This document shows, one piece after another, positions 1 through 64,000 of a DNA stretch of 64,000 bases. Source of the stretch: a phage. The stretch lies in sequence record OZ335960.1; one strand, written 5' to 3'. Under the pieces are notes generated by a model. It did not search any database. It had not been told where the DNA came from and was given only the letters and a program-made list of their open reading frames with translations. How positions within the stretch are numbered: the first letter of the stretch is position 1; each line of letters opens with the position of its first letter. A program made the position numbers and the translations under genes.

Positions 1-367
1 CTTCTGAGAAGGCACCAGGAAAAAGAGCATTCAAATTAAATTGACGATTCAGCAGAGCGTCAATAGAATCACCCAATGCTGTAACAGCTACAAAATTATA
101 ATCTTCTTTTAATTTGTTAATTACACACAGGGCATCTTTATACGGAGACAAGTAACGAATAAAATCTGAACGATTGTATTTTTCAATTAGCTTGACACCG
201 AGTTCTTCATCACAATTAAAGAGTTTACCCGGAGAAATAAATTTCTCATCTTGGATCATTTTTAAAATATGTTCTAACGGAAGATTATATTTCTGAGCAA
301 AATAAGGAAGTCCTGATTGCCAGCTTAAACATACTCCATCAATATCAGTTAAAATAGTAGGCTTCAT
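1..367 (-). CDS. HAD-like hydrolase family protein, C-terminal part lies beyond the window edge
   Basis: Minus-strand ATG at 367 overlapping (ATGA) the stop of the 364-828 ORF; hand translation MKPTILTDIDGVCLSW... carries the DxDG motif I of HAD phosphatases; ORF runs off position 1. Confidence 0.5.
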   Translation of the reverse strand, partial: MKPTILTDIDGVCLSWQSGLPYFAQKYNLPLEHILKMIQDEKFISPGKLFNCDEELGVKLIEKYNRSDFIRYLSPYKDALCVINKLKEDYNFVAVTALGDSIDALLNRQFNLNALFPGAFSE

Positions 368-828
368 AGAGAGTCTCTTAATAGGTTTAACACATCAATA
401 AATTCAGCTTCGGTTAGTATTGTATCATCTTTTGTTAGACCACTAGCCATGCTGTGCTTCAAAACTTTTCCTTTCGAGGCTTGTAATGCATCACGAAAGC
501 CCTTGTTTTGGAACGCTGCTTCAAAATATGCATTTGTGTATAATTCTTTCCACGCCGGAGAGTATCTTGAAAACGGAACTCCAAGCCAAAAGAGGGTCCC
601 ACGGTCCTGAGCTCTAGCACAAGACCTTCCAGCTTGTTGGGCGGCAAGCCCGGATAACCCAAATATACGACGTTGCTGTTCAACATTTTTCACCTTGCAT
701 CCTTGGAGGAATCCTTCGAGACCTCCAAATTGAATACCATCCATAACGAAAGGCCATTGGGCGAAATTACTTAATGCGCATGATGGCCATTTAAAATTGC
801 TTCTTATCTCTAGCTCAGACATTTTCAA
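364..828 (-). CDS. NADAR (YbiA-like) domain protein
   Basis: ORF track 154 aa; motif SNF..WP..(F)..G..F...E..FQ..K resembles the NADAR/DUF1768 core; assignment from motif memory only. Confidence 0.5.
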   Translation of the reverse strand: MKMSELEIRSNFKWPSCALSNFAQWPFVMDGIQFGGLEGFLQGCKVKNVEQQRRIFGLSGLAAQQAGRSCARAQDRGTLFWLGVPFSRYSPAWKELYTNAYFEAAFQNKGFRDALQASKGKVLKHSMASGLTKDDTILTEAEFIDVLNLLRDSL

Positions 829-1021
829 TACTTATAATTTCAACATCAGCCCAATGACCATAGCAAGGAAGACGAAATTCAACTGGCCAGTTAGGGTCCT
901 TTTCTAATATAATAGACTCAACTCGTGGTTCTTCATGTTCATCAGTATATGGATTTTTATCTGTTACTTTATATGTGACCTTAATGTACTGAATTCCAAA
1001 AATCTTATTAATTATATTCAT
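815..1021 (-). CDS. hypothetical protein
   Basis: ORF track 68 aa; co-oriented with and overlapping neighbours in the early-gene array. Confidence 0.4.
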   Translation of the reverse strand: MNIINKIFGIQYIKVTYKVTDKNPYTDEHEEPRVESIILEKDPNWPVEFRLPCYGHWADVEIISIENV

Positions 1022-1215
1022 ACTAATTCCTTTAATCCGTAAATAGGAGATAATTCATCGCCCATACGAAGGTCTTCATTTCCATCTACCCAGGAAACAA
1101 TATAAGCCTCTTTTATTTGAATACCACTCCATTTAAATGGAGGTAGAACCTTAGAAATTAATCCAGGTATACCAACTCCCTTTAATTCAACAGTTTGACC
1201 TAAAAAGAATTTCAT
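1018..1215 (-). CDS. hypothetical protein
   Basis: ORF track 65 aa; 4-bp overlap with neighbouring ORFs. Confidence 0.4.
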   Translation of the reverse strand: MKFFLGQTVELKGVGIPGLISKVLPPFKWSGIQIKEAYIVSWVDGNEDLRMGDELSPIYGLKELV

Positions 1216-1502
1216 TAGAACCTCATCTGAAAACCGTGCGATTTAACATTACCGCCGCCAATATCAGAAATGTTAATTTCACGCGCAATTGAAGGGTCAA
1301 TGTCAATTTCACGATTGAGTTTAGTGATAGCTAAAGTATCGCGCCCATTTACAGTACGGAATTCTAAAGGACATACTACATTAACGTAGTTTTTAATCGA
1401 TTCGCTAGTAGGTTGCAAATGAGCAGGAAGGTCTTTAGGCGCCTTAGAGAAAACTACTTCGCAGAAGTTTTTACGAGTATCAAAATAAGTAGTCATAAAC
1501 AT
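1215..1502 (-). CDS. hypothetical protein
   Basis: ORF track 95 aa; followed upstream by a GC hairpin at 1513-1530. Confidence 0.45.
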   Translation of the reverse strand: MFMTTYFDTRKNFCEVVFSKAPKDLPAHLQPTSESIKNYVNVVCPLEFRTVNGRDTLAITKLNREIDIDPSIAREINISDIGGGNVKSHGFQMRF

Positions 1503-1543
1503 AGTATTTTCCTCAGTAAGGGGCCGAAGCCCCTTATTTTATT

Positions 1544-1909
1544 TTAAATATCAAATTCGTTAAGAACTACATCAAAGATTGCTTCAAGATGCTCAGGTTT
1601 AGCTTTGTTACTCAGAATATGACGAATCCAAGTTTTAACCAGAAGTTTACGATTGACGCCATTCCAGCAAGGATGAGTCCCTAAATCACGTTGACGGAAA
1701 TCATCATCCAGAGCGATTTTAAAAGAAGAACCTTCTTTCGTGATTGAAACCGTGATGCCATTTTCAAATCGCATATAAACGTAGTTAGGAGTCATATACT
1801 GTTCAATTTCGCATACTGATCCATTTTGATGTTTCCAAAGGCAGATAGTATCAATAGAACCTGCAATACCATTAGAAACATATTTACGTTCAAAGTTGAT
1901 GTAGTTCAT
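1544..1909 (-). CDS. hypothetical protein
   Basis: ORF track 121 aa; RBS GGAGAATAAAA before ATG; early-promoter-like element upstream. Confidence 0.5.
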   Translation of the reverse strand: MNYINFERKYVSNGIAGSIDTICLWKHQNGSVCEIEQYMTPNYVYMRFENGITVSITKEGSSFKIALDDDFRQRDLGTHPCWNGVNRKLLVKTWIRHILSNKAKPEHLEAIFDVVLNEFDI

Positions 1910-1943
1910 TTTTATTCTCCGAGATGTTTAATTGCGGTACAGG

Positions 1944-1974
1944 TATATAATATCATATCCTGTACCAAAGTAAA
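1944..1974 (-). promoter_or_regulatory. early (sigma-70) promoter-like element
   Basis: Minus strand TTTACT, 16-17 nt, TATTAT upstream of the 1544-1909 ORF. Confidence 0.4.
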
Positions 1975-1977
1975 CAA

Positions 1978-2310
1978 TTATTTTACTACTTTCCAGTGCT
2001 GCATGTCAAGTTTACCAACTTTTTTCATCTTCTCAATTAAGCGTTCGGCACGTTGGCGAGCTGTAACATAATACCATTCACCCAATTCATTTTGTTCAAT
2101 TTTTCCAACGATTACTGTATTCAATTCATAAATCCAACCAGTAAAGAAATTATGAACTTGAATTGTAAAGGTGAAATCTGTTCCCATACCTTCTGTTGTT
2201 TCTACTTCAATAATATCACCTTCAACTGCCATTAAGAACCACATAGTTTCATCATATTTACCATTGAAGCATTTAGTTTTAACTGTAGCGTTCAGATTAA
2301 TCGTTTTCAT
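1978..2310 (-). CDS. hypothetical protein
   Basis: ORF track 110 aa; RBS AAGGAGAATAAA before ATG 2310; early promoter at 2338-2366. Confidence 0.5.
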   Translation of the reverse strand: MKTINLNATVKTKCFNGKYDETMWFLMAVEGDIIEVETTEGMGTDFTFTIQVHNFFTGWIYELNTVIVGKIEQNELGEWYYVTARQRAERLIEKMKKVGKLDMQHWKVVK

Positions 2311-2337
2311 TTTATTCTCCTTTGTTTGTGTAAGATA

Positions 2338-2366
2338 ATACTATCACAAAGGAACCATACTGTAAA
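2338..2366 (-). promoter_or_regulatory. T4-type early promoter
   Basis: Minus strand GTTTACA, 17 nt, TAGTAT with an A/T-rich upstream region. Confidence 0.55.
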
Positions 2367-2389
2367 CAACTTTGTGCAATCTTTGGAAA

Positions 2390-2415
2390 ATAAAAAAGGA
2401 CTCCCGAAGGAGTCC
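2390..2415 (-). terminator. rho-independent terminator
   Basis: Minus strand GGACUCC-UUCG-GGAGUCC followed by UUUUUUAUUUU. Confidence 0.6.
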
Positions 2416-2420
2416 TCAAC

Positions 2421-2597
2421 TTATGCTTTCTGCTTACCAAAACGAGAAGCATCATCTCGAAGAACCGCACGTGCTCGGCGCATGATCTTCTCAACAGTTT
2501 GATTGATACGAGAGTTCGACCCACGCTTGTAGCCAGCGCGTTTAGAATCACCAACTTTCTTTTCAACTGCTTTCTTTGCTTTAGCTTGTTTTGCCAT
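2421..2597 (-). CDS. small lysine/arginine-rich protein
   Basis: Track ORF 2421-2639 trimmed to internal ATG at 2597 (MAKQAKAKKAVEKK...) with RBS AAGAG upstream; terminator hairpin immediately downstream. Confidence 0.45.
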   Translation of the reverse strand: MAKQAKAKKAVEKKVGDSKRAGYKRGSNSRINQTVEKIMRRARAVLRDDASRFGKQKA

Positions 2598-2992
2598 TAT
2601 AAATTCTCTTTTAAATGAAAATGCAGGACTTATTGGCATTGCCTGCGCAAGCCCTCAAGGGGAACATAGGTTTTGTATATTTACCGACAGGATAACCATA
2701 AACCCGTCAACATACCTTATAGCTCTTATCTGTTGCACACCGTTAGCTTAAAGGTTCCGGGTTCGATTTCTCGAGGATAAGATATATACTGATGGATATA
2801 TAGGCCTTGAGGCGTACTCCCGATTAGCCATCACCTCGGGGTAGCATGCACTTGCCGCTATAAAATAACATTCAAGAGGTACACCGTAAAACTGCCGGGG
2901 TCTTAAAACTATAATGATTCGCAAATCATTAATCAGACAGTTCGACGGCTCCTCGTTTTAACTTCACACTAAGGCAGTGACTCTCCAATAAA

Positions 2993-3241
2993 TTACTTCA
3001 GTGTTACCACAAAGTGACGAACTGCTTTTCGTGCAGCAGAAGCCAGTGGCTTAGCATATTTAAGTTCATCTTTTTCCTGAAGCTCAGCAGCTAATGCAGT
3101 TTGAGCAGGATTCAGATGTTTGAAATAACGCAGGATTTCAAGAGCTTCGGCTTCAACATCAATAGATGCGCCATAGTTTTCGTGACCATTATTCCATGCG
3201 TTTCGTTGCAGTTCAAGAGCGTGTTGTAATTGTTTAATCAT
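2993..3241 (-). CDS. rIII: rIII lysis-inhibition accessory protein
   Basis: 82 aa, position next to gene 31, sequence matches recalled T4 RIII (MIKQLQHALELQRNAWNNGHENYG...). Confidence 0.75.
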   Translation of the reverse strand: MIKQLQHALELQRNAWNNGHENYGASIDVEAEALEILRYFKHLNPAQTALAAELQEKDELKYAKPLASAARKAVRHFVVTLK

Positions 3242-3388
3242 TTAAAAATTCTCGTTAGAGATTAAAACTCGGTAGTCACGTTCTTCTGAATTTCATCTTC
3301 TTTCGACAGATCTCTCAGTTGTAGACTACCACATAGAATTGTTCGGTTAACTTATTATTCCGACACCCAATTCATATTATTATTTATA

Positions 3389-3724
3389 TCACTTATAAAG
3401 ACACGGAATAGCTTTATAGTGACAGGTAACGAATTTTTGTTTAATTTCTTTTGGCTGCTTAAGACCCAGAGCTACAAAAGGATGCGGAACGTTTCGAATT
3501 TGACCAACTGGAAGAGAAGTCAAATCACCAACTTCGCAGAAACCTTCAGGAACATCAGGACCAACGGAGTGAACTACACACAGTTCAGGAACTTCACCTT
3601 GAACACGTTTACCGATAATAAGTCCTGATTCTGTAACTTCTTCATCACCGGCTTGTGCAGGTTCAGAAACTAAAATAACATATTCACCGACAGCACGAAT
3701 TGGTAGCTGTTGTACTTCAGACAT
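3389..3724 (-). CDS. 31: gp31 co-chaperonin (GroES-like) for major capsid protein folding
   Basis: 111 aa, same length as T4 gp31; GroES-like glycine-rich mobile loop; MotA-box middle promoter immediately upstream. Confidence 0.85.
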
Positions 3725-3754
3725 CGTTTTTCCTTTTTGTTAACAGATGAATTA

Positions 3755-3779
3755 ATAATAACAAATAATTCTTAAAGCA
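3755..3779 (-). promoter_or_regulatory. MotA-dependent middle promoter for gene 31
   Basis: Minus strand MotA box TGCTTTA, 12 nt, TATTAT, about 30 nt before the gene 31 RBS. Confidence 0.55.
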
Positions 3780-3780
3780 T

Positions 3781-4089
3781 TTATTTACCAATAAATTGAA
3801 GCAAATGCTCAACTTTCATACCATTAACGGAAATCAATTTGTCAATAGAAAAACCTCGCCATGCACCGAGTTCAACATCAAATACTGGAATCATATCAGT
3901 AGATTCTTTCCGAGCAGATTCAGTCAATTTACCAGTTTGCATGGTTGGCATAAAGTCTGCATCGCGAGTACCTTTCATAGTACGAATAGTACCATCAGAC
4001 TTTTCAAAAACTACATTTGAAATACCCATGGACAATTTAGTTTTCAAAATTTCACGAATTGCTACTTTTTGTTCAGTCGTCAGTTTCAT
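3781..4089 (-). CDS. hypothetical protein (31.1 position)
   Basis: ORF track 102 aa. Confidence 0.5.
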   Translation of the reverse strand: MKLTTEQKVAIREILKTKLSMGISNVVFEKSDGTIRTMKGTRDADFMPTMQTGKLTESARKESTDMIPVFDVELGAWRGFSIDKLISVNGMKVEHLLQFIGK

Positions 4090-4326
4090 TTATTTACCTA
4101 TTACAGTTTTATGATAAATTGTTCCACGTTCTTTAAGAGTGGAAAGTAATTTTTGATATTTTTCTAAATCAGATTTCCAACTATGCGGTCTATCAATACA
4201 AACCCAGTTTGATTTATAATACTGTTTCCACCTAGAGAAAAAATATTTCTTATACTCTACAGCAAATGAAATGTTCTCGGTAGAATAAGAACTAATTGCT
4301 GTGAGCTGTACCAAACGAAATTTCAT
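4090..4326 (-). CDS. hypothetical protein (31.2 position)
   Basis: ORF track 78 aa. Confidence 0.45.
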   Translation of the reverse strand: MKFRLVQLTAISSYSTENISFAVEYKKYFFSRWKQYYKSNWVCIDRPHSWKSDLEKYQKLLSTLKERGTIYHKTVIGK

Positions 4327-4907
4327 TATTCACCACAGAATTCGTTGATATTTTCCCAGTTTAACTTATTCAAGTTTTTCTTAGGAACATTAAACACTTC
4401 AATACCTGCATTTCGCAGAATATCATCCCAGCCAGGTTTATTTTTATCGTATGTTTCGCAATAAACCAGCTTTTTAATACCAGATTGAGCTATCGCTTTT
4501 GCGCAATCTGGGCAAGGAGAAAGTGTTACATACATAGTAGCACCTTCAATTGAAGAACCGTTTCGTGCAGCAAACAAAATCGCATTTAGTTCAGCATGAA
4601 TTTCATTTTTAGACGACCATTCAGAGTGAGCGCTACGGTGTTCTTTCGCCAAGACAAAACGATCAGTTGAACCAAACGATACACATTCAGGCTTATGACC
4701 TTGAATGATAGTATGTTTAGGCTTATTCAGCAACCAACCTTGCTCGGCAGCATAATCACAACAATTCACACCACCAGCAGGTGAACCATTATATCCGGTA
4801 GAAATAATACGCCCATTCTTTTCAATTACTGCTCCTACCTTCCAGGAGCAGCATTTTGATTCTTGTGATACTAAATATGCAATTTGAAGTACTGTACTCG
4901 CTTTCAT
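4326..4907 (-). CDS. cd: dCMP deaminase
   Basis: 193 aa; zinc-binding cytidine/dCMP deaminase motifs HAELNA and PCPDCAKAI; T4 cd position. Confidence 0.9.
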   Translation of the reverse strand: MKASTVLQIAYLVSQESKCCSWKVGAVIEKNGRIISTGYNGSPAGGVNCCDYAAEQGWLLNKPKHTIIQGHKPECVSFGSTDRFVLAKEHRSAHSEWSSKNEIHAELNAILFAARNGSSIEGATMYVTLSPCPDCAKAIAQSGIKKLVYCETYDKNKPGWDDILRNAGIEVFNVPKKNLNKLNWENINEFCGE

Positions 4908-5242
4908 TTCATAATCACCAGATAAGCAGATTTAGCAGTTTCAACACGATAAATTTCGTGACGAAGTTTAGTTATACTTTTAATAACAGAACTAATTATA
5001 TTCTGCCCATCTTTAAAGCGGTTTTTCTTATCAATAAAAATTGCGCCAACCATCTTTTTGTGAAGCTCAACTGGATACTTCGTCACAATAATAGCATCAT
5101 ACACAGAAGGATGAATACTATTCACTAAAGTATCATTCATTAAAGTTATTCTAATGAACTGTGCTGTTTCAGAATCAAGCGCTCTATGATCGCCAGTATC
5201 ATTTTCAAGACAATTATCAATTATATCAGTTAAATTCATCAT
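4904..5242 (-). CDS. hypothetical protein
   Basis: ORF track 112 aa; overlapping stop/start with cd. Confidence 0.45.
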   Translation of the reverse strand: MMNLTDIIDNCLENDTGDHRALDSETAQFIRITLMNDTLVNSIHPSVYDAIIVTKYPVELHKKMVGAIFIDKKNRFKDGQNIISSVIKSITKLRHEIYRVETAKSAYLVIMK

Positions 5243-5475
5243 AGTACGCCATACACCCTTTGTGCTTCAACTAATCCATCAAAATCCAATTTGAGATGTG
5301 TTATTTGGTCACCATCACCTGGATTCACAATTACTAATACTGAACGAGGAGTTTCGGTAATAACGCGAACCGATGTTTCTGGAAATCGTTCAGAAACCTT
5401 ATTTACCAATTCCTGAGCAAATAGTTTAACTTTTTCTTGGAATTCTTTAACAGTAATTGGTTTTTCACTTAGCAT
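5239..5475 (-). CDS. hypothetical protein
   Basis: ORF track 78 aa. Confidence 0.45.
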   Translation of the reverse strand: MLSEKPITVKEFQEKVKLFAQELVNKVSERFPETSVRVITETPRSVLVIVNPGDGDQITHLKLDFDGLVEAQRVYGVL

Positions 5476-5996
5476 GTTGATCCTAGCTCCTTACTTTCAA
5501 CGTTTTTAACTAATTTGACAGAAACTAATTCGGCATCTTGGGTAATCATTACCGGGCCTTCTTTATACTCTTCAAGATATTCTAGAGCTTTCTTTTTAGC
5601 TTCTTCCTTCGTATCAGTTTGAGCATAGATATAAAACATACAACCAGTAATACCTACTACTTTCCACTTAATTTCTTTATCAGTTTTAATTTCAAATTTA
5701 CTGACAGAATCATCTTTTTGAACTTCTTCGAAAAAAGAATATTCTAACATATAAGCAATTGAAAATAACGGGCTAACTTTATAGGATTCGCCCATTACAT
5801 CAACAGCTTTATACCAACAGTCATCAATTTCGCGTTTAATGCTAATAACATTTTTCGCAGGATCTATTTTTACTTTAAATGAATTTTCTCCAATAAACTG
5901 AGCAATTCGTTTATTAGCCCCGCAAGTTTCATTAAAAATATCTTTATATCCAGCTTTAAAGCGATAAACCTTATCTTCTTCAAACCATTCGCTCAT
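5469..5996 (-). CDS. hypothetical protein
   Basis: ORF track 175 aa. Confidence 0.5.
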   Translation of the reverse strand: MSEWFEEDKVYRFKAGYKDIFNETCGANKRIAQFIGENSFKVKIDPAKNVISIKREIDDCWYKAVDVMGESYKVSPLFSIAYMLEYSFFEEVQKDDSVSKFEIKTDKEIKWKVVGITGCMFYIYAQTDTKEEAKKKALEYLEEYKEGPVMITQDAELVSVKLVKNVESKELGSTC

Positions 5997-6058
5997 TTCA
6001 ATTTCCTCATTTGTTTTGGTAGAGCTATAATATCACAACTCTACCATAAAGTAAACCA

Positions 6059-6340
6059 TTAAATTGCTTTGAATTCTGATGTCTGTGATTCAAAGCGAAT
6101 ATCGCCTTTGATGACTAGCTCAGCATCAAGACCAAATACGACAATGATATGCGCGAAACCCGGATACAGCGTAATTGCAATAGAATCCACCTGGTCTGGA
6201 AGCAAAGTGTTCAATACATGAGTCACTTGAGCATGAATTCGAAGCTCGGCTGCGTTATCAAGCTTTTCAAACATATTATTAGCGATAATTTGACTAAACA
6301 CTACTTCTACGATTTTAGAATAAGTCGGAAACATATTCAC
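6059..6340 (-). CDS. hypothetical protein
   Basis: ORF track 93 aa. Confidence 0.45.
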   Translation of the reverse strand: MNMFPTYSKIVEVVFSQIIANNMFEKLDNAAELRIHAQVTHVLNTLLPDQVDSIAITLYPGFAHIIVVFGLDAELVIKGDIRFESQTSEFKAI

Positions 6341-6537
6341 CCCACATAATTTTCTTCAAGCCAATTAATAACATCCAACGCATTATCAAAAGTTGAACCA
6401 TCTACTATGTCTTCTGTTTCATAATCAAGAATATCTAAGTCTATTCTTCCATCAACAATAGGCCATAAACAAAATAGATATTTCTTTTCTTTTTCAATTT
6501 TATCACAAAGTCGATAAATCTTTTCTATGTTATTCAT
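6337..6537 (-). CDS. hypothetical protein
   Basis: ORF track 66 aa. Confidence 0.4.
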   Translation of the reverse strand: MNNIEKIYRLCDKIEKEKKYLFCLWPIVDGRIDLDILDYETEDIVDGSTFDNALDVINWLEENYVG

Positions 6538-6726
6538 AAGTTTTCCATGGTAAAGGCAGTTTAGTTTTCTTTACTGTTAGTTCAACATCAGGATTCTTTT
6601 CCCTTAATTTAAGACATTCCTCCCAAGCTCTGTTTTCACTAGTGAAAACACAAAATTGCCCATTACTAGTACCAACTAAACCGCTATTTACAATAACAAT
6701 AGCCCAAGTTTCATGATGCAAAGCCA

Positions 6727-6727
<1 letters not shown>
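6530..6727 (-). CDS. hypothetical protein
   Basis: ORF track 65 aa. Confidence 0.4.
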
Positions 6728-7948
<1,221 letters not shown>

Positions 7949-7952
<4 letters not shown>

Positions 7953-8185
7953 CTATTTTCCTCAACCAATGATTGAATATAATCATGCAAGTCTTTAGAT
8001 GCTTTACCCCACTTATTTTGGTATTCATTTTTAAGATTAGCACGAGATTGAGCTAATAAAACATCATTAGTTGGAGGTAAAGATTCTAACCGCTGAATCT
8101 GGCGTCCGTAAATCATTGCAGCCATCTCGGATTCATAAATCAATCCTTTGAGATGTTCAAATTGATGCCATGAAATCATTTGCAT
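7949..8185 (-). CDS. hypothetical protein
   Basis: ORF track 78 aa. Confidence 0.45.
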
Positions 8186-8475
8186 TTATCCTCTTTTAAC
8201 TCTTGGCGATAATAACATATCATAGTTTTCTGATCATGTACATATCGTTTTACATCATTAAGCCAAATACGAAATTCCTGGGAATCTTCGAATGGCATAC
8301 CGACCCAAGCTTTACCATCAATAACTTTAACTTGCCAGGATAGTTTAGCTTCATCATATGACTTTATTTGTACAGGCCAATTAGGATGAACTGTTTCTTT
8401 CTTTACTTCTAGAGGCTTTGTCGAACAACCAACTAGAAGACCAATAGATAATATTACTGCTGATAGTTTAATCAT
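8176..8475 (-). CDS. putative lipoprotein
   Basis: 99 aa; N-terminal signal peptide with lipobox (LLVGCS). Confidence 0.5.
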   Translation of the reverse strand: MIKLSAVILSIGLLVGCSTKPLEVKKETVHPNWPVQIKSYDEAKLSWQVKVIDGKAWVGMPFEDSQEFRIWLNDVKRYVHDQKTMICYYRQELKEDKCK

Positions 8476-8825
8476 TTAGAAAGGTCCTGGATGTCTTCTG
8501 CGAACTTGTTGAAGGAGTTATTGATTTGTTTTTCAACCAATCCTGGCTTATGAGCCACCACATCCGCCTTCTTTGCGTCTTTGCGCAGTTTTTCATTTTC
8601 ACGCTCAATAGCAGCAATTGCCTCACGATTTTTATTATTCATCGCATCAATATAATTATACTGAATTCGCAAATTATTTAATGCTAAAGCGTTTTCATTG
8701 GCCGTTTTTGTAATTTCTACAACAGACGTTTCTAATCTTTCAATTTTATTTTTTAAAATTAAAGAAGTTCCGCCCAATGCAATTACAATTAATAGCAAGC
8801 CTGTTGTCGTATTACTTAATTGCAT
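8472..8825 (-). CDS. membrane-anchored coiled-coil protein
   Basis: 117 aa; hydrophobic N-terminal helix followed by a charged heptad-like region. Confidence 0.45.
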   Translation of the reverse strand: MQLSNTTTGLLLIVIALGGTSLILKNKIERLETSVVEITKTANENALALNNLRIQYNYIDAMNNKNREAIAAIERENEKLRKDAKKADVVAHKPGLVEKQINNSFNKFAEDIQDLSK

Positions 8826-9322
8826 AAAGTTTTAATAACCTCTATAATATCGTCTTGAGAAAGACCGTTAATTAAAATATGATGTTCAGCAGGAGATTTA
8901 GAAATTTTAAAGCATGCCTCAACATCTTCTGCCATATCCGATGCGCTGCGATTTGGATTACTAATTCCAAGACGATGTTTTCCCGTTAAAGGATTAACGA
9001 TGATATAGCATTTACAGTTGTTGATATGAACATTAGGTTGAGTCTGATTAATGAACACATCACAATCATATTTCGCAAGCTGATTTTCTAAAAAGACTTT
9101 CATCTCCTCAACCGCATCAGGAAGCATATCACGGGCTTGCTCAAGACGACGATTTCGATATTCTTTAATGGTCGTTTTCCGCTTGACTTGCTTAGCTAAA
9201 TCTTTCTTAAGATCGGTGATATATCCAACTCGACGATTTCCTTTAAATACAGAAATCCCATCTGTAGTATCACCGTATGCTTCAACGACCATCTCAGTAG
9301 TAATAAGCTGTAAATCCATCAT
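8816..9322 (-). CDS. alc: Alc-like host-transcription inhibitor (positional assignment)
   Basis: 168 aa ORF in the position between the pseT cluster and rnlA where T4 encodes the 167-aa Alc; assigned by length and position only. Confidence 0.5.
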   Translation of the reverse strand: MMDLQLITTEMVVEAYGDTTDGISVFKGNRRVGYITDLKKDLAKQVKRKTTIKEYRNRRLEQARDMLPDAVEEMKVFLENQLAKYDCDVFINQTQPNVHINNCKCYIIVNPLTGKHRLGISNPNRSASDMAEDVEACFKISKSPAEHHILINGLSQDDIIEVIKTLCN

Positions 9323-9383
9323 AAAGTCCTCATGTTATGTCAGTAAGACTACTATAACACAACACGAGGGACTTGTAAACAGC

Positions 9384-10971
<1,588 letters not shown>

Positions 10972-10979
10972 AATAAAAT

Positions 10980-10993
10980 GGGCCTTACGGCCC
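10980..10993 (-). promoter_or_regulatory. GNRA-loop hairpin between a Shine-Dalgarno sequence and the denA start codon (split RBS)
   Basis: Minus strand reads TAA-GGAG-TG-GGGCC-GUAA-GGCCC-AUUUUAUU-AUG; the hairpin would bring AAGGAG to about 9 nt from the AUG. Confidence 0.45.
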
Positions 10994-10998
10994 ACTCC

Positions 10999-12168
10999 TT
11001 AAAAATATTTTTTAAAACTCATCATAACTTTATCATCAACATCATTATCAATCTGTGCTACAAGGTAAGATGAAAGTTCTACTTCTTGTGGCGCGGATTG
11101 AACATTATCAGAATTAAGATATTCACGAATCCAAGGATACGGATGTTTAACCGGAGCATCAGTAATTGGGCATGGAAGACCACACTGTTTCATACGAGAT
11201 ACAGTTAAGTAATCAATAAAGCTCCACATGCTATTTGTATTTAATCCAGGAACATCACCATCTTTAAATAAATGAACTGCCCAGTCTTTTTCTTGGCGGT
11301 TAACTTCCATGAAAATATCAACTGCTTCTTGTTCACACTCTTGGGCGATTTTAACCCATTCATCACCATCAGTGCCAAGTTGAAGTTGACGAATAATATA
11401 TTGGGTGCCTTTAAGGTGAAGCTGCTCATCACGTGCAATGAACTTCATAATCTTGGCATTACCTTCCATGATTTCCATGTTTTTATGGAAGTTAAAGGTA
11501 CACGCGAAAGATACATAAAAACGAATAGCTTCCAATGCGTTGATTACATGAAGGCAAAGATAAAGAGATTTCATTAGTGCTCGTTTAGTACATTCAACAA
11601 CTTTGCCTAACTCTTCTTTGCGAAATCCTTCTGATAAAATTCCTTCATAATCTTCAACCGCATTCTGATATTCACGAGTCTTAACTAGAACATCATCGTA
11701 ATAGCGACCAATAGATTCAGCACGTTTCATAATAGCTTTATCTAATACAATCTCATCAAACACTTTTGACGGATCAGTATAAAGATTTCGCATAATATGA
11801 GTGTATGAACGGCTGTGAATAGTTTCACTAAAAGTCCATGTAGCAACCCATGTATCAAGACTTGGGTCTGAAATTAACGACATAAGTACAGCAGACGGTG
11901 CACGACCCTGAATGCTATCTAGAAGTGATTGATACTTCAGGTTATTAGTAAAAATATCTTGCTGATACTGAGGAAGCTTGTTAAATTGTGCAGCATCCAT
12001 CATCAAGTTTACTTCTTCAGGACGCCAGAAAAATGACAATTGCTTTTCGGTTAAATCTTCAAAAACTTTATGACGTTGAATATCATAACGCGCAATACCA
12101 AGACCTGAACCGAAGAACATAGGTTCTTTTAAAACATCAACTGGATTTGTATTAAAAACTGTGCTCAT
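10999..12168 (-). CDS. nrdB: ribonucleotide reductase beta subunit, uninterrupted (no intron)
   Basis: 389 aa continuous ORF; di-iron/tyrosyl-radical R2 fold motifs; no group I intron as in T4 nrdB. Confidence 0.9.
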   Translation of the reverse strand: MSTVFNTNPVDVLKEPMFFGSGLGIARYDIQRHKVFEDLTEKQLSFFWRPEEVNLMMDAAQFNKLPQYQQDIFTNNLKYQSLLDSIQGRAPSAVLMSLISDPSLDTWVATWTFSETIHSRSYTHIMRNLYTDPSKVFDEIVLDKAIMKRAESIGRYYDDVLVKTREYQNAVEDYEGILSEGFRKEELGKVVECTKRALMKSLYLCLHVINALEAIRFYVSFACTFNFHKNMEIMEGNAKIMKFIARDEQLHLKGTQYIIRQLQLGTDGDEWVKIAQECEQEAVDIFMEVNRQEKDWAVHLFKDGDVPGLNTNSMWSFIDYLTVSRMKQCGLPCPITDAPVKHPYPWIREYLNSDNVQSAPQEVELSSYLVAQIDNDVDDKVMMSFKKYF

Positions 12169-12219
12169 AAATTTTCCGCTTAGTTAATAGATAGTGACTC
12201 GTCCGTGAGTCAAATTATA

Positions 12220-14484
12220 TCATAATTTACAGGATGAACAATCTTCAGCTTTTGGAGTTTCTATTTCATAATCATCAGTACCAGAACCGTCACGGGTATT
12301 ATGATAATAGAAATTTTTTCCGCCAAAATACCAAAAATACAAAAGGTCATCAATCATTATTGACATTGGAACCTTTCCTTTTGGAAAAATCTGCGGGTCA
12401 TAATATGTATTCGCTGAAGCTGATTGACACACCCATTTCAGCATAATAGCTACTTGCGTAAGATAAGGTTTATTGCCTTTCTTAGCTAATTTCCATGTAT
12501 AATCATAGAGGTCTATGTTGTGCTCAATATTGGGCACGACTTGATTAAAGGAGCCCTCTTTTGATTCTTTAACAGAGACTGGTCCACGTGGAGGCTCGAT
12601 ACCGTTTGTACTGTTAGAAACTTGGGAAGATGACTCACATGGCATAAGTGCTGATAATGTGCTATTACGGATGCCAAAGAGCTTAAGGTCTTCCCGCAGC
12701 GACGACCAGTCACAAACGTATTTTGGAGCTGCGATTTGGTCAATCTTTTTATTGTACCAGTCGATAGGTAATTCGCCTCGAGACCAACGAGTGTCTGAAT
12801 AATATTCGCAAGGTCCTTTTTCTTTGGCGAGCTTAATGGATGCTTTAATGAGTCCATACTGTAATCTCTCAAATAGTTCATGTGTTAAATCGTTAGCATC
12901 TTCATAAGAAGCAAAATTACTTGCTAGCCAAGCTGCATAGTTAGTAACACCTACGCCAAGGTTTCGACGTTTTTTAGCTTTTTCTGCTTCAGGAACTGGA
13001 TATCCTTGGTAATCCAAAAGATTATCAAGAGCACGAACTTGGACTTCTGCCAATTCATTAATTTTATCTTGGTCTTGCCAATCGAAGTTATCTAACACAA
13101 ATGCAGATAACGTACACAATCCAATTTCAGCATCAGGACTATTCACATCATTTGTTGGAATAGCAATTTCACAACACAAGTTGCTCTGACGAATAGGTGC
13201 CTTTTCACGAATAAATGGCGTATAGTTATTCGTATTATCAATGAACTGCACATAAATCCTTGCTGTTCCTGAGCGTTCAGTCATGAGCAATTCAAACAGT
13301 TCACGGGCTTTAATACGCTTTTTACGAATATTAGGGTCTTTTTCTGCAGCTTCGTATAATTCACGGAAACGGTCTTGGTCTTTAAAATAAGAATAATAAA
13401 GTTCGCCACCCATTTCATGCGGACTGAACAAAGTAATGTAATCATTCTTTCCGAATCGTTCCATCATTAGGTCATTCAGTTGAACGCCATAATCCATATG
13501 ACGGATACGGTTTTCTTCTACACCTTTGTTATTTTTCAAAACGAGAAGATTTTCAACTTCCAAATGCCAAATAGGATAATAAGCAGTAGCAGCGCCGCCA
13601 CGAATTCCACCCTGTGAACATGATTTAACTGCAGTCTGAAAATGTTTCCAAAAAGGAATAACACCAGTATGACGCACTTCACCCATTCCAATCTTAGAAC
13701 CTTCGGCACGAATCATACCAACGTTAATACCAATTCCAGCGCGTTTGGAGATATATTCAACAATTGAAGCAGAAGCCTTATTGATAGACTTTAATGAATC
13801 ACCTGCCTCAATAACAACGCATGAACTAAACTGCCGAGTTGGAGTACGGCAACCAGCCATAATAGGGGTTGGCAGTGAAATCTGTCGAGTAGATACTGCT
13901 TCATAAAAACGAATAACATGTTTTAATCTATCAACAGGTTCATCTTGATGCAATGCCATTCCAATAGTCATAAATGCAAACTGTGGAGTTTCATAAATTT
14001 GACCAGTGGTTTTATCTTTAACTAGATATTTTTCTTTTAATTGCATCGCCCCGGAATAAGTAAATTCCATATCCCGCTCGTGCTTAATTTTTGATTCTAA
14101 AAATGTAATTTCTTCTGCTGAATATTTTGACAACAATTCAGGGTCGTATTTACCTTCATTTACACAGTAAGAAATATGGTCAATAAATGAACGGGGCTCA
14201 TACTGCCCGTAAACATGCTTACGAAGAGCGAACATTAAACACCGTGCAGCTACATATTGATAATCAGGCTCTTCAACTGAAATAGAATTCGCAGCAGCCT
14301 TAATGACAATAGTCTGAATGTCATCAGTTGTCATTCCATCACGGAGATATGATTTAATATTTTCATATAATTCATAAGGATCTACAGATGTTCCTTCAGC
14401 TGCCCAAGATAAAACTTTAATAATTTTTTGCGGGTCAAAGCTCTGAGAAACACCACTACTTTTGATAACATTAATTAATTGCAT
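12220..14484 (-). CDS. nrdA: ribonucleotide reductase alpha subunit
   Basis: 754 aa; ATP-cone N-terminus, catalytic cysteines, C-terminal CxxC tail. Confidence 0.95.
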   Translation of the reverse strand: MQLINVIKSSGVSQSFDPQKIIKVLSWAAEGTSVDPYELYENIKSYLRDGMTTDDIQTIVIKAAANSISVEEPDYQYVAARCLMFALRKHVYGQYEPRSFIDHISYCVNEGKYDPELLSKYSAEEITFLESKIKHERDMEFTYSGAMQLKEKYLVKDKTTGQIYETPQFAFMTIGMALHQDEPVDRLKHVIRFYEAVSTRQISLPTPIMAGCRTPTRQFSSCVVIEAGDSLKSINKASASIVEYISKRAGIGINVGMIRAEGSKIGMGEVRHTGVIPFWKHFQTAVKSCSQGGIRGGAATAYYPIWHLEVENLLVLKNNKGVEENRIRHMDYGVQLNDLMMERFGKNDYITLFSPHEMGGELYYSYFKDQDRFRELYEAAEKDPNIRKKRIKARELFELLMTERSGTARIYVQFIDNTNNYTPFIREKAPIRQSNLCCEIAIPTNDVNSPDAEIGLCTLSAFVLDNFDWQDQDKINELAEVQVRALDNLLDYQGYPVPEAEKAKKRRNLGVGVTNYAAWLASNFASYEDANDLTHELFERLQYGLIKASIKLAKEKGPCEYYSDTRWSRGELPIDWYNKKIDQIAAPKYVCDWSSLREDLKLFGIRNSTLSALMPCESSSQVSNSTNGIEPPRGPVSVKESKEGSFNQVVPNIEHNIDLYDYTWKLAKKGNKPYLTQVAIMLKWVCQSASANTYYDPQIFPKGKVPMSIMIDDLLYFWYFGGKNFYYHNTRDGSGTDDYEIETPKAEDCSSCKL

Positions 14485-14801
14485 AAGTCCTCAACTTGAA
14501 AATCGTCTTTAAACAATCGGTTAACTATATGAGCTATTATATCACCATGACACGGCTTTGGTTTACATGTGCATCCTAGCCTCATTCCACGTAAAGGCTC
14601 TAAATGTGCTTTAGTTATTTCTCCGGATTTAATTCGACGTATAAAATCTTTTTTGAATAATTCAATGGCAGCCTCCCGGCTGCCAGCATCTTTACCGACG
14701 TAATTTCCCCAAAATGTACCACGGTGAATATTAACATCAAAGTCGGATTTATATTTATTCACTACCTGGCATAGACGGCCCGCGCGGTGATAATTCGTCA
14801 T
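14475..14801 (-). CDS. hypothetical protein (nrdA.1 position) with C-x-C ... PCHGD motif
   Basis: ORF track 108 aa. Confidence 0.5.
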
Positions 14802-15030
14802 ATTGTTTTTCCGTTAAAACAGTAATATCATAGTAACAATCAGAAGAAGTTTTAACTGTGGAAATTTTATTATCAAAATACTCACGAGTCATTTTATGAG
14901 TATAATACTTTTTACCATAAATGATAATAGGTTGTTCTGGTCCTGGAACTTCTAACTCGCTTGGATTAGGAAGTGTAAAAAGAACGATACCAGAAGTATC
15001 CTTAAATCGTAAAATCATATATCCTCTCAA
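14755..15030 (-). CDS. hypothetical protein (nrdA.2 position)
   Basis: ORF track 91 aa; overlaps the next ORF start, so the true start may be internal. Confidence 0.4.
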
Positions 15031-15041
15031 TTAAATTAAAA

Positions 15042-15902
15042 TTACACCGCCATCTTTCCTTTCAAAACACCGTGGGACTGATAATCTTTGAGAACGAAAT
15101 CCCGTGCTGTCATATATTCAGTTAACCAATACATTTGAGTTTCAGTATCGCATTGACTGAATCCATTAGGCCAATTAATACTGAGTTTGCATAGATCCAT
15201 AGGAGTTCTATTTAATATCTCTTTGCATTGCTCAATATGGTTAGAATAAATGTGTGTATTACCACCAGAGAATACCAAATCGCCCGGAACTAGTTCACAC
15301 ATGTCAGCAACAATATGTAAAAGAGCAGCATAACTCGCGATGTTAAATGGAAGACCGAGGAAAACATCTACCGAACGTTGATACCATTGGAGGTCAAGGT
15401 ATCCGTTACGCACATTAAACTGATAGAACATATGACAAGGTGGTAATGCCATCTGCTTGAGTTCAGCTGGATTCCATGCCGACACAATTTGACGTCTATC
15501 ATTGGGAAATGTTTTAATACGATTAACAACTTCTACAATTTGATCTACACCACCAAAATCACGCCATTGTTTTCCGTAAATTGGACCAAGTTCACCGCTA
15601 TGATAACCTAGGTCTTTGGCCTGGTTTTCGTAGTTTTCATCCCAAATTGTTTTTCCTGCAATTAAAGATCCATGAGTACGTTGACGTAAATCATTTACGT
15701 TAGTACTTCCTGATAAGAACCACAATAACTCAGAAATACATGCATTCCAGGCGAGCTTCTTAGTTGTTACTGCAGGAAAACCTTTAGTTAAATCCCAGCG
15801 TAATTTAGTACCGAACAAAGCAATTGTTCCTGTGCCTGTTCGGTCATCGGTTTCATAGCCGTTTTCAAAAATGTCTTTAATTAAATCTTGGTATTGTTTC
15901 AT
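15042..15902 (-). CDS. td: thymidylate synthase, uninterrupted (no intron, no I-TevI)
   Basis: 286 aa continuous ORF with the ThyA active-site region (PPCH); T4 td is split by a group I intron, which is absent here. Confidence 0.95.
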   Translation of the reverse strand: MKQYQDLIKDIFENGYETDDRTGTGTIALFGTKLRWDLTKGFPAVTTKKLAWNACISELLWFLSGSTNVNDLRQRTHGSLIAGKTIWDENYENQAKDLGYHSGELGPIYGKQWRDFGGVDQIVEVVNRIKTFPNDRRQIVSAWNPAELKQMALPPCHMFYQFNVRNGYLDLQWYQRSVDVFLGLPFNIASYAALLHIVADMCELVPGDLVFSGGNTHIYSNHIEQCKEILNRTPMDLCKLSINWPNGFSQCDTETQMYWLTEYMTARDFVLKDYQSHGVLKGKMAV

Positions 15903-15946
15903 TTAGTACCTTATATAAATTATAATACATTTTATGAAGCTAATAA

Positions 15947-16294
15947 TCAATACGGTTTAGCATCAAATTTTCTTTCAATTTCAGGCGTAAAATATAATTC
16001 TTTACCACGCTTGGAAAAGCGACCAATAATATGATAATTATTCTCATCAAACGTGATATTGCCGATATCCATAGCTTTCAACCAAATATCGATATTTCTG
16101 TCAAGCTTTATATCAAAATTCCAATACGGAGAATTATTACCAAAAATACTACAAGCGGATTCAGTGAAACAACTGCTATAAATTTTGTCTTTAGGAACTA
16201 CTAATTGATAGACTCCTTTAATAAACTGAGGACCTTGCCATTTTGGTTGTTTCGCGTCTTTTTCTAATAGAATAGGATAATAATTAAAATTCAT
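15947..16294 (-). CDS. hypothetical protein inserted between frd and td
   Basis: Track ORF 119 aa from a GTG; likely ATG at 16294 (116 aa); occupies a junction where, as recalled, T4 frd and td directly overlap. Confidence 0.5.
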   Translation of the reverse strand: MNFNYYPILLEKDAKQPKWQGPQFIKGVYQLVVPKDKIYSSCFTESACSIFGNNSPYWNFDIKLDRNIDIWLKAMDIGNITFDENNYHIIGRFSKRGKELYFTPEIERKFDAKPY

Positions 16295-16314
16295 ATTTTC
16301 CGCCACGTGTTATT

Positions 16315-17141
<827 letters not shown>

Positions 17142-17149
17142 TTTATCTC

Positions 17150-17485
17150 CTAATATAAAGGATCGGGAACATATCCACTAGCTTTAATCATTTTAATTAA
17201 TGTTAACATTCCTTTATTAACTGCTAGTGAAATTTCATCAAAAACTTCATCACTAAAAAGTTCTAACACGCCCTTCTGAACTTTTAGTTTACAGCCAACA
17301 ATTTCGTCATCGCCTATAGTAAATTCGTTTCCGCCAATTCCACCGAAAAACTTAATTACGCCAGTTAACTGTCTTCCACGAGAATATGGGTCGTGCGATA
17401 AAGTAATATGAGTCACCCCAGGTACAGTTTTAAATTGGCAGCGGATGTTTACTTGAGCAATTCCAGTTACATGAATGTCAGACAT
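17150..17485 (-). CDS. hypothetical protein
   Basis: ORF track 111 aa. Confidence 0.45.
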   Translation of the reverse strand: MSDIHVTGIAQVNIRCQFKTVPGVTHITLSHDPYSRGRQLTGVIKFFGGIGGNEFTIGDDEIVGCKLKVQKGVLELFSDEVFDEISLAVNKGMLTLIKMIKASGYVPDPLY

Positions 17486-17495
17486 AATATTTTCC

Positions 17496-17738
17496 TCAAA
17501 CAGTCTTTTTCACAATTTTCCAATCAGCTTTAAACTGTTCAACATCAGAATGGTAAATCCAGAATCCTGCGCTTTCTCCATCCTCGTAAAGAGGGCATCC
17601 ATCACATTCATCTTCCCATCCCATGTCACGCAAAAGATGTTCAGCTTTTTCAACAAGTTCAGAATCTTTACCGATGATATTAAAATACCATTTACCTCTA
17701 ACTTCTGAATCTTTAATACTCTGGCGTTGTAATCTCAT
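17496..17738 (-). CDS. hypothetical protein
   Basis: ORF track 80 aa; early promoter at 17848-17876 upstream. Confidence 0.45.
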   Translation of the reverse strand: MRLQRQSIKDSEVRGKWYFNIIGKDSELVEKAEHLLRDMGWEDECDGCPLYEDGESAGFWIYHSDVEQFKADWKIVKKTV

Positions 17739-17847
17739 TTTATTCTCCTTAGCAAGCTTTAATCAAAAGATATAAACAGACCAACATAACTATTGCCATA
17801 ATATAAGGTGCGAACATTTTCTTTTCTCCATTAGTTTTGATAGGGTA

Positions 17848-17876
17848 ATAGTATCACACTACTACCCTTTTGTAAA
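17848..17876 (-). promoter_or_regulatory. T4-type early promoter
   Basis: Minus strand GTTTACA, 17 nt, TACTAT. Confidence 0.55.
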
Positions 17877-18263
17877 CTACTTTTTGAAAGTTTTTCGCAA
17901 AAGTTCAATGATTTCATCTACATTGTTTTCGTCAACAATGCAGTGAATTTTTGTCACGCCAGAAACTATACCTTCATTAGCGGATTGAGGCTTTTCTAAA
18001 GTTACCTCAGTAAAGTATTTGAATTCTTCAGAGTAAATCTCAAAATACGTCTCAAGTGGGCCACCCGCCATGTATTCAGTGCCATCTTCCATAGTTACAC
18101 GTACCACACATTCACCAGCACAATCATCACTTTCCATTTCATCTACAACAAAACTAGGCCCGTGCTTCTCTATTAAATTTAGCATCATTACATTGCAACG
18201 GCACTCGTTAGCAAAGTCATTTTTAAATAAAGGGTTAATGATATAAGTTTTTCCAACTTCCAT
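17877..18263 (-). CDS. hypothetical protein
   Basis: ORF track 128 aa. Confidence 0.45.
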   Translation of the reverse strand: MEVGKTYIINPLFKNDFANECRCNVMMLNLIEKHGPSFVVDEMESDDCAGECVVRVTMEDGTEYMAGGPLETYFEIYSEEFKYFTEVTLEKPQSANEGIVSGVTKIHCIVDENNVDEIIELLRKTFKK

Positions 18264-18307
18264 TTTGATTTCCTCATTTTAATAGGGGCTTGATAGCCCC
18301 TTGATAA

Positions 18308-18535
18308 TTATTGTTCAATTAATCCCATGTAAAATTCTGTGTCTTCAGAATCCATACCATCACAATATTCATTAGCCATAAAGCGGGTGAGGTCTTCAAG
18401 AGGACCTTCAATAACGATTTGAATACTCCAAAACTTAGAATCTTGCACGCTTGTGATACTAAGTTCAGGATAACGATTACGAATAATTTCTTCGATATAT
18501 TCAAAATCAACGATGTCAATATCAACTTTAGCCAT
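18308..18535 (-). CDS. hypothetical protein
   Basis: Track ORF (TTG start at 18610) trimmed to ATG 18535 (MAKVDIDIV...) with RBS AAGAGGAAA, because the early promoter at 18579-18607 lies inside the longer version. Confidence 0.45.
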
Positions 18536-18578
18536 ATTATTTTCCTCTTTAATCATCAGCAGTATTGCCGATAGTCGT

Positions 18579-18607
18579 ATAGTACCACAGTTCTTATAGT
18601 ATGTAAA
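18579..18607 (-). promoter_or_regulatory. T4-type early promoter (conserved cassette copy)
   Basis: Minus strand TTTACA, 17 nt, TACTAT within the conserved ...GTTTACA...CTGTGGTACTATAC... cassette. Confidence 0.6.
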
Positions 18608-18631
18608 CAACTTTGTGAAAAAATTTTTGAA

Positions 18632-18658
18632 ATAAAAAAGGGGACCTCTAGGGTCCCC
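18632..18658 (-). terminator. rho-independent terminator downstream of gene 32
   Basis: Minus strand GGGGACC-CUAGA-GGUCCCC followed by a U-run. Confidence 0.65.
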
Positions 18659-18680
18659 AATTAATTAGTAATATAATCTA

Positions 18681-19589
18681 TTAAAGGTCATTCAAAAGAT
18701 CATCCAGGTCCGTGTCATCAGCACTAGATGAACTGCCAGAGCTTGAGCTCATAAAATCATCTTCAGTTTTTGTATTGAAGTCGTCAACATTGAATGCATC
18801 CAAATCATCAGCAACTTTATCAGCTTTCTTAGCGGCAGTCGCTGCGGCACCACCCATAGCAGCAGTTCCCATAACTTGACTGAATTTAGTGCTCAGTTCT
18901 TCAAACGATTTGAATTTATCTTTAGAAGTCATTTCAGAAAGGTCAACCATTTGTTCGAACAGTTCTTTCTGGAAAGATTCATCATCAATGTTTGGAATCG
19001 CAGATTGATTCAGGAATTTAGATTCGTCGTAGTTACTAAAACCAGAAACTTGTTTAACTTTCAGTACAAAGTTAGCACCTTCCCACGGACAAGTTACATC
19101 AACCGGAGTTTCACCCATTTCAACATCAACTGCAATCATTGCATTGATTTTATCCCAGATTTTCTTACCGAAGCGGTATTTAAATACTTTACCTTCATTT
19201 TCTGGAGCAGCCGGGTCTTTTACTACAAGAATGTTAGCCCAGTAAGAAGTTTTACGTTTAACAAGACCGTACTCTTTATTGTCAGTGTTATACAAATCAT
19301 TTTTACTGATGTACTGACATACTGGACAAGAATCGTAATCACCGTGGGTAGATGAACAGTTTTCAATATACCATTTACCATTTTTCTTGAAACCGTGATT
19401 TACAAGAATTGCAAATGGTGCTTGTTCATCATTTTTAGACGGAAGAAAACGAATTACTGCTTGACCGTTACCCGCATTATCGAGTTTCAGTTTCCACTCG
19501 CCTTTATCTTCAGAAGAAAAACCACCTTTATTTCCAGCCAGTTTAGCCATTTGTGCAGCGAGTTCAGCAGTAGATTTACGTTTAAACAT
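18681..19589 (-). CDS. 32: single-stranded DNA-binding protein gp32
   Basis: 302 aa; zinc-binding C/H cluster, acidic serine-rich C-terminus; matches recalled T4 gp32. Confidence 0.95.
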
Positions 19590-19656
19590 TTTTATTTCCT
19601 TTTTAATTTAATTAACAGTTGGTGCTATGACGATGTATGACCTCATAGCTGGTCAG
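19590..19656 (-). promoter_or_regulatory. gene 32 translational operator (5' pseudoknot plus unstructured A/U-rich leader)
   Basis: Leader contains GACCAGCUAUGAGGUCAUACAUCGUCAUAGCAC followed by AACUGUUAAUUAAAUUAAAAAGGAAAUAAAA before the AUG; this is the known gp32 autoregulation site. Confidence 0.6.
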
Positions 19657-19662
19657 TGAGAT

Positions 19663-19687
19663 AATTATAATCTATTTATAATAAGCA
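19663..19687 (-). promoter_or_regulatory. overlapping late (TATAAATA) and MotA-box middle promoter elements for gene 32
   Basis: Minus strand TGCTTAT-TATAAATAGATT-ATAATT. Confidence 0.5.
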
Positions 19688-19688
19688 A

Positions 19689-20342
19689 TTAATACTTGCA
19701 AGATTTCACAGTTTCAATGAAAACACTTTTAGCTTTCTGCGAATCAATATTTAAAATTTTTCTATAAGCCTTTAACTTTATAGAATAATTATTCCAGACT
19801 AAATTATCAGTCTGTTCATCATGTTTATCAATTATATTTAAAAACGAATCAAGCAAGATAAACGTCTCAAACGAAATTATATTCGATTGAAGTAGTTTAA
19901 AAATATAACTTGATTGAACTTTTGGATTATAATCAAAGATTTCTTTAAAAGCAGAAACTTCAACTTTTTTACTAAAATAATAAATGTTGCGAATATCTTC
20001 TTCAAACTTAAATTTAATTTGCTTTAAGCGTCCGATATATTCACGATAAAACACAAGTGCATCAGCGTCAGAGATGTCACCAATCCAAGCATCTTGGTTA
20101 GCAACAAGATTGCTTATAAAGATTAAAGCAAGTTCCTTTAATTTATATTTTTCTGATAACTTCTGGAAAAAATACTTATCCCTTCGCTTTTGATAAGCGG
20201 CATCAGACACCCGCATGCACCAATTATACTTAATTACATCATACTTTCCATTCATATGTTGTTTTATCATTAAGTATAATTTATAAACTGATTTACCATC
20301 GATGTATCTTTCACCACCAGCAGGCATGCGGAGTTTAATCAT
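19689..20342 (-). CDS. 59: gp59 helicase loader
   Basis: 217 aa, T4 gp59 length and position between 32 and 33. Confidence 0.85.
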   Translation of the reverse strand: MIKLRMPAGGERYIDGKSVYKLYLMIKQHMNGKYDVIKYNWCMRVSDAAYQKRRDKYFFQKLSEKYKLKELALIFISNLVANQDAWIGDISDADALVFYREYIGRLKQIKFKFEEDIRNIYYFSKKVEVSAFKEIFDYNPKVQSSYIFKLLQSNIISFETFILLDSFLNIIDKHDEQTDNLVWNNYSIKLKAYRKILNIDSQKAKSVFIETVKSCKY

Positions 20343-20677
20343 AGTAGAAAATCTAATGTATTAGTTTTTTCACAACGAACAACAGAAGGACGTAAAAGAT
20401 TTTCGTCAATAGCTTCTGACTGAATTTTTTCAATTATACCCGAAGGAATAAATTTAGCAAATTGAGTTTCAGGAATAGAATTTTCTTCTAAGAATGCTGT
20501 TGTAGCTTCAAGATAACTCATTCCAAACTCTTCTACCATTTTTTCAATAATAAATCCATTTTCTTGGCGGTCAAGAAGCTTTGCAATTTCATCCTTTTCT
20601 TTCTTAATTGAAAGTTCTTTTTCTGAAAGACCGGTCTCATCGACCGGACGAATATCATTTAGAGAAAACTGTGTCAT
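20339..20677 (-). CDS. 33: gp33 late-transcription co-activator
   Basis: Track ORF trimmed to ATG 20677 (MTQFSLNDIR...) giving 112 aa. Confidence 0.8.
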   Translation of the reverse strand: MTQFSLNDIRPVDETGLSEKELSIKKEKDEIAKLLDRQENGFIIEKMVEEFGMSYLEATTAFLEENSIPETQFAKFIPSGIIEKIQSEAIDENLLRPSVVRCEKTNTLDFLL

Positions 20678-20924
20678 AAAGTTCAACTACCTCTTCAGTT
20701 TCAGCTTCAAACACATCGCGGTTATCTTTATGATACAAAGCTAACAGACGATTAAACATCTTACCATCAACGCCAAGTTCATCTTTGGCGCGAATTCGAA
20801 TATCTTTAATCAATTCATTATAGCCAGAAATTTTCAGTTTATGATCAGATGCTTCTTTAATAAATTTAGCCAAATCTTCGCCATGGATGGCTTCATCAAA
20901 TTCAACCATTTCTTTTTTAGCCAT
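20655..20924 (-). CDS. dsbA: DsbA double-stranded DNA-binding protein
   Basis: 89 aa; position between rnh and 33. Confidence 0.75.
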   Translation of the reverse strand: MAKKEMVEFDEAIHGEDLAKFIKEASDHKLKISGYNELIKDIRIRAKDELGVDGKMFNRLLALYHKDNRDVFEAETEEVVELYDTVFSK

Positions 20925-20932
20925 TATTCACC

Positions 20933-21850
20933 TCAAAATTCATTAATGCTATTAGTTAATTTAGAAAGACCCGCTTTTACAAAATATGAATAAATTTTGC
21001 CACGCGGTGGTAATTTATATGAATTATAGTAATTCACAATGTTTGAAGCAATATTATCAGGAATATAATCAAAATCAATTAGAACTAAATTTTCTTTATA
21101 ACGATTATATTCAGATTCTGTGAGAAGCACCTTAGCTTGATCACGGTCATTAGCAATAGCTTCGACAATAGATGTTTTCATTGAAGGAGTTCGTTCACCT
21201 TCAACTCTGGTAAACCAAAAGTCAGATCGTACTTTAACTGAAGCAACGTTATCCTTTTTGTCACCTTTAAGGATTTTAGTCATACAGTCAATTTCAGCAG
21301 AACCGCTTTTAATTTTAACCCATTTCTTGTGCATCGGTGACCATTGCTTAACATTTGGGTATTTATGAAGTTGAGTAAAGTCACCATCCGATGAAATGAT
21401 TAAAATCTTATGTCCTTCTAAAGAGAACTTTTTAACAAGAACAGCAATATGGTCATCTGCTTCATACTTATCAATATCCATAACGATGTATGGCATATAA
21501 GCTTTCAATTCATCTATAACTTTATGACTGGATTCAAAATAACCTTCCCAGTCCCAAGTAGATTCTTCTCGTGCTTTTCCACGGTTTTTCTTATAATAAT
21601 AAGCAAAATCACGACGCCAGTATCCAGATTTCGCGTTATCAATACACAGTACAATTTTAGTGTATCCAAGAGTTTTTGCTTTTTTGACATTAAACTTAAT
21701 TGAGTTCAATATCAAATGACGAACCATTGATAAATTAATTTTTTCTTTATCTGGAAAGTTTACCAAAGCAGTTGAAAGCGCAATTTGACTAAAGTCAATT
21801 AAGCAGATTCCTTCTTTGTAATCTTCATCCAGCATCATTTCTAAATCCAT
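20933..21850 (-). CDS. rnh: RNase H (5'-3' exonuclease/flap endonuclease)
   Basis: Track ORF (TTG start) trimmed to ATG 21850 with GAGG RBS giving 305 aa; FEN-family acidic residues. Confidence 0.9.
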   Translation of the reverse strand: MDLEMMLDEDYKEGICLIDFSQIALSTALVNFPDKEKINLSMVRHLILNSIKFNVKKAKTLGYTKIVLCIDNAKSGYWRRDFAYYYKKNRGKAREESTWDWEGYFESSHKVIDELKAYMPYIVMDIDKYEADDHIAVLVKKFSLEGHKILIISSDGDFTQLHKYPNVKQWSPMHKKWVKIKSGSAEIDCMTKILKGDKKDNVASVKVRSDFWFTRVEGERTPSMKTSIVEAIANDRDQAKVLLTESEYNRYKENLVLIDFDYIPDNIASNIVNYYNSYKLPPRGKIYSYFVKAGLSKLTNSINEF

Positions 21851-21912
21851 ATGAACCTCGTTCAATTAGTGAGATTTCTATTATATACTATCCAAATCTT
21901 AAAGTAAACAAG

Positions 21913-21920
21913 TATAAATA
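21913..21920 (+). promoter_or_regulatory. late promoter (TATAAATA) for gene 34
   Basis: Exact TATAAATA about 35 nt before the gene 34 RBS GGAG. Confidence 0.65.
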
Positions 21921-21954
21921 CTTATTATTGAAAACACAATAGGAGCCCGGGAGA

Positions 21955-24900
21955 ATGGCCGAGATTAAAAGAAAGTTCAGAGCAGAAGATGGTCTGGACG
22001 CAGGTGGCGATAAAATAATCAACGTAGCTTTAGCTGATCGTGCCGTAGGAACTGACGGTGTTAACGTTGATTACCTAATTCAAGAAAACACAGTTCAACA
22101 ATACGATCCAACTCGTGGATATTTAAAAGATTTTGTAATCATTTATGATAACCGCTTTTGGGCTGCTATAAATGATATTCCAAAACCAGCGGGAGCTTTT
22201 AATAGCGTACGTTGGAGAGCATTACGTACTGATGCAAACTGGACAACTGTTTCGTCAGGACCTTATCAATTAAAGTCAGGTGAATCAATTTCAGTTAATA
22301 CTGCAGCAGGAAATGATATCACATTTACTTTGCCAACTTCTCCAATTGATGGAGATACTATCGTTCTTCAAGATATTGGTGGAAAACCTGGAGTTAACCA
22401 AGTTTTAATTACCGCTCCAGTGCAAAGCATTGTAAATTTTAGAGGTCAGCAAGTACGATCAGTATTAATGACCCATCCAAAATCACAGATAGTTTTAATT
22501 TTTAGTAATCGTCTGTGGCAAATGTATGTTGCTGATTATAGCAGAGAAGCTGTAATTGTGACGCCAGCAAGTCTCTATCAGGCGCAGTCAAACGATTTTA
22601 TCGTACGCAGATTTACTTCTGCTGCTGCAATTAATATTAAACTTCCTAGATTTGCTAATCATGGCGATATTATTAATTTCGTTGATTTAGATAAATTAAA
22701 TCCTCTTTATCATACAATTGTCACGACATATGATGAAACAACTTCAGTACAAGAAGTTGGAACTCATTCTATTGAAGGTCGTACATCGATTGATGGTTTC
22801 TTGATGTATGATGATAATGAGAAATTATGGAGATTATTTGACGGGGATAGTAAAGCACGTTTACGCGTTATAACAACTAATTCTAATATTCGTCCAAACG
22901 AAGAAGTTATGGTATTTGGTGCGAATAATGGAACAACTCAAACAATTGAACTTCAGCTTCCGACCGATATTTCCATTGGCGATACTGTTAAAATTTCCAT
23001 GAATTACATGAGAAAAGGCCAAACAGTTAAAATAAAAGCTGCCGGTGAAGATAAAATTGCTTCTTCAGTTCAATTGCTGCAATTCCCAAAACGTTCAGAA
23101 TATCCACCTGAAGCTGAATGGGTGACTGTTCAAGAATTAGTTTTTAACGGTGAAACTAATTATGTTCCAGTTTTACAACTTGCTTATATCGAAGATTCTG
23201 ACGGAAAATACTGGGTTGTACAGCAAAACGTTCCAACTGTAGAAAGAGTTGATTCTTTAAATGATTCTACTAGAGCAAGATTAGGCGTGATTGCTTTAGC
23301 TACACAAGCTCAAGCTAACGTCGATTTAGAAAATTCTCCACAAAAAGAATTAGCAATTACTCCAGAAACATTAGCTAACCGTACTGCTACAGAAACTCGT
23401 AGAGGTATCGCAAGAATAGCAACCACTGCTCAAGTGAACCAGGACACTACATTCTCTTTTGCTGATGATATTATCATCACTCCTAAAAAGCTGAATGAAA
23501 GAACTGCTACAGAAACTCGTAGAGGTGTTGCTGAAATTGCTACGCAACAAGAAACTAATACAGGTACTGATGATACTACAATCATCACTCCTAAAAAGCT
23601 TCAAGCTCGACAAGGTTCTGAATCATTATCGGGTATTGTAACCTTTGTATCTACCGCGGGAGCTACTCCAGCTTCTAGTCGTGAATTAAATGGTACAAAT
23701 GTTTACAATAAAAACACTAATAATTTAGTTGTTTCGCCTAAAGCTCTGGATCAGTATAAAGCTACTCCAACACAGCAAGGCGCAGTAATTTTAGCAGTTG
23801 AAAGTGAAGTAATTGCTGGACAGAGTCAAGAAGGATGGGCAAATGCGGTTGTAACGCCAGAAACGTTACATAAAAAGACATCAACTGATGGAAGAATTGG
23901 TTTAATTGAAATTGCTACGCAAAGTGAAGTTAATACAGGAACTGATTATACTCGTGCAGTCACTCCTAAAACTTTAAATGACCGTAAAGCAACTGAAAGT
24001 TTAAGTGGTATAGCTGAAATTGCTACGCAAGTTGAATTCGACGCAGGCGTCGACGATACTCGTATCTCTACACCATTAAAAATTAAAACCAGATTTAATA
24101 GTACTGATCGTACTTCTGTTGTTGCTCTATCTGGATTAGTTGAATCAGGAACTCTCTGGGACCATTATACCCTTAATATTCTTGAAGCAAATGAGACACA
24201 GCGTGGTACACTTCGTGTAGCTACACAAGTTGAAGCTGCTGCAGGGACATTAGATAATGTTCTAATAACTCCTAAAAAGCTTTTAGGTACTAAATCTACT
24301 GAAGCGCAAGAAGGCGTTATTAAAGTTGCAACTCAAGTTGAAACTGTAGCTGGAACGTCAGCAAATACTGCTGTATCTCCAAAAAATTTAAAATGGATTG
24401 TACAGAGTGAACCTACTTGGGCAGCAACTACTTTGATAAGAGGTTTTGTTAAAACTTCATCTGGTTCAATTACATTCGTCGGTAATGATACCGTTGGTTC
24501 AACACAGTCATTAGAATTATACGAGAAAAATAGCTATGCAGTATCTCCATATGAATTAAACCGTGTATTAGCAAATTATTTGCCGTTAAAGGCAAAAGCT
24601 GCTGACACGAATTTATTGGATGGTCTAGATTCATCCCAGTTCATTCGTAGGGATATTGCGCAGACGGTTAATGGTTCACTAACCTTAACTCAACAAACGA
24701 ATCTGAGTGCCCCTCTTGTATCATCTAGTACTGCTACGTTTGGTGGATCAGTTTCGGCAAATAGTACACTAACTATTTCTAATACTGGAACAGCAACTAA
24801 ATTGATTTTTGAGAAAGGACCTCAAACTGGAACGAACCCAGCGCAGACGATGACTGTCAAAGTGTGGGGAAATCAATTTAGTGGGGAATCAGATACAACA

Positions 24901-25824
24901 CGTTCTACTGTATTTGAAGTTAGTGATGAAACGTCTAGTCATTTTTATTCTCAGCGCAATAAAGCTGGTAATATAACATTTAATATCAACGGTACAGTAA
25001 CTCCGATAAATGTTAATGCTTCAGGAACATTGAATGCAAATGGTGTAGCAACATTTGGTAATTCAGTCACTGCAAGTGGTGAAATTATTTCTCGAAGCGC
25101 AAATGCTTTCCGTGCTATTAACGGAAATTATGGTTTTATTGTTCGCAATGACGGGTCAGTAACGAATTTTATGCTTACTGCATCGGGCGATCAGACTGGT
25201 GGATTTAATGGATTACGTCCATTAACTATTAATAATGCATCTGGTCAAGTAACGATTGGTGAAAGCTTAATCATTGCCAAAGGTGCTACTATAAATTCAG
25301 GTGGTTTAACTGTTAACTCGAGAATTCGTTCTCAGGGTACTAAAACATCTGATTTATATACCCGTGCGCCAACATCTGATACTGTAGGATTCTGGTCAAT
25401 CGATATTAATGATTCAGCTACTTATAACCAGTTCCCAGGTTATTTTAAAATGGTTGAAAAAACTAATGAAGTGACTGGACTTCCATACTTAGAACGTGGC
25501 GAAGAAGTTAAATCTCCTGGTACATTGACTCAGTTTGGTAACACACTCGATTCGCTTTACCAAGATTGGATTACTTATCCAACGACTCCAGAAGCACGTA
25601 CCACTCGCTGGACACGTACATGGCAGAAAACCAAAAACTCTTGGTCAAGTTTTGTTCAGGTATTTGATGGAGGTAACCCTCCTCAACCGTCTGATATCGG
25701 TGCTTTACCATCTGATAATGCTACAATGGGGAATCTTACTATTCGTGATTTCTTACGAATTGGTAATGTTCGCATTATTCCTGACCCAGTGAATAAAACG
25801 GTTAAATTTGAATGGGTTGAATAA
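21955..25824 (+). CDS. 34: long tail fibre proximal subunit gp34
   Basis: 1289 aa; late promoter TATAAATA at 21913; near-identical to recalled T4 gp34 over long stretches. Confidence 0.95.
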   Translation: MAEIKRKFRAEDGLDAGGDKIINVALADRAVGTDGVNVDYLIQENTVQQYDPTRGYLKDFVIIYDNRFWAAINDIPKPAGAFNSVRWRALRTDANWTTVSSGPYQLKSGESISVNTAAGNDITFTLPTSPIDGDTIVLQDIGGKPGVNQVLITAPVQSIVNFRGQQVRSVLMTHPKSQIVLIFSNRLWQMYVADYSREAVIVTPASLYQAQSNDFIVRRFTSAAAINIKLPRFANHGDIINFVDLDKLNPLYHTIVTTYDETTSVQEVGTHSIEGRTSIDGFLMYDDNEKLWRLFDGDSKARLRVITTNSNIRPNEEVMVFGANNGTTQTIELQLPTDISIGDTVKISMNYMRKGQTVKIKAAGEDKIASSVQLLQFPKRSEYPPEAEWVTVQELVFNGETNYVPVLQLAYIEDSDGKYWVVQQNVPTVERVDSLNDSTRARLGVIALATQAQANVDLENSPQKELAITPETLANRTATETRRGIARIATTAQVNQDTTFSFADDIIITPKKLNERTATETRRGVAEIATQQETNTGTDDTTIITPKKLQARQGSESLSGIVTFVSTAGATPASSRELNGTNVYNKNTNNLVVSPKALDQYKATPTQQGAVILAVESEVIAGQSQEGWANAVVTPETLHKKTSTDGRIGLIEIATQSEVNTGTDYTRAVTPKTLNDRKATESLSGIAEIATQVEFDAGVDDTRISTPLKIKTRFNSTDRTSVVALSGLVESGTLWDHYTLNILEANETQRGTLRVATQVEAAAGTLDNVLITPKKLLGTKSTEAQEGVIKVATQVETVAGTSANTAVSPKNLKWIVQSEPTWAATTLIRGFVKTSSGSITFVGNDTVGSTQSLELYEKNSYAVSPYELNRVLANYLPLKAKAADTNLLDGLDSSQFIRRDIAQTVNGSLTLTQQTNLSAPLVSSSTATFGGSVSANSTLTISNTGTATKLIFEKGPQTGTNPAQTMTVKVWGNQFSGESDTTRSTVFEVSDETSSHFYSQRNKAGNITFNINGTVTPINVNASGTLNANGVATFGNSVTASGEIISRSANAFRAINGNYGFIVRNDGSVTNFMLTASGDQTGGFNGLRPLTINNASGQVTIGESLIIAKGATINSGGLTVNSRIRSQGTKTSDLYTRAPTSDTVGFWSIDINDSATYNQFPGYFKMVEKTNEVTGLPYLERGEEVKSPGTLTQFGNTLDSLYQDWITYPTTPEARTTRWTRTWQKTKNSWSSFVQVFDGGNPPQPSDIGALPSDNATMGNLTIRDFLRIGNVRIIPDPVNKTVKFEWVE
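23383..23600 (+). repeat. internal direct repeats in gene 34
   Basis: Identical 24-mer ACTGCTACAGAAACTCGTAGAGGT at 23383 and 23503; ATCATCACTCCTAAAAAGCT at 23473 and 23581; encode repeated TATETRRG and IITPKKL peptide motifs. Confidence 0.6.
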
Positions 25825-25832
25825 GAGGTATT

Positions 25833-26948
25833 ATGGAAAAATTTATGGCAGAGTTTGGACAAGGATATGTCCAAACGCCATTTTTATCGGAAAGTAATTC
25901 AGTAAGATATAAAATAAGTATAGCGGGTTCTTGCCCGCTTTCTACGGCAGGACCATATGTTAAATTTCAGGATAATCTTGTCGGAAGTCAAACATTTAGC
26001 GCAGGTCTTCATTTAAGAGTTTTTGATCCTTCCACCGGAGCATTAGTTGACAGTAAGTCATATGCTTTTTCGACTTCAAATGATACTACATCAGCTGCTT
26101 TTGTTAGTTTCATGAATTCTTTTTCAAACAACAGACTTGTTGCTATATTAACTAATGGAAAGGTTAATTTTCCTCCTGAGGTAGTATCTTGGCTAAGAGC
26201 TGCAGGAACGTCTGCTTTTCCATCTGATTCTATATTGTCAAGATTTGACGTATCATATGCTGCCTTTTATACTTCTTCCAAAAGAGCTATTGCATTAGAA
26301 CACGTTAAACTAAGTAATAGAAAAAGCACAGATGACTATCAAACTATTTTAGATGTTGTATTTGACAGTTTAGAAGACGTTGGAGCTACAGGATTTCCTA
26401 AAAGAACATACGAAAGCGTTGAGCAATTTATGTCAGCAGTCGGTGGAACTAATAACGAAATTGCACGTTTACCAACTTCATCTGCGATAAGTAAACTCTC
26501 TGATTATAATTTAATTCCTGGCGATGTTCTTTATCTTAAAGCGCAGTTATATGCTGACGCAGATTTACTTGCGCTTGGAACTACAAATGTATCAATCCGT
26601 TTTTATGATGAATCGAATGGATATATTTCTTCAACACATGCCGAGTTTACTGGACAAGCTGGGTCATGGGAATTAAAGGAAGATTATGTAGTTATTCCAG
26701 AAAATGCAGTAGGATTTACGATATATGCACAAAGAACTGCACAAGCAGGTCAAGGCGGCATGAGAAATTTAAGCTTTTCTGAAGTATCAAGAAATGGTGG
26801 AATTTCAAAACCTGCTGAATTTGGCGTCAATGGTATTCGAGTTAATTATGTCTGTGAATCTGCTTCACCTCCGGATATAATGGTACTTCCTACGCAAGCA
26901 TCGTCTAAAACTGGTAAAGTGTTTGGACAAGAATTTAGAGAAGTTTAA
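25833..26948 (+). CDS. 35: long tail fibre hinge (knee) protein gp35
   Basis: 371 aa; RBS AAGAGGT; follows gene 34. Confidence 0.9.
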   Translation: MEKFMAEFGQGYVQTPFLSESNSVRYKISIAGSCPLSTAGPYVKFQDNLVGSQTFSAGLHLRVFDPSTGALVDSKSYAFSTSNDTTSAAFVSFMNSFSNNRLVAILTNGKVNFPPEVVSWLRAAGTSAFPSDSILSRFDVSYAAFYTSSKRAIALEHVKLSNRKSTDDYQTILDVVFDSLEDVGATGFPKRTYESVEQFMSAVGGTNNEIARLPTSSAISKLSDYNLIPGDVLYLKAQLYADADLLALGTTNVSIRFYDESNGYISSTHAEFTGQAGSWELKEDYVVIPENAVGFTIYAQRTAQAGQGGMRNLSFSEVSRNGGISKPAEFGVNGIRVNYVCESASPPDIMVLPTQASSKTGKVFGQEFREV

Positions 26949-26953
26949 ATTGA

Positions 26954-26979
26954 GGGAGCCTTCGGGTTCCCTTTTTCTT
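26954..26979 (+). terminator. rho-independent terminator after gene 35
   Basis: GGGAGCC-UUCG-GGUUCCC followed by UUUUUCUUU. Confidence 0.6.
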
Positions 26980-26987
26980 TATAAATA
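26980..26987 (+). promoter_or_regulatory. late promoter (TATAAATACTATT) for genes 36-37-38
   Basis: Exact TATAAATA with the extended late consensus, directly after the terminator. Confidence 0.6.
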
Positions 26988-27010
26988 CTATTAAAATAAA
27001 GGGGCATACA

Positions 27011-27667
27011 ATGGCTGATTTAAAAGTAGGTTCAACAACTGGAGGCTCTGTCATTTGGCATCAAGGAAATTTTCCATTGAATCCAGCCGGTGACGATGTA
27101 CTCTATAAATCATTTAAAATATATTCAGAATATAATAAACCACAAGCTGCTGATAACGATTTCGTTTCTAAAGCTAATGGTGGTACGTATTTAAATAAAG
27201 TAATTTTTAATAAAGGAATGACTGTTCCTGGTGCAGGGTCAGGTGACAATGGTATTTTTGCTGGTCCTGGTGATAATGCCACGTATGATACTACAAATAT
27301 GGATATTGTTTCATGGTATGGTATTGGTTTTAAATCATCGCAGGGTTCAGCAGGTAGAACTGTAGTAATTAACACACGAAATGGAGATATTAGCTCAAAG
27401 GGTGTAATTGAAGCATCACAAATACGCGCAACTTCATTATCTCCAGTAAATAATTATGACCTTACGCGGAAAGATTATGTCGATGGAGCAATAAATATTG
27501 TTACAGCAAACGCAAACTCTAGGGTATTACGCTCTGGAGACACTATGACAGGTAACTTAACCGCGCCAAACCTTTTTTCACAGAATCCTGCATCTCAACC
27601 CTCACATGTTCCACGATTTGATCAAATTGTTATTAAGGATTCTGTTCAAGATTTCGGCTATTATTAA
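27011..27667 (+). CDS. 36: long tail fibre distal connector gp36
   Basis: 218 aa; late promoter at 26980 and terminator hairpin of gene 35 upstream. Confidence 0.9.
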   Translation: MADLKVGSTTGGSVIWHQGNFPLNPAGDDVLYKSFKIYSEYNKPQAADNDFVSKANGGTYLNKVIFNKGMTVPGAGSGDNGIFAGPGDNATYDTTNMDIVSWYGIGFKSSQGSAGRTVVINTRNGDISSKGVIEASQIRATSLSPVNNYDLTRKDYVDGAINIVTANANSRVLRSGDTMTGNLTAPNLFSQNPASQPSHVPRFDQIVIKDSVQDFGYY

Positions 27668-27675
27668 GAGGACTT

Positions 27676-29125
27676 ATGGCTACTTTAAAACAAATACAAT
27701 TTAAAAGAAGCAAAACCGCAGGAGCACGTCCTGCCGCTTCAGTATTAGCCGAAGGTGAATTGGCTATAAACTTAAAAGACCGCGTACTTTTTACTAAAGA
27801 CGACCAAGGAAATATCATTGATCTTGGTTTTGCTAAGGGCGGTAGTATTGACGGGAATGTTATTCATATAGGAAACTATAATCAAACTGGTGATTATACT
27901 TTAAATGGCACCTTCACTCAGACGGGTAATTTTAATTTAATCGGTATTGCTCGAGTAACTCGCGATATTATTGCCGCCGGGCAGATTATGACCGAAGGCG
28001 GAGAACTTATTACAAAAAGTTCAGGTACATCACATGTTCGTTTTTTCGATAGCAATAGCCGCGAGCGCGGAATCATTTATTCTCCTGCTAATGATGGATT
28101 AACTACACAAGTACTTAATATCAGGGTTCAAGACTACGCCGCTGGTAGCGAAAGCACCTATGCATTTTCAGGCAATGGCCTATTTACTTCACCTGAAGTA
28201 TCAGCATGGAAATCTATGTCAACTCCTCAGATTTTGACCGATAAAGTTATTACAGATGGGAAGAAGACAGGCGATTATGACATCTATTCATTAGCAAATA
28301 ACACTCCATTGGCAGAAAGCGAAACGGCTATTAACCACCTCCGTGTTATGCGAAATGCCGTAGGATCTGGTATATTCCATGAAGTTAAAGATAACGACGG
28401 GATAACCTGGTACGCCGGTGACGGATTAGATGCCTATCTTTGGTCGTTTACCTGGTCCGGTGGATTGAAAGCAGGCCATTCTATTTCTATAGGTCTTCCG
28501 GGCGGCTCTAAAGGATATTCTGAATTAGGGACTGCTTCGATTGCTCTTGGTGATAATGATACTTGGTGATAATGATACTGGTTTAGTCCATGGCGGTGAT
28601 GGCCGAATCAATATGGTTGCCAATGGTATACATATTGCAAACTGGGGCGCAGGCTATCAATCTCATCCTGGGCTTTGGGATTCAACCGGTGCTTTTTGGA
28701 CAGAAGTTGGAAGAGCTATCGTTTCTCATGGGCATCTCGTTCAGGCAAATGATAGTTATTCAACGTTTGTCCGTGATGTTTATGTCCGTTCTGATATTCG
28801 CGTTAAAAAAGACCTCGTTAAATTTGAAAATGCTTCTCAGAAGCTTTCTAAAATTAACGGTTACACTTATATGCAGAAGCGAGGCCTAGATGGAGAAGGT
28901 AATCAGAAATGGGAACCTAACGCTGGTTTAATTGCTCAAGAAGTTCAAGCTATTTTACCAGAATTAGTTGAAGGCGACCCTGATGGCGAAGCTTTACTTC
29001 GTTTGAACTATAACGGTGTAATTGGTTTAAATACAGCTGCAATCAATGAGCATACCGCAGAAATTGCAGAACTTAAATCAGAAATCGAAGAACTTAAAGC
29101 ATTAGTTAAATCGTTGTTAAAATAA
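27676..29125 (+). pseudogene. 37: long tail fibre distal subunit gp37, frameshifted by a 16-bp tandem duplication; C-terminal intramolecular-chaperone-like domain
   Basis: N-terminal frame 27676-28569 (297 aa, MATLKQIQFKRSK... conserved gp37 N-terminus) ends at TGA created by the duplication; the +1 frame continues LGDNDTGLVHGG... to 29125 and ends with an SDIRVKKD...GLIAQEVQ... domain. Confidence 0.7.
28547..28578 (+). repeat. perfect 16-bp tandem duplication (TTGGTGATAATGATAC x2) inside gene 37
   Basis: Copy 1 at 28547-28562, copy 2 at 28563-28578; creates in-frame TGA at 28567-28569. Confidence 0.9.
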
Positions 29126-29156
29126 TAAGAGGGGCTTCGGTCCCTTGGAGGTTTAT

Positions 29157-29951
29157 ATGGCAGTTGAAGGACCGTGGGTAGGATGGTCTGCAGTAGTTAA
29201 TACAGGACAAAATTGGATGGGTGGTGCGGCCCAACGATTAAGAATGGGCATTCCGTTCTGGATGAGTAATATGATAGGTCGATCCGTTGAAGTAATTCAC
29301 ACACTTGGAGCAGACCATAACTTCAATGGTCAATGGTTCCGAGATAGATGTTTTGAGGCAGGTAGTGCACCCATAGTGTTTAATATCACAGGAAATTTGG
29401 TATCATATTCTAGAGATGTTCCTTTATTCTTCATGTATGGAGATACACCAAATGAATATGTTCAGTTGAATATTAGCGGTGGAGCTCATATGTGGGGCAG
29501 AGGTGGACAAGGTGGGTGGACTCATTCTGGTGGAGATGGTAATGGTCAACAGGGTGGACATTGTATTCAAAATGACATTGGTGGTCGATTAAGAATTAAT
29601 AATGGTGGAGTAATTTGTGGCGGCGGTGGCGGCGGTGGCGGCATCGCTTATCGTCCTCACTCTGGTGCAAACTGGCAAGATATTGGTGGCGGTGGAGGAA
29701 GACCATTTGGCCCAGGAGGTGGCGGTGGTTATTCAGGAGGTGCTGCTTCTTATGACGGTCCAGGAGGCGGTTATAATTATGGTAATGCTCACTCTGGACA
29801 GGGTGGTGATGCTGGCGGAAATGGACAAAATGCCTGGTATGATGGTGGTAAAGTTCTAAAAGTTGGCGCTGGCGGGGCTGCAGGTTATGCTGTAATAGGG
29901 TCTGCTCCAACATGGCAAAATGTTGGAATAATATATGGTCCAAGAGTATAA
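29157..29951 (+). CDS. 38: T2-type receptor-binding adhesin gp38 with glycine-rich motifs
   Basis: Track ORF starts at TTG 29145; ATG at 29157 with GGAGG RBS gives 264 aa; conserved N-terminal attachment region then poly-Gly runs (GGGGGGGG, GGGGG) separating variable segments. Confidence 0.8.
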
Positions 29952-29982
29952 TTTTGAATAAATATCCTTAAAAGGAGGGTCT

Positions 29983-30639
29983 ATGGCAGCACCTAGAATA
30001 TCATTTTCGCCCTCTGATATTCTGTTTGGTGTTCTAGATCGCTTGTTCAAAGATAACGCTACCGGGAAAGTTCTTGCTTCCCGGGTAGCTGTCGTAATTC
30101 TTTTGTTTATAATGGCGATTGTTTGGTATAGGGGAGATAGTTTCTTTGAGTACTATAAGCAATCAAAGTATGAAACATACAGTGAAATTATTGAAAAGGA
30201 AAGAAATGCACGCTTTGAATCTGTCGCCCTGGAACAACTCCAGATAGTTCATATATCATCTGAGGCAGACTTTAGTGCGGTGTATTCTTTCCGCCCTAAA
30301 AACTTAAACTATTTTGTTGATATTATAGCATATGAAGGAAAATTACCTTCAACAATAAGTGAAAAATCACTTGGAGGATATCCTGTTGATAAAACTATGG
30401 ATGAATATGCAGTTCATTTAAATGGACGTCATTATTATTCCAACTCAAAATTTGCTTTTTTACCAACCAAAAAGCCTACTCCCGAAATAAATTACATGTA
30501 CAGTTGTCCATATTTCAATTTGGATAATATCTATGCTGGAACAATAACCATGTACTGGTATAGAAATGATCATATAAGTAATGACCGCCTTGAATCAATA
30601 TGTGCTCAGGCGGCCAGAATATTAGGAAGGGCTAAATAA
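29983..30639 (+). CDS. t: holin
   Basis: 218 aa; single N-terminal TM segment and large C-terminal domain; RBS AAGGAGGG. Confidence 0.9.
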   Translation: MAAPRISFSPSDILFGVLDRLFKDNATGKVLASRVAVVILLFIMAIVWYRGDSFFEYYKQSKYETYSEIIEKERNARFESVALEQLQIVHISSEADFSAVYSFRPKNLNYFVDIIAYEGKLPSTISEKSLGGYPVDKTMDEYAVHLNGRHYYSNSKFAFLPTKKPTPEINYMYSCPYFNLDNIYAGTITMYWYRNDHISNDRLESICAQAARILGRAK

Positions 30640-30912
30640 TTATTTGTTCGTATACATCTCTAGATATCGATATACACCCTCAAAACCCTCGTTGAATTCG
30701 TCGATGAGGGTTTTCTTATCTTCTTGAGTTAATTCAGAAACAATTTTACGGAATGAATTCTGATTTAACTTTCTACCTTCATGCGTTACTCCAATCTCAT
30801 TCAGAAATGCAATAAAATTAGCGCGATTCTCAACAATATCTTCTCTGGAAAATTTAATCAAAATAGACGCAACAGTAATAATTTCACGAACTGTATCAAT
30901 ATTTTTATTCAT
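30640..30912 (-). CDS. asiA: anti-sigma-70 factor AsiA
   Basis: 90 aa; matches recalled T4 AsiA; convergent with and abutting t. Confidence 0.9.
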   Translation of the reverse strand: MNKNIDTVREIITVASILIKFSREDIVENRANFIAFLNEIGVTHEGRKLNQNSFRKIVSELTQEDKKTLIDEFNEGFEGVYRYLEMYTNK

Positions 30913-30924
30913 TAACTATACCAC

Positions 30925-31077
30925 TCAATTAGTTGACTTTGTTATAATATCATCAGACGCTTGATTTGTAAACTGGTCTGTGGTATTTTCTTCAAAAATT
31001 TTTTCTACGAATTCCTTGAACGACTTACGTTCCTGAGCTACATTATGCTCGATTACTTTTTCAAGATTATGACTCAT
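30925..31077 (-). CDS. small hypothetical protein (below track cutoff)
   Basis: Hand translation MSHNLEKVIEHNVAQERKSFKEF... 50 aa; ATGA overlap with the arn stop; contains the asiA promoter in its 3' part, so coding status is uncertain. Confidence 0.3.
   Translation of the reverse strand: MSHNLEKVIEHNVAQERKSFKEFVEKIFEENTTDQFTNQASDDIITKSTN
30944..30972 (-). promoter_or_regulatory. T4-type early promoter for asiA
   Basis: Minus strand GTTTACA, 17 nt, TATTAT about 30 nt before the asiA start. Confidence 0.55.
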
Positions 31078-31352
31078 TCGAAATAATCTTCAATTTCATA
31101 ATCAAGGACATAAATCATTATAGTTTTTAATACATCATCAATACTTTTTCCTGGAGCTGGAATTACGTAAAAATATCCTGCTTTTGAGAGGTCTTTATAA
31201 GTTCCAACCAAGAAATCATTATTCTCGAGATGTAGTTCTTCAACTAATTCATTAACAATTGAGTTGTATAAATTTGGTAGAAACTTATATAGCTTTTCTA
31301 GAATATCAATTTTGATTGTGTATTGAACCACAGATTGAGAATCAATAATCAT
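31074..31352 (-). CDS. arn: Arn anti-restriction protein (McrBC inhibitor)
   Basis: 92 aa, strongly acidic; RBS AAGGGGAAGG; matches recalled T4 Arn. Confidence 0.8.
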   Translation of the reverse strand: MIIDSQSVVQYTIKIDILEKLYKFLPNLYNSIVNELVEELHLENNDFLVGTYKDLSKAGYFYVIPAPGKSIDDVLKTIMIYVLDYEIEDYFE

Positions 31353-31435
31353 AGACCTTCCCCTTATGTTTCTGTTTGCGATTAGATTCTTTAAACGCTT
31401 TCTTCTTATCTTTATGGACAGAAGCTTTATTAAAA

Positions 31436-31654
31436 TTATGTTTTGCGACTAAATTGTTCATAGTGCTGAATTACCTCTCTCAAACATTTGCATGTGAATG
31501 AAAACTTTTTAGCTACACCACATTCAAATATATGTTCTCTTAAATCACGTGTGTCAGTATATCCCATCTCAACAATAAAATGCCGTATTAGATTTTTATC
31601 TTTATCATTGAGAGAATTAAAATAATCGGATTTTGAATTAATTTCCCTGGCCAA
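31436..31654 (-). CDS. hypothetical protein
   Basis: ORF track 72 aa. Confidence 0.4.
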   Translation of the reverse strand: MAREINSKSDYFNSLNDKDKNLIRHFIVEMGYTDTRDLREHIFECGVAKKFSFTCKCLREVIQHYEQFSRKT

Positions 31655-31934
31655 ATTGAATCACCTTCAGTTGACGTTTTAGTTCTTTTATCATCTCTTC
31701 GTTCATCGCAATATAAAGATCGCGTAAAGCAGGTTTTAGCATTCCATTTACTGGAGAACTAAATGGACATACATAATCTTTTCCTACGAGCTTTTTAGTG
31801 AATTCCATGTCACAGAACTGAAATGCCGGTTCATTGGCATAAATTCCCCAATTAGTTGACATCATTTTATTGGCATATTCCAACGCCTGGATTTGATTCA
31901 TAATTCCGTCAATTTGAAACTTTTTAATATTCAT
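31638..31934 (-). CDS. hypothetical protein
   Basis: ORF track 98 aa. Confidence 0.45.
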   Translation of the reverse strand: MNIKKFQIDGIMNQIQALEYANKMMSTNWGIYANEPAFQFCDMEFTKKLVGKDYVCPFSSPVNGMLKPALRDLYIAMNEEMIKELKRQLKVIQFGQGN

Positions 31935-32395
31935 TAGTAAAGGTCCTCAGAGTAAAGTTCTTTTTCACTACCACCGCGTTCAATACGTACTTGTCCAGCA
32001 TAAGTTGCAATAATCATTGCTTCTTCGCGGGTCCAATAATTACTATATTGGTCAATAAACCCTTGGTCATCATCACAAACTTGTTGAGTAACTAATTGAG
32101 GTTTAACTACATCTAAAACTTCTGCCATATCTTTAGAATAATGACGAGCACCTGGAATAACAAGATTTCGACCATCTTTTAATTTAAAACGGTTGGCGGC
32201 ACAAACAATTCGTCGTTGATACTTTTGGTTTTCGTCCCAATACGCAGTCTGCCAACAGATTTCAGGAACTTCTTTCAGAATATCTTCTTCTGTGCATTTA
32301 TAACCATGTGCTTTAAATTTTTCAACAAGACTTTCTGGAGTTTCACGAGATAAAGGAACATTCAGCATTTTTAAACGATTAATAAATGGGTTCAT
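31934..32395 (-). CDS. hypothetical protein
   Basis: ORF track 153 aa. Confidence 0.5.
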
Positions 32396-32721
32396 TTAAG
32401 CCATCCTTTAATACGCTGCCACAAAGTTTTCTGTTGAGCTTTGTTAATACCAATTGAGCGAATAACTGGTTGAGATTCCTGGAATTCTTTATAATCAGCA
32501 AGGTAAATTTCGTAAGCTGCATCCGTAAATGAACTTATCGCCGCCATAAAATTATTGCGAATACCTACTGGAGCATCTTTACTTTCACGAATAATCATGT
32601 ATTTACCAGTCTTAATCTTTACGATAGTTCCAAGATAAGCTCCATGGTACCAGATGTCCCACCCCTCTTGAGTGGGTTCTGCACAACGACGAAGTTCATT
32701 GATAATTTCTAACTTGTTCAT
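32392..32721 (-). CDS. hypothetical protein
   Basis: ORF track 109 aa. Confidence 0.45.
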
Positions 32722-32731
32722 TATTTATTCC

Positions 32732-33367
32732 TCACAGTTCAGATGCTACGGTGATTACTGCTTCAATGTTTTCTGCCGAGCGTTTAATGTCAAGATACAC
32801 ATTACCGTTTTTAGCGATTTTACATGACATTCCGATATCAGTAAATTTCTGAATATAGTGTTCCATCATTTTGTATCCAAAAATTCGCATATTTCCGTTG
32901 TTGTTAATTTCAAAATTGCGAATTCCGTGAGTACGTTTTTCTAAAATAGCAAGATAGTTACTGCGGTAAGTTTCAACCTTTTTAAGAACAAATCCATTTT
33001 CATCTAAAAGTTTTAACATGAAGTCTTTATCTTCTTCCATATCGGAAGTAATCTCACGAGCTTTACGAGTTGCTCGTTTTTTCAGTAGTTCAGGAGCATT
33101 TTCCTGTGCGTATAAAGTTGCCGCATTTGAAATAATATCCTGAGCTTCACCAGTAATGATTAATCCATCACCGGATTTCTCCACCAGGCCTTTTTTAATC
33201 AATACCCCAATATTACTATTAACTACTGCATTACCTAAATCTGGATGCACCTCACGAACTTCTGCAGCTGTAATGAAATCTTTCTTAGCAATGGTAATTA
33301 AAATTGCAGCAGTTTTTTCATTCAGAACATCGTTAGAAGCTTTGATGATGTAAGTTACTTTAGACAT
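32732..33367 (-). CDS. motA: MotA middle-transcription activator
   Basis: 211 aa; early promoter copy immediately upstream; matches recalled T4 MotA. Confidence 0.9.
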   Translation of the reverse strand: MSKVTYIIKASNDVLNEKTAAILITIAKKDFITAAEVREVHPDLGNAVVNSNIGVLIKKGLVEKSGDGLIITGEAQDIISNAATLYAQENAPELLKKRATRKAREITSDMEEDKDFMLKLLDENGFVLKKVETYRSNYLAILEKRTHGIRNFEINNNGNMRIFGYKMMEHYIQKFTDIGMSCKIAKNGNVYLDIKRSAENIEAVITVASEL

Positions 33368-33408
33368 TTTCTAATCTCCGTAATTCTGTATCAGTAGTTG
33401 ATAGTTGT

Positions 33409-33437
33409 ATAGTACCACAGTATGCTTTGGTTGTAAA
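33409..33437 (-). promoter_or_regulatory. T4-type early promoter for motA (conserved cassette copy)
   Basis: Conserved cassette ...GGTTTACA...CTGTGGTACTATACAACTATCAACTACTGATAC... Confidence 0.6.
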
Positions 33438-33463
33438 CCGTTTTGTGAAAAAATTTTTGAAAT

Positions 33464-33489
33464 AAAAAAGGGAGAGCCTCAGCTCTCCC
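33464..33489 (-). terminator. rho-independent terminator downstream of gene 52
   Basis: Minus strand GGGAGAGC-UGAG-GCUCUCCC followed by a U-run. Confidence 0.6.
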
Positions 33490-33494
33490 TAAAA

Positions 33495-33644
33495 TTACTG
33501 CATGACTGTGATAACTGTCATGATAACACGTTGAATTCCGAACGCAAGAAGACCTCCTGCTACGGCAGGAACAACACCTAAACCCGCCAGTAAAATGCTA
33601 CCAGATACTAATGCAGCGCTTGTAATACCAATGAATGGACTCAT
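33495..33644 (-). CDS. small hydrophobic membrane protein (below track cutoff)
   Basis: Hand translation MSPFIGITSAALVSGSILLAGLGVVPAVAGG... 49 aa; ATGA overlap with the gene 52 stop; terminator hairpin directly downstream. Confidence 0.35.
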   Translation of the reverse strand: MSPFIGITSAALVSGSILLAGLGVVPAVAGGLLAFGIQRVIMTVITVMQ

Positions 33645-34969
33645 TTGATTTCCTCTAAATCTTTGGTGTATTCTGTAACTACATCAGTAGTTTTCCAATA
33701 TTCGTTTTCTTCTTTCTTAGCTTTAGCTTCTTCGGCAAGTTTCTTTGCTTCGTCGGAAGTCATATGAAAAATATTCATTCCGACTAGTTTATCAACATAA
33801 GAAGAATACATATCAATTTTAGAAAGTTCTTCGGTCAGTTCTTTGCGAGTTTTACCTTGCACAACAATTTCACCTGAAATTACTTTCTTAATGAAATGTG
33901 CCTTGGCAAAAGCTAAACGAAATGCTGATTCAGTTTCTTTGATTTTGTTATCAATTCGTTTTTGGACATAAGTTTTACGAACTTCAACGAAGTCTTTGAT
34001 TAAATCAACTACATTATCGTAAACTTGCAGCTTTCCTTTCTCATTAATAACGGTGATATTCTGGGAACGACGCTCAATCAACCCAAAGTCTTTCATGATT
34101 TTTGCGTGGCGTTCTTCTTCGTTATCGCTCAAAGAATATTCTTTGCGGAATTTAACTTTGAAGCCAAAACCATGCTCACCACAAGCATCATCCCACGTAA
34201 TGAAGCCTTTATCTTCAAGCGGGTCTAAGATTTTACTCACATAAGTTTCACGATCATACTTATACGGAATCTCAGTGATATGCATTTGAGTTCGTGAAGT
34301 AAACTTGTATGTTCCACGAATTTCATATTGACCGTCAATTTCAACGACTTCACCACGAAATTCTGGGAATTCTACCTTCGGTTTAGTTACTTTCTTTCCT
34401 TGAAGAGCTTGCAATACAGCTTTCTTGACAGAAGAAACACTATGAGGAAGAATGTAAGTTGCATAACCAGTTGCAATACCGGAAACACCATTAAGAAGAA
34501 CAGTAGGAATAATAGGCAAATAGAAAGCAGGCGGAATGTGTTCTTTATCTTGATGTACCGGAGCATATTCAGTATCTTTATATACACTATAGAAATTTTT
34601 ACTTACACGAGCAAAAATATAACGACTTGCCGCTGCTTTTTGAACGGTACGAGAACCAAAGTTTCCTTGACCATCTAACAAAGGAAAGTTATTATTCCAA
34701 GTATTAGCCATCAAAGCACCTGCGTCTTGCGCAGAGTTTTCACCATGATGATATCCAAGGTCTGCTACACCACCTGCAATAGAAGCGAGTTTGTGAAACT
34801 TATCTTTATTTCCTCGTGCCAAATCAAGAGCTCGAGCAATAACAAATCGTTGAACTGGCTTAAATCCATCAATCATATTTGGGATAGCACGATTTTCAAC
34901 CGTGTACATAGCATAAGCCAATGCTTCATTATCAATGATACTTTTTAAATCGCGATTATTCAGTTGCAT
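33641..34969 (-). CDS. 52: DNA topoisomerase II medium subunit gp52
   Basis: 442 aa; GyrA-like active-site tyrosine region. Confidence 0.9.
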   Translation of the reverse strand: MQLNNRDLKSIIDNEALAYAMYTVENRAIPNMIDGFKPVQRFVIARALDLARGNKDKFHKLASIAGGVADLGYHHGENSAQDAGALMANTWNNNFPLLDGQGNFGSRTVQKAAASRYIFARVSKNFYSVYKDTEYAPVHQDKEHIPPAFYLPIIPTVLLNGVSGIATGYATYILPHSVSSVKKAVLQALQGKKVTKPKVEFPEFRGEVVEIDGQYEIRGTYKFTSRTQMHITEIPYKYDRETYVSKILDPLEDKGFITWDDACGEHGFGFKVKFRKEYSLSDNEEERHAKIMKDFGLIERRSQNITVINEKGKLQVYDNVVDLIKDFVEVRKTYVQKRIDNKIKETESAFRLAFAKAHFIKKVISGEIVVQGKTRKELTEELSKIDMYSSYVDKLVGMNIFHMTSDEAKKLAEEAKAKKEENEYWKTTDVVTEYTKDLEEIK

Positions 34970-35106
34970 AAATTTACCATACTAGTGAATGTAGTGCCAT
35001 AATAACATCAGAAATGAAAAGCACGACTTGAATTAATCCGAACATTACTCCATAATATAGTGCTACCAATAAAGTAGCAAGGGCTAATGAATAGCCCAAG
35101 ATTTTC

Positions 35107-35265
35107 TTAATCATTAGTAGATAACAACACAAATGTTAAATATGCACACATACCCTGGGCTAAAGCTTGTGAAAACACACTGCTAGCATCAATACAGATA
35201 GTTAAAACACATGCTACTATCCAACAAACAAATGAAATAACTCCTAATAATTTTGCGATATTCAT
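35107..35265 (-). CDS. small inner-membrane protein, ac-like
   Basis: Track ORF trimmed to ATG 35265 (RBS GAGGAGAA) giving 52 aa; hydrophobic; tandem paralog of the next ORF. Confidence 0.5.
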   Translation of the reverse strand: MNIAKLLGVISFVCWIVACVLTICIDASSVFSQALAQGMCAYLTFVLLSTND

Positions 35266-35275
35266 AATATTCTCC

Positions 35276-35431
35276 TCAACTATTTTTAGAACCAATGTAC
35301 GCGAATAATGATAAAATCGCTAATACGCCCTGAGCTGATGCTTGCAAAAATACTGAAGTTTCTCCAGTTATTACTGTTCCGATGCATAAAAAGAACCAAC
35401 AGAAAAAGGCTATACCGTGAACAAATTTCAT
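35276..35431 (-). CDS. small inner-membrane protein, ac-like paralog (below track cutoff)
   Basis: Hand translation MKFVHGIAFFCWFFLCIGTVITGETSVFLQASAQGV... 51 aa; shares FxCW...SVF.QA.AQG with the adjacent ORF. Confidence 0.45.
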   Translation of the reverse strand: MKFVHGIAFFCWFFLCIGTVITGETSVFLQASAQGVLAILSLFAYIGSKNS

Positions 35432-35438
35432 ATTTTCC

Positions 35439-35519
35439 TCACTGGCGTCCGAAGACGCCTTTGGTTTTAAGATTATTACGATAGAACTGCATCACGTGTT
35501 CGTTATGGAAATTACTCAT
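35439..35519 (-). CDS. stp: Stp peptide (activator of the host PrrC anticodon nuclease)
   Basis: Hand translation [26 protein letters not shown], 26 aa, matches recalled T4 Stp; start overlaps the ndd stop. Confidence 0.8.
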
Positions 35520-35974
35520 TAGTATGCCTGCAAAACAAATTTAAAGTTATCAGCCAACATACGGTTCATTTCTTCAAGCGTTTGATATTCAGAATGATGA
35601 TTACGAGTAAACGCTAAAGCTAACTGGCCTTTTCCAAATCCTGTCGTCAGAGGTTTCATCTTAGAAGCAGGTAGATAAAATACTGTATATGGAACATTAT
35701 TATTTGCAATAGTACGCGCAAGCTGAGACCGACGCTGACGAATATGACTTAGAACTGCACTGAATCCTTGCTTAGAACGCTGATTACCTACATAAAATCG
35801 TGCAGATACACACGGACTATCAAATGGACCACCAAATTTACTCACTAAAAAGTAAAATCCAGGTGTAGATAAAATGTCTTTATGTGGAGTTCCAAAAACC
35901 CATTCACCGCCCTTGATTGTACCAATAACAGTAGCACCTGCATTATTCAAATCAGTAACAGTCATGTATTTCAT
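35519..35974 (-). CDS. ndd: nucleoid disruption protein
   Basis: 151 aa, matches recalled T4 Ndd. Confidence 0.85.
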
Positions 35975-36033
35975 ATTAATTTCCTCTAATTATTTTCTAC
36001 TCCAAGGCCGCATGAATACACACGGCCGATAAA

Positions 36034-36351
36034 TTAATCGTCGCAGTCGACGCTCAATTCCCAGAACTCTTCTACAGTATAAGTTTCAGTATCGTTTTCA
36101 ATACAGAAACGTTCATTACTGTTATTTGCTAAAGTAGCATTAACTGTCATTTTCTCGCTAGTGCTCTTAAGAGGTGAAATACGAATTAACTGATCACCAC
36201 TATCCAAGCAAAAAATTTCGCCAACTTTTACATCTTTAAAAATTTTCATATTCACCTCAGGGAGTATAAAATCCAAATGCAGTTGTTGACCATCCCATCC
36301 AATACGGAAAATTTGCACCAACGTAAAACATGAGAATATAAAACCAACCAC
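36034..36351 (-). CDS. hypothetical protein
   Basis: ORF track 105 aa. Confidence 0.45.
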   Translation of the reverse strand: MVGFIFSCFTLVQIFRIGWDGQQLHLDFILPEVNMKIFKDVKVGEIFCLDSGDQLIRISPLKSTSEKMTVNATLANNSNERFCIENDTETYTVEEFWELSVDCDD

Positions 36352-36363
36352 TCAGCAAATTCA

Positions 36364-36582
36364 TCATTTTACACCATTCCAAATTGTTTCAACCACAGAT
36401 TTTAAGCCATTTTGATGAATGTCCATTCCGACAACTGCCATCAAATAAATTCCAACTACAACTGAACCTAAGGCAAAAATCAGCATGAAAATGAATAAAG
36501 CTGGAAAAATATTATCGAAAAACCATTCAATAAATGTAAAAGCACTACGTTTACGCTTCATATTTTCCTCACATAAATCCAA
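36364..36582 (-). CDS. small membrane protein
   Basis: ORF track 72 aa, two hydrophobic helices. Confidence 0.45.
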   Translation of the reverse strand: MDLCEENMKRKRSAFTFIEWFFDNIFPALFIFMLIFALGSVVVGIYLMAVVGMDIHQNGLKSVVETIWNGVK

Positions 36583-36681
36583 AGTAAGCGTTTAATACAT
36601 CAATCATTAAAACGATTGGGAATATACTCAAAACTACTAGTATTATAACTACATTCCATATAGCTTTAACAATCTTTTTCA
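36569..36681 (-). CDS. small membrane protein
   Basis: Track ORF 36569-36817 reads through an early promoter; real start ATG 36681 with GGAGGAA RBS gives 37 aa (MKKIVKAIWNVVIILVVL...). Confidence 0.4.
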
Positions 36682-36709
36682 TTTTCTGTTCCTCCGTAGT
36701 TGATAGTTG

Positions 36710-36738
36710 TATAGTACCACAGAGGAACAGTCTTGTAA
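36710..36738 (-). promoter_or_regulatory. T4-type early promoter (conserved cassette copy)
   Basis: Same about 45-bp conserved cassette, TTTACA-17-TACTAT. Confidence 0.6.
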
Positions 36739-36957
36739 ACAACTTTTTTAAAAATATTCGTAATAAATGTGAATACCAATCACTACTGCCGAAACTTGCG
36801 CAACCCACCACGCACAAGCAATAAGCACAGAATTCAAAATTTTCATAATAACCTCATTACAAAAGTAAATGTTAAACAAATTAATGGAATACTAATTAAC
36901 CAAACAAAACACCACCACAATGAACTCATAGTTCAATCTCAACGATTTTCATTTTAC

Positions 36958-37164
36958 TCAATAATCTGCTAAAAGATCGACGATTGCATCACGAAGACAC
37001 TTATTCGCAATACGTTTAAGAGCAATTTCAGTTTCTGGAGCATTTTGAATAATCATTGAATTCAATTCAGCCTCAGCAAACTGAAGTTCTTTAACTAATT
37101 CAGCTTTATATTTTCCTTGCCCTTTCTTAGCTTTTGCTCGTTTTAATTCAGCTGTAGTAAACAT
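36958..37164 (-). CDS. hypothetical protein
   Basis: Track ORF (TTG start) trimmed to ATG 37164 with GGAGAAT RBS; early promoter copy at 37199-37227. Confidence 0.45.
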   Translation of the reverse strand: MFTTAELKRAKAKKGQGKYKAELVKELQFAEAELNSMIIQNAPETEIALKRIANKCLRDAIVDLLADY

Positions 37165-37198
37165 TTTATTCTCCAAATCCGTATCAGTTGATAGTTGT

Positions 37199-37227
37199 AT
37201 AGTACCACAGTCCTTGTGGTATGTAAA
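37199..37227 (-). promoter_or_regulatory. T4-type early promoter (conserved cassette copy)
   Basis: Same conserved cassette, TTTACA-17-TACTAT. Confidence 0.6.
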
Positions 37228-37245
37228 CCGTTTTGTGAAAATTTT

Positions 37246-37803
37246 TTAAATGGAAAGATACCATCCGTTGTAGTTGCTTTTTCTTACAACCTTACGAAGG
37301 TCTTCTCTATCACCGATGAACTTCGGAGTGTACTGGATGACACCTGGGTGAATTTCTTTAGTGTTGAATATAATTATACAGTCAGCGACCTGATGATTCA
37401 GAATGGGCCCTAGATTTATTCCAGAACCATATGGATACTCTCCGCTGCATCCTGTTGTTACAGAAATCCAACGTGAGTCAGTTTGATGTGTCTTAACTTC
37501 TACACGAAGCCCGCAATATCTTGGATGCGCCAATACATCCCATGCGTATGTATACGGGTCATTAACATCCTCTTGGCCTTTGTTAACATACCCGCTTAGC
37601 CAATCTGCTACAAAAAACTCTGCGTACACCGCGATACGACATCTTTCAATAACTTCTGCTTTATCCTGATTTGGATTTTGTTTTAAAGAGTATCTTGCTG
37701 TATCAGCAATTTTGACCTTCATTTCACTAGTCAAGTCACTGTTCGATAGGGTAAATGTCGGAATCTGAAATAGTCTCTGTAAACCCGGATTCGTTTTCTG
37801 CAT
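37246..37803 (-). CDS. denB: endonuclease IV
   Basis: 185 aa, matches recalled T4 DenB. Confidence 0.85.
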   Translation of the reverse strand: MQKTNPGLQRLFQIPTFTLSNSDLTSEMKVKIADTARYSLKQNPNQDKAEVIERCRIAVYAEFFVADWLSGYVNKGQEDVNDPYTYAWDVLAHPRYCGLRVEVKTHQTDSRWISVTTGCSGEYPYGSGINLGPILNHQVADCIIIFNTKEIHPGVIQYTPKFIGDREDLRKVVRKSNYNGWYLSI

Positions 37804-38065
37804 TTAGACTTTCCTTTTTACCGCTGAGATAAGCGTTATATACTTTAAGAGTGCCGTAATAAATTCGGTCATTTTCGTCTAAAGACTCACGGTCAAGTTC
37901 ATCGAGTTCCTTTTTATCCATGACTATAATATCATTGCAGTAAAGAAACCCAAGTTTTTCGTGACCAAACTCAAATTTATTGCAGTACACAATATTAGCA
38001 TGATGATTTCCGTGCAGTTTAATCTCTTTTATGTCGGAATCACCGATATTCATACAATAAATCAT
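37736..38065 (-). CDS. hypothetical protein
   Basis: ORF track 109 aa; long overlap with the denB start, so boundaries are uncertain. Confidence 0.4.
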   Translation of the reverse strand: MIYCMNIGDSDIKEIKLHGNHHANIVYCNKFEFGHEKLGFLYCNDIIVMDKKELDELDRESLDENDRIYYGTLKVYNAYLSGKKESLNAENESGFTETISDSDIYPIEQ

Positions 38066-38103
38066 AATTTTTCCTTAAAACAAAAGGGCCGAAGCCCCTT
38101 ATT

Positions 38104-38298
38104 TTATTTGAATTGTGCAATTCTTTTTTCTAAACAATCTGCGTAAGATTTCATTGAGATGAACTGTGAAAGCAGTAATTCTTGCTCAACTTCATTAATC
38201 GTTAGAAACTTTGTGCTTTCTAAAAATTTGCTCAGTGCATTAATTTTGAGCATTAATTGATCGTATTCTTCTTTTACTCGTGCTTGATAACCTAACAT
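38104..38298 (-). CDS. hypothetical protein flanked by UUCG hairpins
   Basis: ORF track 64 aa; GGGCC-UUCG-GGCCC type hairpins on both sides. Confidence 0.4.
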   Translation of the reverse strand: MLGYQARVKEEYDQLMLKINALSKFLESTKFLTINEVEQELLLSQFISMKSYADCLEKRIAQFK

Positions 38299-38326
38299 AA
38301 TTTTCCTTAGTTAAGGGCCGAAGCCC

Positions 38327-39265
38327 TTATTTAAATTGTTCAGTAACGTCTTCAACTACTTCGTATTGGCAGGTACGCATTTTAGCATCATTGTAATCAA
38401 TCGGAATTGATACTACATCGCGAGGATGTACTTTAACTTTTACAACTCGACTGGTTGAACTGCCAAAGTGACGAATATAAGATTTAGAACACACATGCAG
38501 ACCATGAGAACAAGTTTGTGTATCATCGTCATTCACGCGAGTACGTGGCATTTTAACTACTTTACCGGGACTGTTATCAAAAGTATTTGAATGACAGTCA
38601 AAGTAATTGCTGCGAACTACTTTCCAAGCATAGAAGTAACCATCTTCTGTAATTTCAATATCGTTTGCTACCAAGAAATCAAAGAGTCGAGATACTGCTT
38701 TTTGGCTTGGGTTTTCCAACAGATTTTCCAAGAACGGAAAATAAAATTCAAAGTTTTCACCTTTTTCCATCGAATCGAGAATACGATCAACTAAACCAGA
38801 CCGCAATTCAATATTTTGATAGAACAAGCTTCCACCTTCAATTCGAACATCACCGGAAATATATTTTTCAACAGCGCGGCGAACATTAATTTTTTGTGCC
38901 GCTTCTTCCAATTTATCTGCAACAAGCAGATTAAGAATTTCCTGGAAGTTTGAATGAGTATTAGGAGTTGCGTTATAAGTTACACCGTCAACAGTAATTG
39001 AAATGAATTTTTTAGATGCATTCCAAATAATGTCAGATTTAGCAACTGGAGCGATAGCTGTATCGCTATTAACTTTAACCGTAATATCACCACTAATAGT
39101 AACTTTAGAGCGCTCAGCTTCTTCAGCATTTTTCAAAACACGACGGATTGTGTCAACCGATACACCTTGCCAATCAGCCAATTCCTGCTGGGTGTAATTA
39201 CCACTTGAATACAGTTTGACAATTTCAGCTTGTTCGTTTTTGGTCAGGCATTTAATATTGTACAT
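38327..39265 (-). CDS. rIIB: rIIB protein
   Basis: 312 aa, matches recalled T4 rIIB. Confidence 0.9.
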   Translation of the reverse strand: MYNIKCLTKNEQAEIVKLYSSGNYTQQELADWQGVSVDTIRRVLKNAEEAERSKVTISGDITVKVNSDTAIAPVAKSDIIWNASKKFISITVDGVTYNATPNTHSNFQEILNLLVADKLEEAAQKINVRRAVEKYISGDVRIEGGSLFYQNIELRSGLVDRILDSMEKGENFEFYFPFLENLLENPSQKAVSRLFDFLVANDIEITEDGYFYAWKVVRSNYFDCHSNTFDNSPGKVVKMPRTRVNDDDTQTCSHGLHVCSKSYIRHFGSSTSRVVKVKVHPRDVVSIPIDYNDAKMRTCQYEVVEDVTEQFK

Positions 39266-39276
39266 AATTTTCCTTA

Positions 39277-41454
39277 TTAGGCCGCAAGGGCCTTCATAGT
39301 TTTAGCGATTTGTGAAACTTCATCATCACTTAAAGAGTTGCGATAACCGATGAAGTCGGAAACAATACGGAATTTCTTAGTAAACTCAGTAACCATTTTA
39401 TCACTGTTTTTTGAAGCATTGTTTGATAATACATCAAAAAGATTAGTTACTGTCCAGATGTCATGACCGATGGTACCTTTTCCACCGTTGAAATATATAC
39501 CCTGCAATGAACTAACCATATTACCAAGGCGAGTATATTCTTCAGAAACTTCATCTACACTGAAGTACTTCATCATAAAATCTAGTTCAGGATACTTAAT
39601 AATTTTATCAATATATCGTTTAGCTGAACTTGAATAACCTACATACTTATCATAATCTACAGCATCAAAAGCATCTACATATAAATCACGTAGAGTTTCA
39701 AAAATACATTGGCATTGACCGAGTTCTTTTACCTTTTTCTGTAAAAGCGGACGAATAACATAAAATTCATTAATGCCAATAAGATTAGCCATACGAGTCA
39801 AAATACTCGTAGATGGATGACAAAGAGATGTAGTACCATCCATAGAGAAAATATCAGAACGATGCATATATGCTACATAGCCAGTAATTTCATCTGCTTC
39901 TGATGTGAGTGTAAACAGTTCCTCTTTTTCCCAGCGTCCGTCTTTAATTTCAAACTTAAATGCAGTGGCAGCTTTAGGACGAGGAGCTTTACTTTTAACT
40001 ACCTTCGGAATATAACTTTTAACTAAAGCTTCAATTTCTGACAAATAATGAATGTTAACTTCATCACTTTCAAACATTGCCATAATATCAGGGAGTAAAT
40101 CAATCTGTGATTCTACTTCCGGATTAATAAACAGAAGACGCTCATTGTGATGAATATTCAAAGTGTTATTAAATTCACTATCATCTAATGCACGTGCTAA
40201 TCCACGGACAATATTAACACGATTTTTAGTATTATCAATAACAATATTAATTTTTGTTGTATTAATACCAAACAGACGATAACTTGATGCAACGGCTGAA
40301 GTTTCATGACTTTGCTTAATGCGTTTCAGTCGAGGGTCAAGATTTACTTCATACACAACCCCTGCATTGCATAGTTTACTATCAGGTTCAAACATGCTTT
40401 GCATCTTCTTATATGACAGATTTTTAGTCGTGAATTTGACTGAATTACTAATCATATAATCTCGAGCAGAATACCCCATCTTCATCAATTCACGGTATGT
40501 ATGACGAGGAGATGTAGATTCTTTAAATCGTTTTACATCTTTATTAAATGCCTTCTCACTGAGCTCTTTAACACGCTCAATAATATTTTTACGAGTACGA
40601 TCATCTAATGAAAGAGCCTCACGCGATGGAGCAATATCAAGTGAACCCATTGGAAACTTAATGTAATTCACTTCATTGCGGATGCTTAACCAGTTACGGT
40701 CTCTAATAACACCATCAATAGGATAAACAATACCACCATAGATAGCATATAATCCACCGCGATCTGGCCAGTATCTTTCTGGATTTACACCGTAATAGTC
40801 ATCAAAATCAGGAAAATAATCAATTTCGCGGTCAAGACCATTAATGATAGCCAAATCTTTGAATGGCCGCATGATATAAGAAACTTCATAAGCAAAGTTT
40901 CTAAAGTCTTTTTCTTCAACTGGAACTACGATTTCAATACCAGTTTTATCGTTTGGACCCATTTCTTTTACGAATGTAGGTTTAATTTGCGGACCATCAC
41001 CATCCATGTAAGCTACATAACCACGAATTTCACCTTTATGATATGAAGTAATACTAAATGTATCAGTATAACTAAACGGAGATTTAGAACCTAAACCAAA
41101 TCCGCCAATGAAATCGTTAGATTCAGCCTTAGATGAACTAAAGTATGAATTATACAACCCAGGAGAATTATCATCACCTTGAATATCAAAATCACTCATA
41201 CCCGGACCAAAATCTCGACAAACAAATCGCGGATCTAATCGTCCTGGAACTTGAATGATAAATTTTTCAGGATTTCCATTGAGAGCATGGGCATCAATCA
41301 TGTTGGTAATCAATTCACGGACTACTGCGCGAATCCTGTTTGTATACAAATCAGATGACAGAATTTTAAATACTTTAGGAGATGCTGTGATGCTAAATGC
41401 TTTTGATTTAGAACCATTACCAAGAATTGTTTCTTTTTCAGTGGTGATAATCAT
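39277..41454 (-). CDS. rIIA: rIIA protein (GHKL ATPase-like N-terminus)
   Basis: 725 aa; Bergerat-fold motif [10 protein letters not shown]. Confidence 0.95.
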
Positions 41455-41464
41455 AATTTCCTCA

Positions 41465-41668
41465 TTAATTCATATTGCGTTTAATAACTTCAGCGACTTC
41501 TAGTAGTTCATCTTTAGTTGCAGTGTCAGATTGAATTTTATCTCTAATATCCTTAAAGCGGTTTTTAAACTCTTCGGCTTCTCCCATATCGAAAAAGCGT
41601 TGAATGATTCTATATTCTCGATGAACTGCTTTATCAAAAAGTTCTAAATTTACTTTATATGATTTCAT
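41465..41668 (-). CDS. hypothetical protein (rIIA.1 position)
   Basis: ORF track 67 aa. Confidence 0.45.
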
Positions 41669-41722
41669 TTCAATATCCTCATTTGCCCAATTAATTATAC
41701 CACATCCTTGTGGTAAAGTAAA

Positions 41723-43540
41723 CTACTGGCTCATCCATTCTTTACGAAGGTCAGCATTATCTCCCATGAGCATTTCAAAAAGCTCTTTCCAGTTCTCAGG
41801 AAGTTTAACAACATCATATACCGGGTTTTGAATCATCTCACGATATTCAGATTTTTCCAAAGAGCCAAGTCCCTTAATATAACGGATGCTATGTTTAGGT
41901 AGAGCATCTTTGGCACTCTCATATTCAGCGACTGTATAAAACCATTCTTGTTTTTTACCGACCTGGGCGATGATTACAGGAGTTTTGACGAAACGAATTC
42001 TTCCTTGTTCAAACAGTTCTGGCCAATTACTAAAAAATCCGAGCAGAGAAGGATAAATGCTTCCTAGACCATCGTGGTCAGCATCGGTCATAATAGCAAT
42101 ATTATGATAATTCAAGTTTTCAGCTTTTTCACCAAGAACTAATCCAGTGATTGCGCAAATATCAAATAGTTCTTTGTTTTTAAGCATATCAGCATATGAC
42201 ATACCCCAGCTATTAAGAACTTTACCACGCAATGGATAACCACCATGAAGTTCTTTATCACGAACATCAATAAGATATCCGATAGCAGAATCACCCTCAG
42301 TCAAGAAAAGAGTAGTATCAGCATCTTTACCGCAAAGATTCGCTTTAATGTGTTTATGAACCTTAGCTTTAGAAGCCTTTTTAGCTGCTTTAGTTTCTGC
42401 TGCCTTTTCTGCCGCCAATTTACGAGCCAAGGCAGCTTCAATAATTGGCATTAAAATTGCTTCATTATTTAAAATAGCACGTGAAATCTTTTTAGCATCA
42501 AGCTGAATATGACTACGAATTTCACCAAATGGAGAAGTCAAACGCTCTTTAGTCTGAGAATCAAATCGCATGTTTTTCATATCACGAACAAACATAACGA
42601 TAGTCAAACATTCTTTAACCCGTGCTTTAGTTACATCAATTTTAAACTTGCGTTTGATTTGTGGAATAAGGTCTTCACAAATATCATCCATAACGCAGTC
42701 AATGTGATGGCCACCATTCTTAGTATGAATGTTATTGACGTATGTTAATTGACGAAAACCATCCGGTGAACGACCGACTGCAATAGAACAGTTTTCCTGT
42801 TCTTGAACGATAGCATGCTCATCATATTGGCGTGCATATTTCTTAAAATTACCCTGAACCTTTTTACCATTAAAGGTAAATTGAATATCAGGATAAACTA
42901 CTGCAAGTGTCTGGAGACGATCCAGTGTAATGTCAAGATAAACTTGAGATAGCTCATTAGTTTCAAATGACATAAAATCAGGAATGAAAGTAACACGAGT
43001 TCCTTTCCATTTTCCAGGAATAGTTTCCCATGATTTATTTTCCATGCCATTTGAACAACGAACTACAATATTATTTTGACCGTCGCCAGTTTCACCGACA
43101 AACATCACAGAAAAAATGTTAGTTAAACTAGAACCAACACCGTTCATACCGCCAGTGACGCGTTCTTTATCATCACCAAAGTTACCACCTGCTTTTGGAA
43201 TAGTCCATGCAGCAACAGGACCAGGAATTTCTTCACCAGTAGGTGTTTTAACCATCGCTTGCGGAATACCACGACCGTTATCTTCAACTGTTACTTGATT
43301 GTTTTTGATAGTAACATTAATTTTATTCGCGAATTTAAACTTAGTACGAATACCTTCATCTACTGAGTTATCGATAATTTCATCAATAAGCTTAACAAGA
43401 CCAGGTACATACTGAACACTTTCCCATTTACCAAACAGAAAGCGCTCATGCATTTCATTAGCAGAAGAACCAATGTACATGCCGCTACGCTTTTTGATAT
43501 GTTCAATATCGCTCAGAATTTTAATTTCATTCTTAATCAT
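41723..43540 (-). CDS. 39: DNA topoisomerase II large subunit gp39, unsplit (covers T4 genes 39 and 60)
   Basis: Track ORF starts at GTG; ATG 43540 with GAGGA RBS gives 605 aa; GHKL ATPase N-terminus, TOPRIM C-terminus; the C-terminal 120 aa match recalled T4 gp60 without the bypass segment. Confidence 0.9.
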   Translation of the reverse strand: MIKNEIKILSDIEHIKKRSGMYIGSSANEMHERFLFGKWESVQYVPGLVKLIDEIIDNSVDEGIRTKFKFANKINVTIKNNQVTVEDNGRGIPQAMVKTPTGEEIPGPVAAWTIPKAGGNFGDDKERVTGGMNGVGSSLTNIFSVMFVGETGDGQNNIVVRCSNGMENKSWETIPGKWKGTRVTFIPDFMSFETNELSQVYLDITLDRLQTLAVVYPDIQFTFNGKKVQGNFKKYARQYDEHAIVQEQENCSIAVGRSPDGFRQLTYVNNIHTKNGGHHIDCVMDDICEDLIPQIKRKFKIDVTKARVKECLTIVMFVRDMKNMRFDSQTKERLTSPFGEIRSHIQLDAKKISRAILNNEAILMPIIEAALARKLAAEKAAETKAAKKASKAKVHKHIKANLCGKDADTTLFLTEGDSAIGYLIDVRDKELHGGYPLRGKVLNSWGMSYADMLKNKELFDICAITGLVLGEKAENLNYHNIAIMTDADHDGLGSIYPSLLGFFSNWPELFEQGRIRFVKTPVIIAQVGKKQEWFYTVAEYESAKDALPKHSIRYIKGLGSLEKSEYREMIQNPVYDVVKLPENWKELFEMLMGDNADLRKEWMSQ

Positions 43541-43609
43541 CACTTATCCTCGTTTGGTTTCGGGAATATTATACTCCGGTAATCATAAAGCTAAAGGCCC
43601 GAAGGCCTT

Positions 43610-43882
43610 TTATTTAAAACGGATAGTCGAATCCTTGAAGAATAGACCAGAACATACGGTTCCTTCTACTTTCTGCCCGGTAGGTCCAATAGCACGAAAT
43701 CCAGTATGTTGGAAATCATTTTCAGAGCAACCGAACCAATTGTATCCAGTGATTTCAATATTAGTAAAACCGCTTGAAGACAAAACTTTGGTTGCATTAT
43801 CAGCATCAGTACATCCTGCTAAAGACACTGCTAATACTAATGCCGCGATAGAACGATTAACATATTTCATAATTTCACTCAA
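43610..43882 (-). CDS. putative lipoprotein
   Basis: ORF track 90 aa; signal peptide with lipobox (LAGCTD); start may be the internal ATG 43870. Confidence 0.5.
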   Translation of the reverse strand: MSEIMKYVNRSIAALVLAVSLAGCTDADNATKVLSSSGFTNIEITGYNWFGCSENDFQHTGFRAIGPTGQKVEGTVCSGLFFKDSTIRFK

Positions 43883-44246
43883 ATTTAATGGCTTGAAGGA
43901 GACTAATAATTCTTAAACGGCTTCTTTCATCTTTAACCGTAAAAGAAAGAGGGTCGCCAGATTTCATAGTGATAGTGCATTCAAAACTAAAATCTTCAGG
44001 AACTTCTTCGAAGAAGTCAAATTCTTCATCATATATTAGAACATTACTCTGAAAACTGTGAAGAATTTTTCCGTCATTTCCAGATGCTGTACTAATCATT
44101 GTAACATTATTACCTTTCATATCTTCAACGATAAATTCGCTTGTAGATATTACGGCATTAATAGAACCATTCCTATAAATAGAAGAAAGCAGATATTTCT
44201 TTTCTTCACCTTCACGAATGCGATATTTCTTACCGATTTTAAACAT
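43875..44246 (-). CDS. hypothetical protein
   Basis: Track ORF (GTG at 44252) trimmed to ATG 44246. Confidence 0.45.
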   Translation of the reverse strand: MFKIGKKYRIREGEEKKYLLSSIYRNGSINAVISTSEFIVEDMKGNNVTMISTASGNDGKILHSFQSNVLIYDEEFDFFEEVPEDFSFECTITMKSGDPLSFTVKDERSRLRIISLLQAIKFE

Positions 44247-44248
44247 AA

Positions 44249-44425
44249 TCACCCTTTAAGTAAGTCATAAAATCCGCCATTCACATGCTTAGGAGCAGAA
44301 GGCCGACGAGTAGACAGACGATGGCATTTAGGGCAAACATCATTTTCTCGTTCAGAAATCTTTTTAATTTTTTCGTATTCATGCCCGCAATCTTCGGATT
44401 GGCATTTATAATCATACATTGGCAT
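44249..44425 (-). CDS. FmdB-like zinc-ribbon protein (below track cutoff)
   Basis: Hand translation MPMYDYKCQSEDCGHEYEKIKKISERENDVCPKCHRL... 58 aa; CxxxxC and CxxC pairs. Confidence 0.4.
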   Translation of the reverse strand: MPMYDYKCQSEDCGHEYEKIKKISERENDVCPKCHRLSTRRPSAPKHVNGGFYDLLKG

Positions 44426-44427
44426 AA

Positions 44428-44847
44428 TTATTCCTTAAAGTGTGCTTTCAACATCTGATACAAGGACCATGCCTGTTCATTATTTTCAATAGTAACTTTC
44501 ATGACAGGAAATTCTGTGAAATCTTCTATTTGTTCTTGCTCTTCCTGCTCTTGCTCTTCAGATGCCTGATATGGATTTTCAACTTCATCAAAGAACTCAG
44601 CTTCGTTAGTAGAGAGCCAGATAAAGTTTTCGTCAAGGATATCACCATGTGTTGCATATCCAACTGTGCCAGTAGATGTCACAATTTTAGTAGGACGACC
44701 AAGATGGTCAACATCTAAAATTTTAAAAGGATGCATACCTAAACGGCGTGCATAGATTCCGTTATCAGTATGGTCTTTAATAAAATTTTCTTGAGCTTGT
44801 TTATTTTTAAATTGATACCATTTATTAACTTCAAATCTAATAGCCAT
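44428..44847 (-). CDS. hypothetical protein with acidic EQEQEEQEQ tract
   Basis: ORF track 139 aa. Confidence 0.5.
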
Positions 44848-45062
44848 TAATAAATTTCCTTCCAGTAAGTTGTGCCATCTTCAGTAATTTCACGGAATAC
44901 ACCGTAAATTGGTTGTTTATCGCCGGCTTTCTCATACACATAAACCGAAGTCAAGTGAGTAAACTTAACAGTATGTTCCTTTTGAACTACTACCAAATCT
45001 GGATCGAATAATACATCTTCAAATTCGTCATTAGTGCAGTTCTGAACAATTTTACGTTTCAT
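44847..45062 (-). CDS. hypothetical protein
   Basis: ORF track 71 aa. Confidence 0.45.
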
Positions 45063-45075
45063 TACAATTTCCTCA

Positions 45076-45357
45076 TTAATTGAACAGTGGAGCGATGCGT
45101 TTCAGAAGAGTGGCAGCACCTTTGGCGAATTTTACATCATGAAAAACAGTTTCTTCTTCCGTTACAACACGAACTTTAATGTTTTCACAATCCCAATTTT
45201 TACGAACAATCTTCAAAAGCTGCAGTAAATCTTTACATTCAGCAATATCGATAACACATCCACGAGAATCTTCCATTATCGCACGATAACCGTAAGCCAT
45301 ACCATAATCGTTGAAAGATTGTTCGATGATAATTAAGTTTTCCATTTTATTCTCCAA
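45076..45357 (-). CDS. hypothetical protein
   Basis: ORF track 93 aa; degenerate early-promoter copy upstream. Confidence 0.45.
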   Translation of the reverse strand: MENKMENLIIIEQSFNDYGMAYGYRAIMEDSRGCVIDIAECKDLLQLLKIVRKNWDCENIKVRVVTEEETVFHDVKFAKGAATLLKRIAPLFN

Positions 45358-45442
45358 ATTGTTTTCTGTATCAGTAGTTGATATTGATATAGTACCATAA
45401 TCAACTACTGATGTATATAGTTTTATGAAAAAATTTTAAACT

Positions 45443-45940
45443 TTATGCACAGCGGGCTTTGCTATAGTGTTTAATCCAACTTTCTGGAATGACTTTGTAT
45501 GTTCCTAAAAATACCGCGTTGTACAACTTAACGCCATCTTCTACCCACTGATCGGTAATGTATGCACACATAGCGCGAGTACGGTGTTTTTGAACAACCC
45601 CTTCCTCATCTTCAGTAAATTCGAATTCATAAGGAGCAACGAACTTAATAGCTTGACCGAGTTTCCACTTAAAGTCTACGCCTACATGCGAAGTATCAAT
45701 CGTTTCAATTCCTTTAGCAGGAACAGCTTTCAAAAACGCAGACTCAATAAATTTCGCACGAACATAGCCAAACTGAGGTTTAGATTTTCCATCTTTAGGA
45801 ATGATACGCACTTTTACTTCAGAATCTTCATCTTTAACACCGTGTTTAAGCTGAATGCTTACAATTTCAACCAATTTTCCTGCTGCTTTAGAACGGGATT
45901 TATCAGATACACGAGCAATTTCACCAATATTAATAATCAT
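45443..45940 (-). CDS. hypothetical protein, paralog A (motB-region)
   Basis: ORF track 165 aa; C-terminal motif C.YITDQWVEDGVKLYNAV shared with the 46017-46559 ORF. Confidence 0.5.
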   Translation of the reverse strand: MIINIGEIARVSDKSRSKAAGKLVEIVSIQLKHGVKDEDSEVKVRIIPKDGKSKPQFGYVRAKFIESAFLKAVPAKGIETIDTSHVGVDFKWKLGQAIKFVAPYEFEFTEDEEGVVQKHRTRAMCAYITDQWVEDGVKLYNAVFLGTYKVIPESWIKHYSKARCA

Positions 45941-46016
45941 AGTTATCTCTCACTTGTTAAAAAGATTTTATACTCCACGGGACCATTATACTCTGGTCCC
46001 AAGAGTTTGTAAACTA

Positions 46017-46559
46017 TTAATTCAAAATAGCTACCACTGCACTACGAGGTACTACGCTAAAATCGCCTGCATGAACCACGTTCAGAAGTTCAACACCATC
46101 TTCAATCCACTGGTCTGTTACCCAACCACAGACCGAAACAAATGGAGTCTTAATAGCTACTGCACGAGTCAAAAGGTCAGTAGGATCGCATTCTTGGAAG
46201 AGGATAAGCTCTGCTTCAAAGACTATAGTTTTAATTACTTCATCATTATCTAAGCGTTGTGCTCGAATCACATAAGCTTTATTCTTATCATACCAATTAC
46301 TTTTTGAAAAACTTTTAACCACAAACTCGCCTTCACCAAAAACACTAGTCAATGCTTTATAACCCAAACTTAGTTCAGTAGTTTTAATTTCGGTTTCAAC
46401 CAGTTTGTAGGTTTTGCCAATTTCGATGGTCCGAGCAGTCATAAAGGTTTCCTTAATTTCCAGTGGTTTAACAGGGCATACATAAGTGCTTAAAACATCA
46501 AAATCAATCAATTTAGCTACCGGATTTGGTGTGTATTCAGGATTATAATTAAATTTCAT
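46017..46559 (-). CDS. hypothetical protein, paralog B
   Basis: ORF track 180 aa; C-terminal motif CGWVTDQWIEDGVELLNVV. Confidence 0.5.
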   Translation of the reverse strand: MKFNYNPEYTPNPVAKLIDFDVLSTYVCPVKPLEIKETFMTARTIEIGKTYKLVETEIKTTELSLGYKALTSVFGEGEFVVKSFSKSNWYDKNKAYVIRAQRLDNDEVIKTIVFEAELILFQECDPTDLLTRAVAIKTPFVSVCGWVTDQWIEDGVELLNVVHAGDFSVVPRSAVVAILN

Positions 46560-47062
46560 AATTGTCTCATTTCAATAAAATCTACAAGTTCAGCATGGGA
46601 TTTACGGAACATTACTTGGTGTCCGCCAATGATAACTTCATCTTCAGGAACTTCGTATATAGCGAGATAAAATCCTTTAGAAGATAATTCTTCACGCTCT
46701 TCTCGTGTGAACCATCTCATCATATCATATTCGCTAGCGAAAGCAAAATGATAAAGAGCTATAAACCATCCTGGAATATGATATTCTACTCCAACATAAT
46801 CTTTCTTGAACTTAGTATTAATTACTATATTAGCGTTTTTAACTAATAGTTTATCTTCATGTGGTACAGGAATTCTTTTATTATCATCACTATGATGCAT
46901 AAAATTAGGTCTGCTATAACCTACCCGTAATAGCCACTCTTCGCTCCATGAATCTATTATACTCCTGTATGGCGTTATTTGAACACAAAGATTTCGACGT
47001 ATTGTTATAGCATCTTCATAATCAAGAATACTAAACGATGATTCAACACGATAAATTTTCAT
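46556..47062 (-). CDS. hypothetical protein
   Basis: Track ORF (TTG at 47101) trimmed to ATG 47062 with GAGGA RBS, placing it downstream of the early promoter at 47090-47118. Confidence 0.45.
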   Translation of the reverse strand: MKIYRVESSFSILDYEDAITIRRNLCVQITPYRSIIDSWSEEWLLRVGYSRPNFMHHSDDNKRIPVPHEDKLLVKNANIVINTKFKKDYVGVEYHIPGWFIALYHFAFASEYDMMRWFTREEREELSSKGFYLAIYEVPEDEVIIGGHQVMFRKSHAELVDFIEMRQL

Positions 47063-47089
47063 TTTATTATCCTCAGTAGCTATGGTGTT

Positions 47090-47118
47090 ATAATACCACA
47101 ACTAACCGAGGAAGTAAA
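47090..47118 (-). promoter_or_regulatory. T4-type early promoter
   Basis: Minus strand GTTTACT, 17 nt, TATTAT directly downstream of the dexA stop. Confidence 0.5.
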
Positions 47119-47125
47119 CAACTTT

Positions 47126-47809
47126 TTATCGTTTTGTTGGAAGGGAAAGAGGATCGCACTCTTCCTCTGACGGAGCATCTTCAAGACCCATAGCATATCG
47201 CAAAGCATACTTCATCATCAGGATGTCTTTCGCACAGTCATGAATAGAATCATGTGCAACGAATCCGTCTAAAGTTCCCTTTGGAAGAGGACATGTGGTC
47301 ATATCACGAACAAGCAGAAGTGCTTCAATTCTTGTACGGATATCACGCTGATTCCAGAATTTACAAGGTTCTAACTTAAACGTATCAAGCTCATTCTCGG
47401 AAACGCCGTTAAGACGTTGAATATCACGAATGAGATCAACTAAAATTGGAAAATCAAACGACATTCCACGACACCAGCCTTGAGATTTCCAAGGATCGAT
47501 ATTATGCGCATTGATGTAATCATTAAATTTTGCAATACCATCGATAGTGCTTACATCTTCATCTGATGGCGCAATATTTTTTCGAGCTTCAGGAGATTGA
47601 TTTTTCCACCATTCGATAGTGCTTTTAGTAAAAAGACGATGTCCTTTTTGGCTTTTTAAATCAAACTTGATTTTAATGCCGCGTGAAACTAATTCATCAA
47701 ATGTTTCAACTACTTCTGGATTAGGGTCAAAGGCAATAACAGCCAAATCAATAACAGCTGCCTTTTCACCGCTTCCCATTGTTTCAAAATCTATAATAAA
47801 ATCAAACAT
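47126..47809 (-). CDS. dexA: exonuclease A (DEDD 3'-5' exonuclease)
   Basis: 227 aa; Exo I motif IIDFETMG. Confidence 0.9.
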   Translation of the reverse strand: MFDFIIDFETMGSGEKAAVIDLAVIAFDPNPEVVETFDELVSRGIKIKFDLKSQKGHRLFTKSTIEWWKNQSPEARKNIAPSDEDVSTIDGIAKFNDYINAHNIDPWKSQGWCRGMSFDFPILVDLIRDIQRLNGVSENELDTFKLEPCKFWNQRDIRTRIEALLLVRDMTTCPLPKGTLDGFVAHDSIHDCAKDILMMKYALRYAMGLEDAPSEEECDPLSLPTKR

Positions 47810-48084
47810 TAAATTTTCCTCGCTAAATCGCGAATTTGACCTACAGTATAATCTTGGATATAAACTTTATTAATGGGCTCATCAATAAATTTTGCCATAG
47901 ATTCAATATCTTTTTGTATCTCTTCAAGACTGTATACTATCTTTAAAGCTTTTTCGCGAATAGTAACATTATCAGGTCCTGGATTTTCTTGAATGACAGC
48001 TTTAACATTTGCCATAAGAGATTTAAACTGATGCAAACTTAATTCAATCATTAATAACCGCCTTATAAAGATGGCTAATTTCAC
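47809..48084 (-). CDS. hypothetical protein
   Basis: ORF track 91 aa. Confidence 0.45.
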   Translation of the reverse strand: MKLAIFIRRLLMIELSLHQFKSLMANVKAVIQENPGPDNVTIREKALKIVYSLEEIQKDIESMAKFIDEPINKVYIQDYTVGQIRDLARKI

Positions 48085-48304
48085 CTAAAACATAATCACT
48101 GATTGTGACAGTTTTCACTTCACCACAAAAGAATTCTAACGCAATCAAATCTCGTTCAATTTCTTCCAATTGAAGCATTAACTTGCCTGATTCAATTTTC
48201 ACGTTTTTGCGATTTTTACTATAAGCTATTTCATAAATTTCGCTCACTTTATCTTGAAGTAGATAAAACTGATCTTTAGTTATTTCCACGAATAGCTTCC
48301 TCAA
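48044..48304 (-). CDS. hypothetical protein
   Basis: ORF track 86 aa. Confidence 0.4.
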   Translation of the reverse strand: MRKLFVEITKDQFYLLQDKVSEIYEIAYSKNRKNVKIESGKLMLQLEEIERDLIALEFFCGEVKTVTISDYVLGEISHLYKAVIND

Positions 48305-48536
48305 ATTTAATTAGTAATTTACAGACACTTTCATCTAGCGTAATTACCGTGTCTGTATTACTGTGATATGATTGTTTTTCAATTCGTTTAATTGCTAGTA
48401 TAGTATCACTTATAAGATTAAGCTTATAAAGGAGCTCAGCTCCTGTTACCATAACACTGAGGTTATCTTGCTTATCAGTATGCTTCTTTATACCATCTAT
48501 TAGACGATTTAAATATTTTGAATTGATGTTAATCAT
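48276..48536 (-). CDS. hypothetical protein
   Basis: ORF track 86 aa. Confidence 0.4.
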   Translation of the reverse strand: MININSKYLNRLIDGIKKHTDKQDNLSVMVTGAELLYKLNLISDTILAIKRIEKQSYHSNTDTVITLDESVCKLLIKFEEAIRGNN

Positions 48537-48542
48537 ATATCC

Positions 48543-49862
48543 TCACACATAAAACACATCATAACGACCACGAGTGACACCAACATAAAGAAGCTGCTGA
48601 GCCAATTCAGCGTCTGCATAATGAATACAAGGCGTATAGATGAAAGCACGGTCTACAGACATGCCCTGAGCTTTATGGAATGTTGATGCAGGAAGTGCTT
48701 TCACTTTACTAAACTGTGATTTAGCATCCCAAAAATCACTCCACGGAGCTTTTCCACCTTTATTCCAATTTTTATACGTTTCTGCCGTTTTACCTAAAAA
48801 TAAGTTAAACTTATACAGCTCTTCATCAGATGAAATTATTTTAATCTTTTCACGATAATATTCATCATCGCCGTAAGTTTCTACTGTTAAATCCCAATGA
48901 CGAATTAGATATTCTCCAGAAACACCACGAGCTTTAACAAATGTTGATGTATACTCTGCTTCTATAATACGAACTAATTGTCCGTTATTAAAAATAATTT
49001 CTGACACAGGCTTTCCATCAATTTTATATGTTTTAATTAATGGTTCCTGCATTACAATAATTTCACCAACGATAAAATCTTTATCAGTTTCAAAAATCTT
49101 TTTGCGAATAATGCTATTTAACTTGTCGACAGATTTATTCGTAAATGCCATTACGCGATTTTCAAACAAATCATCTAGCGATTTTACGATTGAAAAATAA
49201 TTTACCATAAAATCGCGTAAAGCGGTATCACCAGTAAATCCACGTACTCCATGCCCGTCAACAACTTTATCATAAATCCACTTACCGTTGCGAACATCAG
49301 TAGCTACATCAATAATAGGAGCATTACTGCGTTTAACTTCAGTGAGTTCACACTGATAAAAATCTTTATGCGTAAAGAATGGACTGATATAAGCAGTGTT
49401 TTCTCCTGGGTCAACAGGTCTAATTTGCTTATTATCGCCTATTCCAATTATAGTACACCACGGCGGGATAGTTGAAAGCAGAATTTTAAATAGCTTTCTA
49501 TCATACATTGACACTTCGTCGCAGATTAATACTCTACATTTAGCTAAATCTGGTACTTCTTTTTGTTCAAAAAGAACGTTTTCTTCATATGTTACTGGGT
49601 TAATTTTAAGAATACTGTGAATAGTACTCGCTTCTTTCCCTGATAGTTTTGAAAGAATCTTTTTAGCCGCATGTGTAGGAGCTGCTAAAATAATGCCAGT
49701 TTCGCCTGTAGATATTAAGGCTTCAATGATGAACTTAGTAAGAGTAGTCTTACCAGTACCAGCAGGTCCATTAATAGTTACATGATGTTTCTTTTCTTTA
49801 ATAGCCCTCATAACTATGTTAAAGGCATTTTTCTGACCTTCTGTCAAATCATCAAATGTCAT
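48543..49862 (-). CDS. dda: Dda SF1B DNA helicase
   Basis: 439 aa; Walker A GPAGTGKT, Walker B CDEVSM. Confidence 0.95.
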   Translation of the reverse strand: MTFDDLTEGQKNAFNIVMRAIKEKKHHVTINGPAGTGKTTLTKFIIEALISTGETGIILAAPTHAAKKILSKLSGKEASTIHSILKINPVTYEENVLFEQKEVPDLAKCRVLICDEVSMYDRKLFKILLSTIPPWCTIIGIGDNKQIRPVDPGENTAYISPFFTHKDFYQCELTEVKRSNAPIIDVATDVRNGKWIYDKVVDGHGVRGFTGDTALRDFMVNYFSIVKSLDDLFENRVMAFTNKSVDKLNSIIRKKIFETDKDFIVGEIIVMQEPLIKTYKIDGKPVSEIIFNNGQLVRIIEAEYTSTFVKARGVSGEYLIRHWDLTVETYGDDEYYREKIKIISSDEELYKFNLFLGKTAETYKNWNKGGKAPWSDFWDAKSQFSKVKALPASTFHKAQGMSVDRAFIYTPCIHYADAELAQQLLYVGVTRGRYDVFYV

Positions 49863-50170
49863 CGTAAATTCCCTGCAATTGGTATACTAACAATACGCCC
49901 AGTATCTAAAATTCGCCGATATAATCTTTGCGTGTCTACATCAGGCTTAACATGTTTAACTTCTATTTTATTAAACCAAAACTTGCGTGGAGTCTCAACT
50001 AATCTCGGAATTCCCATACCTAAAGCTAGTCGATACTGCTCTTTAAGAGTGGTAAATACTTTATCAGCAATCTCCCTTTCAAAAAATACAGCAGGGCGAT
50101 GTTCATCAAGCGGAACTGGCACCGCAAATCCATCTTTATCTCTATACACTATCGCATATACATAAAACAT
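49859..50170 (-). CDS. hypothetical protein (dda.1 position)
   Basis: ORF track 103 aa. Confidence 0.45.
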   Translation of the reverse strand: MFYVYAIVYRDKDGFAVPVPLDEHRPAVFFEREIADKVFTTLKEQYRLALGMGIPRLVETPRKFWFNKIEVKHVKPDVDTQRLYRRILDTGRIVSIPIAGNLR

Positions 50171-50171
50171 A

Positions 50172-50918
50172 TTATCCTCGGATAAGTTTAAAAATTGAAC
50201 AATTTAGCGGGTATCCTCTTTTCAGTTTAAGTTTATCAATAAAAGACAAGTTTTGATACCGCTCTACACCTTGAATAATTTTATCACACATGTCATATTG
50301 CATTTCTGCTTCTGACAACTTTTTCACAGTTTTCCAATCAGAGCCTTTAAGAAGAACGTTCAATTTAACAACTTCAGTGCCTTCTGCTATACGAGAACCA
50401 TCAATACGAGCTTTGAGTGCTACAATCGTTAGCTTAACGTCAGAGGTCTGTTTTGATTTAGAAAGCTGAGAAATGTGTTCAATTCGGTTTTCACGTTTTT
50501 TCTGTATAGCTTTAATTTGATTATAAGTCTTTTTGATTTTAGCCCATTTCTTTTCATCTAAATTTAGTTTATGAACTTTTTTCGCAGATGAACGACCAAT
50601 TCGCAAAGCAAATAAATCACGCTTTTCAATCAACTCTTCTAAAGTATAATCAGAACGAAATGTATTGTACTTTTTCTTTACTGCAATAACATTCCCTTTA
50701 ATGTATCCAACGTTATTATCAAAACGTTCTAATGATAATTTCTCTCCTTCAATACGATTATCAAAAGGTTCTCCCGAGTAAGCGCAAACTTTCTGATCTA
50801 AAATGTTCTTAATGTAATTGAAGTCTAAGTTAAAATCTTTAGAACGTCTTTTAGCAGATGCCTGAGTGTGCTCTAGACGACGTGTAATTTTACGAATTTG
50901 ATTTTTAGACAGTTTCAT
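50172..50918 (-). CDS. srd: Srd-position protein (positional assignment only)
   Basis: 248 aa ORF between dda and modA, preceded by an early promoter; basic and lysine-rich; identity not verified. Confidence 0.4.
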   Translation of the reverse strand: MKLSKNQIRKITRRLEHTQASAKRRSKDFNLDFNYIKNILDQKVCAYSGEPFDNRIEGEKLSLERFDNNVGYIKGNVIAVKKKYNTFRSDYTLEELIEKRDLFALRIGRSSAKKVHKLNLDEKKWAKIKKTYNQIKAIQKKRENRIEHISQLSKSKQTSDVKLTIVALKARIDGSRIAEGTEVVKLNVLLKGSDWKTVKKLSEAEMQYDMCDKIIQGVERYQNLSFIDKLKLKRGYPLNCSIFKLIRG

Positions 50919-50948
50919 ATTTTTCTCACGGACGGGTTAACTACTTAT

Positions 50949-50977
50949 ACTATAACATTTTTACTTCAGCTTGTAAA
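50949..50977 (-). promoter_or_regulatory. T4-type early promoter upstream of the srd-position ORF
   Basis: Minus strand GTTTACA, 17 nt, TATAGT. Confidence 0.55.
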
Positions 50978-50992
50978 CAACTTTATGAAAAA

Positions 50993-51017
50993 TGCTTTAA
51001 AACTTTCATGGTATAAT
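50993..51017 (+). promoter_or_regulatory. plus-strand MotA-box middle-promoter-like element pointing antisense into modA
   Basis: Plus strand TGCTTTA, 12 nt, TATAAT; no plus-strand ORF downstream. Confidence 0.3.
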
Positions 51018-51034
51018 GAATCTAAGTCCTTCCA

Positions 51035-51637
51035 TTATAGATTAAATCCTTCAAAGTCAAGAGTATAGATAGTGTATGTTGAATACTTTTTATACTCATA
51101 TCTATCCGCAATTCTAAATACACTTCCAGCCGGTATCATTACTTCTTGTTCATCTGAAACTAATTCCATATTACGATAGCGATGGCTATCTGGAAACTTA
51201 AAACTCGGACTATATTCTTTACAACGTAGAGCTTTTATAGCATACTCCTGGAAATTAAACACCATAGGAGCTTTGAATTCAAAAATAACTTGTGTGTTGT
51301 ATTCTAATCCAGAAGCAAAATGTAGAGCTATATTTTTATCATATGAAGCTGATACTACTTTATCAAATGTAATAATATCAATTCCTTGATTTAACACCTG
51401 TTTAGTCTCAACTGGAACACCTCTCCAAAGAGGTTTATCGTTTGGAACCAAACGAGATTTGATTATTTCATTTAACCAAGAATGATCGTCTGGCTTATTA
51501 GTAATACAATGAATTAAAAGTTCAATTTCGGATAAATTAAATCCTTCAGAAAGTAATTCTTCACGAATAGAAGCACGCACCGATGCATCCATTGATTTGA
51601 TTTTAAAATCTTTTAATTGCATTGCTGAATATTTCAT
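51035..51637 (-). CDS. modA: ADP-ribosyltransferase ModA
   Basis: 200 aa; R-S-E type ART signature (LWRG, SAS, EQEVMIP). Confidence 0.8.
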   Translation of the reverse strand: MKYSAMQLKDFKIKSMDASVRASIREELLSEGFNLSEIELLIHCITNKPDDHSWLNEIIKSRLVPNDKPLWRGVPVETKQVLNQGIDIITFDKVVSASYDKNIALHFASGLEYNTQVIFEFKAPMVFNFQEYAIKALRCKEYSPSFKFPDSHRYRNMELVSDEQEVMIPAGSVFRIADRYEYKKYSTYTIYTLDFEGFNL

Positions 51638-52257
51638 TCAACTACCTCAATATCATACACTTTAAATGTTCCAAATGAATCGTGTAATTTTTCTTTTGAA
51701 ATAGAAGTTATTTTATACTTTCCAATTGGAATCATCCATTCTTGTTCACGTACAATCATCATTAAGTTATCAGTACGTTCTGAATCTAATCCATCGGTAT
51801 CTTCATATGTATACTTAAACTCAGTATTAGGAGAAGAAAGTATAATATCGCTGATATGGTCAGAATAATTAAAAGCTTTATCAGTTTTTAAGCGAAATAT
51901 TATTTCAGTGGAATATTCAACATAAGAAAAACCACATGCTGTATGCAAACTAGTAGTAAATGAATCTACTCTGTTCGTTGAAAACACTTCTCCAACTTGT
52001 AAATCTTTAATGAGTTCTTTTGTCGATTTTGATATACCACGATATAGCTGATAAGGCGATTTAGTTAAATGCTTTTTAACGATTTTATTCAACTGCCGAT
52101 GAAGAGCTTCATTCTTTTTGGCTTCCATACATTGCCAAAGAACTGACTGTTCAAAGTCAGTAAATTTTTCACAGACCTTTTTATACATATTATATTGAAA
52201 ATCGACACTTTCAGCTTTTATAGATAACTGTTCAACATCTGCGAGATTAATAATCAT
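51634..52257 (-). CDS. modB: ADP-ribosyltransferase ModB
   Basis: Track ORF trimmed to ATG 52257 with GGAGG RBS giving 207 aa; ART signature (LYRG, STN, EQEWMIP); tandem with modA. Confidence 0.8.
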   Translation of the reverse strand: MIINLADVEQLSIKAESVDFQYNMYKKVCEKFTDFEQSVLWQCMEAKKNEALHRQLNKIVKKHLTKSPYQLYRGISKSTKELIKDLQVGEVFSTNRVDSFTTSLHTACGFSYVEYSTEIIFRLKTDKAFNYSDHISDIILSSPNTEFKYTYEDTDGLDSERTDNLMMIVREQEWMIPIGKYKITSISKEKLHDSFGTFKVYDIEVVE

Positions 52258-52324
52258 GATAGCCTCCATATACTTCAGAAGCTATCATATCATTGTTAGG
52301 AAGGAAAGTAAACAACTTTTTGAA

Positions 52325-52507
52325 TTATTTTGCCCAGGGAGCCCAGGGCGGAGGGTCAAGATGGTATGAAGCTAGTTCTTCTAGAAGAGCATCTGGGGCT
52401 TCAATTCCATAATTCTGTAATACTATACGGTACTCTTTCTTATAATCACTAGAATCATTCTGGATATTCGTAGAATGATTATCTTCTAACATCTCAAATA
52501 AATCCAT
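52325..52507 (-). CDS. hypothetical protein
   Basis: ORF track 60 aa. Confidence 0.4.
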   Translation of the reverse strand: MDLFEMLEDNHSTNIQNDSSDYKKEYRIVLQNYGIEAPDALLEELASYHLDPPPWAPWAK

Positions 52508-52515
52508 ATTAATTC

Positions 52516-52986
52516 CTAGCGATAAAAACCAAAATAACGATTAGCTTCAATAATCTTTCTTTCTTCTTCAGACATTCTCCAGCGTAGTCCAACATCAAAA
52601 TGAGCCCAGACCATCTTAACAAATGCATTTATATCTTTAATATCTTCAATAATGAATGATTTACTTTTAGAAGGTTGACTAGCTAATTTAACTTTATCGT
52701 CTTCAAACAGGTCAAAAAGACCATATTCATGAGCTCTTTTATAGCCTTTAATAGTTAAAGCTTCAGAAGAAGAAAAAGGTGAATCAGTATTCTGCAAAAT
52801 ATCTTCAGTATGCTTTATAATTAGAATAACATTTTCTGGATATTTTCTTTCTTTTATATCTTTAATTAAAAGATCCGGATTTTCTGCTAAAGGAATAATT
52901 AATGAGCACTTTTTATCAAGTGTATTTACTGATTTACCTTCTTTGGACATAAATTCTATTGAATAATGTTTTGCTACTTCAATCAT
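52516..52986 (-). CDS. hypothetical protein
   Basis: ORF track 156 aa. Confidence 0.45.
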
Positions 52987-53139
52987 GTGATTTCCTCTTG
53001 CCTACTAATGGGCCGTCAGGAATTTTGTTTTCCTGGATATATTTCTCATTTTCTTCCATCATTTTACTGCCAATTTTAAGAAGCAAATCCATTGCTTCAT
53101 TTGCTTTAGCTTTAGCCTCTTCTAACGTCATATCTCTGT

Positions 53140-53343
53140 TCACGATTTATCCCCATAGATGTCTCTCATCAATTTAAGCGCTGAGCGTTCTAATTTCTTT
53201 TCTTTCTCAGCACTAATCATTGATTTCATCCATTCTTCTGATTCGTTCTGCATTTCTTTATTTGCTTGTTCAACCCAACCATCGTCAATATACATTGAGT
53301 TTGGTCTATTGAACCATTCAAGCATCTTCTTCAGAACTTTCAT
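53140..53343 (-). CDS. hypothetical protein
   Basis: ORF track 67 aa. Confidence 0.4.
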
Positions 53344-53815
53344 TTGTTTTACCTAAAACAATAGTAGGAGCATCGTCAAATTTATGAATTTTTAGTAAAT
53401 TTGGATGTAAACTATTCCACACAGAAGAAATAAAGTATGATAAAGCATCTTCACTTGCAATTATAAATTTATTTCCTTTATCTATTTTCCAACTATATAC
53501 TGAATCATACGAATAAAAAGATAAAGGTTTATCATTATATTGTTCTGCGCTAACATTAATGTATTCTGATTTAGTAAATGCTTCAATTGCTCTAAACGGA
53601 ATATTTGGCACAGTTTCAATAATACCAATCTTTTTAAGTTTTATTTCAGCATCTTCTGGAACTGGCATTGAAACGAAATTTTCTACGAGATACATTGGGT
53701 CACAATAACCCTTATCAATCATTACTGCTACGGTAATTGGAACGTCTTTAGCAAACGACAAACTATTACTGCTAATATACATTTCAAACAAAATCGCTTC
53801 CATAATTTTCCTCAA
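53318..53815 (-). CDS. hypothetical protein
   Basis: ORF track 165 aa. Confidence 0.45.
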
Positions 53816-54150
53816 TCACAAGATGTAGATGAACAACTAGAATCACAAGAACTTCCACATGAATCGCCCGTCCATACATGAATAGGAACATTAGTGTCAT
53901 ATGAATCAGAACTAGACTGTGCATTCTGTGTATTAGATGATGTAGGTGTTGACCAGCGCCAAGGATTTTTATAATATTCCTGGGCTTCTTCATAAGTCAT
54001 AGTAACTGCTTCTACTGTTCCATCTCCCATATAAACATATTCAACTACAGTTAAAGGAAGGTAGTCATTTGAAATAGGAACTACACCTTCTCCGGGAGTT
54101 GTAGAGAAAAAATCCGTAAAGAAACTTTTAAACCAATTAAAGATAAACAT
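53812..54150 (-). CDS. hypothetical cysteine/serine-rich protein
   Basis: ORF track 112 aa; C-terminal [15 protein letters not shown]. Confidence 0.45.
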
Positions 54151-54362
54151 TACAAAAAGCCTCTTTGAAATTCGACTCTTTGAAATCCACCCCAGTCAGT
54201 GTATCGCATTTCAGCATTGAACTCGACTGAACCATCTGCATGCATCATGAATGAATGCGTGACGATATCACAATCCCAGCTTTTCATACCCCATTTATCA
54301 GAGATAGCTTTATCAAGAACCTTCTGGAGGTCTTCATTTGGTTTAATCCAGCGATTTAACAT
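54150..54362 (-). CDS. hypothetical protein
   Basis: ORF track 70 aa; consensus early promoter (TTTACT-17-TATAAT) upstream. Confidence 0.5.
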   Translation of the reverse strand: MLNRWIKPNEDLQKVLDKAISDKWGMKSWDCDIVTHSFMMHADGSVEFNAEMRYTDWGGFQRVEFQRGFL

Positions 54363-54388
54363 AGTGCTCTCCTCTATAAGATAATTCT

Positions 54389-54417
54389 ATTATACCATAC
54401 TCATTTTGGAAAGTAAA
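54389..54417 (-). promoter_or_regulatory. T4-type early promoter
   Basis: Minus strand GTTTACT, 17 nt, TATAAT (perfect -10). Confidence 0.6.
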
Positions 54418-54427
54418 CCGGTAAAAT

Positions 54428-54451
54428 GAAAAAGGACTCCCGAAGGAGTCC
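54428..54451 (-). terminator. rho-independent terminator downstream of soc
   Basis: Minus strand GGACUCC-UUCG-GGAGUCC followed by a U-run; same hairpin sequence as at 2398-2415. Confidence 0.6.
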
Positions 54452-54457
54452 TTGAAA

Positions 54458-54703
54458 TTATTCACCAGTTACTTTCCACAAATCTTCGTTTGCAGCAATC
54501 CATGCATCACGTTGATTTTCTTCGTATACTGTAGTATATGCTGCTTTTTCTGAAGGGAATATCTGATAATGAGCGCCAGAAATTTTGTGAACGTCAGAAT
54601 AAAGAGGGAAAGCTACAGAAATTTCTTTTCCTTCAATTTTCTTATTTCCATCTAATTTCTGCTCAAATGTTTTAATATTAACATAACCGCGAGTACTAGC
54701 CAT
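54458..54703 (-). CDS. soc: small outer capsid protein Soc
   Basis: 81 aa; matches recalled T4 Soc; late promoter TATAAATA upstream. Confidence 0.9.
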   Translation of the reverse strand: MASTRGYVNIKTFEQKLDGNKKIEGKEISVAFPLYSDVHKISGAHYQIFPSEKAAYTTVYEENQRDAWIAANEDLWKVTGE

Positions 54704-54733
54704 GTAATTCTCCTTTTATTTAAATTACATGAC

Positions 54734-54741
54734 TATTTATA
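54734..54741 (-). promoter_or_regulatory. late promoter (TATAAATA) for soc
   Basis: Minus strand TATAAATA about 25 nt before the soc RBS AAGGAGA. Confidence 0.55.
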
Positions 54742-54775
54742 ATAAATTCTCACAGCTTTTAAGCTGTCGTTTATA

Positions 54776-55294
54776 TTAATAACCTCGGTCTTGACGAGCG
54801 AAGTTTTCGGCATTTTTTAGATAATAAAGTTTAAAGATTTCTTCAGCCGTAAGACCGAGACTCTGGAACATGTTCAGAACGAAATGAAGAATATCAATCA
54901 TTTCAAATTTAATTTCCAACTGGTCTTGTGGAGATAAGTCAGTAATCAGAGTTTCACGACGTTCACCGTGTTGAGCTTTCCACGGCTTCCATACAGCAGA
55001 TGCATCTTTTTCGCCATTGCTCATACCACCAAGAGAAGTCAGTAGTTCGCGGAATTCATCATCAATATAATCTTTCTGATTACGCAGCCAATCAACAACT
55101 TCACCTGCGGTAGCCAAATCATCAGGATGACGGTTATATTCAGGTTTATCTTTAGCTAAACGAACCTGCAGAGATTTCTGCATATCAAGCATAACTTGCA
55201 GCGGATCTTTTTCATCACCGAGAATATCCCAGTATTCGTTTTGAGCTTTATCAGCGCCTTCAATCAGTTGTGAACATTCATTAAAGTAAGCCAT
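54776..55294 (-). CDS. 56: dCTP pyrophosphatase gp56 (MazG-like)
   Basis: Track ORF (GTG at 55387) trimmed to ATG 55294 with AAAGGA RBS giving 172 aa. Confidence 0.85.
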   Translation of the reverse strand: MAYFNECSQLIEGADKAQNEYWDILGDEKDPLQVMLDMQKSLQVRLAKDKPEYNRHPDDLATAGEVVDWLRNQKDYIDDEFRELLTSLGGMSNGEKDASAVWKPWKAQHGERRETLITDLSPQDQLEIKFEMIDILHFVLNMFQSLGLTAEEIFKLYYLKNAENFARQDRGY

Positions 55295-55365
55295 TATTTT
55301 TCCTTTCAATTCATGGGTTAGTAGATTAATTATACAATAAATATATAAAGCAATAAGGAGGACAT

Positions 55366-55566
55366 ATGGTACAAAAATTAATGGCACTTGTTAATGCCAT
55401 AAAAGGTAATAAAAGACGTATAGCTTTTACTATTTCTGCTATGGTAGGAATTTTACTTTGGAATTTTATTTTATCACCAATTGCTATTGCTCATGGCGTT
55501 AATATTCCAGTAATTACTCTTGATACATTCGTAGATTTAGCATTTGCTTTAGTTGGGTTAATTTAA
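55366..55566 (+). CDS. small hydrophobic protein on the opposite strand, convergent with gene 61
   Basis: 66 aa; strong RBS AAGGAGG 4 nt before ATG 55366; two predicted hydrophobic helices; 3' end overlaps the gene 61 stop. Confidence 0.4.
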   Translation: MVQKLMALVNAIKGNKRRIAFTISAMVGILLWNFILSPIAIAHGVNIPVITLDTFVDLAFALVGLI

Positions 55567-56591
55567 ATCTTAGCATATTTAGATAGCCGCATTTTAGCCA
55601 TCAACCCTTGAGCAATATTATTTTTCATATATTCCATAATTTGTTCAGGGGTTGCACCTTCCTTTCTAATCATATCATTAACATCTTTTGATTTCCAGGG
55701 AGATTTGTCCCAAAACATAACCCTTTCTCCTGCATCAACTAATTTAGTCATTCGTTTAATAGTGTCAGGGTGACGAGGTTCATTATCTAAAACCCATACA
55801 CGTCTATCTTTAAATGGAACAATTTCTAGGTCTAATTGACCACCCGTAATAGCTATACCATTTTCAATAAAAAGTGAATCTATAGGTCCTTCTAGAACAT
55901 ATACATCACCATCTTTGACTCGTTCAACTCCATAGATTTTTGTTGCCTCAGGATAAGCTTTGATGGTAATATATTTTTGAGGAGCATCTTTCTTTAGTGC
56001 ACGTCCTTGAAAAGACTCAGCTTTTCCATTAGCGTTATAAATTGGAATAACAAGACGAGGCTCAGGTATTTCCTTTTTATATGTTCCTGGCGCTATACTA
56101 TTAACTAATTTAGGCCATTCGGTTGTAAACCAAAGATATTTCCATTTATCCTTTGGAATACAACGAGCTTTTACATATTTTATAATTGGATGGTCTTCCG
56201 CCAGTTTATCTAATCTAATGCATGACGGAAGAGATTTAATTATTTTCTTCTCAGGTTGTTTAGGAAGTTCTTTAGGTTTTTCTACTGGACGACTTTTACC
56301 TTTTTCTTTTCTTATTTCAAAGATATACTCACGATATAAATCGGGTTCAAACTCCTTTAAATATATTCCAATTGGTGCATGATAGTTACAGTTATAACAA
56401 TGAATATTTCCTTCATTATTATCACCATAATACCATCCACGGGCTTTATTTTGGTCGGTTTTTGAATCTCCACAAACAGGGCATCTAAACCGCAATTTAA
56501 AAGTTGAACTATTATTTACTTGTGTGAATTTAGGTAAATGAGCTAATGCACGGTATGCAAACTCATTATCAATCCAAGGTATTGATGACAT
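55563..56591 (-). CDS. 61: DNA primase gp61
   Basis: 342 aa; N-terminal zinc ribbon CPVCGD...CYNCNYH and TOPRIM-like core. Confidence 0.9.
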   Translation of the reverse strand: MSSIPWIDNEFAYRALAHLPKFTQVNNSSTFKLRFRCPVCGDSKTDQNKARGWYYGDNNEGNIHCYNCNYHAPIGIYLKEFEPDLYREYIFEIRKEKGKSRPVEKPKELPKQPEKKIIKSLPSCIRLDKLAEDHPIIKYVKARCIPKDKWKYLWFTTEWPKLVNSIAPGTYKKEIPEPRLVIPIYNANGKAESFQGRALKKDAPQKYITIKAYPEATKIYGVERVKDGDVYVLEGPIDSLFIENGIAITGGQLDLEIVPFKDRRVWVLDNEPRHPDTIKRMTKLVDAGERVMFWDKSPWKSKDVNDMIRKEGATPEQIMEYMKNNIAQGLMAKMRLSKYAKI

Positions 56592-56593
56592 TT

Positions 56594-56758
56594 TTACTCT
56601 TCTTTTTCTTTAGATTCCTCTTTTTTCTTTTTAGGAATCTGTTCAGGACCTTTATTTACTACAGCGCCTGACGTTGTTCCAGTGGAGATATTTTCAGGAT
56701 TACCACCTGAATCTCCAGCGACCATATCTTCTTTAATAAATTCTTTAAACGTTTTCAT
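56594..56758 (-). CDS. small hypothetical protein (61.1 position, below track cutoff)
   Basis: Hand translation MKTFKEFIKEDMVAGDSGGNPENISTG... 54 aa. Confidence 0.3.
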   Translation of the reverse strand: MKTFKEFIKEDMVAGDSGGNPENISTGTTSGAVVNKGPEQIPKKKKEESKEKEE

Positions 56759-56770
56759 ATTAGCCTCTAA

Positions 56771-57064
56771 TTATTCACCTACCACTTCAGCGATGATATT
56801 TTTATTATTAAAGTTTTTATCGCAATACAGAACATAATTATACTGCATTACACCGCCAGACTTAAGCTGTTTTTGCACTTCAACTTTCATTTCAGGACGA
56901 TCACGCTCAACGATATTCATAATATCTGCTTCAATTTGAGTTTCAACCTCAGTCTGATCTGCAGTCATAGACCACTCACACAAATCTTTGTCATAACCCG
57001 CCATAGCAGGCTGAGCAGCGCAAGAAGATAAAGCAAAAATTGCAGCAAAGATAAATTTTTTCAT
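56771..57064 (-). CDS. sp: Spackle periplasmic protein (lysozyme inhibitor, superinfection exclusion)
   Basis: 97 aa with cleavable signal peptide (AQPAMAG); position between 61 and dmd. Confidence 0.75.
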   Translation of the reverse strand: MKKFIFAAIFALSSCAAQPAMAGYDKDLCEWSMTADQTEVETQIEADIMNIVERDRPEMKVEVQKQLKSGGVMQYNYVLYCDKNFNNKNIIAEVVGE

Positions 57065-57122
57065 GATAATCTCCTCAGTAGTTTATGTTTATAGTATCTC
57101 AATTTCCAATAAAAGTAAACAG

Positions 57123-57422
57123 TTATTTTAAAACTTCTGCATAATCGCATGTTACAAACTGTTTCTCTAACTTGACGATTTTACGAAAGTATCTTTTGCA
57201 TTGACGAATCTGTCGCTTCGTAGGGCGCACAGCAAACTTAATAAATTCCACTCGACCAAATGGAGGACTTTCTTCTGCCGGAATATCTAACACCAATTCC
57301 CACGTATCTGCAATAAGTGCTTTAAATTGAGTATTTTTCCTGACGTTATACGGAGTAGGTTTAAATAAAACAATATGCATATTATCCTCGGCAATCCACT
57401 TCGCATACTTTCTTGTCATCAA
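57123..57422 (-). CDS. hypothetical basic protein (61.4 position)
   Basis: ORF track 99 aa; overlaps the dmd start. Confidence 0.45.
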   Translation of the reverse strand: MMTRKYAKWIAEDNMHIVLFKPTPYNVRKNTQFKALIADTWELVLDIPAEESPPFGRVEFIKFAVRPTKRQIRQCKRYFRKIVKLEKQFVTCDYAEVLK

Positions 57423-57564
57423 TGAAAGCTTTAACTAGTGCTTTATTAACTTCAGCATATTGATTAGTAGCCCATTGAACGTCATCTTTCATCATTGTGA
57501 TTTCTTTAGTAAACATGCTTTCGTTCTTAAACCACCCCATAAAAACTACCTTTACCAATTCCAT
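57382..57564 (-). CDS. dmd: Dmd antitoxin (inhibitor of host RnlA/LsoA toxins)
   Basis: 60 aa, matches recalled T4 Dmd; own consensus early promoter upstream. Confidence 0.85.
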   Translation of the reverse strand: MELVKVVFMGWFKNESMFTKEITMMKDDVQWATNQYAEVNKALVKAFIDDKKVCEVDCRG

Positions 57565-57593
57565 AACAATCTCCTCATTTAACCAACAAGACT

Positions 57594-57622
57594 ACTATAC
57601 CATAGTCTTGTCAGCTTGTAAA
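57594..57622 (-). promoter_or_regulatory. T4-type early promoter for dmd
   Basis: Minus strand GTTTACA, 17 nt, TATAGT immediately after the gene 41 stop. Confidence 0.6.
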
Positions 57623-59050
57623 CTAAAATTTTAATTCATTTGCCAAAGCATCTAACTGAGCTCGAGCAGATTCGTTTCTTTGATAGCGATTCTGTTCAGC
57701 CTGAATCTGTTGTGAACCTGCTACTTCGTTCACTTCAGTTGGAGTAGAATCTTGTTCAATTTCTACCCATTTCTGATTTCCTTTTTGAACACCCATTAAA
57801 AACTTATTCCATTTATTCTTATCACCATATCGTGATTTGATTTGCTTAATGAGTTGTTGTTCAGCAGCTGCTAACTCCTCGGTTTCAATGACCGCAAGCA
57901 TAAAATCAGCTGTTGCTGGAAGCCCGGCAGATTCTGCAATATCGCTCATGTTAACATCAGAAGAATCCCAAGCTTGCTTACCAACCTGTGCTGCAGTCCA
58001 AAGAACGGTTTCGGTTTCAACAGCAAGAGCACGCAATTCCTCTGCGATAGCTTTAACAGTCGTGTAACTATTTTCTGAATAAACTCTAATGCGGCAAGAT
58101 TTACAAATACCCAGATAGTCAACAATAATGATTGTTGGAACAAAATTCTTCTTGAGCTTCAATTCATTCAAGAGAGACCTGAATGTATTAGCGTCTGCTC
58201 CACCAGTAGGATACTGTTTAACGATTAAACGACCGAGAGTAGATTTCTCACGCCATTTTTCCATTTTTCCTTTATATTCAGCGTAAGAAATATGCCCATC
58301 ATCAATGTCATCAAGAGAAACATCAAGCATATTAGCATCAATACGCTTAGCACAGACTTCTTCTGCCATTTCCATGGAAATGTAAAGAACATTATGTCCG
58401 AGCTGCAAATAATCTGCTGCTAATGAACACAATCCTAATGACTTACCAACGTTAACACCAGCCATTAAAACGTTCAGTGTTCCAGTTTCAGCTCCGCCTT
58501 TAGTAATTTTATTTAGAATTTTGAGTTTAAATGGAACCTTACGAGCTTTATTCATATAAGATAGCCAACGTGCTTCGTAGTCATCCATCCAATCATGACC
58601 AACGTAACTATCAAATGAAATTGATAATGCTTGGCGCATGATGTCAGGAATAGCACCAACATCCGGCATTTTCTTATTTCGTTTTTCCGGAGGAAGCTCA
58701 GCATTAGTTTGAATTTCAATTATTTTAGATGTGGCGTTAAACATCGCCCTTTGCTGAACATATTTTTCTGTTTCTTTTACTAACCAGCTGTGGTCTTCTG
58801 GAGAATCGGCTAGTTTCGAAATAAGTGTTTTTACACCAGAATATTCTGTTTCAGTAAATGAACTATTTTCTAATGCAACATTTAACGCATTAATAGATGG
58901 AACGCTATGGTACTCATTAACATGAGATTTAATTAATTTGAATGTATTTTTAGCTGGACCACTTTCAAAATATTCTGAATCCATATATGGCCAAACTTTT
59001 GAAAAATAAGCTTGATCAAATATGAGATGAGAAAGAATAATTTCTACCAC
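57623..59050 (-). CDS. 41: replicative DNA helicase gp41 (DnaB family)
   Basis: 475 aa; Walker A GVNVGKS. Confidence 0.95.
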   Translation of the reverse strand: MVEIILSHLIFDQAYFSKVWPYMDSEYFESGPAKNTFKLIKSHVNEYHSVPSINALNVALENSSFTETEYSGVKTLISKLADSPEDHSWLVKETEKYVQQRAMFNATSKIIEIQTNAELPPEKRNKKMPDVGAIPDIMRQALSISFDSYVGHDWMDDYEARWLSYMNKARKVPFKLKILNKITKGGAETGTLNVLMAGVNVGKSLGLCSLAADYLQLGHNVLYISMEMAEEVCAKRIDANMLDVSLDDIDDGHISYAEYKGKMEKWREKSTLGRLIVKQYPTGGADANTFRSLLNELKLKKNFVPTIIIVDYLGICKSCRIRVYSENSYTTVKAIAEELRALAVETETVLWTAAQVGKQAWDSSDVNMSDIAESAGLPATADFMLAVIETEELAAAEQQLIKQIKSRYGDKNKWNKFLMGVQKGNQKWVEIEQDSTPTEVNEVAGSQQIQAEQNRYQRNESARAQLDALANELKF

Positions 59051-59059
59051 ACTTACTCC

Positions 59060-59422
59060 TTAAAAGAATTTAAATTTTTTCTTTGACCTTTTATTAAATG
59101 CATCTTGTAGTTGCATTGTAATACATTTTTCTACATGAGGAGCTAACTCAGCTTTTCTTTCTTGGTCAAGAACAGCAAAGTCCATTACGACTTTTCCATC
59201 AACCCAATCTAATTTTGTCACATACACAATGTGTGTAGAACCGTCTTCTAGTTTAATGACAATCTCCTGGATAACATTTTCCATGGCAGATTTAATTATC
59301 TTAAGAGATTCATTAAAAAGACGTTCTTTTCTTTCTTCTTCCCCCTCCGAAGAGGGGGATTCATCGATAATTTCTAGATCTAAATCTAAATCATCTTTAT
59401 TCATTAAATTCTTCCATATCAC
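59060..59422 (-). CDS. 40: gp40 head vertex assembly protein (positional assignment)
   Basis: 120 aa between 41 and uvsX. Confidence 0.55.
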   Translation of the reverse strand: MIWKNLMNKDDLDLDLEIIDESPSSEGEEERKERLFNESLKIIKSAMENVIQEIVIKLEDGSTHIVYVTKLDWVDGKVVMDFAVLDQERKAELAPHVEKCITMQLQDAFNKRSKKKFKFF

Positions 59423-60578
59423 TTAACTGATCTAGGTCAGTTTCTAAATCAGCTGCTGATTTACTTTTACTTTCTGGAGATTTAAATTTTTCAACCTTTG
59501 AGTTAATCAATTCATCAACTTCAGCTTCAACAATTTCATTACTATCAATAGCACCTAACTGATAAGCACGTTTAATAGCATCTCGGAATGGTTGATGCTT
59601 AAATAAAGGACCCCAGAATGTAGTGCAATTGGTATCTTTTGCACGCCAAGATTTTTCTTCGCGAATCATCTCGCCGGTTTCTTCGTCAAGAAATTCACGA
59701 GCATACCAGCCATTTTTAGGTTTTACCACAAATCCTAATTCAAGAGCCATATCTAACAATCCAGAATAAGGATCGATACCACCGTCAAATTTAACATCAA
59801 TAAAGAATTTACTTTTTTCTTTAACGGTACGAGATTTTTCTACATTTAGAACAAATTGATACCCCTGAAGATCAGAACCATCTTTAATCTGGCGCTTACC
59901 GATAATGAATACAGTATCAGCCGAATACATTACGCCTGTACCACCTGTCATCACGGTTTTACTAAACATTTCAATTGTTTCAATTGTATGGTTAACCGCA
60001 ACACATGGAATGTTTTTAATACTAAAATAAGGAGTAACAATACGGAATAATGACTTCAGTGATTTAGCACGAGTCATATCTGCCACAGATTTTTCATTCA
60101 AGGCATCTTCCGTTTCTTTCTTAGAAGCCATATTACCAATTGAGTCGATGAATACAATAACTTTTTCACCACGCTCAATAGCTTCAAGCTGATTCACCAT
60201 ATCAATTTTCAGCTGTTCAACTGACTGGATTGGTGTATGAATTACTCGTTCCGGGTCAACTCCCATGGATCGCAAATAAGCAGGAGTAATACCAAATTCG
60301 CTATCATAGAATAGACATACCGCGTCAGGATATTTGTTCAAATACGCCGCAACCATAGTCAAAGACATATTTGATTTAAAGTGTTTAGAAGGACCTGCAA
60401 AAATAGTTAAACCAGACTGCATACCACCGTCAATCGCACCTGAAATAGCGATATTAAGCATTGGGATTTTTGTACGGATTACATCCTTTTCATTAAAGAA
60501 TTTAGATGTAGTCAGTTCAGCAGTCATTTTAGAAGTGGAAGCTTTAATCAAACGGGATTTTAAATCTGCAATAGACAT
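59397..60578 (-). CDS. uvsX: UvsX recombinase (RecA family)
   Basis: 393 aa; Walker A GPSKHFKS; matches recalled T4 UvsX. Confidence 0.95.
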   Translation of the reverse strand: MSIADLKSRLIKASTSKMTAELTTSKFFNEKDVIRTKIPMLNIAISGAIDGGMQSGLTIFAGPSKHFKSNMSLTMVAAYLNKYPDAVCLFYDSEFGITPAYLRSMGVDPERVIHTPIQSVEQLKIDMVNQLEAIERGEKVIVFIDSIGNMASKKETEDALNEKSVADMTRAKSLKSLFRIVTPYFSIKNIPCVAVNHTIETIEMFSKTVMTGGTGVMYSADTVFIIGKRQIKDGSDLQGYQFVLNVEKSRTVKEKSKFFIDVKFDGGIDPYSGLLDMALELGFVVKPKNGWYAREFLDEETGEMIREEKSWRAKDTNCTTFWGPLFKHQPFRDAIKRAYQLGAIDSNEIVEAEVDELINSKVEKFKSPESKSKSAADLETDLDQLSDMEEFNE

Positions 60579-60655
60579 TCATTTTTTCCATAGGCATCAT
60601 TATATTTTCCTCACTGGTTAAAGATAGAGTAATTATAACACAATAAATTTAGGCA

Positions 60656-61498
60656 TTAATCAACTGCTATTGGATGAATAGCATTAAACTTATGAAACGC
60701 TTCTGATTTTTCTTTGCGCGAAACACACATGCGAAGAACCTTTAATGGCTCGTCTTCTTCACCTAATGATTTTCGTTTTTCAATATTCGATGTTTTCCAA
60801 CGAGCTTGCTCTGGAAACTCTCTATTGATTTGCTCAAGCGCTCTATTATGTTTAGAATTACTACGAATTGAACTACATCCGCCTGGGGCTTGTGCTTTTC
60901 CAGATACAACCAGATATTTGAACAAGGCCAAATGCGGATAACCTTGATTAATTAAATTGAGAAATGCATACATATCTTCGCATAAATCAATTTTTCCATA
61001 CCCAATTTGTTCTGTTGTAAGTTTTCCAAGGTCATACCAGGTATTCGTGAATCCATATGAATTTTCACGATAATTACCCCAAGATGAAGTAATTTTAAAA
61101 ATAGGCAGACGAGCATGACCATGATAATACCCGCAATCCATGGCATCTTCAACGTATTGAATCAATTCATAGAACTGTTCACGAGTTAACTGATTAATTT
61201 TATCTACGCAGCGACGATCATCTTTCTTTCGCATTGAACTCATACGAATAGTAGTATCATCATCAATCATCCAAATTCGTTGACCTGCATACATATCAGT
61301 AATTGCTTTACGAGTACCAGCAATTCCGTTAACATCATCAGGAATAATTATAATTTTAGCTCTAGACCCGTAAGCGTCATAATAAGCTTTTTCTTCGTGT
61401 TCACGTACTACAATATGAGGTTCATAATCAGTCGGAAACATATCAAGGGCAGAAACTGCCCCTACGCGCTGATAGCTTGGAATTACGAATTGAATCAT
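60656..61498 (-). CDS. DxD-motif glycosyltransferase at the beta-gt locus (candidate beta-glucosyl-HMC-alpha-glucosyltransferase type)
   Basis: Track ORF (GTG at 61504) trimmed to ATG 61498, which overlaps the gene 42 stop (ATGA); 280 aa; IWMIDDDTT motif; unlike recalled T4 beta-gt. Confidence 0.5.
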   Translation of the reverse strand: MIQFVIPSYQRVGAVSALDMFPTDYEPHIVVREHEEKAYYDAYGSRAKIIIIPDDVNGIAGTRKAITDMYAGQRIWMIDDDTTIRMSSMRKKDDRRCVDKINQLTREQFYELIQYVEDAMDCGYYHGHARLPIFKITSSWGNYRENSYGFTNTWYDLGKLTTEQIGYGKIDLCEDMYAFLNLINQGYPHLALFKYLVVSGKAQAPGGCSSIRSNSKHNRALEQINREFPEQARWKTSNIEKRKSLGEEDEPLKVLRMCVSRKEKSEAFHKFNAIHPIAVD

Positions 61499-62235
61499 TT
61501 CCACTCACCGTTATAATCTTTTTTCGCAATATGAGTTTCGCCAGTTTTCCACCAATGGTCAACCAAATAAAAATGACGGGAATACACATGAAGGCTTCCG
61601 ACATTCCATATAATGGAACCTGCTTTATACTGACGAGTTGAATCACCTGCATTCAAATCAGATACTAATTTATCTAGTACGTATTTTTGCCACGCATAAT
61701 CATTACGGAATCCGAAGACCACGTCATTTGAACGCATGCTTACTACTGCATTGACTTTCTTATCACGAATCAGGTACTGTACTGTATTCGTACACATGAA
61801 ATCTGACATACCATCTTTACGATAGTCAAACTGCATGGATGGGCGAGTATAAATCATGATACCACGCCGAGAATCAGGATTTTGACCAAGTTCAAATAAA
61901 CACATATCATACTGGGCATAGTTATCTTCTGACCAGATGGCCCAACCATAATTCGAGTTAATTTCGCCTTTAGAAGATGCTACCTGCTGCCAAATCTTTG
62001 GTGTTTCGCCTGGAATATCTTTAACAAACAAACTTTTAGATTTATACCATTCAAGTTCACGCTGAATGTATTCATCATTAAGAGCGCCAAAAATAAACGG
62101 TTCATCTGCTACAAATGATGCACCAATAATTTCAATAGTTTTAACACCAGTTTTATCAACTACGAAATCTTTTTCCTTTAATGCAAGCCCCAAATGAAGA
62201 CGGATTTCTTCAACTGTCATAGAGTCACTAATCAT
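61495..62235 (-). CDS. 42: dCMP hydroxymethylase gp42
   Basis: 246 aa; ThyA-like fold. Confidence 0.9.
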   Translation of the reverse strand: MISDSMTVEEIRLHLGLALKEKDFVVDKTGVKTIEIIGASFVADEPFIFGALNDEYIQRELEWYKSKSLFVKDIPGETPKIWQQVASSKGEINSNYGWAIWSEDNYAQYDMCLFELGQNPDSRRGIMIYTRPSMQFDYRKDGMSDFMCTNTVQYLIRDKKVNAVVSMRSNDVVFGFRNDYAWQKYVLDKLVSDLNAGDSTRQYKAGSIIWNVGSLHVYSRHFYLVDHWWKTGETHIAKKDYNGEWK

Positions 62236-62388
62236 TTAAACCTCAATTGATACATTCATATTTAACTTGTAACAGTAATAAACCCCAACCTATAATAAGG
62301 GTCGGAATCATAAGAGGAACCGTTACGCTATAGTATATACTTATTATAATCATCAAGATTAAAAGCAATACTGCTAAAATTTTGCTTT

Positions 62389-62640
62389 TCATTCCTTCTC
62401 TCTGATGATAATTACTTGATTTTGCTGTGCGGATTTTTTAGTTTCACCCGCAATTGACCAAATAAAGGTAATAAACCAACCAATAATTGACCAATTAAAC
62501 AGTAAAGATGTGAAAAAGATTCCTACTGTCGATTTTGACCCACGCATCAAGGCGATGAACCATGGAAGCATGTATATAATAATAGCCAACACGCCTGAAA
62601 CTAAAACCATAAAAATTGAACCTGCTACTAAAGTTTCCAC
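62389..62640 (-). CDS. imm: Imm immunity (superinfection exclusion) membrane protein
   Basis: 83 aa, two TM helices. Confidence 0.85.
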   Translation of the reverse strand: METLVAGSIFMVLVSGVLAIIIYMLPWFIALMRGSKSTVGIFFTSLLFNWSIIGWFITFIWSIAGETKKSAQQNQVIIIREKE

Positions 62641-62647
62641 GTTTTCC

Positions 62648-63028
62648 TCACTTAATCAAATTTTTTACACATGAATTATAAGAATTCACTACATACTCCA
62701 TTGGAGCATTTTTACCAGTACGCCATTGATAATTATTAGCCCAATTAGCCCAAAGTTCGGCACAGTAGTTTTCAATTTTTTCTTCGCGTGTAATTACATC
62801 TGAATTACGATATGCTTGAGCAGATTCATCTGGACGAATAGCTTCGTCAAAATTCGCCTGCATTTGTTCTACTGTCTGTTTTGGAGCCTCTTTATAACAC
62901 TTAACGTTAGGATTATAAAATTTGCTTGAACAATTTACAATTTTTCCTGCGTCAGACTGATTTACTACTGATCCTTGAGCTACACAGCCAGTAAGACCCA
63001 ATGCAATAACCAAAATAGCGATTTTCAT
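62648..63028 (-). CDS. putative lipoprotein
   Basis: Track ORF reads through an early promoter; real start ATG 63028 gives 126 aa with signal peptide and lipobox (LTGC). Confidence 0.5.
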   Translation of the reverse strand: MKIAILVIALGLTGCVAQGSVVNQSDAGKIVNCSSKFYNPNVKCYKEAPKQTVEQMQANFDEAIRPDESAQAYRNSDVITREEKIENYCAELWANWANNYQWRTGKNAPMEYVVNSYNSCVKNLIK

Positions 63029-63062
63029 TTCATTCTCCAAATCCGTATCAGTTGATAGTTGT

Positions 63063-63091
63063 ATAGTACCACAGAGGAACAGTCTTGTAAA
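63063..63091 (-). promoter_or_regulatory. T4-type early promoter (conserved cassette copy)
   Basis: Same conserved cassette, TTTACA-17-TACTAT, upstream of the lipoprotein ORF. Confidence 0.6.
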
Positions 63092-63175
63092 CAGTTTTGT
63101 GAAAAAATTTTTAATGAATTTACAGGACCTAGAATCATCTATTTTTCTTAAGTATAGATTTATATTACTTGTATG

Positions 63176-63196
63176 AAAAAGGGACCCGGAGGTCCC
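63176..63196 (-). terminator. rho-independent terminator downstream of gene 43
   Basis: Minus strand GGGACC-UCCG-GGUCCC followed by UUUUU. Confidence 0.5.
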
Positions 63197-63209
63197 TAGA
63201 TTTATTCTA

Positions 63210-64000
63210 TCAGCCAAACAGGAAGTCTAACGAAGCTTTTTCCTCATAGTCCATACCTGCCGATTCACACATACCCGCAAGCGGTTTAACAAACGATTTT
63301 TGGAACAAAGTTGAGTAGTCAATCCAAGACAGTACGTCAGAACGAATTTCCTTTGGAAGTTCTGTGCCTGACGGCCAAGCAATGCACTTATCACCAAATG
63401 GATTTCCTTCACGTAATGGAAGAACCATTACCTTATTTCCATCCAAAATTGGAGCTACACCTAAACCGCTAACAGCTCGACGATAAGTTAGCACACCACG
63501 AATATGGAACGGACATTTAAATCCTGGCCAACCTTTATCATCATATTTCGCTATATCGTTCGCAGTTTTTACTTCAGCAATAACTTTATAGTCAAGTTGA
63601 CGATATTCTTTCTCAAAGTTCTTGTAGTATTCTTGGACAGACTCTTCGCCTTCCTGAAGAATACGACGAATACTTTCTTCGAGAGCTTCTTGCACTGCTT
63701 TTGGTGTTGAACTTTGCTGAGTTTCCATACCCATGATTTTTAGATGCGGTTCAGCAAATCGCTTATCTTCCATATCATAAACGTTCAGAGCATAACGTTT
63801 TTTCGCTTTCCAAAATCCACCAACACCCTTTGAACCAAGCGGAGGGCAAGAAATAGCTTCACGGTCCATATGCATCAGATGCTCGCGGTTATTCATATAG
63901 TCACATAACTCACGATATGCAACATCAATCATCGGTTCCATCTTTTTCTTACCGAACTGATTCATGAATTCAACTAAATCATTTTGTTCTTTAAAGCGGT
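63210..64000 (-). CDS. 43: DNA polymerase gp43, C-terminal part (gene continues beyond the window end)
   Basis: Frame open to the window edge; ends with the clamp-interaction tail SLDFLFG; terminator hairpin downstream. Confidence 0.85.
   Translation of the reverse strand, partial: RFKEQNDLVEFMNQFGKKKMEPMIDVAYRELCDYMNNREHLMHMDREAISCPPLGSKGVGGFWKAKKRYALNVYDMEDKRFAEPHLKIMGMETQQSSTPKAVQEALEESIRRILQEGEESVQEYYKNFEKEYRQLDYKVIAEVKTANDIAKYDDKGWPGFKCPFHIRGVLTYRRAVSGLGVAPILDGNKVMVLPLREGNPFGDKCIAWPSGTELPKEIRSDVLSWIDYSTLFQKSFVKPLAGMCESAGMDYEEKASLDFLFG

Follow-up and report, generated by a model that had tools for sequence, protein, structure and literature searches.

The window, a stretch of phage DNA of 64,000 nucleotides (OZ335960.1), belongs to an RB32-like Tequatrovirus, and its gene 56 region is 94-98% identical to the annotated gene 56 of RB32 and of other Tequatrovirus records. 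Genes 56 and 61, both located on the minus strand, are separated by 268 bp (55295-55562), in agreement with the gap of about 270 bp given in a preliminary description of this DNA. As described there, the sole sizeable ORF of the gap is located on the plus strand (55366-55566) and encodes a hydrophobic protein of 66 aa. The ribosome binding site claimed for it could be recovered as well (AAGGAGG at 55355-55361, a 4-nt spacer and the ATG at 55366), and its TAA stop codon overlaps the stop codon of gene 61 by 4 nt within a common TTAA (55563-55566). All features of the junction are compiled in Table 1.

Table 1. Genes and signals at the junction of genes 56 and 61 (positions refer to the window)
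Feature	Position	Strand	Basis and remarks
Gene 56 (dCTP/dUTP pyrophosphatase)	54776..55294	-	ATG at 55294; ORF list, translation MAYFNEC...
-10 hexamer TATAAT of the predicted gene 56 middle promoter	55329..55334	-	Aligns with the T4 -10 hexamer (T4 record 16820-16825)
dam presence/absence site	55335..55354		20 nt versus 899 nt in T4 (16826-17724); pairwise alignment
Late-promoter motif AATAAATA, A(-13) variant of TATAAATA	55336..55343	+	22 nt before the ATG; box expected at -13 to -6
MotA box TATTGCTTTA	55346..55355	-	Spacer of 11 nt to the -10 hexamer; fits the consensus
Shine-Dalgarno sequence AAGGAGG	55355..55361	+	4 nt before the ATG; GGAGG-type sequence upstream of nearly all orthologs
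Gene of a small, predicted membrane protein (66 aa)	55366..55566	+	RB32ORF030w / RB69ORF029w family, PHROG 2024
Terminator-like hairpin ATGGCATT-AACA-AGTGCCAT (55400-55381), then TAATTTTTGT	55371..55400	-	Terminator scan
Gene 61 (DNA primase, 342 aa)	55563..56591	-	ORF list; annotation of relatives

Gene order and the optional dam cassette

The compact junction, in which the small ORF alone lies between genes 56 and 61, is the usual, standard layout of T-even-type phages. It is found in around 335 of 504 Tequatrovirus records and also in RB69 and phage 55 (Mosigvirus), NC-G (Dhakavirus), VR25 (Gaprivervirus), S16 (Gelderlandvirus) and KPV15 (Jiaodavirus), while in Moon (Moonvirus) additional small genes separate gene 56 from the ORF. 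The ORF is on the plus strand and convergent on gene 61 in T4, RB32, RB69, phage 55, NC-G, VR25, S16, Moon and KPV15. Plus-strand genes are scarce in the early gene array, as had been pointed out before, and the first ~66 kb of RB32 contain only three genes with the suffix 'w'. A search of positions 55100-55800 against Rfam resulted in no credible match, so that a structured non-coding RNA is unsupported in this region.

The statement that no adenine methyltransferase is visible in the window was verified with T4 Dam as tblastn query, for which the best hit in the 64 kb had an E value of 1.9. The check for a dam homolog in a whole genome was carried out on RB32, whose junction is the same and whose genome is complete; no homolog was detected (best E value 1; T4 positive control 8e-177), and no methyltransferase is annotated in that genome, so that this check leaves the dam-less reading standing. 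Long open frames were also scanned for the methyltransferase motif [DNS]PP[YFW], and the only match was rejected as a chance occurrence in a frame that is otherwise unsupported.

In T4, T2 and about one third of the Tequatrovirus records the same junction carries a dam cassette, which encodes the Dam N6-adenine methyltransferase (T4 record 16846-17625) and is absent from the window. The 899 nt of T4 are made up of the coding sequence of dam and the region upstream of it, and the split in alignment coverage among the relatives agrees with this. DNA of dam was found in around 182 records, compared to around 504 with the ORF. dam is an optional cassette of ~0.9 kb to the left of the ORF that is missing from about two thirds of the Tequatrovirus records. 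In T2 and OE5505 a further ORF of 181-186 aa is located between dam and the small ORF.

The preliminary description had placed the small ORF at the site where T4 carries gene 69 and dam. Two parts of this reading stand: dam lies in the 56-61 interval of T4 and is lacking here, and the ORF is genuine. The third part, the ORF as an alternative occupant of the dam/69 site, had to be abandoned, because T4 carries the same ORF between dam and gene 61, and it is not a replacement of dam. Likewise, gene 69 is not annotated in the 56-61 interval of T4. The gene segF, which we take to be gene 69, is located between soc and gene 56 in T4; in the window, soc and gene 56 are 72 bp apart and no match to SegF could be found. 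The promoter upstream of gene 56 is named 'P56/69' in the table of T4 middle promoters (PMC2988021).

For the window, the outcome is mostly a correction, which replaces an apparent peculiarity by a common junction layout, a known hypothetical gene and an accessory dam. Without dam, the virion DNA is predicted to lack phage-directed GATC methylation, which could change how it is affected by restriction or defence systems recognising adenine methylation.

Conservation, coding status and T4 copy of the small ORF

The plus-strand ORF corresponds to a hypothetical gene that is already known and has no assigned function. Its product was matched to PHROG 2024 by hmmscan (E value 8.1e-31), with residues 2-66 aligned to profile positions 1-65 of 65, and all 31 aligned relatives match the same PHROG. 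The counterpart in RB32 is annotated as RB32ORF030w, 'similar to RB69ORF029w'. RB69ORF029w, RB32ORF030w and T2_32 belong to the same protein family as the product of the window and have the same strand and position, and the stop overlap TTAA is usual among them; no difference of substance to the copy in the window was found. The latter is 94-95% identical to the RB32 and T4 copies and deviates from RB32 in three residues.

Using tblastn, the ORF was detected in 693 phage records, with an identity of more than 88% within Tequatrovirus and of 44-54% in other genera, and in nearly every annotated record among the matches listed it is adjoined by the primase gene. The family spans at least seven genera of the Tevenvirinae, and its proteins have a length of 63-69 aa. 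The core motif W-N-[FYL]-x3-P-x-A-x3-G-x2-[LI]-P-x4-[DE], expected in a protein of ~52-70 aa, is complete in the protein of the window, and the residues W32, N33, P38, G44 and P48 are invariant or nearly so across the family alignments.

Within Tequatrovirus, the dN/dS ratio of the ORF was 0.10-0.30, and in comparisons between most genera, where dS is saturated, it was 0.08-0.35. Since dN/dS remains at 0.08-0.35 with synonymous sites saturated between genera, the ORF is classified as protein-coding and under purifying selection on the basis of these alignments. Because it occupies the same place in around 690 phage records and is under purifying selection, it represents more than a chance open frame.

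A terminator-like hairpin was predicted within codons 6-12 of the ORF, on the strand of the gene 61 transcript. Its fold is kept in the window, T4 and T2 and is not found in other genera, and in the Yersinia phage fPS-65 this element bears a terminator annotation. An ORF that is merely the antisense of the terminator or untranslated region of gene 61 was considered in this context and rejected, given that the hairpin is specific to Tequatrovirus and the protein is conserved across genera.

The T4 copy of the ORF is intact (17738-17938) and 94% identical. It is located in an unannotated stretch of 309 bp, which extends from the dam start to the gene 61 stop, and it is annotated in neither NC_000866 nor AF158101. 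The exact T4 protein sequence was not found in the NCBI protein sources. Published evidence for the ORF from transcripts, ribosome profiling or proteomics was not found for any phage in the literature search, and searches for RB69ORF029w, for late or antisense transcription of T4 near gene 61, for start-site maps of T4 and for unannotated T4 ORFs resulted in nothing on it. The T4 reference records hence omit a conserved gene that is under purifying selection and probably late, and proteomic, CRISPRi and transcriptomic screens based on the T4 reference annotation would miss it.

Opposing promoter motifs

Upstream of gene 56, a MotA box and a -10 hexamer were identified, which correspond to the consensus (a/t)(a/t)(a/t)TGCTTtA located 12 +/- 1 bp from a strong -10 hexamer, TAtaaT (PMC2988021). 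The predicted transcription start site is near 55322, and the start site of P56/69 in T4 is 16813 (PMC2988021). In the T4 record, the P56/69 transcript carries the annotation of oriA primer RNA. The gene 56 promoter is on these sequence grounds assigned as a MotA-type middle promoter and as the counterpart of T4 P56/69.

The late-promoter motif of the ORF is arranged back-to-back with this promoter, the two overlapping within ~25 bp, and its predicted start near 55349 would result in a leader of 17 nt. The late-promoter consensus and the A(-13) variant have been described (PMC2988020), and the variant is the commonest natural one (PMC2988020; PMC1524935), accounting for 9 of 50 T4 late promoters (PMC2988020). 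In five lineages, whose flanking sequences otherwise cannot be aligned, the motif xATAAATA precedes the ATG by 12-23 nt; these are the dam-less Tequatrovirus, the group of T4, T2 and OE5505, Mosigvirus, Gaprivervirus and Jiaodavirus. On the two strands of the window together (128 kb), ATAAATA was counted only 13 times, so that the probability of a chance occurrence in a given span of 20 nt is ~0.002. The motif is missing in the Dhakavirus NC-G, in S16 and Moon ATTAAATA is found in its place, and no late promoter is listed upstream of RB69ORF029w by Nolan et al. (2006). Because xATAAATA is present upstream in five lineages, the ORF is probably a late gene.

Membrane protein features, holin similarity and possible role

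The ORF product has a GRAVY value of 1.24, and its basic residues are exclusively N-terminal. Of its tryptic peptides only one is large, and the extreme hydrophobicity of this peptide makes standard tryptic proteomics poorly suited to its detection. A transmembrane segment was predicted at residues ~19-43, followed by a second hydrophobic stretch at 45-66; for RB69ORF029w, a transmembrane segment was predicted at 21-41 (Nolan et al., 2006). An AF2 model (pLDDT 78) contains helices at 2-12, 16-42 and 52-63. The protein would accordingly be laid out with a basic cytoplasmic N-terminus and a transmembrane helix (~19-43) carrying the W-N...P motif of the family; a short turn of the form G..(I/L)P would lead into a second hydrophobic helix, in which acidic residues are conserved.

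In the Pfam scan, the protein of the window had no Pfam match of its own, including PF11351; a sub-threshold match to DUF6124 (E value 0.086) was treated as noise. Weak matches to transmembrane helices of acetylcholine receptors in a sequence profile search of the PDB were rejected as compositional. The Foldseek search against the PDB revealed nothing meaningful. Against BFVD only family members were found, and the sole functional name among them is the UniProt entry 'Holin' for the ortholog of phage OE5505.

A distant similarity was detected by profile-profile comparison with hhalign, in which the family was aligned to RC1/Rhodobacter proteins of the PF11351 type (GTA_holin_3TM; rcc00556, from the gene transfer agent of Rhodobacter capsulatus, and its counterpart in Rhodobacter phage RC1). 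The alignment covers 40 columns of a hydrophobic segment with a probability of 82.8%, an E value of 9.3e-6 and a score of 34.6, compared to 8.7-9.5 for reversed controls and 11.3 +/- 2.5 (maximum 22.1) for 200 column shuffles. Three family members match the same part of PF11351 with 13.6-15.3 bits (E values 0.03-0.1), so that the relatives of the ORF product stay below the gathering threshold of 24.8 bits, and one family member matches the holin family PHROG 3427 (E value 5e-4). In the common membrane segment, a hydrophobic helix with L-W-x-W-N or L-W-N is followed by the element (A/I)LP(P), then by an acidic residue and finally by a second hydrophobic helix ending in G-L. Based on these profile matches, the ORF family is regarded as a distant relative of the C-terminal membrane segment found in GTA-type holins.

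The resemblance is confined to this segment, since within the template of 187 columns only columns 111-151 are aligned with the ORF product. With ~66 aa, compared to ~170 aa for PF11351 proteins, it is without their N-terminal region of ~100 residues, and it ends at the hydrophobic G-L-I without the charged C-terminal tail typical of holins. The RC1 gene directly follows a phage lysozyme gene in a lysis cassette, whereas the ORF adjoins genes 56 and 61 and not the endolysin gene; in RB32, e, t, rI, rIII and the spanin genes pseT.2/.3 are all located away from it. The neighbourhoods of the distant homologs P0114, P0117, P0120 and P0109 are ambiguous and not clearly lysis cassettes, with a lysozyme gene ~1.5 kb from P0117 and the other three surrounded by tail genes or unknown ones, and this context was not counted as support. 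For rcc00556 itself, a function as holin is described as putative (PMC3423380).

The T4 proteins gpt, RI, Imm and Ac are small phage inner-membrane proteins, as is predicted for the ORF product. The gene t is on the plus strand like the ORF, for which the promoter motif suggests late timing, whereas the genes of RI, Imm and Ac are on the minus strand; gpt, with 218 aa and a large periplasmic domain, is unlike the ORF product. No sequence similarity of the ORF family to gpt, RI, Imm or Ac was found, the searches leading to PHROG 2024 and to weak holin-family matches. T4 t mutants do not lyse, which argues against the ORF product as a sufficient holin.

On balance, the junction is read with modest confidence as the standard compact form, which holds two back-to-back promoters and one real late membrane-protein gene whose holin-like role is a guess. 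On the minus strand, the MotA-dependent middle promoter would drive gene 56, and read-through from gene 61 would encounter the weak terminator formed by the hairpin at 55400-55381. On the plus strand, the late promoter AATAAATA and the strong ribosome binding site would direct the synthesis of the 66-residue inner-membrane protein late in infection, where it could act on the inner membrane to influence lysis timing or membrane energisation, with gpt as the main holin. Of this picture, the ORF and its conservation under purifying selection, the promoter motifs, the lack of dam and the similarity of the profiles are shown, whereas the late expression, the topology in the membrane and the part in lysis are inferred. 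Because the profile comparison links the family to the membrane part of PF11351, a holin-like accessory protein is the best single guess for its role, albeit a tentative one. A stronger proposal, which we consider unlikely, is that T4 and all of its close relatives possess an overlooked second holin-like protein, a minimal version of the GTA-type holin membrane part in 66 residues, which a promoter of its own would express late. If true, this protein would join gpt, RI and RIII in lysis timing, lysis inhibition or the late collapse of the membrane potential. The lysis system of T4 is regarded as well characterised, and the distant link to a holin segment is a testable lead on a small membrane protein of the best-studied lytic phage.

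A real late membrane protein could also have a task outside lysis, for example in superinfection exclusion or immunity (cf. Imm and Sp), as a membrane anchor or as an assembly factor, and the similarity to PF11351 would then reflect a common membrane-hairpin architecture only. This is possible, if somewhat doubtful. The region is rich in genes of small membrane or periplasmic proteins, with sp in the window and, in RB69, a cluster of sp, imm and imm.1, and the ORF is never located beside the endolysin gene in Tevenvirinae; the contexts of the distant homologs and the missing charged tail point in the same direction. The known proteins Imm and Sp, however, are early and encoded on the minus strand, in contrast to the late-promoter motif and the plus strand of the ORF, and the profile match to the membrane segment of the holins scores far higher than the shuffled controls.

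The accessory membrane protein favoured here also has to be weighed against two readings in which the peptide is of minor or no importance. A late transcript starting at 55349 might itself be the main functional product, being antisense to the 3' end of gene 61 and opposing the middle transcription of gene 56, by which it would help to shut off replication genes late in infection, and the peptide would be secondary. The overlap of the two promoters fits such a regulation, and at several sites T4 is known to have its two strands transcribed at different times (PMC2988020). In addition, no plus-strand terminator follows the ORF in Tequatrovirus, so that a late transcript would run antisense into gene 61; in NC-G and KPV15, this read-through would be halted by a hairpin rich in GC that separates the ORF from gene 61. 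The amino-acid conservation despite saturated synonymous sites and a dN/dS well below 1 indicate selection on the protein, the strong ribosome binding site is conserved, and a mainly regulatory role is considered very unlikely.

Finally, the ORF could be unexpressed and its DNA kept as the 3' untranslated region and terminator of gene 61 together with the promoter region of the downstream gene, in accordance with the minus-strand terminator hairpin inside the ORF and with the fact that the T4 curators left the ORF unannotated. This appears hardly credible, since the hairpin is restricted to Tequatrovirus, whereas the frame, its length and the protein motifs persist across at least seven genera with an amino-acid identity of ~50% or lower. 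The dN/dS values argue against it as well, as does a tandem paralog of the ORF in VR25.

The gene 56-61 junction and the optional dam cassette

The region 54700-56700 of the window was matched by 740 phage records in a megablast search, nearly all of them Tequatrovirus and the closest being Shigella phage Sfk20 (98.1%). The complete RB32 genome and the window are collinear (92-97% identity), the window corresponding to RB32 positions 125911-165890 and then 1-25362. Gene names around the junction, the interval between gene 56 (dCTP/dUTP pyrophosphatase) and gene 61 (DNA primase), were assigned from the T4 and RB32 annotations (Table). From the gene 56 ATG (55294) to the gene 61 stop (55563), a gap of 268 bp was measured, close to the 270 bp of the preliminary description. 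As reported there, the junction contains a single ORF with a strong ribosome-binding site (4-nt spacer), which encodes a hydrophobic 66-aa product and overlaps the gene 61 stop. GRAVY of the product was computed as 1.24, and the TAA of the ORF lies together with the gene 61 stop within TTAA. This observation was confirmed, and its interpretation was partly supported.

Table. Features at and around the gene 56-61 junction. Positions refer to the window unless a locus is named.
Feature	Position	Strand	Remark
soc	54458-54703	minus	T4/RB32 annotation
gene 56	54776-55294	minus	T4/RB32 annotation
-10 hexamer TATAAT	55334-55329	minus	11-nt spacer from MotA box; fits consensus spacing (PMC2988021)
late-promoter motif AATAAATA	55336-55343	plus	22 nt before small-ORF ATG
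MotA box TATTGCTTTA	55355-55346	minus	fits consensus and spacing (PMC2988021)
ribosome-binding site AAGGAGG	55355-55361	plus	
small ORF	55366-55566	plus	66 aa
hairpin followed by TAATTTTTGT	55400-55381	minus	within codons 6-12 of small ORF
gene 61	55563-56591	minus	T4/RB32 annotation
61.1	56594-56758	minus	T4/RB32 annotation
sp	56771-57064	minus	T4/RB32 annotation
dmd	57382-57564	minus	T4/RB32 annotation
gene 41	57623-59050	minus	T4/RB32 annotation
NC-G gap hairpin AATAGGGAGGAAACTCCCTATATTTT	L003 ~2693-2710		extracted NC-G locus
KPV15 gap hairpin AAGGGGCTTTGGCCCCTATATCTT	L014 ~1693-1710		extracted KPV15 locus

A role of the small ORF as a stand-in for dam is contradicted by T4, in which both are present and the indel is located left of the small ORF. 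An intact 66-aa copy, 94% identical to that of the window, was found at 17738-17938 of the T4 record; its exact protein sequence was not found in NCBI protein sources. The 309 bp in which this copy is located, bounded by the dam start codon (17625) and the gene 61 stop (17935), are unannotated in NC_000866 and AF158101. In the pairwise alignment, homology between the window and T4 begins in gene 56, extends as far as the -10 hexamer (55334) and restarts exactly at AAGGAGG (55355), the indel comprising 20 nt in the window versus 899 nt in T4 (dam and its upstream region). The absence of Dam from the window, also claimed previously, was upheld by a tblastn search with T4 Dam across the 64 kb (best E 1.9). 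Likewise, no Dam homolog was detected in the complete RB32 genome (tblastn best E 1.0; T4 positive control 8e-177), and no methyltransferase is listed in its annotation. Dam is an optional cassette, which is absent from the junction of phage OZ335960.1.

GATC is strongly depleted in the window despite the missing Dam, with 67 sites versus approximately 208 expected from base composition, and in RB32, also without Dam, 209 sites were counted versus approximately 539 expected on the same basis. The published start site of the T4 middle promoter Pdam (17617; PMC2988021) is located 8 nt within the annotated minus-strand dam CDS (ATG 17625; extracted T4 locus L001, ~3118-3126), which implies either an offset in the numbering or a dam translation start further downstream.

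Gene 69 had been expected between genes 56 and 61, but the T4 annotation contains none in this interval; presumably it corresponds to segF, which is located between soc and gene 56 in T4. The promoter upstream of gene 56 is called 'P56/69' in the T4 middle-promoter table (PMC2988021). In the window the spacer between soc and gene 56 measures 72 bp (54704-54775) and, as in RB32, lacks the homing endonuclease gene segF.

Among 504 records matching the junction, 335 also cover its left 60 nt and therefore share the dam-less layout, and in the remaining ones the match starts only at the ribosome-binding site. T4-like dam DNA (≥90% identity) was found in about 182 records, consistent with this split. 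The order gene 56 (minus), small ORF (plus), gene 61 (minus) without dam also occurs in RB69 and phage 55 (Mosigvirus), NC-G (Dhakavirus), VR25 and TH40 (Gaprivervirus), S16 (Gelderlandvirus) and KPV15 (Jiaodavirus); in Moon (Moonvirus), additional small genes separate gene 56 from the small ORF. In T2 and OE5505, dam is present and is separated from the small ORF by a further hypothetical gene encoding 181-186 aa (L010, 65-610, and L011, 41-601, respectively), so that the site exists in at least three forms: without dam, with dam alone, and with dam and the extra gene. At this polymorphic site, the window has the compact form, which is the common one.

A second presence/absence polymorphism near the junction is the 61.1-sp interval, where the two genes almost abut in the window (gap 56759-56770) and both gene 61.2 and the 61.2-like RB32ORF033c are missing. 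RB32 is about 970 bp longer here (record 17159-18125), and T4 holds 61.2.

Conservation and coding status of the small ORF

The small ORF is not peculiar to phage OZ335960.1, as it is labeled RB32ORF030w, 'similar to RB69ORF029w', in RB32 and likewise in the T2 annotation. By tblastn, its protein was detected in 693 phage records, with identities of >88% in Tequatrovirus and of 44-54% in the other genera; the match adjoins the primase gene in nearly all annotated records among the matches listed. When 5.8 billion proteins were searched with a profile, Klebsiella phages and Gaprivervirus were found to hold a second subfamily. The family is narrow, since 1.84 billion cluster representatives, searched exhaustively by HMM, yielded only 18 clusters, with members of 33-70 aa save for one weak repeat match. 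In the family alignment the N-terminus is basic, and a hydrophobic helix is seen together with the motif W-N-[FYL]-x3-P-x-A-x3-G-x2-[LI]-P-x4-[DE].

Using the Nei-Gojobori method, dN/dS values of 0.10-0.30 were obtained inside Tequatrovirus and of 0.08-0.35 for most inter-genus pairs, for which synonymous sites are saturated. The substitution pattern, the constant-length frame and the fixed position in at least seven genera identify the small ORF as a real, conserved protein-coding gene. An Rfam scan of the junction region gave no credible match.

Promoters and terminators on both strands

The -10 hexamer of the window aligns with that of T4 P56/69, which starts at 16813 (PMC2988021) and whose transcript is the oriA primer RNA according to the T4 record annotation. 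From the motif positions, this gene 56 middle promoter and the predicted late promoter of the small ORF are arranged back-to-back within about 25 bp.

Late promoters of T4 read TATAAATA at -13 to -6, with A(-13) as the commonest natural variant (9 of 50 promoters; PMC2988020), and position -13 is weakly conserved among T4 relatives (PMC1524935). An xATAAATA motif 12-23 nt upstream of the ATG is also present in T4, T2 and OE5505 (GATAAATA), Mosigvirus (AATAAATA), Gaprivervirus and Jiaodavirus (both CATAAATA). S16 and Moon have ATTAAATA instead, and no motif of the xATAAATA type was found upstream of the small ORF in NC-G. ATAAATA occurs 13 times on both strands of the window (128 kb) versus about 43 expected from composition, and its chance of falling within a given 20-nt span is approximately 0.002. 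As this rare motif recurs in position although the flanks are unalignable between those lineages, we infer that the small ORF is a late gene with a predicted start site near 55349. A late promoter upstream of RB69ORF029w is, however, missing from the list of Nolan et al. 2006, which speaks against this inference. The scarcity of ATAAATA suggests selection against stray late promoters. A minus-strand TATAAATA is located at 54741, just upstream of soc.

The minus-strand hairpin inside the small ORF is conserved in T4 and T2, not in other genera, is annotated as a terminator in Yersinia phage fPS-65, and probably terminates gene 61 transcripts weakly. NC-G and KPV15 have 18 nt between the small ORF and gene 61, filled by a GC-rich hairpin with A/T runs on its flanks. 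These hairpins resemble bidirectional terminators and fit two independent convergent transcription units.

The predicted membrane protein and its relation to holins

Hydrophobic windows of the small-ORF protein comprise residues 19-43 and 45-66, the latter including D53 and D57, and all five basic residues are located at positions 4-18. The AlphaFold2 model built with the family alignment is moderately confident (pLDDT 78) and contains helices 2-12, 16-42 and 52-63. Foldseek searches returned no match in the PDB and only family members in BFVD, one with the UniProt label 'Holin'. The product is a small membrane protein, probably expressed late, of which T4 has an unannotated copy.

No Pfam match was found for the window protein itself. 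Three relatives match one C-terminal region of PF11351 (GTA_holin_3TM) with E 0.03-0.1, and one matches the holin family PHROG 3427 (5e-4). With a distant member as query, tblastn touched two proteins: one of phage Pan1, named 'GTA-like holin', and one of 170 aa from Rhodobacter phage RC1. The RC1 protein scores 24.2 bits against PF11351, and its gene comes after a phage lysozyme gene. The small-ORF family was compared by hhalign with a profile of 26 RC1-protein homologs, including Rhodobacter capsulatus proteins named 'Holin of 3TMs' by UniRef. A score of 34.6 (probability 82.8%, E 9.3e-6) was obtained over 40 columns, which cover a transmembrane helix, an LP(P) turn and a second hydrophobic helix. 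Composition does not explain this match, since reversed alignments scored 8.7-9.5 and 200 column shuffles 11.3 ± 2.5 (maximum 22.1). From these profiles, we read the family as remotely homologous to the membrane part of PF11351-type holins.

The small-ORF protein is not a member of PF11351, as it is below the Pfam threshold, lacks an N-terminal region of about 100 residues and a charged tail, and is not encoded next to an endolysin gene. For rcc00556, the R. capsulatus gene transfer agent protein, the holin role is itself termed putative (PMC3423380). Gene neighborhoods of distant homologs gave no help on function. T4 lysis requires the main holin gpt, so any lysis role of the small-ORF protein would be accessory. 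A holin-like accessory role is the best-supported guess, if a rather doubtful one. The outcome is a gap in the annotation of the reference T4 genome plus a functional lead that can be tested, nothing beyond known kinds.

Two paralogs of the small membrane protein are encoded in tandem in VR25 (locus L005, 2495-2692 and 2701-2901), with about 23% mutual identity. In TH40, the place of the second copy (locus L006, ~2700-2900) holds a possibly disrupted sequence unlike that of VR25. The second VR25 paralog is like the copies in Klebsiella phages.

Follow-up and report, generated by a model that had tools for sequence, protein, structure and literature searches.

The stretch at 57123-57564 on the minus strand of phage sequence OZ335960.1 is almost certainly an early operon with two cistrons, dmd and tifA, from a Tequatrovirus phage, located between genes 41 and 61 in the "anti-TA island". 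The whole 64,000-nt stretch of DNA that was analysed, here called the window, is Tequatrovirus (T4-like) sequence, and the operon consists of dmd (gene 61.5; 57382-57564, minus strand, 60 aa) followed by tifA (gene 61.4; 57123-57380, minus strand, 85 aa). [quoted passage not shown] A sequence-only reading of the window had proposed an anti-toxin (anti-TA) counter-defence cluster adjoining gene 41. The cluster was rightly spotted, orthologs of both dmd and tifA being found there, but it is ordinary because the dmd-tifA operon of T4-like phages has already been characterised, and this T4-type locus leaves nothing new to explain. The sequence holds nothing that speaks against this reading.

The gene order on the minus strand is 41, dmd, 61.4, sp, 61.1, 61, and every gene between 54.4 and 60.6 kb is on that strand. 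The upstream neighbour of dmd is gene 41, the replicative helicase (57623-59050, a 475-aa ORF with its TAG stop at 57625-57623), which is itself preceded by gene 40 (about 59060-59404, 114 aa) and uvsX (59397-60578, 393 aa). Downstream of tifA are sp (spackle, gene 61.3; 56771-57064, 97 aa), gene 61.1 (56594-56758, 54 aa), which has an unknown function and a product 98 % identical to T4 gp61.1, and the gene for the primase gp61 (55563-56591, 342 aa), all on the minus strand. A megablast search with 56500-57700 gave 503 records at 90-99 % identity, from T4-like (Tequatrovirus-type) phages whose isolation hosts are mainly Escherichia, Shigella and Yersinia. Alignment of the window with T4 gave two blocks of 93.6 % and 96.6 % identity, and the block at 56770-60566, gene 41 included, is collinear with T4 at about 93.6 % nucleotide identity. 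The IMG/VR relatives referred to below comprise five loci, enough for the frame test but too small a sample for statistics on residue 41 of TifA or on adfA.

Several other differences from T4 were seen in the window. Searches with the T4 genes as queries gave no match to dam, segF or segA in the window, and in the interval 54464-55563 dam and segF are missing from their syntenic sites, soc adjoins gene 56, and gene 56 adjoins gene 61 across an interval of about 175 bp. The dCTPase gp56 is 73 % identical to its T4 counterpart versus 95-100 % for the products of flanking genes, a mosaic pattern. The ORF listed for gene 56 (203 aa, GTG start, 54776-55387, minus strand) is over-extended, and T4 gp56 (171 aa) aligns from 55294.

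The first cistron was correctly recognised in the sequence-only reading as a 60-aa Dmd matching the known RnlA/LsoA inhibitor. Its product differs from T4 Dmd at a single residue (59/60 identical; T34N), scores 153.9 bits against the Pfam Dmd family PF17587 (cut-off 27), matches phrog_2102, and matches chain B of PDB entry 5HY3, the solved LsoA-Dmd complex, with an E value of 9.6e-37. Dmd positions 22-23, 32 and 45, neighbouring T34N, are also variable among relatives. The dmd Shine-Dalgarno sequence, GAGGAG at 57571-57576 on the minus strand, is invariant in T4 and the five relatives. Dmd is an antitoxin mimic, a phage antitoxin that inhibits the HEPN RNase toxins RnlA and LsoA (PMC9391042, PMC8266594), and the window Dmd would be expected by analogy to inhibit both.

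The second cistron encodes an 85-aa protein that is 84/85 identical to T4 gp61.4 (E 4e-64), with I83V as the sole difference, and that matches Pfam DUF7279 (PF23945) at 72.7 bits (cut-off 24.5) and phrog_2375 at 2.4e-38. As judged from its sequence, what had been described as a 99-aa basic ORF is the ortholog of T4 gene 61.4, tifA, and is the anti-ToxN factor itself; its earlier designation as a new candidate inhibitor "by analogy" with the T4 anti-ToxN factor is superseded by this orthology. The comparison with T4 61.4/TifA that had been proposed as a check gave 99 % identity. The description of a basic ORF at the 61.4 position was accurate, with a pI of 9.8, 17 K+R vs 9 D+E in 85 aa, and the same place as T4 61.4. 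Several deposited Tequatrovirus genomes encode a TifA 100 % identical to that of the window, and an identity of 99 % or more is reached by 88 records. No solved TifA structure was found in the PDB at E values up to 1. The TifA of one IMG/VR relative (L006:3001-3330) diverges past residue 74 and ends at 80 aa, with unrelated sequence between its end and sp, and is a natural C-terminal tail variant.

The early promoter of the operon is located at 57622-57594 on the minus strand and comprises TTTACA (57622-57617), a 17-nt spacer, TG and TATAGT (57599-57594). It is of the sigma-70/T4-early type, with 10/12 matches and the TG before the -10, was the best site in the region in a promoter scan, begins one base past the gene 41 TAG, and is identical to the dmd promoter of T4. 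Both hexamers are invariant in T4 and the five IMG/VR relatives, and the spacer bases alone differ, in one relative. An early promoter of dmd's own directly past the gene 41 stop, as had been claimed, was confirmed in this way and is documented in T4. The same scan found no promoter-like site at the dmd-tifA intergenic junction, the strong promoter being upstream of dmd only; tifA has no promoter of its own and comes second in the operon, after dmd. The bicistronic transcript and the transcription start of the window phage would be those expected from T4.

A probable second early promoter, upstream of sp, was read from the sequence in the tifA/sp interval at 57091-57120 on the minus strand (GTTTAC and TACTAT with 17 nt between them). 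This putative site is below the threshold of the scan tool and is conserved in relatives, except that directly past its -10 the window has a 2-bp deletion when compared with T4 and four of the relatives. For T4, the literature mentions a promoter downstream of tifA (PMC9391042).

A hairpin with a 15-bp stem and a 6-nt loop is located at 57581-57616 on the minus strand, 7 nt past the gene 41 stop, and overlaps the dmd promoter at its spacer and -10. Its minimum free energy is -18.9 kcal/mol (z = -4.37; 0/200 shuffles fold as well), and all three stem substitutions in T4 and the relative L003 preserve pairing, with pairs assigned by eye. It is not followed by a U-tract, and it is not a canonical terminator, since a terminator scan of 56500-57750 detected no intrinsic terminators. 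The hairpin could form solely in read-through transcripts from gene 41, to which it may contribute a 3'-end or stability function; a separate and improbable reading is that this conserved hairpin couples the 3' end of the gene 41 transcript to dmd-tifA expression.

Downstream of tifA, Spackle is present where it had been placed by the sequence-only reading: the ORF at 56771-57064 scores 152 bits against T4_Spackle (PF25676; cut-off 27), and its product is 95.9 % identical to T4 Sp, a 97-aa periplasmic protein with a signal peptide, the hydrophobic N-terminus being readable from the sequence. Gene 61.1 directly follows sp because adfA (61.2) is missing, leaving a gap of 12 nt (56759-56770). A tblastn search with T4 gp61.2 found no adfA homolog anywhere in the 64-kb window, and 615 bp of T4 (L001 2143-2757) have no counterpart, the junction being at 56769/56770. 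A full or divergent copy of adfA is present in all five IMG/VR relatives, and 79 of 479 phage-collection records span the junction at a coverage of at least 80 %. True adfA-less alleles among the listed records are those of KNP1, RB7, NIC06P2 and phiC600P9, a minority of deposited phages; T2 and JoYop, also among the listed records, have an insert of about 358 bp at the adfA site instead. The T4 "anti-TA island" consists of dmd, tifA and adfA, the last encoding the anti-DarT factor (PMC9391042). The absence of adfA predicts a DarTG-sensitive phage.

An alternative to an ordinary T4-type operon is that the allele set (TifA I83V, Dmd T34N and no adfA) has consequences of its own or, separately, that the hairpin acts as a coupling between the gene 41 3' end and dmd-tifA. 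If true, the allele set might mean that the range of toxin-antitoxin systems the phage can evade differs from that of T4, with possible sensitivity to DarTG and an altered specificity of Dmd for RnlA vs LsoA. This alternative is considered improbable.

A second alternative, for which the probability is very low, concerns the length of the second protein. The sequence-only reading gave it 99 aa and an overlap with the dmd start. This length and the overlap arise because the ORF caller extends each frame as far as possible, to the first ATG, GTG or TTG past a stop, which in this case is the TTG at 57422, inside dmd. If that TTG were used, an N-terminally extended isoform of 99 aa with a function of its own would be made, with its N-terminus overlapping the end of dmd. 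Upstream of the ATG there are indeed 18 stop-free codons in this frame in the window, T4 and four of the five relatives, and a TTG with an ATG directly after it is present in the window, T4 and those same four relatives; however, by our own estimate 14 codons without a stop are fairly often expected by chance. There is no Shine-Dalgarno sequence at TTG 57422, and instead GAGGA is found at 57389-57385 (minus strand), in the last two sense codons of dmd and 4 nt before the ATG at 57380, where it is invariant in T4 and the five relatives. The dmd TAA (57384-57382) is separated from this ATG by a single T, which is a typical coupled junction. In the fifth relative, L002, the extension frame is interrupted by an in-frame TAG while dmd and the 85-aa TifA are both intact, and substitutions at the other four variable sites in the extension leave Dmd unchanged but alter the residues read in the extension frame (K>R, Y>C, V>A). 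The match to the PHROG profile begins at residue 1 of the 85-aa protein, the T4 annotation is 85 aa, and deletion of the T4 tifA ATG abolishes activity (PMC9391042).

The 99-aa TTG start was rejected on the position of the Shine-Dalgarno sequence, the L002 stop, the substitution pattern, and the T4 annotation and ATG-deletion experiment, and the 14-codon extension (57381-57422, minus strand), which is the dmd 3' end, was judged non-coding in the tifA frame. The true tifA start is ATG 57380, giving 85 aa and no coding overlap with dmd. The other positional statements of the sequence-only reading need correction as well, as in the direction of transcription the extension would touch the 3' end of dmd and not its start, and the ORF precedes dmd only in plus-strand coordinates and follows it in transcription.

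The biology of TifA has been described for the T4 protein and its homologs. Expression of tifA alone is enough to bring back plating on toxIN hosts and protects cells against ToxN; the active agent is the protein and not the RNA, and a recoded gene is still active (PMC9391042). A 2023 study showed that both ToxN and RNA are bound by TifA, that ToxN thereby becomes trapped in a large ribonucleoprotein complex that notably contains 16S rRNA, and that TifA needs the helix-cap residues P53 and T54 and the basic-helix residues K55, R56 and R59 to bind RNA and to inhibit ToxN (PMC10853763). Residue 41, in a loop at the predicted ToxN interface, tunes TifA potency, F being weak and S or H strong (PMC10853763). 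The functional residues F41, P53, T54, K55, R56 and R59 are all present in the window TifA, which reads AVRPTKRQIRQ across the Pro-Thr helix cap and the basic cluster that follows it, and I83 is within the C-terminal tail, a segment that RB69 TifA is without. From its 99 % identity to T4 TifA we infer that the window protein binds ToxN and RNA and neutralises ToxN. In the weakest alternative the target of the 85-aa protein has changed, and the locus has a new counter-defence specificity, directed at another toxin or abortive-infection system instead of ToxN. Such a change would be in keeping with the differing range of ToxN proteins neutralised by TifA homologs (distant ones neutralise none of those tested) and with general RNA and nucleic-acid binding by TifA (PMC10853763), but it has almost no probability given the single, conservative change from T4 TifA, in a tail absent from the active RB69 homolog, the T4-like behaviour of T2 and T6 TifA, which are >96 % identical to T4 TifA (PMC10853763), and the presence unchanged of every residue shown to be important.

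For the dmd-tifA operon as a T4-type locus, the following course of events is proposed, with the mechanisms of Dmd and TifA carried over by analogy from the literature on the T4 and RB69 proteins at 98-99 % identity. Host RNA polymerase would start at the early promoter past the gene 41 stop, as suggested by the identity of this promoter to the mapped promoter of T4, and the early bicistronic mRNA would yield Dmd (60 aa) followed by TifA (85 aa). As the labile host antitoxins decay after infection, Dmd would replace them and block RnlA or LsoA, so that phage mRNA is not degraded. TifA would use its basic C-terminal helix (PT cap, K55, R56 and R59) to contact RNA and a surface including the residue-41 loop to contact ToxN, and ToxN held in this way on bulk RNA such as 16S rRNA would leave phage transcripts uncut. 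T4 gains escape from plasmid-borne toxIN through tandem amplification of dmd-tifA (PMC9391042). In the window tifA and dmd are each present in a single copy, and the locus accordingly bears no sign of passage on toxIN hosts. Because of the F41 allele and the single-copy locus, the phage should behave like wild-type T4, escaping toxIN at chromosomal level and being restricted by toxIN at plasmid level.

The result has little importance beyond correct annotation. The tifA/anti-ToxN name and the 85-aa start can now be transferred to database entries: of the 25 listed rows at an identity of at least 96.5 % to the window TifA, 17 have "hypothetical protein" as their sole label. The clean absence of adfA indicates that the content of the anti-TA island varies among close relatives of T4, and this variation is relevant to host-range prediction for therapeutic T4-like phages on hosts with DarTG, ToxIN or RnlAB.

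Compared with known systems, the window follows the T4 reference annotation order (41, dmd, 61.4, sp, 61.2, 61.1, 61) except for 61.2: the T4 anti-TA island has the same order and place of dmd and tifA between genes 41 and 61 and the same sp and 61.1 neighbours, and has adfA, which the window is without. T4 Dmd (gp61.5; PF17587; 5HY3 chain B) has the same length, promoter and ribosome-binding site as the window Dmd and differs from it at residue 34 only (T34N). T4 TifA (gp61.4; DUF7279/PF23945) likewise has 85 aa and immediately follows dmd, the stop-T-ATG junction and the Shine-Dalgarno sequence being identical, and it shares the F41 allele, PT cap and basic helix with the window protein, the sole departure being I83V, which is itself found in many deposited Tequatrovirus genomes. 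RB69 TifA belongs to the same family and has the same RNA-dependent ToxN inhibition, but the RB69-type proteins are about 56-57 % identical, tail-less, carry H41 and are stronger inhibitors, whereas the window protein is of the weaker T4 type.

Follow-up and report, generated by a model that had tools for sequence, protein, structure and literature searches.

In phage T4, the 1941-nt interval between uvsX and gene 42 (T4 annotation) holds segA and the gene of the 351-aa beta-glucosyltransferase (b-gt). Which enzyme takes this place in the phage of record OZ335960.1, and what sugars would its DNA carry? We examined a 64,000-nt stretch of this DNA, here called the window, in which a first-pass annotation had described a 280-aa protein with the motif IWMIDDDTT between uvsX and gene 42. 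Reading of the intact ORF confirmed this description in every particular. The ORF runs on the minus strand from an ATG at 61498 to a TAA at 60656-60658 (843 nt, 280 aa). A program-made ORF list places the start at a GTG at 61504, which gives 282 aa; the ATG was taken as the start because all homologues begin with MIQFVIPSYQR. The frame contains no stop or frameshift, and the DDD motif, R11 and all other alignment-invariant columns are kept. IWMIDDDTT corresponds to residues 75-83 (window 61250-61276), and D79, D80 and D81 within it are invariant in 8 homologues of 47-100% identity. Positions of the features are collected in Table 1, where the gene is named ba-GT for the T2/T6 beta-glucosyl-HMC-alpha-glucosyltransferase.

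Table 1. Features of the uvsX/gene 42 locus and their positions in the window
Feature	Position	Strand	Basis
ba-GT / TAGT CDS, 280 aa + stop, T2/T6-type beta-glucosyl-HMC-alpha-glucosyltransferase (most likely)	60656..61498	-	
DDD, aa 79-81, predicted DxD-type metal/UDP-sugar binding motif	61256..61264	-	read from sequence
MIQFVIPSYQR, aa 1-11, N-terminal strand + loop	61466..61498	-	family-invariant; strand E3-7 in model
gene 42, dCMP hydroxymethylase, 246 aa	61495..62235	-	ORF; thymidylate-synthase family matches
uvsX recombinase, 393 aa, downstream flank of cassette	59397..60578	-	ORF; RecA-family match
Spacer, 77 nt, ba-GT stop to uvsX start	60579..60655	-	read from sequence
Cassette of 946 nt replacing segA + b-gt of T4	60567..61512	.	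blastn homology to T4 ends at 60566 and restarts at 61513

The cassette between uvsX and gene 42

Comparison with T4 by blastn delimited the exchanged segment. The DNA on the uvsX side is 89.5% identical to T4 up to position 60566, just inside the uvsX start, and gene 42 is 95% identical to its T4 counterpart from 61513 on, just inside its end. Since T4 homology breaks at these two points, the 946-nt cassette here replaces the 1941-nt cassette of T4. At its upstream edge, the TGA of gene 42 and the ATG of ba-GT overlap as ATGA (sequence GGTGAGTGGAAATGATTCAA). Searches of the whole window by tblastn gave no significant match to T4 b-gt, T4 segA, T6 alpha-GT or T2 Dam.

The spacer upstream of uvsX reads TAATGCCTAAATTTATTGTGTTATAAT, with a MotA-box-like TGCCTAA, 11 nt, and a TATAAT with an upstream TG; judged from these elements, it may contain a middle promoter for uvsX. 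No blastn alignment was obtained between this 77-nt spacer and T4, where segA fills the upstream side. Generic scans of positions 60300-62700 returned 11 promoter-like sites against 10.3 expected from shuffled sequence, and one terminator-like site against 1.1 expected. A hairpin at 61444-61464 falls within the ba-GT coding sequence, and Rfam and tRNA scans gave no match in the whole window.

Neighbouring genes yielded observations in their own right. Between gene 42 and imm lies an ORF for a very hydrophobic protein of 49 aa (MKSKILAVLLLILMIIISIYYSVTVPLMIPTLIIGWGLLLLQVKYECIN; window 62243-62392, minus strand), with a start that shares nucleotides with the imm stop. T4, T2, T6 and the phage ECp13 all have this ORF intact, at 90-94% identity, but it is left unannotated in the records of all four; that of the phage EH2 calls it 'Phage protein'. 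Its product is probably a small membrane protein that the T4 reference annotation lacks. The program-listed 189-aa ORF with a TTG start (window 62648-63217, minus strand) overstates its gene: the match to T4 Imm.1 covers only 62657-63028 (124 aa, 97.6% identity), and translation probably does not include the first 65 aa of the listed ORF. Gene 56 (dCTPase; window 54779-55294, minus strand) encodes a protein only 71% identical to T2 gp56, whereas the DNA around it matches T2 and T6 at about 96% identity; it is a mosaic patch in another gene of the cytosine-modification pathway. The ORF of the topoisomerase large subunit (window 41723-43543, minus strand, 606 aa) adjoins rIIA. In T4, this subunit is divided between gene 39 (about 516 aa) and gene 60; the phage would instead have an uninterrupted topoisomerase gene of the T2/T6 type, without the gene 60 split and bypass, a reading drawn entirely from the ORF length and the annotation of the matching records.

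Family, relatives and predicted fold of the protein

The family to which the 280-aa protein belongs was determined by profile searches. It matched Pfam PF20691 (TAGT, TET-associated glycosyltransferase) at 39.7 bits (E=6.4e-10), where the curated gathering threshold is 27.5 bits, with residues 3-207 aligned on profile positions 2-205 of 205. As this score is modest, the protein represents a divergent subfamily of PF20691. The PHROG family phrog_842, 'beta-glucosyl-HMC-alpha-glucosyltransferase', matched residues 1-275 at 2e-88, and no NCBIfam family was matched. A second Pfam match, PF01877 'RNA_binding', was dropped, its E value of 0.15 being below the cut-off.

A tblastn search of 50,697 phage records found homologues in 690, from which we conclude that ba-GT is a real gene and not a chance ORF. 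Identity was at least 95% in 472 of these records, mostly Tequatroviruses of Escherichia, Shigella and Yersinia, and 60-80% in about 200 records from T4-like phages of Klebsiella, Enterobacter, Salmonella and Citrobacter. Among the matches listed, all those that are annotated and at least 60% identical have as their neighbour a homologue of gene 42 or, in a small number of Klebsiella phages, a homing endonuclease.

The closest genome found was that of ECp13, whose ba-GT differs at one residue and whose DNA is 97.7-97.9% identical over 25 kb. The syntenic proteins of T2 (AP018813) and T6 (AP018814, MH550421) are 98% identical over the full 280 aa and are annotated as beta-glucosyl-HMC-alpha-glucosyltransferase. 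The T2 gene lies at the same locus, overlaps the stop of gene 42 in the same way, has 280 codons and keeps the DDD and the invariant residues; its product differs from the window protein by five substitutions (R11H, I51T, K92R, I101V and P251S). The T6 gene, too, is flanked by uvsX and gene 42 and shows this stop overlap, and its product differs by six (Y40N, I51T, D55G, K92R, I101V and R106H). All of these fall at variable alignment positions except R11H of T2. EH2, a Tequatrovirus from the Durham collection (CAL1327621.1, 'Glucosyl transferase'), has three conservative differences (I51T, K92R and I101V), none of functional note, and its locus is organised identically, with the 49-aa ORF again lying between gene 42 and imm; as its DNA composition has been measured, it is the best proxy for the expected sugar pattern. 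The full-length identity of 98% with the syntenic T2 and T6 proteins thus supports the proposal of a T2/T6-type enzyme for the addition of a second glucose. The T6 and T2 genes (ggt, g-gt or ba-gt), which Winkler and Rueger reportedly cloned in 1993, encode the glucosyl-DNA beta-glucosyltransferase of EC 2.4.1.28.

An AlphaFold2 model was built on an alignment of 8 sequences, the homologue search having given 10 clusters only. Its mean pLDDT was 75 and its pTM 0.77; the N-terminal 130 residues reached pLDDT 75-95, and loops at residues 132-140 and 191-211 were of low confidence. The model has a beta-alpha-beta core in which the DDD comes directly after the fourth strand, E74-78 (pLDDT about 92), and the invariant PSYQR loop follows the strand of residues 3-7. 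As modelled, this layout is that of a GT-A (nucleotide-diphospho-sugar transferase) fold with the DDD at the canonical position. The MIQFVIPSYQR segment resembles the nucleotide-binding beta1-loop of GT2-type enzymes and, by analogy with GT-A/GT2 enzymes in general, would have a role in nucleotide binding. A PDB sequence search returned chance matches only (E at least 0.77) and no solved relative. The GT-A fold of TAGT has been described in a 2026 NAR paper (PMC13216743), and the Pfam TAGT family, sister to GT2, has this fold and the DxD motif in common with the window protein. TAGT is named for the TET/JBP dioxygenase, whereas here hmC is made as a nucleotide by the neighbouring dCMP hydroxymethylase of the thymidylate-synthase family.

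Resemblance to T4 b-gt was then looked for in three ways. The best BLASTP value of the 280-aa protein against T4 b-gt was E=3.4, a tblastn search of the complete window with T4 b-gt gave E values of at least 0.33, and a Pfam scan of the protein gave no PF09198 match at E<=1. The earlier statement that the protein does not resemble the T4 enzyme is therefore upheld, full-length similarity being absent. T4 b-gt (PF09198; PDB 1BGT, 1JG7) has a GT-B fold, whereas the window protein is predicted to be GT-A and to lack the two Rossmann domains of GT-B, and differs further in its DxD motif. T4 b-gt occupies the same genomic slot but with segA beside it, and segA is absent from the window. The acceptor of T4 b-gt is the hydroxymethyl group of hmC, and that of ba-GT is the 6-OH of the alpha-linked glucose. 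What the two have in common is the general job, UDP-glucose-dependent, post-replicative beta-glucosyl transfer onto modified cytosine, and its broad purpose, evasion of host nucleases. The window gene belongs to the T2/T6 ba-GT orthologue group and to Pfam TAGT, outside the T4 b-gt family.

Reaction and extent of diglucosylation

With the gene intact, its family, fold and synteny observed, near-identity to the T2, T6 and EH2 proteins and no T4 b-gt in the window, we are confident that the ORF encodes a T2/T6-type ba-GT (g-gt, TAGT), most likely yielding gentiobiosyl-hmC. The reaction, linkage and phenotypes are those given in the literature. The T2/T6 enzyme adds a second, beta-1,6-linked glucose to alpha-glucosyl-hmC, which gives gentiobiosyl-hmC (PMC11078745; PMC13390438; PMC13216743), and deletion of the T6 gene leaves DNA with alpha-glucosyl-hmC only (PMC11078745; bioRxiv 10.64898/2026.02.25.707755). 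We assigned the same reaction to the window enzyme because it shares 98-99% identity and identical synteny with the T2, T6 and EH2 proteins. In the pathway proposed, gp42, the product of the adjacent and translationally overlapping gene, would make hm-dCMP, and the polymerase would incorporate hmC; alpha-GT, encoded beyond the window, would add the first glucose to give alpha-glucosyl-hmC, and after replication ba-GT would add the second from UDP-glucose. That UDP-glucose is the donor and that the DDD binds metal would be expected from the classical biochemistry and from what GT-A enzymes generally do. The alpha-gt gene was not found within the window by tblastn with T6 alpha-GT; the window ends inside gene 43, and in ECp13, T2 and T6 alpha-gt lies about 11 kb further on, and in this phage it would be expected between genes 47 and 55.

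Measured compositions are available for Durham Tequatroviruses with alpha-GT and TAGT, in which the latter was placed 'at the position syntenic with' T4 beta-GT (PMC13390438). Their DNA contains, by HPLC/MS, 5-hmdC, alpha-glucosyl-mdC and alpha-gentiobiosyl-mdC with no beta-glucosyl-mdC, and in EH2 and six other Durham phages about one third is 5-hmdC and about two thirds gentiobiosyl (PMC13390438). Since the slot holds ba-GT instead of segA and b-gt, we expect hmC, alpha-glucosyl-hmC and gentiobiosyl-hmC in the window phage, and no beta-glucosyl-hmC.

The gentiobiosyl ratio cannot be read from the gene being there: T2 encodes a protein 98% identical at this locus, and yet its DNA contains only about 5% gentiobiosyl-hmC beside about 70% alpha-glucosyl-hmC, the values in T6 being about 72% and about 3% (PMC11078745; bioRxiv 10.64898/2026.02.25.707755). 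The window enzyme might thus be of the T2/T6 type but poor in vivo, as in T2, leaving DNA mostly mono-alpha-glucosylated with a few percent of gentiobiosyl-hmC, and the Durham phages EL, BGP and Geo, which carry TAGT, do show an intermediate 1:2:2 ratio (PMC13390438). We consider this very unlikely. The window protein carries R11 (codon 61466-61468, matching codon 11 of T2 AP018813 at L003:18031-18033), and R11, in the loop after strand 1, is invariant across 8 homologues down to 47% identity, H11 occurring in T2 alone. The exact 80-nt T2 stretch spanning the start and codon 11 was 100% identical only in 7 T2 records and SV76 among 462 matching records, and the only difference between EH2 and T2 in this stretch is codon 11, which is CGT in EH2 and CAT in T2. 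A pattern scan of IMG/VR gave no H11 match against 5 for R11, a sample too small to weigh alone. The window protein also differs from that of EH2, whose DNA is about two thirds gentiobiosyl, only by the three substitutions given above. In addition, the window lacks dam although the region from gene 56 to gene 61 (52986-55563), where T2 and T4 keep this gene, is included; this arrangement is T6-like, and the dam-less Durham Tequatroviruses (T6-like group iv) are the gentiobiosyl-rich group (PMC13390438). A causal role of dam or of R11H is hypothetical.

The distribution of codon 11 suggests that the low diglucosylation of T2 may come from a private hypomorphic allele, R11H. Going one step further, and only tentatively, the extent of diglucosylation could be set largely by the ba-GT allele and so be predictable from its sequence, with T2 held at about 5% by R11H in the putative nucleotide-binding loop and the R11 enzyme of the window fully active, giving about two-thirds gentiobiosyl; we regard this as a possibility that is rather less than even. 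We found no paper stating a link from R11H to the ratio, though the literature was not searched for it specifically. Because the window has R11 and lacks dam, a T6/EH2-like pattern is expected with modest confidence, and the sugar ratio of this phage is probably T6-like and gentiobiosyl-rich.

Two T6 records carry lesions in ba-GT that are absent from the window gene. In AP018814 (L002:4135-4974), a 3-bp deletion has removed one Asp codon of the DDD, and in MH550421 (L006:3138-3980), codon 10 has changed from CAG to TAG and the annotated CDS begins at Met20. Mutations of laboratory stocks or errors in sequencing may account for these lesions, which in either case matter for the choice of the 'T6' that serves as the gentiobiosyl standard. 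DD versus DDD as the cause of low or high diglucosylation was rejected, as the other T6 record and EH2, with about two thirds gentiobiosyl, have DDD.

Less probable still, and in our judgement very improbable, is that this TAGT-family enzyme has another specificity, transferring a different sugar such as arabinose or taking beta-glucosyl-hmC or bare hmC as acceptor. The TAGT family is diverse, with homologues that occur beside beta-GT or with no other GT and whose functions were called undefined (PMC13216743), but these divergent homologues are much more distant, at 47-66% identity or less. Other Straboviridae arabinosylate their cytosines (PMC13390438); the window protein, however, is 97-99% identical to the proteins of T6 and EH2, whose DNA bears alpha-linked gentiobiose, which makes a change of specificity improbable, and the Durham Tequatroviruses that carry the gene have no beta-glucosyl-mdC (PMC13390438). 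A diverged T4-type enzyme placing a single beta-glucose on hmC, which has in its favour only the shared genomic slot and the loose naming of the gene as 'beta-glucosyltransferase' or b-gt in some records, is refuted by the sequence and fold comparison (best E=3.4; 280 versus 351 aa; GT-A versus the GT-B of PDB 1BGT/1JG7; PMC13216743) and by T2, T6 and EH2 DNA without beta-glucosyl-hmC (PMC13390438; PMC11078745), and its probability is negligible.

Commonness and meaning of the alpha-GT plus TAGT arrangement

About 470 sequenced T4-like phages have a copy of ba-GT at least 95% identical at the uvsX/gene 42 locus. The assignment of this gene reportedly dates from 1993. Later papers describe the effects of deleting the gene (2024, 2026), report its syntenic replacement together with LC-MS data (2026), and cover both its GT-A fold and its distribution (2026). 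According to the 2026 NAR survey, nearly all phages carrying these glucosyltransferases have alpha-GT or beta-GT, alone or with TAGT; alpha-GT with TAGT is the common combination, and the alpha-plus-beta pair of T4 is rare (6 of 753 genomes; PMC13216743). A gene that is 'non-T4' is therefore not unusual, because the TAGT state is that of the Tequatrovirus majority and T4 is the exception (PMC13216743). The ba-GT gene at this locus is the usual arrangement in T4-like coliphages and an already known feature, and it raises no new question, since gene, fold, distribution and phenotype have been described.

The further claim that a sugar pattern other than that of T4 would alter sensitivity to sugar-specific defences agrees with published reports (PMC11078745; bioRxiv 10.64898/2026.02.25.707755; PMC13390438). 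T6 DNA bearing alpha-glucosyl groups only is degraded in vitro by the Brig1 glycosylase, and in vivo the sensitivity of the phage is increased (PMC11078745); deletion of the T6 gene also makes the DNA a substrate of BapA (bioRxiv 10.64898/2026.02.25.707755). Gentiobiosyl-hmC resists Brig1 in vitro and BapA, and GmrSD/BrxU-type enzymes still cut it (PMC11078745; bioRxiv 10.64898/2026.02.25.707755; PMC13390438; PMC13216743). The value of the finding thus lies in annotation: the type to be entered for this phage is alpha-GT plus TAGT (T2/T6-type), with gentiobiosyl-hmC and without beta-glucosyl-hmC, and not T4-type. According to the published work, this type predicts behaviour toward sugar-specific defences, and knowing it is useful for choosing therapeutic phages and for interpreting host range.
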